Of a stretch of 64,000 bases of DNA, positions 1 to 64,000 are shown one piece after another. The stretch lies in the NCBI RefSeq assembly GCF_902459465.1, contig NC_047064.1:20336001-20400000 (forward strand). The letters run 5' to 3'. Every line of letters starts with the position of its first letter. Within the stretch, counting starts at the first letter, position 1. A program made the position numbers and the translations under genes. Under the pieces are notes generated by a model. It was not told the origin of the DNA. It did not search any database and was given only the letters and a program-made list of their open reading frames with translations. Source of the DNA: Asterias rubens (lineage: Eukaryota).

Positions 1-293
1 GTTGATAGTATAAAACATTGTGGGAAACGACTCCCTCTGAAGTAACGTACTTTTTGAGAAAGAGGTAATTTCTCACTAAAATAATAAAAGACTTCTAGCT
101 AGAAGTTTTTTATTCCTATCTGAAAGCACACAGATTCGTCCAATAAGGGTGTTTTTTCTTTCATCATTTTCTCCCAACTCTGATGACCAATTGAGCTCAC
201 ATTTTACAGGTTTGTTATTTTATACATATGTTGAGATACACCAAGTGAGAACACTGGCCTTTGACAATCACCAATAGTGTACCTTCTCTTTAA
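1..293. mobile_element. Kolobok/T2-like MITE family A, cut by the window edge
   Basis: Homologous to the complete copies listed below. The degenerate right TIR (ccaatagtgtaccttctct) is followed by TTAA at 290-293. Confidence 0.8.
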
Positions 294-294
294 G

Positions 295-2735
295 ATGGGA
301 TTCGAACCGGGGTCCACAGAGGTGAAAGGCAGGGGAATAAACCACTGAGCCAACCTAAAGGCTCCGGTCTGAGGTAGGATTCGAACCGGGGTCCACAGAG
401 GTGAAAGGCAGGGAAAGAAACCACTGAGCCAACCTGAAGGTTGCAGTCTGAGGTAGGATTCGAACCAAGGTCCGCAGGGGTGAGAGGCAGGGAAAGAAAC
501 CACCGAGCCAACCTGAGGGCTCCGGTTTGAGGTAGGATTCGAACCGGGTCCACAGAGGTGAAAGGCAAGGAAAGAAACCACTGAGCCAACCTAAAGGCTC
601 CGGTCCAGGATTCGAACCGGGTCCACAGAGGTGAAAGGCAAGGAAAGAAACCACTGAGCCAACCTAAAGGCTCCGGTCCAGGATTCGAACCGGGTCCACA
701 GAGGTGAAAGGCAGGGAAAGAAACCACTGAGCCAACCTAAAGGATCCGGTTTGAGGTAGGATTCGAACCGGGTCCACAGAGGTGAAAGGCAGGGGAAGAA
801 ACCACTGAGCCAACCTAAAGGCTCCGGTCCAGGATTCGAACCGGGTCCACAGAGGTGAAAGGCAGGGAAAGAAACCACTGAGCCAACCTAAAGGCTCCGG
901 TTTGAGGTAGGATTCGGACCGGGGTCCACAGAGGTGAAAGGCAGGGAAAGAAACCACTGAGCCAACCTAAAGGCTCCGATTTGAGGTAGGATTCGGACCG
1001 GGGTCCACAGATGTGAAAGGCAGGGAAAGAAACCACTGAGCCAACCTAAAGGCTCCGGTTTGAGGTAGGATTCGAACCGGGTCCACAGAGGTGAAAGGCA
1101 GGGAAAGAAACCACTGAGCCAACCTAAAGGCTCCGGTTTGAGGTAGGATTCGAACCGGGTCCACAGAGGTGAAAGGCAGGGAAAGAAACCACTGAGCCAA
1201 CCTAAAGGATCCGGTTTGAGGTAGGATTCGAACCGGGTCCACAGAGGTGAAAGGCAGGGAAAGAAACCACTGAGCCAACCTAAAGGATCCGGTTTGAGGT
1301 AGGATTCGAACCGGGTCCACAGAGGTGAAAGGCAGGGAAAGAAACCACTGAGCCAACCTGAATGCTCCGGTCCAGGATTCGAACCGGGTCCACAGAGGTG
1401 AAAGGCAGGGAAAGAAACCACTGAGCCAACCTAAAGGCTCCGGTCCAGGATTCGAACCGGGTCCACAGAGGTGAAAGGCAAGGAAAGAAACCACTGAGCC
1501 AACCTAAAGGCTCCGGTTTGAGGTAGGATTCGGACCAGGTCCACAGAGGTGAAAGGCAGGGAAAGAAACCACTGAGCCAACCTGAATGCTCCGGTCCAGG
1601 ATTCGAACCGGGTCCACAGAGGTGAAAGGCAGGGAAAGAAACCACTGAGCCAACCTAAAGGCTCCGGTCCAGGATTCGAACCGGGTCCACAGAGGTGAAA
1701 GGCAAGGAAAGAAACCACTGAGCCAACCTAAAGGCTCCGGTCCAGGATTCGAACCGGGTCCACAGAGGTGAAAGGCAGGGAAAGAAACCACTGAGCCAAC
1801 CTAAAGGCTCCGGTTTGAGGTAGGATTCGAACCGGGGTCCACAGAGGTGAAAGGCAGGGAAAGAAACCACTGAGCCAACCTAAAGGCTCCGGTTTGAGGT
1901 AGGATTCGAACCGGGTCCACAGAGGTGAAAGGCAGGGAAAGAAACCACTGAGCCAACCTAAAGGCTCCGGTTGCGTAGGATTCGAACCGGGTCCACAGAG
2001 GTGAAAGGCAGGGAAAGAAACCACTGAGCCAACCTAAAGGCTCCGGTTCCAGGGATTCGAACCGGGTCCACAGAGGTGAAAGGCAGGGAAAGAAACCACT
2101 GAGCCAACCTAAAGGCTCCGGTTTGAGGTAGGATTCGAACCGGGTCCACAGAGGTGAAAGGCAGGGAAAGAAACCACTGAGCCAACCTAAAGGCTCCGGT
2201 TGAGGTAGGATTCGGAACCGGGTCCACAGAGGTGAAAGGCAGGGAAAGAAACCACTGAGCCAACCTAAGGCTCCGGTCCAGGATTCGAACCGGGTCCACA
2301 GAGGTGAAAGGCAGGGAAAGAAACCACTGAGCCAACCTAAAGGCTCCGGTCCAGGATTCGAACCGGGGTCCACAGAGGTGAAAGGCAAGGAAAGAAACCA
2401 CTGAGCCAACCTAAAGGCTCCGGTTTGAGGTAGGATTCGAACCGGGTCCACAGAGGTGAAAGGCAGGGAAAGAAACCACTGAGCCAACCTAAAGGCTCCG
2501 GTTTGAGGTAGGATTCGAACCGGGGTCCACAGAGGTGAAAGGCAGGGAAAGAAACCACTGAGCCAACCTAAAGGCTCCGGTTTGAGGTAGGATTCGGACC
2601 GGGGTCCACAGAGGTGAAAGGCAGGGAAAGAAACCACTGAGCCAACCTAAAGGCTCCGGTTTGAGGTAGGATTCGAACCGGGGTCCACAGAGGTGAAAGG
2701 CAGGGGAATAAACCACTGAGCACAACCTGAATGCT
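295..2735 (-). repeat. Tandem array (32 units, 73-79 bp) of a tRNA-Glu-like SINE head with Pol III A and B boxes
   Basis: GGATTCG(A/G)ACC recurs 32 times, from 298 to 2669. The minus-strand unit reads GGT-TGGCTCAGTGG (A box)-32 nt including CTTTCAC-GGTTCGAATCC (B box). Two linker variants give about 78/79-bp and 73-bp units. Confidence 0.95.
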
Positions 2736-3539
2736 CTGTGTATGTAATACGGTCATATGAACGCTGTTACTTTTTGGGGATACAGTGTCCTTCTGAACTC
2801 TAGTATGATGTCAGTTTTAATAAGTTACAAAGTGAAGCTTCCCAAGATGTCTCATCATTTTGCCTATTTTTAGGAGCGGACAAAGAAAAAGTTGATTAAA
2901 GAGAAACTCTGAAGTCAAAGTCATGAGTCACGAGTCTTGCAAGTCTGCCGAGCCATGTCGTTTCTGACGTCTGATTTTTGTACGGAAGAGTAACATTTTG
3001 CCTTGTACACTGTTTCTAATACATGTGTATACAGGTCTTACGTACACATCCCAGGCTCAAATTTCAAGACAATCTCCTCTACTAGACTATATGTCTTGCA
3101 GCTCAGAAATCTTACCGGACAGTAAATATTTTTACAAGACCTAAATTTGTTTCGCTCTTGTGATATTTGCTGAAGGAAAAAGCTTGTAAAGCTAAAAGTA
3201 GATAATGAGTAAATCTGAGAAATGGTATTTTGAATAATAGTAGAGCGAGGGTTTGTTCCATCCGGTGATCCAAGACTATAGAGCCACAAAGGTGCAAGAT
3301 AAGTTACAGTGGCAGGAGCTCATCTCATTTGGGCGCCGTTTTAGAAAAGAAATGTTTCGTTATTCATTGATAGCAATGGTAAGATGTTCGGCACTGATCT
3401 ATTGTGGCCTCGAAAGAGTGGCTAGCCGTGCATATTTCAGTTTTTTTTCAGCCCGAGTTCCTCAGTGCGGAATAACCTTTGGTTGTGATCATAGAGTTGT
3501 CTATAAGAACTTGAGGGCGCATTGGTGATGCTTTTTGCA

Positions 3540-3725
3540 CAAACGCGACAGGACCGACGCGCGCAATTCTGTACGCACATTGAATGTGAAGTACACTTTG
3601 GAATTTGTGTTTATTGAACGCTGACGCGATGCTGTTTTGTCAACTTACAAAATGGCCACACAAACACACTGTTTTGTCAACTTAGAAAATGGCTGCCTGC
3701 GCGCATGCCGGGTCGCGTATTTATG
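3540..3725. promoter_or_regulatory. CpG-rich promoter/enhancer-like segment
   Basis: Local CpG excess. A duplicated 26-mer CTGTTTTGTCAACTTA(C/G)AAAATGGC contains the YY1-like core AAAATGGC, and there is an NRF1-like TGCGCGCATGC. Function is inferred only. Confidence 0.35.
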
Positions 3726-4204
3726 CCAGTGTGCCCTCTAGCTCTTATATATAACTAGATGGTTGTGATGTTACTATTCCAGTGCTTCTAGTCTTAATAG
3801 CTCCTTTGAAACAAAAGCAGTACCACTGCCTCGAGGCTAGTGCATTTGTACATTCTCTCTCCTCAATAAATTCTAGTCAGTTGTAAAATGAATTTTAGTC
3901 TGGTGAATATTTGTTACTTCCAAGCCCCGCGGAATTGTGGAACTTCACTTGCAGTTCAATGCCTGAATTGGATTGGTCGTATTCCAGGGGTAAAACAATA
4001 TGTCACCATCCTTTCCAATTGAAGTAAATTACATCGGATGAAAAACAAACCTACAAAACACTCGATGATACTACAATGGCCCCTTCAGCCAATGAAACCA
4101 AATCTAGGTGTACTTTGTTATTGAATCCTCCAGTACATTATTAGTAATATTCATGTCATAGTAGTGGCCCCATTACTTCTGCACAGTGAAGCTTCCCTCG
4201 TCCA

Positions 4205-4585
4205 TTAAAGGCACTGGATCCTATTGGTTATTACTCAAATTAATTGTTAGCATACCGTAACAACTTCCTTGTACCAAGCAATGGGGAGCTGTTGATAGTA
4301 TAAAACGTTGTGGGAAACGGCTCCCTCTGAAGTAACATAGTACAGTAGTTTCTCACTTGAAATATTTGAATTGAATTCGAGACCTTAGCTGAGGTCTCGA
4401 ATTCAAGCATCTGAAAGCACACGACTTTGTGTGACAAGGGTGTTTTTTCTTTTATTATTATCTCGCAACTTTGACGACCAATTGAGTTCAAATTTTCACA
4501 GGTTTGTTATTTTATGCATATGTTGAGATACACCAATTGAGAAGACTGGTCTTTGACAATTACCAAACCAGTCCAGTGCCTTTAA
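4205..4585. mobile_element. Kolobok/T2-like MITE family A
   Basis: TTAA at both ends; termini AGGCACTGGA...TCCAGTGCCT; about 375 bp. TTAA duplication with RR...YY ends is the established Kolobok signature. Confidence 0.85.
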
Positions 4586-5608
4586 ACAGGATCTAAATGT
4601 TTTGTTTTGACGGTTGGGTTAGGCATGGTTTAGCTAGGTTCTCCAGAAAGGATGTCGATCGTTAAGCTCTGTAATATAGCAGGGACCGGCTTATGATACT
4701 AAATATATAGGATATGACTGATAGTGCACCCCTACCATGCCTACAGGGTGACGGGGGTAGAGAGTGTGAAATAGGGACGGATGGGGCAAATTTAGGAATC
4801 GTCATAAACCATTGGGGTTGAAGACACTTTTTTTTGTCAGAATTTTAATAAGCTCTGTCGGAATCTTTTAATTTGGTTGGATTTTGTGGTGTTTTTGACA
4901 TAGAGTGTTTAGTGGGATTAAGGGGTAAAACTTGCTCGAAAACTTTGGCTTGCTGGTTTTTGATCTTGTAGGCTGATCTTGCAGGGAACAGGAAAGGGGT
5001 TGTTTTTGCGGGAAATTGTTAATGGTTAGTAGATATGGGGCACGATTTAGGCAGACTAAACATGACTGACTGTGGTCTGGCTGTCATGAGTTCTCAGGGA
5101 TCGACCCCAATTTGAGGAAATTATACTTCTCCCTTGAATTTTGACCTCGACCTCTATGAAGATTGAATCCTCTCATTTTACCAAGAAGGCGCCAGGCTAA
5201 TTTCCCTACAAATTGGATCAGAAAAATGGCCACCATCTATCACTCCAAGCCTCCATTGCCCTGGTCTTGGCCTTTGTGCCCCTTCAAAATTTTCCCATTG
5301 ACTTTAACAAAAGTTTTCCAATGGAAGTGCCCTTTCCAAAATGAAAATGGCCTTGCCCCAGTCAAAGATGAAATTCCAGGCCTGTCCCCTTAACTCTTGT
5401 CTAGTACCATCCTATAATAATTAAATCCTCACATTTAAGAAAGAAGGCGCCTTACTAAATTTCCCTCCTGCCTCAGTTTGGGTTAACTGATATGACTTGT
5501 AGAAAACAAAACAACTACCACCTAAGATCTCCTCAAAGCTTTTATCAGTGAATTGTACGTACACTGTATAACAATGTCTACTTTTGTTTCTCATTTCTTG
5601 CCATACAG

Positions 5609-5665
5609 GTTCTACTGACTGGTGGAGTTGGTCTGATAGCATGGAAGCAACCTTCATCGCTAGCT
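5609..5665 (+). CDS. ENTREP2: Internal coding exon of an ENTREP/FAM189-family gene (VLLTGGVGLIAWKQPSSLA)
   Basis: Polypyrimidine acceptor (tttgtttctcatttcttgccatacag) and strong donor (gct|gtaagt). The exon is 57 nt, phase 0/0. Its peptide aligns by eye with the human FAM189A1/ENTREP2 segment VLLSGLIGVVSWKRPLSLV (recalled sequence). It joins in frame to 49881-50216. The symbol is family-level: an invertebrate would likely have one ENTREP1/2/3 pro-orthologue. Confidence 0.85.
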
Positions 5666-6749
5666 GTAAGTACACCACCCTCCTTCCCTCCTCCCTCCCC
5701 TCTAATCAATATGTTTTCTAACCCCACTTGGTGAAGGAAACCAACTGCGTCCATTGCCGAGCGAGGCGTAGAGTGGAATCAGTGGCTAGTGAAACCTCTC
5801 TACTAAACGTGCGATGATAGAGGCTGATGATGATAGCGTCTCTCCCTCACGGACTGATTGGGAAAACAGACCTCAGCAAATCTGCTTCTGATCATCAAGG
5901 GTGGGATTTAATTCACATTGGTGCATGGATGGGCTTTTGATCAGCGCTGTGAGAATAGGATACAAGACTTAATGAGAACATATTGCATCTTGAGAAGCTG
6001 TCAATTTTAAAGATGCATGTTGGGAGGGCAGGTTTCTTATGAACTGTTGTGACACTTTCTAACGAAGTTATTAACCTAGAAATGAATGTGTACAACAGTA
6101 CATGAACACATGCACTTTTTGTACAACTCCGTCACTTACTTACATGTGAATGACCAGGCCATTGTTCATACAACTACAGTAACTGTCAGTTTGGTTGAAA
6201 TACGTGTACCTGTAAAAAGAGGTGTGCGATTTTCGTGAGAACTTTTGAACCTGTTAGGTTGTGATTTTGTTCTTCTCCGTACTTAAGAGTGATGTACGTG
6301 GGAACCTACACCCTTCTTGAAACCACAGCTTACGCTTGTGCTGTAGCTTGGACTCAGTCTATCTACTTAAATCCCTGTAAAGAAATTGCACGTTTTCAAC
6401 ATAACTGACAAAGCCAGAAGCCCTAGCCTAAGCGCATTAGGTTAATTAGGTAAATTAAAAGTTTCCCATGCCCCGTAGTTTTTGCTTAGAAGTAATTTGT
6501 GGTAAGCTACAGAGTTTTGTTTCAGAAGAGGAAATGTTGGATTATGCAAAGGTCATGACCTCTCTCTACCCCTTGTCTTGGTTCCCTTTAAATAGACTCA
6601 CTGATTATTCGTTTAAATTTCCCCTTTGCCAGTTTACAAATGAAAATGGCTTCGCTCAAAGACTAAGTTCTTGGTTTGTTAAAAACCACACCCTCAAGTC
6701 AACCTTGCGATGACCTAAAAAACACTGGTCGGCGACTGTCTTTTCAGGA

Positions 6750-7120
6750 TGATGCTGGCCTCAGTCTTAAATTGCGTTCAAATGTTTTGTTTTGCTCAGT
6801 CGTCCTTTTGCTTGAGTATGTCGCCATGTATACATACTATACACTAGTACTTGATGCTGTGTTTCAAGATGGCAAACTATAAAGGCTCACAGCGGGGACA
6901 AGCAACGAACCTGGTCATTCTAAGGGTGGCTTAAGAGTCGATGAATATTTCTTTGAGGTACATTGCTGTGGCCTCAGACTCAAACTGTGTTCAAATGTTT
7001 TGTTTTGCCTGGTTGTCCTGTTGCCGGAGTATGTCACAATACATCATGCATGATACGCATGGTGTACGCTACTGTTCTTGATGCTGTTCTTCAAGATGGC
7101 AAACTAGCGGGGACGAGCAA
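6750..7120. repeat. Local direct duplication, period about 214 bp
   Basis: ggcctcag...gttcaaatgttttgttttgc...cttgatgctg...ttcaagatggcaaacta occurs twice. Confidence 0.8.
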
Positions 7121-9470
7121 GAAGCCTTGGAGGCCCCATCACATTGGACAGTGATGCTTCAAGCTCCCACTCTCCCTGGGCTAAGGACATCAACATGTCT
7201 TGGCTGAGTTTACTCCTTCCTTCATGGTTTAGGATGAAGATCGGTTCGATATGAAGCACTTTAAGAGTCGTGTAATCTGTAGAGTACCTGCCAGGTGAAG
7301 GCTCTAGTCAATCAGATCAGCTGTGGTGGAAAAAAGGCTAGAAAGTTACGAGTATTTGGGTAATTTTATTGAACCTTTTTTTGATATTGTTGTGGTGCTG
7401 TTTCTGTTTCACTGTGTACATATGTGTATTGAAGAAGTTGTTTAAACAAATCAAGAAAAGGTATATTTTATAAGAGTTCTTCCCATGCGCAAGCTAGTGT
7501 ATCAGACAAATATGCACAAAAAATAACTATAAACTAATAACATGAAAATAAAATAAAAATTCCCAATCATTTCTATTTTAAAGATCACAAGAATGAACAA
7601 ATTTAAACTTTTCAAACCAAATATAAACATCAAGAACACAAGTAACTAAACAAATATTCTTGCAGCATGGCATAGATCTATTCTTTGTATCTTAAGCTGG
7701 ATGTGAATGTCTTATTAAAAAGAAGAAAAAAAAGGAACTTAACAGCTGTTCATCTCAGTATTTTACCTCTTCGTTGTGAGGTCTGTTTCAACCCTGGCAC
7801 TTCTGGCCGTTAAGAATAACAGGTCCGTACACTCGTGGGGGGAAAAGGAAGATTCCAGACTTCCAACCTTCTCAGGAATCTGTTTTCCATACCTCCCTCT
7901 TCTGACACCAATGCTAGACTGATGAGAGACTTGGGACTTTGAAGATGCCAGGCATTGTTTATGTCGAGGTCCGGAAGAACATGAAAACATCTCATGAGGG
8001 AGAATTCAGGGCATTCTTGGTTCAGAAGTTAGCCAGGGTTCCAACCCCTTGAGATCTTGGCCGATGTTTTCTTGCCTTGACGGTTTCTTCTAGTGGAATC
8101 TTGAGAATGCCAGCTGGGAGCGAGATGGTGGGATTTTTATATCCCATCGGTGATTTTTTGAGATATCGGCACAAAGCCCCTCTGAATTTGATCTTGTAAT
8201 CTGGTGAACGAGACTTTATTTGATGGATGTCCCTTTCATTGCTCTATGGTCGTGTAGCTGTCAGTCTGCTATAAGATTCAAGCCTGCCATACAAAGGCCT
8301 ACATAGTGTACACTCCAACTTGTCCTGTGAACATTAAATTTTCACAAAATGAAAAATTAGTTTTGCAAAAAGTTTCAATAGAAGACAATATAGATACTGA
8401 ATCTCATTCAATACTGTCAGCTCCACAAATTAAGATCCACAAATTCTTTCAAAGAATACATTCATATTAAAATAATTCGCAGTTCCTTTCAAAGCGCTCC
8501 TTATTTTTTCTACAAGGTATGCGGGGAGCTATGCTTGAATTATAAGACACAATTTTGTACATACATTGTAGCACCATGTAACAGTTTACAAGACACTGTG
8601 TAGCACCTTGTAACGGATTACAAGGTGCTGTTGCGCAGTCTGAAGCTAACTACGGTATACTTGAAGTATTCTGGGTTCTTTTACTTATTGTGCAAATCAC
8701 ACATGACATACAGCTTTACGTTCTTACTGAAGGACAAAGCAATTAACTTATAACTTTTGTGCTTATGGACACACATGTCAAGACCCGGACTCTAGCCCTC
8801 ATTCTGCTGATCAGAAATACATGTACCAGAGCTTGAGTCCAGTGACCGCACGGCCACGGCCATGAAACACCATATAGATGCCATACATCATGTGCCTGCA
8901 GTGTCAAACTAATAAGCATTTGGATGTCCACAAAAACATGTAGGATAGAAAATTATGACAGTACTACGCATACCTATAGCTAAACTTTGTCCTTCCTCTT
9001 ATTTCCCCCTTCAATATCAACCCCCTTTTGAAAAAAGAAAAATTACAGGCTACACCATGTATACAAGAGTACATGTGAGGCTTTGTACATGATAAAATGA
9101 TTCCGCTGTTTGCAAAGGACCAAATATCATGACTGATAAGAGAGTCATTTGAGATAAAATTGCGTCAAATGTACCTCTTCTTTTCCCCTATGACCAATCA
9201 GTGCCCCCACCTTCTTCCCTCATCAAATGTAAACAAAACACAGAGCGGTTTTCTCTCAAAGCCACTCATCTCGCCTGAAGAGAGTGGGTTGGGGTAAATA
9301 ATGTTCACAGTTATCTTTATTGTCTGTGGCAAGAGGCCATTTAGGAGCCATTCTAGCTCGGAGCTGTGACGGAAAAAAACATGTAAATCAATCAGTTAAT
9401 GTATACATCTCTGCAGCTAGGCTCAATCATTTAAACAACTCGCACCTGCACTTGATATATGCGGATTCTC

Positions 9471-9849
9471 TTAAAGGCACTGGATACCTTTGGAAATTGT
9501 CAAAGACCGGTATTCTCACTTGGTGTATTTCCAACATAATGCTTAAAATAAAATCTGTGAAAGTTTGGACTCAATTGGTCGTCGAAGTTGCAAGAGAATA
9601 ATGAAAGAAAAAGCAACCCTTGTTTCACAAATTTGAGTGTTTTCAGATAGAAATAAATAAAAAGCTTTGTGGAAATCTTTTAATATTTTAGTGAGAAATT
9701 ACCCCCTTCTCAAAAACTATGTTCCTTCAGGGGAAGCCGTTTCTCACCATGTTTTATACTATCAACAGCTCTCCATTGCTCAATACCAATAAGTTTGTAT
9801 GCTAATAACAACTATTTTGAGTAATAACCAATAGTGTCTAGTCCCTTAA
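9471..9849. mobile_element. Kolobok/T2-like MITE family A (opposite orientation to 4205)
   Basis: TTAA-AGGCACTGGATAC...TAGTGTCTAGTCCC-TTAA; the interior is homologous to the other copies. Confidence 0.8.
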
Positions 9850-10472
9850 TGAAGGTCCATTTTGAATGTCATGTTTGAGACTGTTAAATCAAGATGCAAG
9901 TTCAAGATTTTGTTTGTCTTCAGCCGCAGTACTTCAAGACATTTCCGGGAGGTTATCAAGAGCACCATTTCCATTTTCAAATTGGAAGAATCTCAAGATT
10001 GAATCATCTGTATTTTGTCAACCAGCTTACAGGGTCATACACAGTAACTATGATTATAATTAATTAATTCAGTGTTGTAGCGGGACCAATTTTATTAGTG
10101 GGCTCGAAATCCAATTTAGTCCATCAAGGGCGAGTGGTTCAACCAAAATTATTCATGTTTAGATATAGGGGCCATCATAGCTGAAGTGCAATCTGGGGGA
10201 AATCTGTGCTGGGCAGCACAGTGTATTTTGCTCAGAGCGCTGGGCGAAATTTGTTAGTTCTGGGCAGAATCGCCCAGCACCGCCCACCATGGCTATAACA
10301 CTGACAGACTGGTAACAAACCCAACCCCTAAAACCCATTACAAACCTGCCACCCCCCCCCCCAATTTGGAGTGTCCAGAATTGGCAGAACGGATACATGG
10401 GGTGAAGTTTCCTGTCCACTTCAAGAAGGACGTTTAGGACATTTCAAAATGTAGAGACATATCGTTTTCTTT

Positions 10473-10632
10473 GGCTGTTGTGGCCAAGCGGTTCACTCAT
10501 TGGACTAAACTTCTGGTTCTTAAGTCATTGGGATGTGGGTTCAAATCCCTGTTATGACACTTGTGTCCTTGAGCAAGACATTAACTATAGTTGCTTCTCT
10601 TCACCTAGGGGTAAATGGGTACCTTTGAAGGC
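10473..10632 (+). mobile_element. tRNA-derived SINE fragment
   Basis: A box TGGCCAAGCGG, B box GGTTCAAATCC, core gacacttgtgtccttgagcaagac...gtaaatgggtacc. Confidence 0.75.
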
Positions 10633-12554
10633 AGAAAAGGATTTGTGACTGGCTTGCTCTACATCTGTTACTTTACCATTTAAACATCAAAACGTTACTC
10701 TTCCCCACTCTTTGTTGATCCTTCTCAGATTCCAATTTCTTCATTTCACCAATCTCTTCATTCCTCCAATTCGTCATTCTTATCATACAAACCTGCAAGG
10801 TGTAACCCACTTCCACATTCAAATCTCAACAAAGAAAACTTTAAACGTGTCCCAGCAAAAGAGAAAAAAAACCCAAACAAACGTAGCGTCTCTATTAGCC
10901 CCTTTTTCCCTCGTGACTCGGTCTTCTGTCAATATAACTAGTGAGGGTGAAAAGTGTGTAAATTGGGTCATTTTAGGAAATTGCCTCCACGGCAATTTAG
11001 CTTGAGTGATGATTGTGCGGGGAAGTCTTCATTTCGTGTGTATGAACGTCTTGGTTGTCATCTTGCGGTCGTCTTGTTACACACCTTGGGTCACTCTAGG
11101 TACTCCTGAGCCAGATATGGTTACCACAGAGTTGAAGATATTCATGGAGCAGGGAATTGGTTTCTCGATCTACTCTGGAGTCGCGGAGTAAAATGACAAT
11201 GCTTTTACATTTTTTTTAAAAACATCTCCCCTCTACCTGTTTTTTATTTTTAATATCCTGGTCTACAGAGGTCAAGTGGTAATACTTATGTGTACTTGAA
11301 TGTTCGTGGTGGTTTGGTGATTAGTCATACAAATTGCTGGAGCAAATTACTAAAAGGTTTTTTTTGCCTTACATACTTTTTGCCTACCATACAAATGCTG
11401 GACTGTTTGAATGATGTTGAATGATCAACCAAACTGTAAGGAATAAACCTCCACTGTTTTAAGGTGGGGTTGGATGATTGTTCCTTGTCAACTAGTGCAA
11501 GGTTTAAGCCTGGCACCTTCCAGATTTTTCAGGAAGCTGAAAAAAAGGCCAGTGATTTCTCAGAATTTTTCTTGATGTCATTATGTTTTCGAAATCTCCA
11601 TGAGCCTTCAAATTTTCATGAAAGAAGGGTAAAGCAATCATCAAATAAGGGAGAAAAAAAAGTCCACAGTTTGTCCAAACCTGTAGTTTTGTAATTATGT
11701 TGATTCACAAAGTCCATAAACATTGTAAACCTTCGGAATCGTAACATCCTGGAGGTTCCGAGTCTAGAATAAAGGGGAACCCAGACCCATGAGTCTTTTT
11801 TCAGGAATGTTTTATTTAGGCCTACATAGGCCAAACTCATTCCTGCAATTAAAAAGGTCTGTGTTATTGTTTTAAACTGATCTATATCTTAGAGAATCAA
11901 ATGGCATCATTATAACTCTTTGTGAAATTGACCCTAAAGCCTTTTTCAAACTTGTTTGTTTTTAACTAGCGAGGTGCCAAGCTTGTTGAGCCATGATATT
12001 TTTGCCCTTTCACTGATGTGAATTTAAGCACTGTATACTCAGTATCTCTTGTAATAAATTTCCTGTTTTCTTGAAAATGATTCACGACCAGGTGGGAAAC
12101 AAGTGATTCTAAATCTCACGTTGTCACAACCTGCCTATTTAGCTCCCAAACTTACAGATGAAAGTACGTGGGGAGGGGGGGGGGGGGGGAGGGGGGTAGT
12201 TTGAGTCTGAAAGTTCACTGCTTATAGACCATATTATGAACTGTGACCTTGTGCATTCCCCAGCTAGTCTGGGTCTTGCAGGCAGGATACTGCACTGACC
12301 ATATGGGAAAGTTGATATATTGTGTCATAATTTCCACCTCAATCCAAGAGTTATGAAAGAAAAAGCTGGACAAGTTTTGAGATGTGCCCCCTTTCATCAT
12401 ATCAAAAGTTGATAAGAATTAGACAGTGCATTCTCCATAAGTGTAAGATTTTATGTTTTCTACCATTGGGCTGTGTACAAATCATGCCTGCAGGAAGTCC
12501 AGGCTCTGTGGCTCTTTTGTAAAATGTGTGATGTCACAGGTCACATCGTCTATA

Positions 12555-12745
12555 AAGGTGACACCATTGCAAATCCTTCAAAGACAGCTGTGCTCATTGA
12601 AAATAATTACAAAGTCAAAAGAATAGCACTTGAATAATTGTAGTTGGAAAACAGTTTCAGTCTGAAAATTCTTTGAGTATTAAGGTGACACCAGTGCAAA
12701 TCCTCCAGAGACAACTGTGTTCATTGAAAATAATGTCAAAGTCCT
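12555..12745. repeat. Direct duplication of about 60 bp, period about 130 bp
   Basis: aaggtgacacca.tgcaaatcct.ca.agaca.ctgtg.tcattgaaaataat occurs twice. Confidence 0.8.
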
Positions 12746-12927
12746 GACTTTCAATGTCTCTTTCCCAACAGAAAATCAGTAAAATCATAAAATAATCCTG
12801 TTTTTTTTTTTGCCAAGGATCAAACATCAGTGGGCCCTAAAGAATGGCTCTGAGGTCATTCAGTTGTGCACTAATTTTCCAATAGAAAGTGGGGGGAAAA
12901 TTACAAGGGTGTGTCTCTAACCCTACA

Positions 12928-13195
12928 TTAAAGGCAGTGGACACTATTGGTAATTGTCAAAGACTAGTCTTCACAGTTTGTGTATCTCAACATATGTATA
13001 AAATAACAAACCTGTGAAAATTTGAGCTCAATCGGTCATCGAACTTGCGAGATAATAACGAAAGAAAAAAACACCCTTGTCACACGAAGTTGTGTGCGTT
13101 TAGATGGTTGATTTTGAGACCTCAAGTTCTAAATCTGAGGTCTTGAAATCAAATTCGTGGAAAATTACTTCTTTCTCAAAAACTATGGCACTTTT
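12928..13195. mobile_element. Kolobok/T2-like MITE family A, truncated
   Basis: TTAA-AGGCAGTGGACACTATTGGTAATTGTC start. Homology stops after aaaactatggcactt and there is no right TIR. Confidence 0.8.
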
Positions 13196-14247
13196 TGCTT
13201 AATCGCCAGGGTAGAGACTTGTAATGTTGTTTTCATAAAATGGTAAAAATGGTAAAGACTCTATTTAATGGAAAAAAAATGGATTACAAAACTGAACCTG
13301 ACCTTGGAGCCCCTCTTTAATGAAGTATAATACATGTTCAGTGTTTGATCTTTGCTATATGAGAGTACTACTCACTGTGTATTAGTCATATTAGTGAACG
13401 GGTTGTAGACAAACTGCCCTCAAGATTTCAATTTTGAGCTCTGCATTTGATTACGATGCTGCATCAAACGCTGATATATTATGAGAAGTGTATAGCCCCA
13501 AGTTACTTCATATTGTACGTTCATGGTATGAGCAGCAATCACTTTAAGCATTACACTTTGCCAATGTTTGTTTAGCGGATAATCCAGCCTGTGCTGTCAT
13601 TCTCAGCAGGAGGCTTTTTTTTTTTTTAGTCTTCTCATTTTTCTCTAAATCTCATTCGGTCGTTCGCAGAGTTGCCAGGGCACACCTGTTCATCTTACAA
13701 GACATTTCCAATTTCCTCTTTTTTTGGTCTTGGGCATAATTATTAGAAGTCAGTTTTACATAAATGAGGTGACCTAATTTCATGCGGAATCAGTTTTGTT
13801 CGTTTTGAATTACTCGATCCTTCAGGCTCTTTTTTTTTAATTCCCCGTTTCAAGTCCCATCTTGTTCTCATTTCGGGACGAGTGTTTTTTGTTTGTTCCC
13901 CCGTTTGTTTTCCTTTGGGGGAGGGGAGGCGCCCTTCACCAGTATCCTGTAACCATGAGATCAAAAAGAGGGAGGGGGGGGGGTGGCTGGGTGCATCTTG
14001 GAAACAAAAGTTAACCCTCCAGTAACATGAGAGAAACTCTTGTTCTTAAATTTAGAAAATGCTCAGTAACCTCTTCTTGCGAAATTGCTTAATTCCGCAG
14101 AAATGATGCTGAATTGAATTGGAGTATTGACCCCCTGAAGGGTTAATTCTCTGTGCTCGTCTCTCCGCTCAGATTACCCATTTACCATGCTTTAACCTAA
14201 TTGCAGGTAAAAGGAAGCGCAATTATTCCGACTGCAAGAAATGTAAT

Positions 14248-14466
14248 ATGAATTCCGTCTTTATTATTCTCACATTCTTCCTCGCCGGGTCTTGTGGTGG
14301 TGTTTGCGTCGTACAAACCTGTTGCTGTGGGGGAGTTGAAATCACCCCAAACCCCCTCTGCACACAAGTTCGGACGTGCAGTGCACTGGAAAGTTGCACT
14401 TCTCCCCCACCCCCCCTTGCTGTCTCCGTCATCCCAGAGCCGTGCACACCTCAAGGTTTTTTGTGA
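14248..14466 (+). CDS. Candidate small secreted Cys-rich peptide ORF (72 aa)
   Basis: N-terminal hydrophobic stretch VFIILTFFLAG, 9 Cys, Pro-rich C-terminus. Branch-point-like ctaat plus cag acceptor at 14206. No homology recognised. Confidence 0.2.
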   Translation: MNSVFIILTFFLAGSCGGVCVVQTCCCGGVEITPNPLCTQVRTCSALESCTSPPPPLAVSVIPEPCTPQGFL

Positions 14467-15030
14467 TGCGCGTGACTTTGGCATGAAATACGACCAAAGA
14501 TGATGAATTAACTAGTCATCGGTGCTTCAGAAAAAAAAAGAGCTATGGCTTGGCTGCGGAGGTTTCAGTGCAATGAGGAGAAGGGTAATTATAAATGCTC
14601 AGGTGATTTTATTGCTGAGGGGACAATATCCCTAGTGAGGCATGGCGGTGCAGGTTGCAGGTGCTAATAGAGAGTTGATAGAAATTTGGCCTAAGGGGGT
14701 AGGGAAGGGGGGGGGGGAGACTCGTCCAGGGAAAGATATTGAATAGGAACGTTTAATCATCCGTCGCCAATACCTTGACTTTGAGAGAAAGTTATTGTCA
14801 GTTAATCATGCACTCATTGTACACATCATGTGAGTTCCATGTGTTCTGTGGCAATGATTGTGAACTGTGCTAATTAAAAAAAAAAAAAAACATTTTGAAT
14901 GAGCAACTTCAAGTAAACCATTCCAGTGACAATATAAAACAACATTTTGTATAATTTGAGTTGGGTAACTTAGGAGGGGTTTATATATGTGATGCCTTGT
15001 ATCGAGTCACTGGGTCTTGATGAATGAGAC

Positions 15031-15201
15031 CTGCAGCCGATTTCACGAAACGCTAGGATTAATCCTAACTCGAGTTAGGACGAGTAACCCGTCCTAACTT
15101 CGGATGGGTTCAATGCGTCCTACGTATTTGGATACGGAACTGAACCCGTCCTAAGTCCTAAGATTGATCCTAAGTTAGGAAGAGTTTGGTGAAATCGAAG
15201 G
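15031..15201. mobile_element. Palindromic MITE related to 41655-41812
   Basis: cgatttcac...gtgaaatcg termini; internal cctaactcgagttagg palindrome. Confidence 0.7.
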
Positions 15202-15203
15202 TT

Positions 15204-15462
15204 GGGCCCAATTTCATAGAGCTGCTTAAGCAAAATAATTGTGCTTAAAAATGTTCTGCTAAGCATACAGGAGGAGGATACCAGTCAGAAATTCTACATG
15301 TGACATTTTTTGGGGCTGGTAACCGTATTCTGATATGTAAGCAATCCTAGTATAGCTATAGATGTATATAGCTGAATAAGGATTTCACCATTGAAGATTG
15401 AAGACTGTTGTGCTGCAAGCGCTATCTTTGTCTGCTTAAAAGCAGTTCTATGAAATTGGGCC
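15204..15462. mobile_element. GGGCCCAATTTCAT-type MITE
   Basis: TIR GGGCCCAATTTCATAGAGCTGCTTAAGC / GCTTAAAAGCAGTTCTATGAAATTGGGCC. Relatives at about 16140-16312, 34320-34532, 46098-46252, 49532-49660, 51896-52081 and 52188-52305. Confidence 0.8.
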
Positions 15463-18400
15463 GTAAGTGGAATAACAATTGTGAATGTGGTAGTTCGAGG
15501 AGGTGATAAATGGGGGGAGGGGTTTACAAATGCATGAATCCTAGTAGAACAGGTGGCAGACACCAGCACTACTCTACCTTACATGCCTTGTGTGTACGTA
15601 TGTTTTTTAATTTTTAGGAATGATCAGAAAAACACATGGTCCAAATAAAATATTGGGTTTTATTGTTGCAGGATGCAGATTTGATATTATTGGCCAGTTA
15701 TTAGTTGACATGTGGTAAAGTTACTGACCCTATGGGAAAAAAATGGAAAATAAAATATGGTGAAATTAGTGGCTTTTTGCGGCGAAGAAATGGTGTACGC
15801 TACACTTGTTACTCTTGAAACTAGGTGACATCAGGCAATACACTTACCGGTAATTGATTCAGTAAATCTACAGCCCAACAAAGTCCTGGAAGTTGATTTC
15901 CTATATGTATTAATCTTTGTAGCATTTTTATGTTGATTATGTGGAAATTGCAGAGCAAAGTGTACAACCAGGGGAGGCACATACATGTACATGCTTTACC
16001 CAAGCCTACATCCGTATGGACTGTAAAAGAGGTAACCCTGTTTCAGCCCTAGGAGTAGGTGGCAACGGCCTCTGGAAACAAATAATTGTAGCCCACACCT
16101 TGAAGTGGCCTTTAGGCCTTGTGTGTCTGGCAACTTGCATTTTTTTTTTATTAAGCCAATAAGCACAGACACAAACTTGCTTAACAGAAAGTAATCATCA
16201 AAAATTCCATTTATTTTACATCATTACAACTGGTGCCCCATTCGGTTTCTTTCTTAGCAAAGAAATTTGGAAACCAAAAATGTCTGCTTAACAGCTTGAT
16301 GAAATTGGGCCCATTGTGGCGTGATATCATCAGTCTTTGCAAACAATACAACGTCTTCTCTATACCTCCAACATCACTTCCTTGTGAGTCTTTACAAACA
16401 ATAAGACATCTTCTGTAACCTCCAACATCACTTCCTCCCTAGAAGCATCGCCCTCCATCATGACCTTCGGTCAGCTTATCTCAGCTCCCTGCACTTTCCA
16501 TCCTAGACTCCTCCTATTATAAAATAAAAAATGTTCAGTTTGGTGTATCCTGTGGACCAGATTTGAGCGCAAAGAAAGAAACCCTAATGCAAGTTTTTGC
16601 TCCGTGGAGGCATGGGGGGTTGGATGTACTTCGGGACGACCACGTCATGGGTTGATTTAATTTTGTAGTTTTTTTTTTAATCCTTTGTGCCTTGGTGTTG
16701 AGTGGATTGGAGCAGGCTGTAGGTAATACTGTAGAGCTGTAAAGGGAGGTCAGTCTAAAGCTGACTGACTGATATTTATTTTATTGGATGAAGGAGGCGG
16801 TAGATTAAAGGAGCTGGCCTGTATGCTTCGTTTTTTGAAAGGGCAGGGGCACCAAGGCATTTTCTTCTTGGTAAAGGGGCGTCTTTTGAGAATTTTTTTT
16901 AAAATTAAGTTCTAATGGAGCATTTGAAAGACATGAAGGCATGGATCAGGCAATCGCTTTCTTTGCCTACGTGAATTATCAGGCGTGGAGGAGGAAGGGA
17001 CTGGGGCAGAGAAGTTGTTTTTCTTGTCCTATTTTAAAAGGCGTGTTTGTTAATTCAGTACAAAGAAATAGATGAATTGTTGAGTTAGTGTAAGCTCCTT
17101 GGTTTACAATTGATTTTATGGAATGGAGGATGGAGCAGATTTGGGTGAGGGAATAATCAGATTTAGAAAGACCAGTTTGTCTATTTTGGAATAAAGATGT
17201 CCACTGACCAATATCAGATTAAGAGTAGGAGAGTCTTGGGCTGCCCGGTAGCAGGAGACTCTAAAGCCCGGTTCATATTTCTAGCGAATGCTTGCTGCGA
17301 AGCGAATTTGACGCCACAGCTCTGTGACAAAACTTTTTTGCCGGAATATATCACGGGGCAACAGGGGAATTGCCTCTGTATGAAGTATCTCTCATTTGAT
17401 GAACCATAGAGCTAATACAGCTCTTTGGTCAAACAAAGGTCTTTTCCTTGATTGTAGTGTGACTTTTTTTTTAAAGAGAAACAAAAAGTAGAGAAGTCGC
17501 CCCCCCCCAAAAAAAAAAACCAAAGACAAAACATAAACAATAACAGTTAAACATGCTGAAGATGTCCCCCTATTAACTTTCCTTGTCCAGATAAATCCAA
17601 TGTAAATTTTTTTTTTTTTTTTTTCATTTGATTGGACATGGTTGAATTGCGTAGTTGTAATCGGAGCATGCATGGCATACGAGTGCAAGACTTTCAACCA
17701 AGTAGCAAGCCCTTGCGCTACTCCACCACGTAGATGCACTTGAGATTTCACCCTTAAACAGCTTCCTACTCCGAGAAAAATCCATACTGGTACAATTGAA
17801 CATGACTATACATGTAAGTACACATCTTAGGATATGTAAAGTGGTTGGATGCTGACTCACCATGTTGCCCCCCCCCCCAACCCCCCCCCTGCTTTGCCCC
17901 CTGCCCTTCCTCTTCACCAACTGCAACATTTTTGAGGGACCCCATATCTGGCGCCCTCAATTTATGTTGCTTTGTGCTGACTTGGCGTTGTTGTTGCGTC
18001 TTGTTCAAATTGACTTTGTGACTCGAAATATGCAGGAAGTGTGATGCTGAATAAGAAGCAACTGACAATTATTAGGGGAGGAAGATACAGGAAGGGGGAG
18101 GGTGAATTGTGGCGGGGGGGGGGGGTTATATTCCAGGGGTTCCCTTTTAGACACTTACTTGTGGCTTTGGTACATTTTGATGTGTAAGTAGGGATAGGCA
18201 AATACTCGTGTGGCTGATACTGTTTAGACGAACTACTTGTTTGAGTCATTGAGAAAGACTCTACTGTAAAAGTGTGAGGTCTTCTTTGTTCGACTTGTTA
18301 CTCATGACCATAATGAGGGCAGCCGTTTTGTCAGCCATCTTCTTTGAGAGAAGAGGGGGGCGGTTGTCATTTTCATGTAATGTCATTAGCACAGTTCATT

Positions 18401-20387
18401 TCTTGTTTTACGTAACCGATGCAAACTCGGTTAGGGTCCGAACATGAGGTCATTAACATAGTTTACAACATGTACATGTACTTGTTAAAGGAACAAATAC
18501 CCCGCCCTTAAGAAATTAGAAAAAAGGTGCGTTCAGGCAAAACAGACAATCACATTTGACAACAGGGGCAATAGCAGTATGACACCCGGGTACACACATC
18601 ATCTGCTGTGAAACTAGATGCAAATTTGTCTTTATAAAAATGGAATTAATACATAAAATACATGTACTTTGTATACATCGTACAATATAATGTGCAGTAC
18701 AGTTACATGTACGTGTACATTTAAAATGGGCGTGTTGAGCAAGCCTTCAGACTTTCCTTCCCCCATGTATCCCCATGGTACAAACCTTTGTATCAGCTCA
18801 ACTCACGAGGAAGCTTGTTCGAATGACAAGCCGATTTAGTGGTCTGACATCATCATCAATCTATGTAAAAACCATGACACAACTGGAGCAGAAAAGTGTG
18901 AAGTGTTTTATTATCGGAAACAACTCCAGTCTTTATAAAAAGGACAGCTTGTTAGCTCTATGACTATCGCCCAATAAGAAGGATCATCACACACCAACCA
19001 TGGTCAAACAATGGTCCGACTGTCCAGATTTAATGCCCCTTCCAGACATGACTTGAACAATAGACAGCCGGTAGTCTTAATCTCTTATTAAGGAACAGGT
19101 TGAGTGTCTTCAAGAAGACTGATCACCTAAGCATCTACTCGGATCCTTGAGTAGAGCGACCAAGACACAAAGTGGATTGGGTGCCAGAGTTTACTCACCT
19201 GTGTATGAGTCATTTCGAGTCGACCTGTTTCCTAAAGATGCAGTTGGCATCCATCTTCATTTCTTTCCTTTCTTTCCGTCGTTCGTTCAGTCGAGCAATT
19301 TCATTCCGATTTTGTTTCCCAATGTAAGGAATGCCCTTGATCTGTTTTGTCAGTGTTTGATAAGATGCAATGATTGTAATAGGCCGTTTCCGAAACGGCG
19401 GCTTTGGCTACAGCGCCAGCCAGTGTAGATAAAATAGGCAGCAGTGCGTTCTAGCCGTAGCTGTAGCCGAATTCGCCGTTGCGAACATGGCCATAGCAGC
19501 TTTTTATAATGTTGCAGCAATTTTTGTCTACATTGATGTACCAGACTATTTTCATTCCTGCCTCGGTTTGGTAACATTGACTTGTGATGAGGAAAAAGTC
19601 AAGATGGCATAATAAGAGTCATGATAACAAACAGCTAGTTTTGTTATCTAGGTCTTTAAATAAGTCCTGGCATCTCAAAGCGCTTAAAAAAGAAATTAAT
19701 ATCCTCTTTTTTTTTTAAAGACTGGTTAAAAAAAGTTTTGAATATTTGAACCATTTATGCATTACCTCATAAGGGCTTAAAAGGTGCTTTAGCGCATCCG
19801 GCAGCCACTCCCAGAAACATTAGGGGAGAGGGGCCCTTTCTCTGTGGTGATAGTGTAACTGTGGCATTTGATGTGCAGTACACAACACACAAAACCCATA
19901 CATTTTTTTATGTAGAGTGTAGACACAAAACAGGATACTTACATAACGTTGTGCACATTCTACACATACATGTAATAGTGGTAGCATAATGATAATATAG
20001 TCCATCCGCTTAGCACTTCCCCTCTCAGATTCACCCTTCCCACCCATTTCCCCTTCCCGCTTAGTGTCTGCCACTCAAAGACCCAAACGCCTAAAAAACA
20101 GCCTGTTTTTCATGTACATTTACAACTGTAATTGATCCTTAGTCACAGAAAAATACTGTTGGTGAAAAAGGGTTTCAATATAATACAAGATGCAACTTGC
20201 AATTTGCAATTACTTCAAGGGGGGCACAAATAGACTTATTATAACCTCAGAGCCCAAGTTTCCAAAACTATTTCGTAAAAGCGACTTAAAATGCATAGTC
20301 TTTGTGTTTTGTTGTTAGTAGCAGGGTTTTCCCCATGCACAAGGTTGTTAATTGGGCCGTGCGAATTGCGTGCAGATATGCACCTCT

Positions 20388-20680
20388 TAGTCTTGGTTCC
20401 AAGACGCTCCAGTTGAGTCACGAAAACCTAACAGCTATCTAAACCGCTATCACCCCAATAACCACTTGCCACTAGAGGGCGCTCTCATTTCCGTAACTGC
20501 TATCACACCACGAACCGCACTCCTGTGAGAGCAGTTCGTGGTGATAGCAGTTACGGGAATGATAGCGCCCTCTATTGGCAAGTTGTTTGTGGGGCGGTGA
20601 GAGCAGTTTGGAGAGCAGTTAGGTTTTCGTGACTACATGGTTCGTGACTACACAACTGGAGCGCCTTGGAACCAAGACTA
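20388..20680. mobile_element. Fold-back MITE with 9-bp TSD (AcademH- or MULE-like)
   Basis: TIR TAGTCTTGGTTCCAAG(A/G)CGCTCCAGTTG. TSD TGCACCTCT at 20379-20387 and 20681-20689. The superfamily is inferred from the 5'-TAG end plus 9-bp TSD. Confidence 0.85.
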
Positions 20681-21313
20681 TGCACCTCTATGAGGAAATT
20701 GTAAATTTCTATTGCAACATTTTAAGAGGCACCAAGGCAATGAACAGGTGCAACAGAGGCTATTGGCTCCATTGCCTCTGTGTAATTTCAGGACTGGAAT
20801 TTTTCAAGGAAGGAGAATATTGAGGAATTCAGCTGCATTATACATGAAAGGGAGTAACAGAGGGTAGGGAGGAGTGGAGAGTCGATTAAGAGGCTTTCCT
20901 CCTGCAGTGATTTGACAATGAGACAATTTCTTGAGTGGCGAGAAAACAAGTTACATTACATCATAAAATAGGGTTGAGTCTTGAAGCTACATCTACCCCT
21001 CTGGCCATTGTTATGTGGAATTACCAAGTTATGAATTATGTGTAGCCTTGCTAGGTGTGTGTTTGTCTTGAGGAAATGAGTTACATAATGTCCGAATGAT
21101 TGTTGATCCTGGTTGAGTCGTTAAGCTTTTCCTCCTTGCCACACAATGGAATTTTTTAATTGTCTTTGAGTAACTTTAAATAACTGGGATTAAATTTTGT
21201 TTTGACCCGCACAATGCAAGAACTGTCAGATGTAATTTGCTGAGGTTTTTGTTTGGTTTTTAAAATCACAGTGAGGTTTTGTTCTTGGTGGCAAGTGTAG
21301 ATGATCTTCTTGG

Positions 21314-21470
21314 CAGGCTTGGAATTTCGTCCTTGAGAGGGCAAGGCCATTTTCATTTTCCAAAGGGCACTTCCATTGGAAAATCTTAAAGTTTATGGGA
21401 ATTTTCGAAAGGGCACCAAGGCCAAGACAAGGGCAACGGAGGCCACTGCCTCCGTGGAATTCCAGGCCTG
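21314..21470. mobile_element. hAT-like MITE (CAGG...CCTG)
   Basis: TIR CAGGCTTGGAATT / AATTCCAGGCCTG, flanked by TCTTGG on both sides. Related pieces at about 5250-5384, 16825-16985, 20690-20800, 25130-25260, 30834-31000, 49444-49802 and 54890-54955. Confidence 0.75.
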
Positions 21471-21883
21471 TCTTGGAATGAAAACACAAAAACTTGCTTA
21501 CTCCAGTCTTATCTTTTGTCTTATGTATAGGGTCCTTTAATCTCTTCTTAACATTATTATTGTCTTTATTCTTCCTCTGAGTGAGCTTTTGTTCTACTTG
21601 TAAGCAAATTGTTTAATGTTTCGCCCTTCAATAATACATTCTTCAACAGGCAAAATACTTTCTATCCGAAAAGTCCAGCTCAACAAAAAATACTTTTGCC
21701 TGGGAAATATTGAGGTTTGAAAAAACTCAATTTTTTTTTTTTTTTTTTTACCATATTGGTAATGGTGATGGACGAAACTCAAATAATTCTTTTTTTGTCT
21801 CTGATTTTGGTGCACTCTTTCTCATGGAGTGGTGAATTACGTAGAAAACTAAAACTGCGGTGTGTGTAAATAAGAAAGATGTC

Positions 21884-22271
21884 TTAAAGGCAGTGGACAC
21901 TATTGGTAATTGTCAAAGACTAGCCTTCACAGTTGGTGTATCTCAACATAATGCCTAAAATAACAAACCTGTGAACATTTCAGCTCAATCGGTCATCGAA
22001 CTTGCGATAAAGTAATGAAAGAAAAAAACAATATTGTCACATGAAGTTGTGTGCGTTCAGATGGTTGATTTCGAGACCTCAAGTTCTAAATCTGAGGTCT
22101 CGAAATCAAATTCATGGGAAATTACTTCTTTCTCGAAAACTACGGCACTTCAGAGGGAGCCGTTTCTCACAATGTTTTATACCATCAACCTCTCCCCATT
22201 ACTCGTCACCAAGGAAGGTTTTATGCTTATGATTATTTCGAGTAATTACCAATAGTGTCCACTGCCATTAA
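21884..22271. mobile_element. Kolobok/T2-like MITE family A
   Basis: TIR AGGCAGTGGACACTATTGGTAATT / AATTACCAATAGTGTCCACTGCCA, with TTAA on both sides. Confidence 0.9.
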
Positions 22272-23909
22272 AAGGAGCGTTGGTCTTGATAAATGTACAA
22301 AGAGGATGAAAGTAATGTAACAACACATCTATAAATCATAACGAAACGCACGATATTCCTTGAATCCAGCCTCAAGTCATCTGGGAAGTATTGGCCGGCA
22401 GCCTTCATTAAAAGTGCAAGCCATTTAATATCATCATGACTGTCTCCTCCTATACGTACATGTACATCCATGCTCTTATTTCAAAGCCCCACGTCGTCGT
22501 TCTCCCCAAACCCTTCCCTCAAACGATCAGTATTCGTGGCACGCCGTGCCTCTGTCGGTTCAACGAGTGCTCTCTCTCGTCAGATGGCGCTCTGAGATTT
22601 GCAGAATAAAGTTTACGCTGCGCCCGAGGACACAGAACTGTTCTTCAAATATATACCATCCGGAGTTGTCGAGTTTTTCAGTCTACGGACAGAAGGAGTT
22701 TGTAGGGTTTTTTGGTCGTTAAAGAAACAATAATGGAGAGAATGGGTCACCACAGACATGAAAGATGCCATATATACACCTCTTCTTCTTTTGATTAAAA
22801 TCACGTTTCCGACATTAAGAAGAATTTGTTTTACACTTTCTGTGTTACATTCCTGAAGGTTCTTATGTTTTAGAGAGAAAAGTTTGAATGTTTTCTGTTG
22901 GTGGAACAGATGTACCCTCATACTGTGGTTTGGGTACTGGCCTGGTCACCAGTCTTATTTCTTCATCTTTTTCTTACATTCTGTGCATTTTAAGAAGTGT
23001 TAGATGCTTTTGATAAGTTTTATGTACGCAATATAAATCTTAATTTAATATTGTTGTTAAACTAATTTGATAAAAACTTATGAGCACACATGTATCAGTG
23101 CCAACGCTGTGTAATAACGCCTTGACGTATTTGCAAATGTGTATCTTACTGAAGAATTCCTTTGAGTTGTTTGGGAATTTGAAAAACTCCGGAGGGTTTT
23201 TCTTTAAGGTCAAATCAAGGTCATCTTTCCCGGCACATGTGTATTGTGGAACCACTCTCCCATGCTTCTTTTAGACCAACACCCTTCCAACATGTATATC
23301 TATTCATTACTATGCGCGCCTCACTTGGCTCTTTGAAATTTTGTGACCTTGTCGCCTCCTACTCAACCTTACAGGGACTTGTGTTTTCTTTTTTCTTTTT
23401 TTTTTTTCTGGAAGGGAATATTAGGTGCGGAATTTAATGAAATATGTGTCCGGATGAAGATTAATGTAGAGAGAGGGTTTCGTGATCACGGCGTGGAAAC
23501 AAATTAATCCAGGCTTGCAGGTGAAGTTGCCCTTGTGCAAGATGGCTGGTTATTGGTTTAATTTGGAATAAAGACGTAATGCGATGTTATACAGTCTCTT
23601 TATGGATCCCGTTTCTATGGGACTGGTATTGTGTTGTTGTTGTTGTTTTGGTTGTTTTTTTTTTTTTTTGGGGGGGGGGGGCGAATTTTCCTACATGGTT
23701 TTCAAGAATTGTTCAAGTTTAATTGAGGTGATATTGAATTGTCTATCGGGTCAACAAATTCTGAGACCAATTTCATGTCTCTGTTTATCGTCACCATGAA
23801 ATTACTGCTTGCTACATTTACATGTAGCATTGTTACCTTTACGCCCCTGAAGATCTGTACGCATGTATAATAGAGAACAGCGATACAGGAATATTGAATT
23901 GAAGATACT

Positions 23910-24590
23910 GGGAGGAAATTTTTGTAATCGTGTTTTGAAGACACAGTCCACAAAAGAGGGTGTGGTCCAAGTTAGGATTCAAACCGGGGCCTACAGAAGT
24001 GAAAGGCAGTAGGTAAGACACCGCTAAAATCAAGGTGTTCTGTAATTCCTGACTTGAATGCTGTAAATTATAGACCTCTTGTAGGAAATCTTTGTAACCG
24101 TGTAAGAATTGAAGACACTGTCCACACAAGAGGCTGTGGTCTGAGTTAGGATTTGAACCCTAGCCTACAGAAGTGAAAGGCAGTAGGTAAGACACCGCTA
24201 AAATCAAGGTGTTCTGTAATTCCTGACTTGAATGCTGTAAATTATAGACCTCTTGTAGGAAATCTTTGTAACCGTATAAGAACTGAAGACACTGTCTACA
24301 CAAGAGGTTGTGGTCCGTCCAGGTGAGGATTCGAACCGGGGTTTAAAGAAGTGAAACTACAGAAGGGTAAGACACCGATAAGCCAAGGTGTTCTATCATT
24401 CCTGACTTGAATGCTGTAAATTATAGATCTCTTGTAGGAAATCTTTGTAATCATGTAAGAACTGAAGACACAATGCCCACACAAGAGGGTGTGGTCTGAG
24501 GTAGGATTCGAACAGGGTCTCAAGAAATGAGAAGCAGAAGGGCAAGACACCAATAAGCCAAGGTGTTCTATAATTCCTGACTTGAATGCA
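23910..24590 (-). repeat. Tandem repeat, 174-178 bp x about 4, containing a related tRNA-like head
   Basis: B-box complements at 23975, 24149, 24327 and 24504. Shares GTCTGAGGTAGGATTCGAAC with the left-most units of the first array. Confidence 0.9.
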
Positions 24591-26340
24591 GTCTCCCCGT
24601 GGAGTTGCTGTCATACGTAAATGCCTCAGTTAGATTTGGAATTCCGTGCCAACTTCCCAGTCGTCACGTTGCTCAGTTTCCTCATTACACCAGGGGACTG
24701 TTTATTTAACCATACCGGGGACCCGGTGTAAATGTTCGTCTTATTAGACGTGTGAACAGTGACAATATCATCGCGCCGTCTCCGGGAAATTAACTGAAAA
24801 CAGTTTTCTGCGAATGTTTGAATGACACTCTGCTGTAGATTGCCTCTGCTGGGAATTCCTCTTGGATAAATAAACAAGCCAAATGTTCTTCGTTCTAATT
24901 TCCACATCTAGTGGTGAGGAAAAAATACAAATCAATTTCTTAAATATGCCGCTGGGTGCGGGGGGGGGGGGGGGGCTGACAAACAAGAAGAAATTCTTCT
25001 TTACATGTATACAATGTACATTTTATGCTCAGATCAAGCCGCATATCATGTAGCCTATGTCTCTTTCATTCTAGAAAAGCATCGGTACACACCAAGTCTT
25101 TAATTACTAGGAGATCATGGTCTCTGTTGCCCTGGTCTTGGCATTGGTGCCCCTGCAAAAGTTTCCAATAGACTGTAAGATTTTCTGATAACAAGTGTCC
25201 TCTGCAAAATGAAAAAGGGACCCTGGCATCTCAAAAATCTCAAAAAAACTCCAGGCATGACAGACACAATAGCAGTAATTTGAGTTATGTTTTTAAATGG
25301 CTTAGGGCAACTATTTTTCCATTCTTCTTAAATTTCAAAGAGTTTGTCTTTCTAAGAAAGGAACTTTTTTAAATTAATGTCTAAAAATAGGAAGCAATTC
25401 TCAACCCACACTCCTCATTTGACGATATCATTTCGATTAGTTTTCTGTCAAACTCCGAGTCGACTGTATTTCAAATGTTTGCCATCAAACACTCCTACTG
25501 TTTATCTGCAAATCAATAACCATTTCAAAACGAAATTTAATAGTGAAGTACATTCGGAGTAGACCATATACTATTACAAGTCAACCTTCCCAAAAAACAA
25601 GGTTGAATTAAATAAAGCATACAAAAAAGGAGTAGATCTTGAATCTTTAGAAATAGTGCTTCTCGTCCTTGAAGTAAAACAAGGCATTTCATTGCGGGGG
25701 GTCGTAATTTGACTGATTCCGTTGATAATTATTGATTAGGGTTGTGAATGGTACACCCTTGGTCTATCTCGTATTACTTGAACGACGACAGCTGAAAACT
25801 CTGTGCCAGTTGTCCGGCCACAATGAGACGTCCGCTACCCTGCACTTCAGATGAAACTCAAGCAAATGTTTGAGTTTGCTTTTCCAACGCTATTGACAAT
25901 ATCTACGTGTGCCGGAGTAAGTTTCTTGCTCTGCAATTTGACGTCGAAAGACGACTGTCAAATTACAGGTAGTTACTGAGCGACAGTCCTAAATGAAACT
26001 TCAAAGTATTTTACTTCACAGTTGTGACTAGTTGCATGATGGTTTTGACATAACCTATGAAAGTTAACTTGGGTTGTTCATAAAGAAACAACCTTGTTTC
26101 CTTTCAGAAGCGAGCATTTGTGGAATTGGGGCAATTTCGTATACGTGTTAGATGAATAAGCAGTTTTGAGGTTTCAAACCCCAAGGCTAGCTGTTGCTTA
26201 AATGAAATCTGATTTCAAACTTTAATTCAGGTTGAAAAATTTACTGAAATTATGTGGGGAAAAAAAGAAAGAAATATAGAAATTACAGATAACGTCCCTA
26301 TCAAAGTCGTGTGTGATAGTGGGGTGTTATGACTGATCGA

Positions 26341-26762
26341 TTAAGGGCAGTGGACTTAAAGGTAAGTACTGTGATCTACAGATTGTGGGTTAGAATCTCG
26401 GCCTGGTCAGTTAAAATACTTGTGTCTTTGAGCAAGGCACTATCATAGTTGCTTCTCCCCACCCAGGAGTACAAATGGGCGAGAGCTTGTGGGCTCAAGT
26501 TCTGTAATTTACAGAACGTAGGTTTGAATCCTGGCCTGACTCAGATGTGACACTTATGTTCTTAATCAAGACACTTTATCATAAGTGCTTCTCTCCACCC
26601 AGGAGAACAAATGGGTATCTGCAAGAGCTTAGAATAACCTGTTTTGGACTGGCATCCTGTCCAGTGGAATTAGAAATGCAATGCATCTCTGTTTTTCAAA
26701 GCCAATGAAACCAGGTAAAAACACCGGCCCGATGAGCCATATTGGCTTGGGACAGACTTTAT
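26341..26762 (+). mobile_element. Two tandem diverged SINE copies (V-domain-like 3' part)
   Basis: The core tgcttctc(c/t)ccacccaggag.acaaatggg occurs twice. The 3' part gactggcatcctgtccag...ccggcccgatgagcc..ttggcttgggacagac is also seen at 49215-49385. Confidence 0.7.
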
Positions 26763-27351
26763 TAATGTCTTTTGCTAACGTCCCGTGAGTCATTTAGTGT
26801 CTTTGAAATAAATAGCCCTGCAAAACTCATCAGGTCTTTACACTTTTGTGGTTTTTGACGTGAACTCAACGGGCAATCATCATCCGGAGAGCAAACCATA
26901 TTTCACGGGATGCAAACAACGGCCCTCAAATTCATCCCGAAATTTTAGTTTAAATAGACTCAGATAAAGTACACAGGAGCACTTCAAACACTTGGGAGAT
27001 ATTTGATACTATCTTAGGTCTTGACTTGTTCAAGATGCCGTGGAGGATGGATGGATGAGGTGGACATCTTAGTCATGGTCTTCTTATTGCTCCTTTGCTA
27101 ACAGAGAAGTACCCTCTTCTCAGAGACACTTTGTGGAAATACCACCAACAAGTTTCTTCCTTTGGGTTTTGGAAAACTTTTTTTCAGTCTATTTGTTTTC
27201 AAGATTATTGTGGTATACCATGGAAGAAGAATCATTCAAACCTCCATGGGTACACTAACCAAAGGTTTCTTGTCATGTTCCCTGTGTGTTACTGCGCATG
27301 AAATACTGTTCACTTTATAGCAAGTAGGATTTGAAAGTTTGCATGGTGGGA

Positions 27352-27527
27352 GTATAATAATAATAATTTGGGGGGGCTAATCATCCTTACTCGCAGCTAA
27401 GAGCTGAATTGCGAAGGACGCGGCTACAACGTGTTCGAGAAGCAGGCATGCAAGGGCGCATTCAGCTGCCAGCCACATCAACCCATTATGACCACGGAGC
27501 ACAGCCAAGATCGAAAGTGTTTGATTT
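27352..27527 (-). mobile_element. 5'-truncated copy of the 39951-40290 SINE
   Basis: About 150 bp near-identical (gggctaatcatccttactcgcagctaag...gatcgaaagtgtttgattttt), followed by poly-T. Confidence 0.85.
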
Positions 27528-28989
27528 TTTTTTTTTTTTTTTTTTTTCAGGTTAGGTTTGCAGAAGCATTGTAAATCTAATTTGAGTAACTTGGTGGTTG
27601 GTTCTGAAAAGATTTGGTGGTTGACAACTCTGTAGGGAGGCGATCAAGAAGACGATCCAGGCAAGCCATGTATGCTTCGTTTTTGAATGATCAAGGTATC
27701 AGGCCAAAGACCCAAGCGTACTTGTCAACCACCAGTTCTTCTCAGAACCAACCTTACTCTAAAGAAATTTACACACGGTGCTAGATGTCTGCTGAAATTT
27801 GACGATAACCTTTTTCTAAGTACATGAATAAAGTCAAGAATAATGACAGTAAGCGCAGTTAATTAGTTGTTATCATCATGCGTCCTTCCATGTGGATATT
27901 TCCCAAAATAATTTTAATTGTTTGTTTAACTTTTTGTTAGTCTTCTGGAGGCTTAAAATGTAAAACAGTGGGGGTACAGTAGAAACTTTGAAAATTGGGA
28001 AAACACTTGAAATTCTGATTGGAAAGCTTTCTACTGTACACAAAAGCCCATGACAAGTTTTGCTCATTTTAATAGTCATTAGAAATACTTTACTTTTCAG
28101 AAATTTGATAAACAGGATCAACAAAAAACTCCCTCCATGTAGATAACATAAAGGCCCAGCGAAATGTGAATTTTATTTACGGGTCAATAACAATATCCGT
28201 TATTGAGTCAAAGACTTCGTGTTCGTGTGCGACGTACGTGTCAGCTACAAATGGGTTAATCAAACACAGGTATTCAGATACGTGACATGCCAGATGGTAG
28301 GCACGGAGTGGAGAGAGAGACAGACACAGAAAAAAGAAAGAAAAAAAAAACCCCGACATCACTCAAATTATGACGGTGAGGTTTTCTTATTGACGTATCT
28401 GTAACAAAAGCTCTGTGTTCTTTTTTGATGGCCGAACGCTAAACCCCACTTCACACCGGTCTAATTGATCGATAGACCCGCTATGCCGAGAGTGGATTAA
28501 TTGTGTGGAGATACAACCGCTGCATTACGGGGTGTGGGACCTTCTCAATAGGTTTCATTGTGGGAGGGGGATGGTTGAATGAAGTTGGTTTTTTAGTAGA
28601 TTGGCTTTTATCCTTGGCACAGAAACTGTGTGAAGGGCTTGTTGATCATTGGAAAAGCAATTTATACTAATTGGGCAGTTTGAAGTGAGTGGCAAGAGTG
28701 TACTTTTCAACAATTTCGAGAGGAGAGGGGAGGGGTAGGGGGTTGTAGTCTGATGTGAATCCCTCGGCACTGTAACCTTTTGTATTTTTAATCAAAATAA
28801 TGAACCACCAGGGACGTGGTAAATTTGTAATGATTTGGGGTTGAACAAAGAAATATCTAGCGTGATTTGAACCAACGATCTTCGGATTAATGTGCAGATG
28901 CTCAACCTGTGAGCTATTTACTGTATTCCTTTATTGGCTGTTTCCCTATTTTGTCAATTTTTTTTTCCGAAGGTGCCAGTCAGAAGCCA

Positions 28990-29105
28990 GGCTTTGGTTA
29001 ACACAAAACACAATGTCTATAGATTTACATTAAACTTACACAGTTTGAAGATAAGGATGGTAAAAAGCTTCCCTTCCAAGTTTTTGGTTTTACTGCGCCT
29101 TGAAC
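28990..29105. mobile_element. Family C MITE fragment
   Basis: acacaatgtctatagatttacattaaacttacacagtttgaagataa matches the family C arm. Confidence 0.6.
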
Positions 29106-31743
29106 ACCCAGCATGGTGGATAAGGGTGCATTACAAGTCTAATTATGATTATTATTATTATTCCCTTATTAAAGTAGTATATACAAATACCTTTTGTTTA
29201 AGGTAAGCTTTCAACTATCATTAGCTGCCCTTTTTTTTTTTTTTGGAGGGGGGGGGGGGGGTCAGGGATCACTCCAAAATTTAGCTATTTTCACCCCTTC
29301 CCAGTGTGCTTATTATGTTGCTTGTCTATGTAATATTTTGTATTTTGAGACGAGTATAGGATTTGAGGCATTGCATGGGGAGAAGAGTAGTATACAAAAT
29401 ATGTTGACTTGAGTTGAATTGAATTGAATAACACATGTACAAGTTGGAGGGTTTCACTCTCAATGGGGCGTGATGTTTATATTGCTCTCCACTGAACATC
29501 TCAATTCACACCCCCTCCTTGCTTCATCTAATCTCCGAGGAAAAAAAAAAGGGTGACACACTACGCGGAGGAACACAAACAGATGCAGTGTGGAACACCT
29601 GGTGTTAGGGTCGCGTAGCGGAGAGTGGTCTCGTCCCTGAGCGGAGCGGAGAGACTGTTGCCGATTGACTCGCTTTCAACTCCGGGGTTAGTCGGCCAAT
29701 CGCACAAATTATGATGCATTTTGGTATTCAATGCGACCACTCAAGCGTACTGCCTCTGTGCCACCGGCATAGAAGAGCATCTCATATTGATTCCTTGATG
29801 CTGGCATAGACGCGGTGAGCATGTGCAATATTACGGATCTCTGAGCTTTTTAGTCTAGCGGTTGTTCTTTAAAGATACGGAGATATGGTTTCTTTGCGAT
29901 TTTTTTTATTATTATGAATGGAGAAAATAATTTAGGAGAGTGGTGTGCTGATGGCTGTCTTTTTCTGCTGATGGTATCATTATGGCTCTCTGGGATAGGA
30001 CTTGCCAAAGAGAAAGGAAAACTGGCTTTCACTTTGAGATTTTTTACCATTGGTAGAAAAACATGTTTTTTTTTTCTTTTACTTTTACTTTTACTTTTTC
30101 TTTTACAGTTGTTTATTTTTGTTCTTGATGAATCTGATGTAAAGGAGACGAAGACATTCATTTTCATCAAGAATTTTTTTTTATTTTCGTATTTTTTTTT
30201 ATACATCTGAAGCGATGTACTCTGATTACCTAATGAGATCGTTCTGATTCTCAGAGATTTTCTGTTTAATGGACACATAATGAATTGTACATTCTGTGCA
30301 ACCTTGAGGTGTTTGTTGACCCCGGGCTATTTGTCGTCCGGCTGTCTCAGGTTGATTGCTTGATGACAGTTGATTATAGTGTTTGTAATCTCGGCGTTTT
30401 ACTTGCCACAATCTGCCAATCTAAGATCTTGTTTTTTTGAGTAACAATACGAGTCCTGTCTTTTACTCGCTAATTGCAATCAACAGTCAATCACACCTCG
30501 CACAATTATTGTGATTAGCCTCGATGAATTGATTTCAAAAACAGCAGTAAGTACCGGCTCACGCCGTGTCGTCGTTAGAGACATTTTTAATTGCTCTGAC
30601 CAGCCGTAGGTAATCGAATACGCTCAACATGAACGTAACTTTAATTAGTCTCCATCAAGTCGCAACGTACTACTATTGTGGTCGTAGGATGGGGTTAGCT
30701 ATTAATGACACCCAGAATGTTCCCAGCAGAATTCCAAATCGGAAGATGTTCGTTCAGAGACGTTGACTCTGGAGGCGCTGTCGTATTTGTTTCATTGATT
30801 CTCAACTTACGTTACCTTTCCCATTAACTATCAGGCCTGGGTTGAAACCCTGCCCTCTGTTGCCCATGGTCTCCGGGCCTTGGTGCCCCTTCAGCAGTTG
30901 TTAACAAAGCTCAGGAGGTTCCAATGGAAGTGCCATTTTGCCTACATTTGTGTAGCCCTCACAAAGATGAAATTCATTGTCTGCCTATATTGGCCATCTG
31001 ACTTGATAAAGTGACCATCTTGTACCCGCCTTATAAAGAGATCTCTACCCATGTTCCTCTGATACGTCTTGAACAATATGTTGGGTCATTAAGTTGTCAC
31101 ACCTGTTCTGCGTACCTCCTTTTAATTTTGAAACAAAGAATTAAAACAATTCATGTTTCTTTTATATTTGTTTACTACAATCATTGAGCTCATCATCAGG
31201 AAAGATTGAAACTTGCTCAAACTTGTCGAAACAATATCTGCAAAGAGTCATAAACTTTTCTTGTTATTTAAAGAAAAGTTGTACCCATAGTTGTAGCTGT
31301 ACTCGTTTATATGCAACCAATATGAGACTTAATGACTCTACATGGCAGAGTGTCAATGTCATTGTGTATGGAACTCTGAGCATGCGCACATTTTCAAGAA
31401 GAAAGTTTGCTTCCACCCCCTTGCATTGTCAAAATTCATCCATTATACTTTTATCATATTATTTTACCTTTTTGTTTGTCAGAGTTAAATAAGAAATTTA
31501 TTATAAAATTGAACTGGACAATACAGATTTTAGCTTCTGAGTGACTTCGGGAGCGAAGTCATGCCTACGGCACACATGCTCGAGATATGACAACACGATG
31601 AATAAAATGCATGCTTCAAATTTAAATTGCCTTGCACTACAATTTTATTCTGCAGTCCATCAACACACAACAAAGCCAAGTTCATAGATTTGCGCCAAAT
31701 TTCTCCGCGGCCTGTATAGGAATGCTTTTAGAATGAAAAGCAG

Positions 31744-31869
31744 TTAAAGGAACAACTTGCCTCTACTTTTACAACATCTTTCTACCCATGTAATGCATTT
31801 TATAACAAACAGTTACAAACGCTTTTCAAAGACCAACTTGACTGATCCAAGGCAACATGTTCCTTTTAA
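31744..31869. mobile_element. TTAA MITE family B, short deletion derivative
   Basis: TTAA-AGGAAC left end fused to the right arm, ending ggcaacatgttcctt-TTAA. Confidence 0.75.
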
Positions 31870-33548
31870 GCAGAGCAACATATTGCTTACCAGAATGAGG
31901 TTACCAGCCAAACTTGATGTCTGTTGTACCATCTGTGACTGGTATCACAAGAGATTTCTCGTGAATTTATTTTTTAGCAGAAAATTATAAGCAAGCTTTT
32001 CTGCCTGAGCAGTTCCATGAAACCGGATTCCTTGTTTAATTACAATGAATTAGAATTTCATTTTCTTGAAAAGACAATTCTCAAACAGTTTTTTTCTTTC
32101 TCCTGGCTGTCATTGTCTTTATTTTAACAGGACACCAACACATGTTTACATTATATAATTACAATCAGCTGCACCATAAATAAACACACCGAGAACTTAT
32201 TAACTGTCATCCAGTAGGTTGCAACATTTCTGTCAAGAGATTTGTCTAATTTATAAATTAGGTTAAAATCAACATTATTGTGCACGCAGATGTGTATAAT
32301 TGCATTAAAATTTTAATACGGCTTCTCTGTTCAAATACTTGGACATTGTTTTTTTTGTATTCAAAGGTATAGAGATGGCATTTATTTGAACAGGCTGCTG
32401 ATGCTCATTCTTGTGTTTAATACAGTGTCGTGCATCATTTATAAGCTGAGTCAATAGAGTTGTGTACCTCCGAAGACCAATACCGTGTTCCAACACAGGG
32501 GGGAGTATAGTGTAAATGATATCAGATAAATCAAACATCTACTCATCACAAATACATAGTTAAAAAACATCTTGTGATATAAAATTGCAGTGAATCAGCA
32601 ATCCCTACACGGTTACTCTGTCAATATGCGTTGGTTTAATAACGTGGGTCATCCACTGCACTTCTCGTGCGTTGGAGATGATAAGACAGCAATATCTCAA
32701 AGCCACGAGATTGTCTTCTCTCGCTACTACCATCCCGTTAGAAAACGCGGCTAAATTATGAATTTAGTGGAGTCTTACTGAAGCATACAAGGGGGTTGGT
32801 GTGTAACGCGACGTGTGTAAATGAAGGATTCACACTGTAATCTAAATAAGCTTGGTGTGTATGGTGTATTGGAAACGTATGACTCATGTAGGAGGTCTGA
32901 GGAGGATGTCATGAGTCGGGATGCGGCGGGCCGGCTTCTTCTGATGGGGCTGGGAGCCGAACGTGGATATATTCTGAATAATCTTAGTGTTTTTTTTGTA
33001 GACAGTTGTAGATGAGCTCTTGACTCACGGGACTGTATGGAGGCTGAGAAGCTCCAGAGAGGATGGGAAATATTTTAAGCCCTTTTTTTCCGTCTCTTCT
33101 TACCCCCCCCCCCCATGAAGGTAAAATGTATCTACAAAAATGAATAAAAAAGTAAAATGTATGAATAAACAGTAGTCAAATTTAATTAAATTAGAGCGAA
33201 ATAAATCGATAAATGGTTTACATTTTTACAAGCAGAAATGGTAAATTTATTTAACAAAATAGGGAAATAGAAGTAATAAATGTAGACGCAAATTGTTGAA
33301 TGGAAGTTTACCAAATTAATATTAAATAGTAAACCACGGAACAAGGATATTGGCGAAATAGGGAGACCGCCCATCATAGGGCTAGAATAAGAAAGCTCAG
33401 TTGGTAGAGCATGAGGATGTTTTAATCCTGATGTTGTTGGTTCAAATCATTCTCGAGTAAATTTGGTTTTACTCAACCCCAAATCAAATTAAATAAATTG
33501 TACAAAACGCGCAGAACAAAATAGTTATTCAATGAGGTAAAAATTGGT

Positions 33549-33915
33549 TTAAAGGGTGTATGTACTTTTTGTGGGACAAAAAACACAATGTCCACAGATT
33601 TACACTAAACTTACACAGTTTGAAGATAATGATAGTGGAAAGCTTCCCTTCAAATATTATTTACTGAGGTGCTGTAGTTTTTGAGAAATGAGTAAAACAA
33701 TGTCATGAAAATACGTTTGTAAATGATTAAAATAATATTCGTCTCAAAATTATTTTCATGACATTGTTTTAGTCATTTCCCAAAAACTACAGCACCTCAG
33801 GGCGTAATATTTTCAGGGAAGCTTTCTACTATCATTATCTTCAAACTGTGTAAGTTTAGTGTAAATCTGTGAACATTGTGTTTTTTGCCCTACAAAAGTT
33901 ACATAGACCCTTTAA
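33549..33915. mobile_element. TTAA fold-back MITE family C
   Basis: TTAA-AGGGTGTATGTAC...GTTACATAGACCCT-TTAA, with inverted arms of about 170 bp. Confidence 0.9.
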
Positions 33916-36041
33916 TGGGAAATTAAATACTCATCAAACTGATATTGATTAAGAAAAGAATGGTTGCTTTGAAACAATAAACACAAATAGTTAAAATAGA
34001 AAACAAAATTAAAAGAAGAGAGGAAAAAAAGTGCAGGTGGTGGGGTTAAGAGTTAGCCCCAAGCTCTCCAACAAATCACGGAGAATTCCTCCAAAGCTTT
34101 TAGTGTTTTTATTTCTTTAATCGAATCATACCTCCCATGTCAGAATCCTTTGCTACCTTGAACTTTTCTTAATTTGATTTGTGCTCCTCATCATCACGGA
34201 ATGTCTGTGGATTGTATCACAGTCTCTTCTAGAAACTATAACAAGACCAGTCTCGGTCATCAATATTATTGCTTGTAACTTAATCAAGGATGGGACGTTT
34301 TAGATCTACTTGTGTATCTGGGCCCAATTTCATGGCTCTGCTTACCGTGAGCCAAAAAATTGGCGCTTGCGGAAGCAGGGAATTCTGTTCTTACATCAAG
34401 CGTATTTCACAGGTTAGTGGGAATTTTGGCTTTTGCGCAAGCATACTTCACGTGACTAGGCATTCTGCGCTTACAACAGCTAGGGAAGAAATTTGGCAGA
34501 GAATGGTGATCGTAAGCGCAGAATTCTGCGGTAAAGAGGTTCACAAGATTGCCAGGTTATTCTGTTTGTCTATTTTGCATCAAGTTGATTAGCACAGGTT
34601 TGACTCCTTAGTTGCATACACAACACTGATGACGTGCTACCAGGGCTAGCTCTTTGATGTACATGTACATTTATCTTCAAGTACGCGCTAATGATTCGCA
34701 GAATGGAGTGGTGATAAAAACCTATATTGCACCGCTAATATCACTACCTTGCGTCTTGTGTGTTCTATGGTCACCCGCCAAGTTTGCTTGAAGATAAATA
34801 CGTTATCACACGCGCGCTCGTGGAAATAAGGAAAATGTCTTTCTGTATTCCACTCGCGCTTGTGTGATTACCTTATTATCTAGTTCAGAGGATAGGCCTA
34901 CTGCGTGTCTGAGAACTCCTTAAAATCTATAACTCCAAGGGTCACAAAAAGGTGGAATTATGCCATCATGATCAAGGCAGGTCTGTGGCTGTACATGGAA
35001 TTAAGAACTCTCAAACTCTGGTTGTGCGCGCTCCTTCCATATGAGACAGGGAGGGCGCACATGTGCAATAATGTGGTTACAGTTCATATATATATATATA
35101 TATACAGCCACAGGCATGATGATATCCAGTGCCTCTTGAATAAAATTGACCTAGTTTCCGAGGGTCACATATCAAAGCTGTTATATGCATGATCTGATTT
35201 TCTGTTAAGCAGAAGTTAAATACTTCTTAGTATGCCAGGTATTGTATAAGGAATTGTAGCTTAGCTTTGTCTTTGCTCAGCAAACAGCCGTGTGACAATT
35301 TGTCACCATTTGTCCTGCCCATATTTGTTTCCTTCTTGTCTTTCCCAAATATTCCTTGTCAATGTCATCCTTTGTTGGTTGTGTCCCAATATTGATTAAT
35401 GTAGTCCTATGGCCCAATCCCCTTAGTGTTGCGGTGGTGCCACATGATTGAGCATACATGTACTCTTCCAATGAGATTCACACAAATATTTCTTTCAAAT
35501 TGAGGAAATACTCAAGTCAATTTGTGACATATTCATGTTGTTGCAAGGAGTTGCAGATCAATAATAGAATGATTTACAATTAGAGTAGTTTTTATTTGTC
35601 ACGTTATAAAGATAAGATTTTCATTGATGAAATGCACATTCACTTTGTATTGAACACCAGTTGTCTGCTGACCAAGCAGAAGTGATTGCGCTGCAAGATT
35701 GTTCCAAGCTCCTTATCCTCTAGAGTCTCCTCAATGAAAAGTCTGCACTGTTTCCTTCTAGAATGATACCATAGTCCTTCATGCCCTCCTAGCCCCCTCC
35801 AAACCCAACAATCCCCCATCCCCGCAAAATGGTTTGTTGATCCATCGTCCGTTACAAGATGTTTTGCCAACCTAAATGTGGTCACAGATGCAATAAAAGC
35901 TGCATTGTGACTACGCTGTAGCTGCAATAATTGTATCTAGACGGGTCTCTGTAGAGTTCGGTCCCCATAGAGCTCTGTCTACTCGGATTAAAGTGCATGT
36001 ACCTCCGACATGTTTTACTTCATGCATTCAACTACGTTAGG

Positions 36042-36262
36042 ACCAAAGATTATAGAACACCGAAGGTGCGAGATGGGCAACTGGATCTTTATCTACTGTT
36101 GGAACCCCAAAAAAGCATAGGCGCCATTTTTGTTGCATTGGTAGCAATGTTGTCTGCACTCTATTGTTGCATTAAAAGAGTTGCTTACTGGAATGGAGTC
36201 CAGTGCATAACATTCACCCTGAGTTGTTCATCTTGTGCCTTCAGTGTTCTATAATCTGTGGT
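36042..36262. mobile_element. MITE with TIRs of about 45 bp
   Basis: ACCAAAGATTATAGAACACCGAAGG is the reverse complement of the right end (CCTTCAGTGTTCTATAATCTGTGGT). A diverged relative lies at about 3270-3515. Confidence 0.7.
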
Positions 36263-36693
36263 TAGAACAGACGTACACTGAACCACAAGAGGGCGCTGTT
36301 TGTGTAAAACCTGCAGGCGAGATTACTAATTGTGTTTTCTAAAATAGAGAATCCACTTATATTTCAGTGACAGATTATATGTATGTGTGGTGTAGGTACA
36401 CTATTCTCAATTTGTTTACATGGTGGTCTTCAGTCATCCATTTAGCAACTCCCCTCTTTTCTCAGGCCCCTCCCCCGCCAGCCCCTACCTTCGTGAGAAA
36501 TTGTGGATCTGTACCCAATTAGTGTACCTCCCTTTTAATGTCAACGATATCAGGGTTATTGCAATTTTGTTAAATCTGACAGTGACCGGCCTTGGTTTTG
36601 TAATCTCTGCTTGGGGTGATTTCATCGCACAAGTCCAGACATTCATTTCTGTTAATTCCTACAAGGTTTTTAAAGGTCTTCCAGTATGTGTCT

Positions 36694-36993
36694 TAAGTTT
36701 GGGCGATATCAAATTTATTTTATTCACGATATATCGCCGACAATATATCGGGATATTCGATATAATCGCGATTAATGAAATTTGACATCATCAGTTTTCA
36801 AACTCCAAGTGAAAGTTGTAGAAGAGACAGCTTAAGAGAGGTGTTCTAATGACCTATTCTTTTGGTTTTACTCTAAACCTATGGGGTGCAAGATGTCTCA
36901 GCTAGCAAATACATTGCGATATTTAATCGATATTGCGATATATCCAAATTAATATCGCGATATTCGATAATATCGTGATATCGCCCAAGCTTA
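36694..36993. mobile_element. hAT-type MITE
   Basis: TIR TAAGTTTGGGCGATATC / GATATCGCCCAAGCTTA. Perfect 8-bp TSD ATGTGTCT at 36686-36693 and 36994-37001. Confidence 0.9.
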
Positions 36994-37090
36994 ATGTGTC
37001 TTCCTTCTTGTTGTGATGAAAGACTATATGTACAGTTGTACTTATTTACCATGTGACCTATGGCATCAATAACAGAGAGCTTATACATAG

Positions 37091-37280
37091 AGCCCGGTTC
37101 ATACTTCCTGCGAATGCGAACGCGAAGCGAATTTGATGTGAATTTGACGTCACAACCCTCCTTTCGCAGCGATATTCGCAAGTGAGTTGAGCTGAACTCA
37201 ACTCATTGCAAATTTCGTTGCGAATTTGTGACGTCAACATTCGTATCGCATTTGCATTCGCAGGACGTATGAACCGGGCT
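37091..37280. mobile_element. PIF/Harbinger-like palindromic MITE
   Basis: TIR AGCCCGGTTCATAC / GTATGAACCGGGCT with flanks TAG/TTA. Related copies at 17265-17325 (preceded by TAA) and about 48514-48691 (followed by TAA). Confidence 0.8.
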
Positions 37281-37714
37281 TTAGTCTGGACTTTCTGCAG
37301 GCATGACTTGTTTACAGCTCAATATGGAAGAACACATGATTTTATTTTTTATGGAGATTGTTCTGTCTGATTTTTGGTTTGTATAAAACTTGTTCAGCTG
37401 TTACTTTTATAACTCTTTATATGAGGAATTTATGACACAAAATGTGACAGTTTTCCTTATGATCAGTGCAGTATCTTGCCTGCCACAAACACCCTGGAAT
37501 GTACACGGTCACTCATTTTTAACACAGAGGTTCATGATCTATCAAATTGTAGATTAATTTCAGCATTTGCACTCGCCCCGTCCAATATATCTTCGTATAA
37601 CCTCACCACTTTGCAAAAATAGAAAGTTCAGGTGAACTTTATTATTTGGAGAAATCACCGTTCCCCAACAAAGAATCAATCCAGAGCAGATCCCCCAGGT
37701 CTCAACAAACCCTG

Positions 37715-38035
37715 CCCTCTTTTCCCAAGATACCTCAAAGGAAAAAAAAAAAAAACCTGTCTACCCCCCTCAAGAAAGGAAGAAACAAAACTTAGAAAGG
37801 TTAGAAATCTGTGTGAATTTCTTCGTTTTTTTTCTTCTTCTGAGTTTCTGCGTTCCTGTTAGTGATTTTTTTTAAAAGAAAAATCTGTTCCCAAGATATC
37901 AAGGAAGGAATCAATTTACCAGTTGTTCCCTTTCCCTTAAAAAAAAACATTGACTACCCCCTCAAGGAGGAAAGAAACAAAACTTAGAGAGGTAAGAGAT
38001 CTGTGTGAGTTTCTGCGTACCTGTTAGTGATTTTT
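37715..38035. repeat. Local direct duplication, period about 190 bp
   Basis: ctacccc..caag..ggaa.gaaacaaaacttaga.agg.tagaaatctgtgtga...tgttagtgattttt occurs twice. Confidence 0.75.
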
Positions 38036-38661
38036 TCGCCTTGATCCCTCGATGCGTCTCTCTGAGAATAGCTCAGGTCTGTGTACTCAACCCGGATATT
38101 TCATATCGTGTCTGTCCGTGATCTGTTGTAATCTTGTTGGAACAAGAACAGCTGCTTAGATGAATGAACGTTGTAAATCGCTGCTGCGGTATAATCAAGC
38201 ATTGTGCGGCACGGACAGCTCACCGGGGCAAGGACAGTGGAAATATGAAAAGGAAAAACGCTGTGGTTTTCCTTAAAATAGACTTTTTACCACGTGTGGC
38301 AGCCAATTTTCTCATACATGTTTTTCTATATCGGACATGAGCCCCTGTAATAAAATGACAACAACAACCTCCCGAGTCAAAGATTTGGAATAGTGAAATC
38401 TGGGATTGATATTTTCCTTCCAATGTAATTTGGTAAACTAAACTGAATACTTCTGAATTCATCGCAAAAGATTTTCTCAGTGTTACCATGAATTGATTTG
38501 TATTGTGACATCACACTTTACTTTTAGCAACTACGATTGCAATTAATAAGATCAATCTTAGCTCTTTGTGAAATTGGCCCAGGTTGATTTGTGTCTTCCA
38601 GCAATCAAAATATTCTTCATATATATCCAAATCCTTATCTGGTTTGCCGGAGCTAAAAATA

Positions 38662-38898
38662 TTAAAGTCGTTGCCTTGGATCGGACGAGCGAGTTGGTCT
38701 ATAAAAAGCGTTTGTAAACCGTTTGTTATAAAATGCATATGGATAGAAAGATGTTGTTAAAGTAGAATACAATGATCCACACAAACATGCCTCGAAATTG
38801 CACGGTTTTCCTTTTACCTCGTCGACTAACATAACAAACGGTTTACAAACGCTTTTTATAGACCAACTTGTCTGATCCAAGGCAACGAGTTCCTTTAA
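38662..38898. mobile_element. TTAA MITE family B, internally deleted
   Basis: Same TIRs as 55708. The sequence jumps from gtcgactaac to ataacaaacgg, removing the central hairpin. Confidence 0.85.
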
Positions 38899-39950
38899 CA
38901 TTCAGTTCTTTTACAGTTTTACCTTTCAAAACTCTCTTACTGTTTAAGCACTTACTTTGGAATAAGGTCTCTGATTTTCATTGTTACTTTTTATGGAAAG
39001 CTAGATGTCGTTGTTCATTAGTTACTTTACATTTCCCCCTCCTTGCATGTGGATTACAAACCAGGCTTGATGTCAGCTTCAGTTATCGAAGAGGGTGCCT
39101 GGAAGTGACTGAATGATAATCACACCCCGAAAAAAATCAGGGGACCAGGGAGTTGTAAAGTAATCACTGTATTGCTGATTAGTTTACCATGTTTACCGTA
39201 GAAAGGGAAATATTAGTTCCCAGATTTCACTCTTCCGAAGCTTGGACTCTTCGAGGTTGTTCTGGGCCATTAATGGTTACCCTTTGACCTTTCCTTCCCC
39301 CTTCCCCATCCACCCCTCAGCTCGATTAACCTTTCACAACTGGATGTTATCTGGCCTCTGAGTCTAGAGATGTGTATTTTGGGATATGGTGATTTGCGAC
39401 GAGATTATGTTAATTGCTTGTAAATGGGAGTGATGGAGCTACATTGTTGGGTGCAGCAGACCGTGGTTCGGCTTTAATGATGTATGCATGTCGTTAGGTT
39501 ATAATTGTAAGGATTCCCAAAGGAATGGACTTGAGCAAATCACAGAGTGATGATGAGTTACAACTATACAGTACTTTTATGAACATGTTGAACGACATTG
39601 GTTCTTAGAATTGTCTTGTTGTTTGTTGGTTCATTATGATGTTTGATTTTGATTCCAGTTTGTGCAATCATCATCTTGTTGTGTTTCACTCTTTCTCTCC
39701 AATCATTCAATCCAATGTGGGCGAACCAACCCAAAACAGAGGGCGCTATTACACACACACATCGCTCTCACACCCAAGCCGCTATGAAATAAAGAACGCA
39801 TTGAGCGTCTTGAAACAAGACTAGGGCACCTTCTGAGGAGAAGAAATCATCCTGAAACCTATACCAGTCTGAAACACTCGCCATTTGCAAAACAAATTGC
39901 ACACACAAAGACTAAGGTAGGCTTGTAAAATGTGCAATACAAAATTGAAC

Positions 39951-40290
39951 ACATAATATAATTTAATAATATAATTTGGAGGGCTAATCATCCTTACTCG
40001 CAGCTAAGAGCTGAATTGCGAAGGACGCGGCTACAACGTGTTCGAGAAGCAGGCATGCAAGGGCACCTCTGGCTGCCAGCCACATCAACCCATTATGAAT
40101 ACGGAGCACAGCCAAGATCGAAAGTGTTTGATTTTTCGAACCGGAAACCAATGGTCTGGAAAACCCTCGTGGCACAGCAGAGAACCAACGCACAACTCAA
40201 CTCACATATAGCCCTGGCCGGGAATCGAACCGGGGTCACCTTGGTGAGAGGCGAGCGCTTTACGCACAAGCCAACCATGCCAACCATGCC
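39951..40290 (-). mobile_element. tRNA-Glu-like SINE, near full length
   Basis: Minus-strand head GGTTGGCTTGTGCGTAAAGCGCTCGCCTCTCACCAAGGTGACCCCGGTTCGATTCCC and an (ATT)-type tail. Its 3' half is repeated at 27352-27527. Confidence 0.8.
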
Positions 40291-41294
40291 ATAAGAGCAT
40301 TGACTCCCAAAATAGCACTACAAAGTTGTTTTTTTGAGGATGATGTCAGCTAAATTGGATCAAATTGGACAATATAATTAGGTGAAATCAAAGCATAAAT
40401 CATGTGTCCCAATGACTGGGCCTGAACTATTTCATATGCTGCATCCCACTTCAATTATATATCGGGCGTCTTCAACCAATGGTGTTGCTGCAACTATACA
40501 AAATGCAAGCATGATGCAGTTAAAACCTGCTTCGTGTATGTGAGCTTAAATGCGTCCATGATACTGGCTGAAGACACTGGTTCAGGGCATGATGAAAACA
40601 ATCGGAAACAGATTGGTCTATAGGGAGACAGACCTACATGTAGCGAGCTGAACTTCATTTCGGAAAAGCTCCTGAACAGTAATTTGGACACACATTTTGC
40701 TAAGGGCAGATAATGTTGGCTTAAAAAATAGATGTTATGACTTCTTAGAGTTGTCCTCTTTGATCTAGGTACAGAATCAACATGTAATCTCTTGGGTTTA
40801 AAGGGCTTTAACTTTGGGTCGAACAAAAACAAATTCTATAGGGGGGGGGCCTTAAGAATTTGAAACTGCGGCAATCCTGAGGTCGCAGGTGTAAGTTTTG
40901 CTCCAGTAAATTTTTCTTTGCTAGTAGCAAAATTATTACCAAGTCAGTTTCCCCTGCGGTTTAAACTATGCTGAGCAATAATTGTTTAAGGAACCAGTAA
41001 ATATGGACTCAAAAATATACAAAACATTTTTAGGGTTGGAGGTGGGGGGGGGGAGTTGTTTGTTCATAGCAGTTTCTTTCTCTCTCCTTATTGGCTTTGT
41101 GGGCGCCTTGTACTTAATAAAATAGTTACTCTACTCTAACCATGGACTCTAACAAATCTGTCCACACAACTCTCACACTGGAAAGTTTATTTAGACGTAA
41201 CTAATTGGATCTAGGAGTTTAAAGGCTGAGAGTAAGCTGAGACAGCAAGCTGACTGAGCTTGTTGGGATTGGAGGGGGGGGGGGGGGGGTAGGG

Positions 41295-41823
41295 TTAAAG
41301 GCACTGGACACCTTCGGTAATTACCCCCCAAAATTTTTTAGAAATGTTTTTTACTTGATACCGAGCAATGGGGAGAGGTTGATGGTATAACACATTGTGA
41401 GAAACGGCTCCCTCTGAAGTAATGTAGTTTTTGAGAAAGGGGTAATTTCTCACTCCAGTCAAATAATAAAAGACTTCAGATGAAGTATTTTATTATGTGT
41501 CTGAAAGCACACAAAGTCATGCAGCTAGGGTGTTTTTTGCCCTAATTTTTCTCTTCTAACTTCGATGACCAATTGAGCCCAAATTGTGTTTGTTGTTTAT
41601 GCATATGTTTACAAATTGGGAATACTAGTTTTGGGGAATTACCAAACGTGTCCTGGGGCGATTTTACAAAGAGTTCGGACTCAGTCCTAACTTGGGACTA
41701 GTTCTAGGGGATATAGAAAACATGTGGCTAGTCCTAAGTTGGGATGAGTAACTCGAGTAACTCGTCCTAACTCAAGATAAGTCTAGTCTTAACTTTTTGT
41801 GAAATCCACCCCAGTACCTTTAA
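41295..41823. mobile_element. Kolobok/T2-like MITE family A, interrupted in its right TIR by another MITE
   Basis: Starts TTAA-AGGCACTGGACAC. The right TIR is split as ...aattaccaaacgtgtcc [41655-41812 insert] agtacct-TTAA. Confidence 0.8.
41655..41812. mobile_element. Palindromic MITE (GGGGCGATTTTACAAAGAGTT...GTGAAATCCACCCC)
   Basis: Imperfect TIRs of about 20 bp and internal gtcctaac/gttaggac inverted motifs. A related copy lies at about 15031-15201. Confidence 0.75.
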
Positions 41824-42611
41824 AGGGAGACATAAGCTCCATCACACTTACTTGTGTCCACTAGTTATATATATTCACTGTCCAAGCCATGGGTCATTTA
41901 GAATGATGGATTCCAGGGGACTGTGGCTAAATTGCACTTCAAGTTCATCATAAAAAAAAGGAACGATATAGCGGGATTTGTGGTCATTACTTTCCTCTTA
42001 AGATTTATTGAGATGGTTGTGACCTCTAAATGCCTGAGGGTAACTTGACAGAGTGGAGCCTTTGATATGAGCATTATATGTGTATGCTTTATGATGGATG
42101 GATCGCATTCAGACGCACTTAAAGAAAAATTACTATGCTCATATTTGGAGTAAATCCAGCAACCAAAAAGCAATTATTGGTTTTTTGGGGGTGCTGAGTT
42201 TAGGATTGATATCAGTAATGTATTCCGTTGGCATAATTTGAATCCAATTCCTTGACAATTAAGAGACATGTTTTGAATTTCCATTAGTGATAACTGAATG
42301 TCAACTATCTCTTGTTACATAAAATAAAATGATATCAATCAAAACAGTCACTGCTCATAGCGCCATAGATGATGTTAACTGAACGATGATGATTTGTACA
42401 CAAATAGTGTGGTTGGTGTCAAATTCTAGGATAACATCAGAAATAGAGAAATAAAGTGAAATTCATTAGGTTTGTACCAATATTTTTGGGGGGCGATTGC
42501 TTAATGTTTCACCAATTATAATGGTTATGATGTAATGGTCAAATTTACCTCTTATACATAGCTAAAAATGAATTAGTTGGTAGGCCTATGTCTAGCTACA
42601 TGTAACAGTTT

Positions 42612-43132
42612 CTGCTCCCTTTGGAGTAATTGAAATTGCATTGAGGCTGGAGTGCAAGTGGTCAATTTGACTACACAATGTCTGTACATGGGGTGTAATA
42701 CAACTAACATTATGTGATGTGAACAAGTGTAGATTTGAATACTTAGCATCAAACTAAGCTATAGTTAGTACAGTATGTAGTCTAAACTAAAGGTTTCCGC
42801 TCCCTCTTGATTAATCAAAATTGCATTGAGGCTGTCAATTTGTCAACACATTGTCTATACACGGGGTATAGTACATTTAACAGAAGATACGTTGAGATTA
42901 TGTGATCAAATGTAGATTTGAGTTTGCATAAAACCAAGCTGTAGTACAGTATGTAGTCCAAACTAAAGGTTCATGCGCCCTCTTGATTAACCAAAATTGC
43001 ATTGAGGCTGCAGTGGTCAATTTGTCCACATAATTATTGTCTGTACATGGCATACATGGGGGTACTAATAGAACATACGTTGAATTTATGTGAACAAATG
43101 TAGATTTGAATACTTAGCATAAAACCAAGCTG
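42612..43132. repeat. Degenerate tandem repeat, about 176-185 bp x about 2.9
   Basis: AAATTGCATTGAGGCTG recurs at about 42633, 42818 and 42994, with collinear downstream homology. Confidence 0.85.
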
Positions 43133-43543
43133 TCTTTAAGGGATGATATTACGTCGTCTCTCCACCTTATGGACAAGAGTCTCGCTCCGGCACTTGTGAC
43201 CAAAAAGCCCCTGCCGCCTAGAGATAAGACAGATGACATGGAATGCTAAATGGATTATTTCCATTTCAAATGGCAAAAACATGAATTTGTTTAAAGAGTC
43301 TACGGAGCGAGATGAGACTGTTGTGGATGCAGGCTTTAGGACGGAGTTGAGAGAGGGGAAGGAGGGTGGTATCTCCAGGGGGGTAACCGCTAACCGAAGA
43401 TGGTCTCAGATTACATCACTTGAATGGTTTGGTTAATTGGTGGGGTGGGGTCATCACAGCAATTATTACTGTCCTCGTATATCATGTGGAGGGTAAACTG
43501 CCTCGTCGTACAAGATGGTCTGCAACTAATAAGGAGCACTGTT

Positions 43544-43943
43544 TTAAAAACACTGGATATTAATTGGTAATTACTCAAAATAATTGTTAGCATAAAAAAT
43601 TACTTGGTATTGAGCAATGGAGAGCTGTCAACAGTGTAGTAGAGTTACCAGTGTGAGAAACCGCTCCATCTTAAGTAATGTTAGTTTTTGAGAAAGAAAT
43701 AATTTCTCACGAAAATATTTGAATTGATTTCGAGACCTCAGCTGAGGTCTCGAATTAGAGCAGCTGAAAGAAAAAAACTTGTGCGACGAAGGTTTTTTTT
43801 TTTCCATTTTTGTTCTCTCGCAACTTTGATGACCAATTGAGTTCAAATTTTCACAGGTTTGTTATTTTTATGCTTATGTTGAGATACACCAAGTGAGAAG
43901 ACTGGTCTTTGACAATTACCATCAGTGTGTCCAGTGTCTTTAA
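43544..43943. mobile_element. Kolobok/T2-like MITE family A
   Basis: TTAA flanks and degenerate TIRs. Perfect 26-bp central palindrome TTCGAGACCTCAGCTGAGGTCTCGAA at 43729-43754. Confidence 0.85.
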
Positions 43944-44160
43944 GGATTAATGATGAGGGAAGATGGACCTTTGTCTTGTTTGTATAGAGGTGTGATTTGA
44001 AGACGATTAATTATAAGACATTGAAATGATGGACCCTGGGGGGCCACGTGAACTTGATACACTCTTAATTAAGGCTTGGTCTTGTGAACTGCTCTTAGAT
44101 GTTTCTTGAAAAATTCTGTCTCAACTATTCCTACTGCTTTATAATGATTGTGGAAGTGTC

Positions 44161-44885
44161 TTGGTTCTTGGCCGAGCGGTTAAGAGCACCGAATTCAAAC
44201 TCTGGTGTTTCTGATCAGCAGAGTGTGGGTTCGAATCCCCAGCCGTGACACTTGTGTCCTTAAGCAAGACACTTAACCATTGCTTCGTCCTTCGGATGGG
44301 ACATTAAGCCGTTGGTCCCATGTGTTATGTAACGCATGTAAAAGAACCCAGTGCACTTTATCAAAAAGAGAAGGGTTTCCCCCCGGTGTTCCTGGTCCGA
44401 TCGACAGCAAATGCCCCTTATTTTTGACCGCGCGGGGGCGCTATAAATAGTATTTTGATCACTTCCAGGGGTACACGCGATTCGCCCTGCACAAATTAAT
44501 AGGCGTTCTGTCACTTTTGTTGCGCCGTAGTTTCAATTTGCTTTAGAGGTGGATTATAACGGCTCCTTTTAAAGTCTTATTGTCTGTGATGGATTAGATG
44601 TCTGTGGTTATAATGTGTTCCAATCTTTAAAAACTGTTTTGCGTATGAATGAATATACCCCCGGAAGTGATTGAGAGCGCCCTCACGCGGTCAAAAATAT
44701 GGCCCATTGCACCACAGCATCTTGTAAAGCATTACATGGTGCTATCAGAATTAGGTCTCATAATTCAAACGTAGTCCCACAATCTGGCAGGAAATACTGT
44801 ATGTTACAGTGCCAGGAGCGTCACTGAGTGAAGGACATGTGCGCTTTATAAGAAGCCACAATTATTATTATTTATTATTGTTGAT
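44161..44885 (+). mobile_element. tRNA-headed SINE with Deu-domain-like core and (TAT)n tail, split by a MITE
   Basis: A box TGGCCGAGCGG and B box GGTTCGAATCC. The core tcggatgggacattaagccg..ggtcc...gtaaaagaacccagtgcact...cccggtgttcctgg resembles the recalled AmnSINE1/DeuSINE domain. The 3' end reads gcgctttataagaagccacaattattattat. Confidence 0.7.
44405..44712. mobile_element. MITE-like inverted-repeat element inserted in a SINE
   Basis: Arms TATTTTTGACCGCG..GGGCGCT..CACTTCC.GGGGTA are inverted at about 44420-44475 and 44656-44700. No TSD could be resolved. Confidence 0.65.
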
Positions 44886-46296
44886 TATAAAATTCTCATT
44901 CAAATTCAAACATTTTGGTGTGCACATTTGATGAGATCTTGTTAAAAATATCTATAGATTATACTTAAATTGCAAAAGGTTGCAAATGGCTTGCATATAT
45001 TTATTTTATCTTATCTTGTTTCCGATAAAGTTGTTGGGCTGTTTCTTTTTACCCATTTTAATAAAAAACTTGATCTTTATTTACTCAATTGTCAAAGATT
45101 AAATCTCCGTTGAAGTTCTTTGGGTAAATTTTCCGAGTCGCCCATGTTGTAAGAGCTTGTTATATCGCAGTACCAGGATATGCGCCCAGCGTGAAGCGTG
45201 TTTCTGGTGTAACTCTACACCGGTTTGTTTTCTTGTAAGACATACCATGACTCATGAATCTCAGCAGGGGTAGGATCAAATATCTTCAAACTGTCAAACT
45301 GTCATTAACAAAGAAATATACGATAATAAAACTGTTTGCCTTTATTAGAATCTTTTGAACACTTTTTTATACCTTTTTCAAATCGTCTAGTCAGAAAAAC
45401 TAAATAAAACACTAACACATTCCTCGTGTCTTTGAAGTTCAGGTCCAAACATTTAGTTTTCTAATGGCATTTCAGATGGAAACATATACATTAGTGTGTA
45501 AGCCTGTAATTTTGTATTTCATTTTTTTTTTTTTTTTTTTTTTCCCATTGAAATAAATGTCAACAACGAAATAAAACCAACACTATACATGCTAGAAAGC
45601 CAAAATAGTTGGTAAAACAGGGAACAAGAATACATGTATGTGGCAGAATGAAAGAGGACCCACCACATCTCTTTGTTTAATTAGTGAACATAATAATGTC
45701 TCTTGACAACTCTCAATGTTCGTGTGCAGACTGCCATCGCTATCCCGGGCCTGGCTGGCCTCTGTCAACCAAGTACACCATTATTAAAGTGGATAGATTG
45801 GCGTATAAGAAATACTACTGGCACACTTTTATGTTTGCCCGCAATATTTTCCCAGTGTATATTTCCACCTGCCAGTTCCTATCTGAGAGAAATACAGGGT
45901 TATGCCATGCTAGATGGAAGCTAGATGCCCCAGGGCCTTCGTTGCATGATGAAGGTTGACTAGCAAGGTGATGCGGACAATTTGGTCATAAATCAACGGG
46001 GATTTTAATGGGAGGTGTTATAGCGCCCTCTGTTGGTGTTTTTGATTTTGTTGAGTCCTCAATGTGTTATGATCAGGAATTGGGGACTGTATGAACTGGG
46101 CCCAATTTCCATGAAGCCTGTTAGCACAAAAACTTGCTTAGCATGGACAAATATTGCTTAGCAGAAACTGGTTTCCAGAGAAGTTTTCAAATTTTTTGCT
46201 TAGCATAGAAATTTCAGTATTTTCTGCTTAACAGCTTTCTAAAACTTGGGCCAAGGGAATCAACCAGAGACAATGAAACCAACCACAGACAATTAA

Positions 46297-46350
46297 ATAT
46301 TGCCTGGTAATATATTGCCTGGTAATATATTGCCTGGTAATATATTGCCT
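46297..46350. repeat. Perfect 15-bp minisatellite (ATATTGCCTGGTAAT) x3.6
   Basis: Read directly from the sequence. Confidence 0.95.
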
Positions 46351-48513
46351 ACAAAGCAAGTCTTTTATCTTCTGAAACTAGAGCGCTAAATTATTGAAAT
46401 CCAATTCAGAAACTTAAAAAACCAGACGTATAAATCATATAAAACCTACCCCCACTGGTGGATAGGGTTGCTTGGGGCATACGTGTCTCTTGGATGAGGT
46501 CTTGGGGTGGAGTAAGCCTGTCTACCTACTGTTTATATTATCATTTTTTTTTTATGTGTAAAAACAGTAGGGGGTGGATGGGACCCATACTTGAAGGGTC
46601 TCGCTTGGTTCCAAGTCATCAATCGTGGCTTTTTAGTCGTCGGGATAGCCGCTGCAAACAGCGCCCTCTTGCGATCTTTCTTGGTCATTTATATTGCGAG
46701 TTAGGGCGCGTGATAGCTAATAATGTGGGGGCGTTTTCGTGGCTGAGATGCAGAAGAATAACCCCGATCTAAGACTTGAATCAAGTCTAGTAATTACTCT
46801 GAAAATTAATGGCAGTAAAAACTTGTGGTAAGAAGTACATCAGCTTTGGAGATAGCAAAATGCATTTTGAGAAACATTTTTAAAGGTTTTGGCAGGAAAG
46901 GCCTGGTTTCAGCATGGTTGGATTGGAGCATCGCTATGTTCAATTTGCTCTAGAATTGCAAGGGTCGTGGGTTCGAATCCCACCCGAGTAACATGCCTGT
47001 GATATTTGTTTTCACAGGACTAGTGAAAGTACTGAGTATACAGTGCTAACACACATCGGTGTATGGGTAAAAACCAAAATTCATTTTCTTTATCCCCGAT
47101 GCAAATTTAACATCTCTGTTATGTTCAATTCTGATCACCCAACACCAATTAGAATATAACAAGAACATTTTTTTGTCTGCAATTCTTCTATTTAAAAAAA
47201 AAAAAAAAAAATGGCCAGACGTTTTGACTCTAGCAGAGGCTCTATTTTGTACTTTTTTTCCCCCATACACATAATGCTGTGAATACTAAAAAGTCACTTG
47301 GCCAATTTCCTATTCACATTTCTCCAACATTTTTCACACCCTACATACTAAGACTTGTGTTAATTACTTCCTTTTTGATTGAACTATGTGTTACAAAAAT
47401 ATGGCGTGTTGCGAACGTGACAGAGAGCTTAAAAGGGGGAGGAGAACTAATAAAGCGTGGAGCCCGTTTAATTGTCGCCACTTACCTGTTAATTGAAAGC
47501 AACCACTGGCACCACTGGAGGATTTCTCTGTGTGGATATTACAATCTTGTGATGAATTAAAGAGGAGACTTTATTAAGGATTTTATGTAGTACCCAAGGT
47601 GGTAGTTTCTGAAATAACTAATAAAATTGTTACTGTCCCTGACAACTTTAGATTAACTGATCAAAGGCATTAAAGGGGTTTTATGCTTTTGGTTACGTGT
47701 AATTGGTAGAGTTTAAAACGAGAATTTATACAAGAAATGTTAAACATTTTTGTTTAACAATTTGTAATAAAAAATGTACTGTAGTGTTTGAGAAACGAGT
47801 AAAACAATTTCATGCAAATCATTTTTGTATCAGTGAGACAAAAAGTATTTTAAAGTATTTTAACATGTACAGGGGATTTATGCGACTCTCCTGAAATCAT
47901 TGTTTGTGATTTTCACTTTTTTTTCTAAAAAAATTTATATCTAATGAGGCTGAAATGTTTACAGGTAATCTATATTATTTCTATCTTCATTCATCGTAAG
48001 TAGGGATTAATGTCACGGCCAATAACTTGATCTACAAAAGGTATCAAAATCCTTTAAGAAATATACACGTATTGGTTTGCTTTTCTTATAATAACTATAA
48101 AGAAACTGTTTGTCTGGTGTTAACTGGAGTTCTGGTTGATAGAGGTTGCTCCTGTCTCCACGTAAAGTGCATTATCCACATCCACAAATTAGGCCTATTA
48201 ATTGCGTGCTGGTTAATTTAAAAGGGAACCCAGACACCATTTTTTATAACCAACCTATACACTGCCAATGATCAGCGGGACCATGTAATTGCAAAAAAAT
48301 CAAATTGCTCTCGGGGGCTTCATTTGAGAGAGGCGCCCCTTGATGATTTATAGCGAAGAGGGAAGACTTGGTAGACCGAGACGGACAGGGTGGTTGTAAT
48401 GAATCCTTCGTGGGTATCGCCTTCGCATCAAATCATCCCGGCAAAATGAAAATCTCAGAGATGTCTAAATGTTATGTAGGCATCAATGCAATGCTAATGT
48501 GGATGACGTGTTA

Positions 48514-48691
48514 TACCGGGTTCATACTTCCTGCGAATGCAAAGCAAAATGTGACGTCACATGGCTGCTGTTTTCGCAGCGAATGTTTCACTGTAGTTGA
48601 ACACAGTTCGACTGTTGCGAATTATTTGTTGCAAATTTGTGACGTGAACATTTTTATAGCATTTTCAATCACAGAAAGTACGGACAGGGCT
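48514..48691. mobile_element. Diverged copy of the Harbinger-like MITE at 37091
   Basis: ccgggttcatacttcctgcgaatgc left end, with an interior homologous to 37091. Confidence 0.7.
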
Positions 48692-49880
48692 TAACAACTG
48701 GTGCTCAGAAAGTCCAAATGATAGCGACCTGTTTTTAGATAAAAAAAAAAACATATTTGAAAGCTATAGGTAAATGACTCTTTTTTCACACAGAATGATC
48801 ACTTGATGAAGATAATAATTTATTTCCAGTGTTCGTGGCTGAAGGGGTACATTTTTAATTAAGTGCAATTTCCGTCTTGATCCTTCAGGGAATTCCAGAA
48901 AAGTGCTGAAGCCACGGTTGATCAGTGTCAACATGTTCGTTGCATAATAAATATAATAGTGTAGTTACTAGTTTTTATATAGGGCTTAAATCAACCGGTG
49001 TCTCAAAGCACTTATGATCATTTGTTTCCAGACAGGTTATTGAAGTTTTTTGAATTATGAGACCCATTTATGTAACACCTTGTAGAGGTTTACAAAGTGC
49101 TACAGCACAGTCAGCAGCTACTGCCAGAAATAATTAAGTAAATGTGACACTGCAGAGGGATCCCTACTAAAGCTTTAAGGCAATGGTCTTTTCTTTTCCT
49201 GGTCAGGAAGTCATAATTGCTTCTCTCCACCCAGGAGTACCATTGGGTACCGGCCGCCGGGGTGTGACCTGTGACAGACTAGCATCCTTTCTAGGGGATT
49301 TCAAAACATTCTGTCGTTTAATGCTAAGCTAACCTGATATCAACACCGGCCTGATGAGCTATATTGGTTTGGGACAGACTTTTCTATTTGTGTTTAATGT
49401 CTTGTTAGGGTACACAGAAGTATAGCTTAGGTCTTTACTCCTTCAGGCCCGGAGTTTCATCATTGAGAGGGCAAGGCCATTTTCATTTTGTAAAGGGCAC
49501 TTCCATTTGAAGGGACACCAAGGTCAAGACCAGGGCCCAATTTCATAGAGCTGCTAAGCACAAACATTTGCTTAGCATGAAATTTCTTCCTTGATAAAAA
49601 CAGGGTAACCAACCAAATTTCCATGTGATTTTCAGGATAAGCAAACTACACCTGAATACCAGGAACATGCAATATGCAACTAATGGAGATATAGTTGGTA
49701 ATAGTGAGGAAATTTCTACTGGAGCATTTCAAGGGCACCAAGGCAATGACCAGGGGGCATGGAGGCAATCGCCTTTGTTGCCTCCACGGAGTATCAGGTC
49801 TGTAAAGTATTTGTTTTTTATTCTCTTATATAAATGAAAGTGTGGCTTATTTTCTCGTTATTCTGTTTTGTTTCCTTCAG

Positions 49881-50216
49881 TTGAGTTTCTTCACTTTCCT
49901 ATCGGCCGTCTGCGTGGTCCTCCACCTGGTAGCTACGGCGCTCTCCGGCCTCAGTGGTGCCGACTTCCAGACCCTGGTCAACTGCAAGGAGAGTAGCCGC
50001 CCAAGGTCGTGCCTTTGCTGCGAGTCTCATTCCGGGTGTATGAGATGGGAGGACATGATATCTTTCGAGGGTGTGGATGACTGCTCCATGATCACTACCA
50101 CCTTGAAGGAACTCATGTACTCAGTATGCGTAACTAATATAGTTGCATGTGTAATCTGCATAGCGTCAACCATTATTGGCTGCGCATACATCGTCAAGAG
50201 GCATACAACGAGACGG
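49881..50216 (+). CDS. ENTREP2: Internal coding exon of an ENTREP/FAM189-family gene (CD20-like TM3, Cys loop, TM4)
   Basis: Acceptor ttctgttttgtttccttcag and donor cgg|gtaagc; 336 nt, 112 codons. The peptide LSFFTFLSAVCVVLHL...CLCCE...TLKELMYSVCVTNIVACVIC matches recalled FAM189A1 motifs LSAVCV, CVCCE and TLKDLLFSVCALNV. Confidence 0.9.
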
Positions 50217-50375
50217 GTAAGCTTGAATCTATCATTTTTGATAATATTAGATGTTAAATTAGCATTGGGACAAAGAGTATTCATTTGGGTTTTACCCGTA
50301 TACACCGATGTGTGTTAGCACTGTATATTCCTCACTTACAAAACACAGGACTTGAACTGCCTCTAGCCATCAGGC

Positions 50376-50548
50376 ACTCTCGGTGGTCTAGTTGGTAAGA
50401 CACTGCTCAAGAGTGGCAAGGGTCATGGGTTTGATTCCCACCCGAGTAACATGCCTGTGATTTTGTTCACAGGACTCGGGTAAGCACTGAGTATACAGTG
50501 CTAACACGCATCGGTGTATGGGTAAAAAACCCAAATTAATAATGTTCT
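50376..50548 (+). mobile_element. tRNA-derived SINE; other copies at about 46930-47110 (+) and a fragment at 50280-50335 (-)
   Basis: A box TGGTCTAGTTGG, B-like GGTTTGATTCC, and a shared body cccacccgagtaacatgcctgtga...cagtgctaacac.catcggtgtatgggtaaaaa. Confidence 0.8.
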
Positions 50549-51441
50549 TGTTAATGATATTATTAGCGGATTGGTACATGGGTTGGAGTGTTGATTGCAA
50601 CACTGCGGTATCAAACAGTGGTTATTTGTAGCCCGCGTGGGTGGAGAATGGGTCGTCAACTTGTAAAAGGTTGTTGGGGATTTACGAAAGGTAATTCTGA
50701 AGACAGCTGGGGTTTGGCGAATTTGATATTACCGTGTCATTTAACCGATCAATCAAACCGTTCTGGTTGTATGTGTGGGAGGAACGTCTTCAGACCGAGA
50801 CCAACATTGGAGACTGAGACTTGAGCCCCTTTCACACGAGAGCACTTTAGCAAGGGTCCCTTGCTAAATTCATGGTTGTGAAATTTCACAAATTGTACCT
50901 TGTGTGAAAGGACAACAATTTGTTTCTAATGTCCAAGTTTTCTTGTCAAAATCTTGTCAAACGTTTCTACTTTTGACAACCATGCTAAAATTAAGCAAGG
51001 AACCCCAGTTAAATTGCTGTTGTGTGAATAGCACTTTGGTGAGACAAAAACCAAAATAATAACGGTGTTGAGTCCAACACGCATACAACTCTCAGCTAAT
51101 TGATTTGTCTTCCTTTGACCCCGTTGAGGGTGCTGTTTACAGTGGACTTGTGATATCATATAATACGAGAGGTCATCAAAATAGGTTTGAAATGTTGTAG
51201 CTTCAACCATTGAAAACTTCCATCATCACATCAAGAGAAAATCCTAAGCTGTGAAAATTCTAGACTTTTCTCTCAGTTGGTCAATTATGAGGGACGCCAG
51301 AAATCAGCTGAAGAGTTTTTATGAGCCTCTCAGGGCTTAACCAAGAATGTCTTAATTGGACAGAGAGGTCAAGATGAAATGGGGGATAGTTTCTGGAAGA
51401 TGTTATTTTAGAACAATACAGAGTCCACTCTTAGCACCTCT

Positions 51442-51821
51442 TTAAAGGCAGTGGACACTGTTGGTAATTGTCAAAGACTAGCCTTCACAGTTGGTGTATC
51501 TCAACATATGCATAGAATAACTAACCTGTGAAAATTTGAGCTCAATCGGTCATCAAAGTTGCGAGATAATTATGAAAGAAGAAAACACCCTTGTCACACA
51601 AAGTTGGTTGATTTCGAGACCTCAAGTTCTAAATCGTGAGGTCTTGAAATCAAATTCTTGGAAAATTACTTCTTCCTCGAAAACTATGGCACTTCAGAGG
51701 GAGCCGTTTTTCACAATGTTTTATACTATCATTATCAACCTCTACCCATTACTCGTCACCAAGTAAGGTTTTAAGCTAATCATTATTTTGAGTAATTACC
51801 AATAGTGTCCACTGCCTTTAA
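51442..51821. mobile_element. Kolobok/T2-like MITE family A
   Basis: Near-perfect TIRs of about 24 bp; TTAA at both ends. Confidence 0.9.
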
Positions 51822-52307
51822 GATGATAGATTTCATCAAGAGTTGTTTTCCTGAATGAAGTTGGTAGTTTGTTTTTGCTTGTGGATTTTGACCCTGGGCC
51901 CAACTTTATAGAGTTGCATAAGCACAACAAGTAGCTAAGTGCAACATAATTTTGCTTACCTGAACAGAGTGACCAGCCGAAGTGTATGTACAAATTGTGA
52001 CTGTATCCTGCTCACTTCTGCTAAGCAGAAAATTGCTAAGCAATATTTACTGCTTAAAAGCAGCTCCATGAATTTGTGCCCTCTCGTCTGATCATTTTTA
52101 GACCAGCCAGTGACATGAAAATGAAGTTGCTACATTTACTGCGTACACAGTCAACCCTCTTACTGTCTGACCATTTAATATCATGCCCAGGGCCAAATTT
52201 TATGATGCCTGTATGCACAAAAACTTGCTGGGCACAGAAAGATATTGCTTAGCAGAAACTGGTTACCAGCCAAAAGTCCATAAAGTTTACATTGTTTTGC
52301 TTAGCAT

Positions 52308-52689
52308 TTAAAGGCAGTGGACACTATTGGTAATTACTCGAAATATTAATTAGCATAAAACCTTACTTGGTAACGAGTTATGGGGAGAGGTTGATTGTAC
52401 AAAACATTGTGAGAAACGGCTCCCTCTGAAGTGAAATAGTTTTCGAGAAAGAAGTAATTTTTAACGAATTTGATTTTGAGACCTCAAATTCTAAATTTGA
52501 GGTCTTGAAATCATGCATATGAAAGCACGCAACTTTGTGTGACAAGGGTGTTTTTCTTTCATTGTTATCTCGCAACTTCGACGACCAATTGAGCTCAAAT
52601 TTTCACAGGTTTGTTGATTTTTGCATAATGTTGAGATACACAGAGAAGACTGGTCTTTGACAATTACCAATAGTGTCCACTGTCTTTAA
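52308..52689. mobile_element. Kolobok/T2-like MITE family A (inverted relative to 51442)
   Basis: TIRs and TTAA at both ends. Confidence 0.9.
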
Positions 52690-55600
52690 ATTTGCTACGC
52701 AGACTTTTCTTCTGCTTTAGCAGAAAACATTTCTGCTTAAGAAACCAGGCCCTGCTGTGGTTTGGAAATGTTAAAAGTGATAGGAAGCCTCTTATACTGG
52801 CAACTCAACATTTCTGTTGTTCCAAACCAGTTTGTTGTATACCGCCCTCTCTTGATGTATTTCATCCAGTCCAAACTTATAATGCATTACAAGCACTGCA
52901 AAGTTCAACTTTTCTGAAGTCTTCTTGAAAACCTTCCATCAAGCCTGGAGTTCACTGACGTATACAGTGGTAATAAACACATTGGTTATAAAAATGAACA
53001 ATATTATCAAGTTAAAAGTGCTGCCTAGTATAATCTAGTGTTTGATGTACCTGCTGCTACACTGTGTAATTACAGGAGTTTTTTTTTAAAGCATTAATAA
53101 ACTTTTGTTTTCCATTGATGTGTGGCTTTCACTCAGTGCTGTTCAAGTCTTTCGGAAACAGAAGCATTTTACTTTGGTAGGATTTGAACCCACGACCCAA
53201 ATATTTTAGAGCAGATATCTTAGCCGCTAGATCACTGGGCGTATTCAGTGACAGGTTGCTGGTTCGAATCCTGTAATTAGCAGCAGGTACTGCAAAACAA
53301 AATTAACAGATGGAACACTTTGCATCTGGAACAATTTTTTGGTTTTCACAAAGCAAAGTTTTTTCAACAGCTCTTCCCCAGTCCTTTAGTGCTGGGATGT
53401 GTTAAGTTTGACTGGATTAATTTCAACTTTTTAGCTTTCAAACTCACTTGGCGTATTCAAGAACAGTTTAAAAACTTGTTAACTCCATTATGTGATGCTA
53501 CTTTAATTTGCTTGTTAGTTGTTTTTTTGTACAGCAGCACCATGAGCGCCGTTTGTGGCGGATACCAGCGCTTTAAAAAATGTCATTATTATTATAGCCA
53601 TTATTTTACCAAAATAAATGGTTCACTGTATAGATATGTAACTTAACCACAATGAGATGTTCCTTTGGATTAAAAAAACAAAAACAATTCCAAAGTTCAT
53701 TCAGTCTGCTCCTCACGCAACTTATTTTCAAAAGTGTGTGTTTGATCTTTTCTTCAACTTAAGATAACAATGCTGACCCGTCAAAGCATGATTAAATCTT
53801 TCTTTATCCAGCAATAATACTGAAGAAAAAAAACCTCTCTACCTGCAACAATTCTCAGACAATCCTCTGATTCAGACGGCTATTCATGTGATATTTTGCA
53901 ACTAAATCTGTGGTTGGTGGGAGAGGTGCTGAACCCCTGCTTGGAGCTCTAGGTTTTTGTATTTGTTCAGTTTTACGTGATCGAGTTTAATGGTGCATGG
54001 TTCTGTCAATCTGACAGTAACACCTTCCTGCTCCCTGTCTGGGTTTTTTTCTTCCCAGAAGCTGTCTGGGGTTTGTGGTCAATGATTATAAAGTAATATG
54101 GTGTTTACTTTTGAGTTGTTTGTTTACTTATGAGTGTGTTTGCCTGTTTGGGTATTGTTGTGACTGTACGTGTTGTAAGGTACAAGAAGCAATTACCTGG
54201 TGTCCAAACTGAGGGCTGTATCGTTTAAGATTGTGTTAAGAATGTCATCATTTTGTTTTTCCTTCTGTAAGTGACAGAAAGGGCTTCTGATTAGCATATG
54301 ATTATAAATATAAGGAGCTTTTTCCAAATTTCTTTACGAACAGAGAGTTTTAAAAAAAACATGGACAAGTTATTTATTTGTTTCAAATTGTTTAGGTAGT
54401 TGTTATCATTTATTTGTTCACTTGTAAAATCTTGGATTTCAATTGTGTTTGACAGGATTCAGTTTTCCCCCAATTGGCTCATTGAATAATGGCATTCTTT
54501 GTTGATGATTCGAAACACAAATAAACCCCAGGGTGCGTGATTGAACATTGGAACTAGCAGGGGACCTGTAACAATAGTTTCACAACTTCTTACACTACAT
54601 GCCTGATGACTCATAACATGCTAAATTTAGATTTAAAGCAACAGGCCACTTTTGGTTTGACTGAGAGATTTGTTAACTTAGGTGGAGTTGTATTTTACCA
54701 TCTGTAGGCACTTGCTCTTTAGACCTTTCTATCACAATGTACCAGCCCAAGTTTTTGCCAACTGAGATTGGAAAACTATGGAAAGCCATAAATGAAAAAA
54801 CACAGATGGCCACAGATTGCAACAATGTCATACAACTATTCAAAATTAGTGTTGAATTTGTTGGATACAAAGCAGCTAATCTATTTATTTAATTTGAAGT
54901 GTCCTTTGCTTAAGGAAAGTGGCCTTGCCCTCTCAAAGATGAAATTCTTGGCAACGGAAAGATATTTAATGACTTGCTCTCCCCAGAAAAGTACTTTTCA
55001 TAATTTTTTATAATGTAATGTTCTAGAAAATCTCTTTTTTATTGTTTTTGTTTTATTATTTATAACTAGGAACAGCAATCATCAAATCATACTAATTAAT
55101 TAAAAAATAAATGTCTGGTCCTGATAATTTCGAGTAATTTCATATGGGTAGAATATTTTTCACAAAACCCAACCCCAAGGTGAAGGGGTCAAGAAAAACA
55201 TCCATCAAATGGTAAAGGTTACTCAATCTGTATGAGTCCTTGGTGTGTTATGAGTCAATCTGCCTGATGCGTTAGAGTTAAGTATGTAGTTTCGGAACTT
55301 CTAGAAGACCTTAAGTTCTAGAGACCTTCTTAGTGTGAGACCTTCCCTGAGAGAGAGAGAGACACGCCAAAATCCGATAGTTGTTGGCTCTCCAGGTAGA
55401 TGGAAACTGATGCTAAATTTGGAGCCAGATGTCGACCAGGCACAGGTAAGATCTGTCCTGACACAGCGGGCGGGGGAAATAACTCCAAGAGTTTTGCCTA
55501 AAAGGTTTGAAGCAGTTGGTGTTTACGGGGATCCAGGAGTGTGAATTTAATACTCTGAGGTTTTCAGAATGTACTTCATGTGATGGTGTCAAAGGTAAAT

Positions 55601-55707
55601 TACATGTAGCTATGTTTCATGGATAGAATTGAGGCAGTTCTTGTTTTTTATAAGTTAAAGAGAAACGTTGAACAGTAATTTTAGAACAGTTGGGTATTAC
55701 ATTGTTT

Positions 55708-56099
55708 TTAAAGGAACACGTTGCCTTGGATCGGACGAGTTGGTCTTTGAAAAGCGTTCTGTAACCTGTTGTTATAAAATGCATATGGGTAGAAAGATGT
55801 TTTAAAAGTAGAATACAATGATTTACACAAATATGCCTCGAAATTGTGTGGTATTCTTTTTACCTCGTCGACTAACACGGTCGGCCATTTATGGGAGTCA
55901 AATTTTTGACTCCCATAAATGGCTGACCGTGTTAGTTCGCGACGTAAAAGGAAAACCGTGCAATTTTGAGTGATACTTGTGTGGATCATTATATTTTACT
56001 TTTAAAACATCTTTCTAACCATATACATTTTATAACAAACGGTTTCAAACGCTTTTTGTAGACCAACTCGTCCGATCCAAGGCAACATGTTCCTTTCAA
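55708..56099. mobile_element. TTAA MITE family B, full length
   Basis: Long TIR AGGAACACGTTGCCTTGGATCGGACGAGTTGGTCT. Central hairpin at 55871-55936 with 32-bp arms and 1 mismatch. Confidence 0.9.
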
Positions 56100-56745
56100 G
56101 TGAGATATTCACTTTATGGTCAGTGAAGTGTAGGCCTACATGTATATTACATGTAGGGTACACTGGATATTTTCTGTATTTTCAAAGACAATTTTTTTTG
56201 GTTAAAGTTTTAGGAGTTTGGGGTAGTGAAAAAACTTTCCTTTGAATCTTACATCTTACACGATTTGTTGCGTCAAATTGATACCTTTAATCTGCTCGTG
56301 GCATTTTGATGTTAAAGTCAATGTTCGCTTATGCCACATGTGAACCTCTTCGTTATGTAAACACGGTAGAGTGAGAAGCTAGTTATCTTTTAAGAGCAGA
56401 TCAAAATAAATAAATTTGATCTGCCATATCAATGGGGAAAAAAAATCCTTAATAAAAACCCAAGCATCAACAAGAAGTTGGAGATTTTCTGAACTACGTC
56501 TGACTGAGCACAGCTCTTTGGTCTGAGTGAAGGAATTTCCTCTTGTGAGGCCATGGTTATTGTTTCATGCCAGGATCTAAAGTTGTCATTAGTTCGATTG
56601 GAATTCTCCTTTCCTCTGGATCCTCTGGAAGAACTTCTTTGATCTATGAAATTAATTTTAAAACTCAGCACCTTGAAAGGTTTTATCCGGGATTGGCAGA
56701 GCTGAAATAGATAATGTTCATGTTTCTGTGTGATCAACCATACAT

Positions 56746-57100
56746 TTAAGGCACTGGACACTATTGGTAATTGTCAAAGACCAGTCTTCTCACTTGCTGT
56801 ATCTCAACGTGCATAAAATAAAAAAACCTGTGTATTTTTAGCTCAATTGGTCGTAGGAGTTGCAAGATAATATTGAAAAAAAAAAAAAAAAAAACACCTT
56901 GTCACCTCAAATTCTAAATCTGAGGTCTGAAAATCAAATTCGTGGAAAATAACCTCTTTCTCGAAAACTATGTCAATTTCAGAGGGAGCCGTTTCTCAAA
57001 ATGTTTTATACTATCAATAGCTTCCCATTACTCGTTACCAAGTAAGGTTTTATGGTAATAATTGTTTTGAGTAATTACCAATAGTGTCCGCTGCCTTTAA
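56746..57100. mobile_element. Kolobok/T2-like MITE family A
   Basis: TIRs and TTAA at both ends, with a small internal deletion. Confidence 0.9.
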
Positions 57101-57323
57101 ATCTTTTGTGTGAGTCAGGAGAAAATGATGAAAAACCATGCCTGAAACACATTGTCCTTAATTTTAGTTGGAAAAACCAAATTAGAATATGACATCATTT
57201 CAGAGGGGAATATTTAAAAGATTTTTGTTTTGTTTTTAGTATGAACTTCATAATCAGTGAGCTTTCAGTCCCAAATTAAACAATTATATTTTCTATCCTT
57301 ATTTTTAATCCTGTATAATACCT

Positions 57324-57693
57324 TTAAAGCCATACACACTTTCGGTAAACAGTATTGTCCAAGGCCCACACTTTGTGTATCACAACTTATATATAAAATA
57401 ACAAACCTGTGAAAATTTAGGCTCAATCGGACATCGGAGTCAGGAGAAAATAACGGGAAAACCCACCCTTGTTTCCGCACGTTTCGCCATGTCATGACAT
57501 GTGTTTAAAATAAATTCGTAATTCTCGATATCGAGAATTGATATTTTAATGTTTTTTCAAAAAGTAAAGTGTTTCATGGAATAATATTTCAAGAGAAGTC
57601 TTTCGACATTACCTTCTGTAAACCCTGTAAGTTATTTGTAAATCTGTGAACATTTAATTTTTTTTCTGTTCCGAAAGTGTCCAATGGCTTTAA
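57324..57693. mobile_element. TTAA MITE family D
   Basis: TTAA-AGCCATACACACTTTCGG...CCGAAAGTGTCCAATGGCT-TTAA. Central perfect palindrome AATTCTCGATATCGAGAATT at 57520-57539. Confidence 0.9.
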
Positions 57694-58053
57694 AGGATTT
57701 GGTTAACTTTTTCAAAATGTCCATAGATTTACATTAAACTTACAGGGTTTGAAGATAATGATAGTGGAAAACTTCCCTTCAAATATTACTTACTGAGGTG
57801 CTGTAGTTTTTGAGACATTAGTAAAACAATGTCATGAAAATACGTTTGTAAATGATTAAAATAATTTCCGTCTCATGAGACGAAAATTATTTTCATGACA
57901 TCGTTTTACTCATTTCCCAAAAACTACAGCACCTCAACACGTAATATTTTCGGGGAAGCTTTCTACTATCATTATCTTCAAACTGTGTAAGTTTAGTGTA
58001 AATCTGTGGACATTGGGTTTTTTTGTCCTACAAAAGTTACATAGACCCTTTAA
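57690..58053. mobile_element. TTAA fold-back MITE family C
   Basis: Homologous to 33549. Central palindrome CGTCTCATGAGACG at 57869-57882. Its left TTAA is shared with the family-D copy. Confidence 0.85.
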
Positions 58054-58787
58054 ATGCATTTTGCAACATCTGTTTTTCTGAGACAAGATATCTTGTACTT
58101 CTCAAGCCTCCTCCACTATTAATGAGATCACTTTCCTCTGATGAAGACGTAATGCTCAAGACATTTCAAAATGTGAAGAGCACTTGACAGATGAATTGCA
58201 TTCATGTCAGTCAATGAGGGCGACACTGGTCCCCTGCTGTGCCACTGGTAACATTTATGGTGTACACTGACAGATATATATCTGTGTAAGGATTGCAGAT
58301 GGAGTTTTTAACCAATCATTGATCTGTCAGATGCCCATTGGAATATATTTGTAAAGGGGTAATAAAAAGTTGCTGGTTTTTAAGAGAGGATATTCGGTAT
58401 GGTAACAGAAACAAACAAAAGACGAATAGTATTTGTGTATTTGTAAGAGAATTATTTTACTGGTATCCCGTTTTAAAAAATAAATCATATTTAAATATCA
58501 TTAACAATATTGGTGCCACTTCAAGCAGAAGTTTGCCAGTTCTCTAAAATCTTGGGTTAAACGATTTGAATATAAAGAAAAGTTGGAATGGTCTTTAATA
58601 TGCAAAACATCACAGGCATGGTACTTTGTCATGGAAGGTCCTTGAATATAAGGGAATCAATGTGTGGTGAAGAGGTTTTCAACTAGTGGTTTAATCCCAA
58701 CGAGGCCTGGTTCTTGATAATTTTACCGACACGAAGTATCCAATCAACTGTTTGAGAAAGGAAGAGTTACACAAACTATCTTGGTTT

Positions 58788-58838
58788 CCAACAGACAAGC
58801 TTAGCAGCAGCATTTTGAACTTTTTGAAGTCTAGATAA
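58788..58838 (-). mobile_element. L2/CR1-clade LINE ORF2 C-terminal remnant
   Basis: Translates to LSRLQKVQNAAAKLVCW, matching the L2 hallmark LQxxQNAAARL. The flanks are degraded. Confidence 0.55.
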
Positions 58839-60319
58839 AACTTAACAATGTTAATAAATTCTCCTCAAAACTTGAGCATTTCTTTATAAACCCTAGGCAC
58901 CCTCCCCCGTAACTATATTATGTCAAAAATGTTTCCATCCTATTTTGAGTCCCGCCAAGTCTTCAGGCTGTTTTAACTTTTTTTGAAGTAAAATAGCAGC
59001 TGTTCGGTAACCAGGCAGATGCCATTAACTGCTGACAAATAATACCAGATATTTGAAATAAATAAAACCTCCCAACACTCATAAATAGATTTCCCCTGAG
59101 AGAAGATCTCGTAATTTATTCTCCAGAAGAAAAAAAACGAAAGAAAAAAAAAACATCTTGAATAGATAAGGTCATTCCAAAGGATTGCCCTAATTGTTGT
59201 CGCTAGAAAAAAAGTGACCTTTGGAGATCGCTTCAACTGCTTGTTTTTCTTTTATGAAATTGTTTCCAATTTGGATTTGAGAAATGAGGCGACTTTCAAT
59301 ACCTTCTTTGTTAATTTCTTTGCACTTACAATAATTTGTTAGAGAGATTAATAATCTCACCTTGCTGTTTTGATTTCTGAGTATACATGTAAGTCGCTTC
59401 ACAGCTGAGGCTAAAGAAATAGGAAGATGTCTAAGGAACTGCAACCTCTTCCTCAAGATTGATGTAAGAAACACATGGGATGTTTAATTTGTTTTGTACA
59501 ATAACATAACTTATGGGTTCTCACTCATTTATGGTTGGTTTGGGTAAATTTAGCTTCAGTAAATTAAGGAAAATTCCTCACTCGCCGAAGATTCCTAAAT
59601 AAATAAAAATACATGTGACTTTTCAAGGTTCCTCAAAATCGTCATTTTATTGTTAATGTTTGTTGTGAGAGAACATTCACTGTGAAGGATTGGAAGAAAA
59701 AGTAAGACTTAAACCAACAACAAAGTAAGACAAGATAGTCTGCTAGTGACCATAGGGAGTGATTTGGTTGATAAACCACTCACAAGGGTGTGAAATTACA
59801 CCCCCCCCCCAATATCCAAGTACATCAAGCATTTCTATAAAAAAAAATGACCATAAATGGTCATCATTTCTCAGCAATAAACAAAGAGGACGATCCTGAC
59901 TGATGGGCCATGTTTGGGTCTGATAGAACTGTTTATTTAGAGGATACTGTTTCCAAATGTCTGATAATGTGCCTGAGGGTGGGCCATCTTGGTACATGTA
60001 CATACTCCCAGAACAATTTCGTAAGACTACCAAACAGTTCTCAAATGCAGCGCCTAGGATGAGGCAGTCTTCTTTCGTTTAACATTTACATGACAAGACT
60101 TTTTCTACAGCTTGCAAAGGCAACATTACCATATCAAGGAATTTATACCCAATATTTTGCTGGACCATGGAGGTAAGGCTCAACTAATTTAAAATGATTG
60201 TGTACAATTTTTAACGAAGGCCGTTTTGTAATTGTTAGAATCGCTTGAAGTTGGAGCTACAGGAGAGGGGAATAGATCCACCATGGCAGTAGTCTAGCTG
60301 CACTAGAATCACTTGAAGC

Positions 60320-60706
60320 TTAAAGGCAGTGGACACTATTGGTAATTACTCAAAATAATTATCACCATAAAACCTCACTTGGTAACGAGTAATAGGGAGA
60401 GGTTGATAGTATAAAACATTGTGAGAAACGGCTCCCTCTGAAGTGACATAGTTTTCGAGAAAGAAGTAATTTATCACGAATTTGATTTCGAGACCTGAAG
60501 TTTAGAATTTGAGGTCTCGAAATCAAGCATCTGAAAGCACACAACTTCATATGACAAGGTTGTATTTTCTTTCATAGTTATTTCGCAACTCCGACGACCA
60601 ATTGAGCCCAAATTTTCACAAGGTTGTTATTTTATGCATATGTTGAGATACACTCAGTGAGAAGACTGGTCTTTGACAATTTACCAATAGTGTCCATTGT
60701 CTGTAA
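60320..60706. mobile_element. Kolobok/T2-like MITE family A
   Basis: Left TTAA-AGGCAGTGGACACTATTGG. The right TIR is slightly degenerate (gtccattgtct-gtaa). Confidence 0.85.
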
Positions 60707-61189
60707 CAGGAGTGTGCTGCAGATCGAATGGCAGTTATTTGTGACAGTTTTTGTAATGTAATTGTAATGTTTTTGATACATGTAATTGATCCGGAAGGGA
60801 ATTAGAGGGTATAGGACTGGGGGATGGTGGGTTGAAGAAGGACAAGGTCAAGTTATCACTGGTTAGCTCATTAAGAAGAGATTGCCCTAGTTTATCCAGG
60901 GTTGACCTGCTGGGAGATGTCAGTCTGTAGATATACTGTTTACATCATGGGATATAGAGACTTCAACTAAAGATCTACCTAGAGTATAAACACCTCATTG
61001 ATTTGAGAAGAAACAGCTTTGAGTTTGATCGCATCACAGAGGAAGAATTGTCTTCAGTTCGTTCATAGATGCTTGCAGTAAGTTTGTTTAGAAAGTGTTT
61101 TGTTTAGGTCAATCTAATTAGGATTTGAAACTTTGGATGGTGGAAATCTGATATGGAAAGGTTTGCGGTAACACCATGTAATGACTATC

Positions 61190-61266
61190 TCTAAAGAGTT
61201 GGGGTGGTTCTGAAAAGAACAGTGGTTTCAACTCGACGTTTCGATCAGTATGCTCTGATCGTCTTG
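61190..61266 (-). mobile_element. Penelope-like terminal-repeat fragment with a truncated hammerhead motif
   Basis: Minus strand reads (ccc)AAGA-C-GATCAG-agcata-CTGATC-GAAAC-GTC-gag. Related fragments form an inverted pair at about 27590-27640 and 27722-27785. Confidence 0.55.
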
Positions 61267-61421
61267 GGTCTTATGTCAATCTAATTTAAATTTGGAATTT
61301 AGATGCATAGGAGTGTATGTGTTGATTGAGTCTAGTTTACTTTCATTGTACTTTGTTTGTGTGTACTTGTACTTTTTCATGTTTTGCTCTTTAGGTCTGT
61401 GTAGTTTAGGATGAGTCCCTT

Positions 61422-61612
61422 TTAAAGCCATTAGACACTTTCGGAACAGAAAAAAAAAATAAAAGTTCACAGATTTACGAACAACTTACAGGGTTTACAA
61501 AAGGTAATGGTGAAAGACTTGTCTTGAAATATTATTCCATGAAATGCTTTACTTTTTGAGAAACATTAAAACAATATCAATTCCCGATATCGAGAATTAC
61601 GGATTTATTTTA
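61422..61612. mobile_element. TTAA MITE family D, half copy in reverse orientation
   Basis: TTAA-AGCCATTAGACACTTTCGG. Homology ends just past the central palindrome. Confidence 0.8.
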
Positions 61613-62365
61613 AGTGTTGAGTACACAACCATGGAGGCGAGTAACAAGTTTGTAACGGGGAATGTACACAGTATGTGAAGTCTGTACACCTCTTGAAAGC
61701 TTGGATACCTGCCTACTCGTTGTACAAACCAGTTTGCTGTGTAATTGTAAAATGATTGAATCGTTACAACTGATAATGGTTGCCTGTCGCCATCAGCCAA
61801 GTAGGTTCTGATGTATGTCACTGGTTAGGGATTAATTTACATGTACCCTCTCTATAACATGTGTACATAGTAGCTCAATGACACAGTGTTAATGCATTGC
61901 TGACTGTTCTGTCATTGTGTGGTAATCTGATCATGTGTGATCGGTTACATGTTGTTTGCAGTTTGGTTGTTGAGCTTTCTCAACTGAGTTGTTGTTTTTC
62001 CTGTGACTCATTTATTTGTCGTTGAACAATCACAAATAATCTTTTCTGTGAAAGGGGTTGTCTGATGTAAACGGATTTTCGCTGAATATTTATGTTTTTT
62101 ACTTTTACGTCTTTGATTGCTGTTTTTATTTTTTATTTTTTGTATGGCAATTATTTGTTTTATCCCTGCTTATCAGCACCATATCCAAGCTGGCCCCACA
62201 GAAACACTAATAAGTTCATAACTCAAATTTTGTATTCCAATATTTTTTTTCTTTTTTCTTTTTAAAGTTAACGGGGAACATTTTCAATCATCTAAGAAAA
62301 TTTGTTGAGCTGTGTGAACACTTGATACCAATGCCTCTGTTTTTAAGCCCCTAGGGTTTATACTG

Positions 62366-62396
<31 letters not shown>

Positions 62397-62467
62397 CAGC
62401 CTTATGAGATGCAATATTGAAGATGAAGAATGATTTTTATATGCAGAGCCTCAGAAGACAAAATAGC

Positions 62468-62854
62468 TTAAAGAAGATGGACACTATTGGTAATTACTCA
62501 AAATAATTATTAGCATAAAACTTTACTTGGTGACGAATATGGGGAGAGGTTGATGGTATAAAATATTGTCAGAAAGGGCTCCCTCTGAAGTGACAAAGTT
62601 TTCGAGAAAGAAGTATTTTTCCACGAATTTGATTTTGAGACCTCAGATTAAAAATTTGAGGTCTCAAAATCAACCATCTAAAAGCACACAACGTCGTTTG
62701 ACAAGGGTTTTTTTTTTCTTTCATTATTATCTCGCAACTTTGACGATCAATTAAGCTAATTTTTTCACAGGTTGGTTGTTTAATGTATATGTAGAGATAC
62801 AGCAAGTGAGAAGACTGGTCTTTGACAATTACCAATAGTGTCCAGTGTCTTTAA
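62468..62854. mobile_element. Kolobok/T2-like MITE family A
   Basis: TTAA flanks; interior homologous to the other copies. Confidence 0.85.
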
Positions 62855-63120
62855 AGAAGATGTAAAAACATGTTGATCAGTGCAAACAACGCATTTTTCT
62901 TTTGGCTGTCGGCAACAGATACCCTGCAAATGAGCTCTGTAATTTGATGTCATTAACCTCGCAGTGTTGCGAGGCATGCTGCCTTATACCCTTTGCATAA
63001 ACTTTAAAGAAGGATAACCAAAATATTTTTCTGTTTTGCACATTTGAACATAAAAATCTTCTCAAAACCCCTGACCAAAATAAAATCATCAAATTGTTTT
63101 TTTTGTTTCCTGGTGCAGTA

Positions 63121-63568
63121 TTAAAGGAATACGTTGGCTTGGATCAATCGAGTGGAAAATTACTTCTTTCTCGAAAACTACGTCACTTTAAAGGGAGCTG
63201 TTTATCACAATGTTTTATACTATCAATGTCTCCCCATTACTCGGTATCAAGAAAGGTTTTATGAGAATAATTAGATAAGAACTTTATTATCCCACACTGG
63301 GGAAATTTAAACTGGCCATGATTCAAACAGTACAGACAAAAACGCTTAAAATTATTTAACAACAAACAGATCGATAAAAATATTAATTAATTAAGAATAT
63401 CAGGTAGAAAAAAAAAGGAATCTAGCATGGATTAAAAATTATGCCCAGCAATATTTATATACAAGGTAAAATGTACACAAGAGAAGTCCTTAAAACCGAC
63501 AACGACACTTTAATGTCAAGAGCTTAATAAAATTATTTTGAGTAACTACCAGTGTCCACTGCCTTTAA
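63121..63568. mobile_element. Chimeric TTAA MITE (family-B left end, family-A right part) interrupted by a retroelement tail
   Basis: TTAA-AGGAATACGTTGGCTTGGATC (family B) is fused at cgagtgg to family-A gtggaaaattacttc.... It ends gtgtccactgcct-TTAA. Confidence 0.7.
63272..63522 (-). mobile_element. 5'-truncated non-LTR retrotransposon 3' end
   Basis: The minus strand ends AATTTCCCCAGTGTGGGATAATAAAGTTCTTATCT, a hairpin plus AATAAA plus short-repeat tail recalled from Rex-Babar-type LINEs. It splits the MITE at an imperfect aataatta duplication. Confidence 0.5.
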
Positions 63569-64000
63569 GCTGCAGTTTTCGATGCCTAATAAATTATTTT
63601 AAACCCCTTTTTGAGGGCACACTTTAAAATAACTATTCCTTGCAACAATTAAATTATGGTCATCATTTTTTCCCAAAGCTTTCTGTTTCATGGACAAGTT
63701 TTAAGATGAGAGTGATTCGCTGCAAATGCAGTTTTAATCTTTGCTCCCTTGCTTCACACCCTGGTCAGTTCCATCATCAATTAATCTAGTCATCCTTCCA
63801 AGCAAAGTGACAAAGTGACAGGCCAAACCCCGTTGGCAAACATGGCACTCGTTAAGTACAGTGCCCACAGATATTTATAAGTTACTAATAATGCCTAATG
63901 CCTGTAGCCTACATCACCTGAATCCGGTGGAAATGTTATGTTAAGCTCTTTACATTAAAGTGTTAATTAGTTTTTGGGGAGAGAGTAAATTTATTCCCGG

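Follow-up and report, generated by a model that had tools for sequence, protein, structure and literature searches.

According to our analysis, the tandem array at the beginning of the studied stretch of Asterias rubens DNA (64,000 nucleotides, hereafter the window) is probably a SINE-derived minisatellite, most likely a neutral and young repeat. Judging by alignment to dispersed relatives, the array unit is the head of a SINE-like element. The array was delimited as follows:

294..2738, minus strand: tandem array of SINE-like heads, 32 head-to-tail units (TRF, A-box split, motif counts and alignment to the consensus of dispersed copies).

TRF reported a single array (298-2736, period 78, 31.8 copies, 93% matches), and splitting at the A boxes gave 32 units of 72-80 nt on the minus strand, most of them 73 nt (S units) or 78-79 nt (L units) long. 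These two analyses bear out the preliminary description, which had proposed a minus-strand, head-to-tail array of 32 units. The A box, TGGCTCAGTGG, is exact in 30 of the 32 units. The B box reads GGTTCGAATCC in 27 units, GGTCCGAATCC in four and GGTTCCGAATCC, with an inserted C, in one, so that 5/32 B boxes are altered; our recount gave the same numbers as the earlier one. The gap between the two boxes is 32-33 nt, in agreement with the approximately 32 nt given previously, and 19-24 nt separate the end of a B box from the A box of the next unit. When a strict cassette (TGGCNNAGTGG, 28-40 nt, GGTTCGANTCC) was searched for in the whole window, 25 matches were obtained and all of them (25/25) lay in the array, compared with an expectation of 0.00 from 100 shuffles of the window. 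A type-2 Pol III promoter is defined by an A box of the form TRGCNNAGTGG and a B box of the form GGTTCGANNCC at a distance of 30-60 nt; by this measure, each unit is a consensus type-2 Pol III promoter head. The minus strand of the array contains no TTTT over 2.4 kb, and the nearest downstream T4 runs on this strand (86-89 and 78-81) are both within a MITE, as had been stated for the first of them and was confirmed by a T-run search. The G+C content of the array is 55%, versus 39% for the window, and the window contains no N.

The S and L units follow each other in irregular blocks (LLLLSSLLSLLLSSSLSSLLLLLLSLSSLLLL), and lag analysis revealed local block duplications of 2-3 units. A fixed higher-order repeat was considered, since TRF also gives a 224-nt period, and was rejected because the lag analysis showed no clear periodicity. 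A coding repeat was rejected as well: the minus strand of the array has open reading frames of up to 278 aa, which arise because the unit lacks a stop codon in some frames, and the sole Pfam match (16.7 bits) is below the cut-off. In addition, every unit junction (for example, 2639-2656, minus strand) has a 5-6-bp inverted repeat (GGAGCC, 8 nt, GGCTC) that takes in the start of the A box and is picked up 26 times by a scan for bacterial-type terminators. To our knowledge, such a repeat has no meaning for Pol III; it may favor slippage.

The units had been described as tRNA-Glu-like, with CTTTCAC at the site of the anticodon loop. This motif occurs 31 times on the minus strand of the array, and its raw position, 32-38 from the A box, is as claimed, but it is accompanied by neither an anticodon stem nor a cloverleaf: on direct reading, the five-base arms beside it form two pairs only, one of which is a G-U wobble. 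ARAGORN with default settings and Rfam at the gathering threshold found no tRNA in the array and one in the window, at 50377. The Rfam tRNA model gave no match in the array when run on 1-3000 at E<=10, and none in 20 dispersed copies of the parent element (see below). Relaxed ARAGORN searches (thresholds of 80-90%) called a few "tRNA-Lys(ctt)" of 87-88 nt across the borders between units and, at -ps80, one "Val(cac)" in the array; since these calls differ, the anticodon reading depends on the register. The fold z-scores of single units and a dimer relative to dinucleotide shuffles (-0.6, +0.6, -1.6, and -0.3) were no better than those of shuffled sequences. Together, these results argue against both a tRNA gene and a tRNA-Glu pseudogene and leave the earlier label unsupported. 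The array units are tRNA-like in nothing beyond the two boxes, and, as they have no tRNA structure, "type-2 Pol III promoter head" should replace "tRNA-Glu-like."

The only "tRNA" called in the window (50377-50450, plus strand, Ser-AGA) scored 30.3 bits in Rfam at a cut-off of 29. It lies about 60 nt past the end of the reading frame with the CD20-like exon described below, and its locus is 88% identical over 140 nt to 46946-47084 (plus strand). The match extends past the tRNA part, and this locus is therefore the head of another SINE family and not a plain tRNA gene.

The parent of the array was recovered from metagenome contigs scanned with a 23-nt core pattern. The scan yielded 31 contigs from JACSEG01* and JACSEF01*, two neighboring GenBank WGS sets, each with a single copy of the element between unrelated flanks. 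Two soil-metagenome matches to the core pattern (L018 and L032) were attributed to chance and left out, and a stricter pattern (core, B box and L-type tail) had no matches in the metagenomes. The 31 contigs have other interspersed repeats in common with the window, at 70-88% identity, which indicates that their host is a relative of the organism from which the window comes; the parent consensus was thus built from the contigs of a related host, not from Asterias rubens copies. As a side result, the public "metagenome" assembly (JACSEG01*/JACSEF01*) proved to be rich in the host DNA of an echinoderm-like animal.

Alignment of the 31 dispersed copies gave an element consensus of approximately 235-250 nt. 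It begins with GGGG(C)AT(T)CAGGTTGG, continues with the A and B boxes and a well-conserved body of approximately 150 nt, and ends near GGATGTG without an obvious A-tail. The body of the consensus has three T4 runs, the first of them about 10 nt past the amplified part. A clean target-site duplication was seen in one dispersed copy only (L010, 9 nt); retroposition of the parent element is likely. The array units align to nt 7/9-87 of the 31-copy consensus with 0-4 differences (95-97% identity). The earlier view that only the head and not the SINE body was amplified therefore holds, because the units correspond to nt ~7-87 of the full-length element. An nhmmer search with the SINE profile found no match to the parent body in the 64-kb window except in a second array (array 2, described below), and the window outside the two arrays was free of dispersed parent copies. 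Another tRNA-type SINE, which has an exact B box and a body containing CTTAAGCAAGACACTTAACC, is located at ~44165-44420 (plus strand) and is common to the metagenome contigs L001 and L011 (71-74% identity).

The two ends of the array differ in nature, and the features bordering it are as follows:

2739..3300, no strand: DNA bordering the array at its 5' end, with no second copy in the window (a blastn search with 2736-3300 matched only itself).
1..293, minus strand: MITE that lacks approximately 100 bases because it is cut by the window start, with the terminal inverted repeat GGCAGTGGACACTATTGGTAATT, inserted at TTAA 290-293 in the last array unit.

In minus-strand sense, the 5' end of the first unit (~2736-2738) carries GAGCATTCAGG, which matches the element at its 5' terminus. 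At the opposite end, the last unit reads ...GGTTCGAATCCCATC, followed by TTAA (290-293) and then the MITE, and it matches the parent element up to the TTAA. The boundary previously set at 295 is thus the insertion site of the MITE and not a natural end. It follows that the array may continue beyond the window.

The MITE family is about 385 bp long and has a 23-nt terminal inverted repeat, TTAA target sites and a variable internal palindrome. Its 12 copies in the 64-kb window are 72-80% identical, and all of them end at TTAA:

1-289, MITE copy
4291-4566, MITE copy
9490-9766, MITE copy
12928-13193, MITE copy
21883-22189, MITE copy
41378-41651, MITE copy
43649-43928, MITE copy
51442-51731, MITE copy
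52390-52689, MITE copy
56758-57017, MITE copy
60402-60706, MITE copy
62549-62854, MITE copy

In its TTAA targets, this 12-copy family appears piggyBac-like. A satellite carried by the MITE or by a Helitron was rejected: the array lies outside the inverted repeat and the TTAA of the MITE, and the 11 other copies are flanked by unrelated DNA.

The array lies very probably in an intron of a CD20-like gene, two exons of which were located in the window:

5609..5668, plus strand: small internal coding exon of the CD20-like (ENTREP/FAM189-type) gene, AG/GT-flanked, encoding VLLTGGVGLIAWKQPSSLA (tblastn with P0006, P0007, and P0009).
49875..50219, plus strand: next coding exon of the CD20-like gene (Pfam PF04103, E 8.5e-07, profile positions 61-156; phmmer, tblastn).

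The exon at 49875-50219 matches residues ~66-217 of 34 library proteins (phmmer, P0001-P0034), and the exon at 5609-5668 encodes the conserved stretch just before that one. Positions 1-5600 gave no match to an earlier conserved motif, ACPYWAGF in the relatives, so that the upstream exon most likely lies outside the window and the array within an intron. Since PF04103 and tblastn place the exons on the plus strand, the array is antisense to an ENTREP-type gene, as the preliminary description had proposed.

The anatomy of the locus suggests the following course of events. One copy of the SINE-like element would have been inserted antisense into an intron of the CD20-like (ENTREP-type) gene, and its first ~80 nt would then have been duplicated in tandem. 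Unequal crossing-over would have enlarged the array to at least 32 units and homogenized it, and a TTAA-specific MITE would have landed later in the last unit. A single founder insertion of this kind would predict ACCGGAGCC and then the SINE body beyond the MITE. The sequence GGRGCMTT occurs twice in the element, at nt 1-8 and nt ~80-87, as an imperfect direct repeat of 8 nt, and the duplication junction is located within this repeat. The unit junction reads ...ACC GGAGCCTT TAGGTTGG..., where GGAGCCTT corresponds to element nt ~80-87; the element itself starts, at its 5' end, with the similar GGGGCATT, and the first unit and two inner units read G(G/A)GCATTCAGG. With a breakpoint in an imperfect direct repeat, the process is more likely to have begun with slipped or unequal pairing. 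The units at the edges of the array differ from the array consensus in 14, 10, 5, and 4 columns, compared with 0-2 for the inner units, and the CCCC state of the parent consensus is kept mainly near the edges. Unequal exchange is expected to leave such a pattern of diverged edges, nearly identical inner units and S/L blocks without regular order.

Two details do not fit the single-founder model, as far as the comparison of units and dispersed copies can be read. Both outermost units have TTTATTCCCC, whereas all 30 inner units have TTTCTTTCCC, which is the state of the parent consensus. Furthermore, the difference between S and L units (CCYGGACYGG versus CCYACCTCARACYGG) is a complex indel that also divides the dispersed copies into two subfamilies, with L004, L019, and L029 in the S subfamily. 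Both details would be explained by ectopic gene conversion with dispersed copies as donors, or by a founder that comprised several insertions.

The same details could be read as signs of retrotransposition, by which the array would have been made or spread either as multimeric cDNA of a circular or read-through RNA (in the manner of retrozymes or Penelope) or by several SINE insertions in one spot. In favor of this scenario, the S and L unit classes mirror the two subfamilies of the dispersed element, and the inner units are closer to the family consensus than the edge units at two sites. However, the units lack the body and the 3' end required for priming by reverse transcriptase, the S and L units are homogenized with each other apart from the indel, and the edge-to-centre gradient fits exchange in place. 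A search for hammerhead and other self-cleaving ribozyme motifs, as expected of retrozymes, gave no family match in 1-3000 of the window at E<=10. We therefore regard retrotransposition as improbable. That the length of the array is an artefact of assembly, with repeats over- or under-collapsed, appears more improbable still. Near-identical units of 73/78 nt, with interior units differing at 0-2 positions, are hard to assemble, but the order of S and L units is irregular, individual units (u2275, u2119, u2044, u1592, and u1056) have variants of their own, and the junctions to unique DNA and to the MITE are clean. The preferred reading remains that of a minisatellite that grew in place from a SINE head.

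A second array is present in the window, on the same strand as the main array and inside the 44-kb intron:

23913-24592, minus strand: array 2, ~3.9 units of 174-180 nt, 83-89% alike (TRF, blastn, nhmmer).

Its unit consists of a related head, approximately 35 nt of SINE body and other sequence, and the units match nt 13-121 of the parent consensus (the head and the start of the body) at approximately 73%. An exact B box remains in 1/4 units, the A box has degenerated, and T4 runs occur. Array 2 looks like an older, decaying case of the same process of head-array formation. A low-identity tandem repeat was also reported by TRF at 42717-43133 (period 176, 2.3 copies, 78% matches).

The question of whether the main array is active has to be considered separately from its origin. 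From the boxes, TFIIIC binding and some minus-strand Pol III initiation are biochemically plausible. We nevertheless consider it unlikely that the locus is an active Pol III/TFIIIC platform, with TFIIIC on many units, some minus-strand initiation and an array kept for its effect, which is predicted to be either a multimeric RNA from read-through transcription, antisense to the host pre-mRNA, or an intronic barrier or roadblock to Pol II. This possibility derives its appeal from the 25 units with exact A and B cassettes at tRNA-like spacing, from the absence of a minus-strand T4 within 2.4 kb and from the Pol III transcription of tRNA-related tandem families of amphibians, as cited in PMC10702118. 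The second of these points, on which the preliminary description had placed weight, loses its force when the parent is considered. The array is free of T4 by construction, because the unit was cut from inside a Pol III-transcribed element, and the missing terminator was inherited rather than designed. Three T4 runs are present in the parent consensus itself, so that in this lineage T4 may stop Pol III incompletely; the T4 run at 86-89 may thus not be the true end of any transcript.

The spacing of the units also argues against a dense active platform. TFIIIB occupies approximately 10-45 nt upstream of the Pol III start site. With 19-24 nt between a B box and the next A box, the TFIIIB site overlaps the B box of the neighbor, and full complexes on adjacent units would clash. 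TFIIIB-TFIIIC complexes could hardly form on neighboring units together; TFIIIC alone could bind. Neither is variation depleted in the boxes, where 6/22 columns are variable versus 22/48 elsewhere (Fisher p = 0.19, with little power in a young homogenized array), and 5/32 B boxes are altered. We see no sign of selection on the boxes and infer neutrality from this absence of a signal. In the sister array at 23.9 kb, the boxes have decayed, which likewise speaks against upkeep for an effect. Little credence can be given to a broader version of the idea, according to which starfish genomes would repeatedly turn SINE heads into competent intronic Pol III/TFIIIC arrays, the present one being TFIIIC-bound, or transcribed into read-through multimeric RNA in antisense, and thereby forming a chromatin boundary or slowing Pol II elongation. 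ETC sites and the tDNA and B2-SINE insulators are cases of B-box DNA that recruits TFIIIC without productive transcription. They consist of single or few sites with demonstrated occupancy and function, whereas the starfish array comprises 27 exact B boxes in 2.4 kb, for which TFIIIC binding is plausible.

As a probably neutral repeat, the locus fits the kind of SINE-derived satellites (sSat) known from squamates, judging by the structure of its units. In squamates, the units of such satellites are part of a tRNA-type SINE, and the array ends in a unit that continues as far as the end of the SINE (Vassetzky et al., 2023; PMC10702118). Short units occur (67 nt in snakes), as does di- or trimeric alternation, and longer arrays are more homogeneous; their birth has been proposed to proceed by duplication and then unequal recombination (PMC10702118). 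The starfish unit is homologous to a defined portion of a SINE (nt 7/9-87, on a consensus from a related host), its 32 units exceed the minimum of four head-to-tail, and its first unit carries a match to the element's 5' end and adjoins unique DNA, the 3' side being hidden by the MITE and the window edge. The main snake unit, in contrast, consists of box B and body only, whereas the starfish unit is the head alone with both boxes; squamate arrays prefer subtelomeric regions, and the starfish array is intronic and has an echinoderm host.

The amphibian Pol III tandem families are similar in being head-to-tail repeats with a tRNA-related Pol III promoter in each unit. As cited in PMC10702118, they include the newt PolIII/TAN, which is derived from tRNA-Glu and was transcribed in vitro (Nagahashi et al., 1991), as well as Xenopus OAX/satellite 1, Rana/polIII and Hy/polIII. 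According to the same account, their units are longer (~200-360 nt or more) and include non-tRNA sequence, and no parent SINE is given as known for them. The starfish unit, in contrast, has 73-78 nt and an identified interspersed parent, and its transcription is putative. Another invertebrate satellite with a monomer from a segment of a tRNA-type SINE (Nin-SINE) is PcH-sat of the limpet Patella caerulea (PMC11121367). Its 179-bp monomer, however, derives from the 3' portion of the SINE and lacks both boxes, and the satellite is pericentromeric and accounts for approximately 10% of the genome. In the light of these comparisons, the particular features of the starfish array are, on present alignments, its very short unit, which amounts to a whole promoter head, its occurrence in an echinoderm and its probable position in an intron.

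Functional interest aside, the single locus is otherwise an ordinary repeat. SINE-derived satellites have been documented systematically only in squamates, and the authors left their existence elsewhere open (PMC10702118); with the starfish array, an echinoderm joins the list. How a mobile element gives birth to a tandem repeat can be followed at this locus, where the parent, the microhomology at the junction, the gradient of homogenization and the later MITE can be read side by side, and the nearby array 2 shows the likely later fate of such arrays. Because the part that was amplified is, by chance, an entire Pol III promoter, the array would lend itself as a naturally occurring test of TFIIIC recruitment in vivo by a dense series of A and B boxes.
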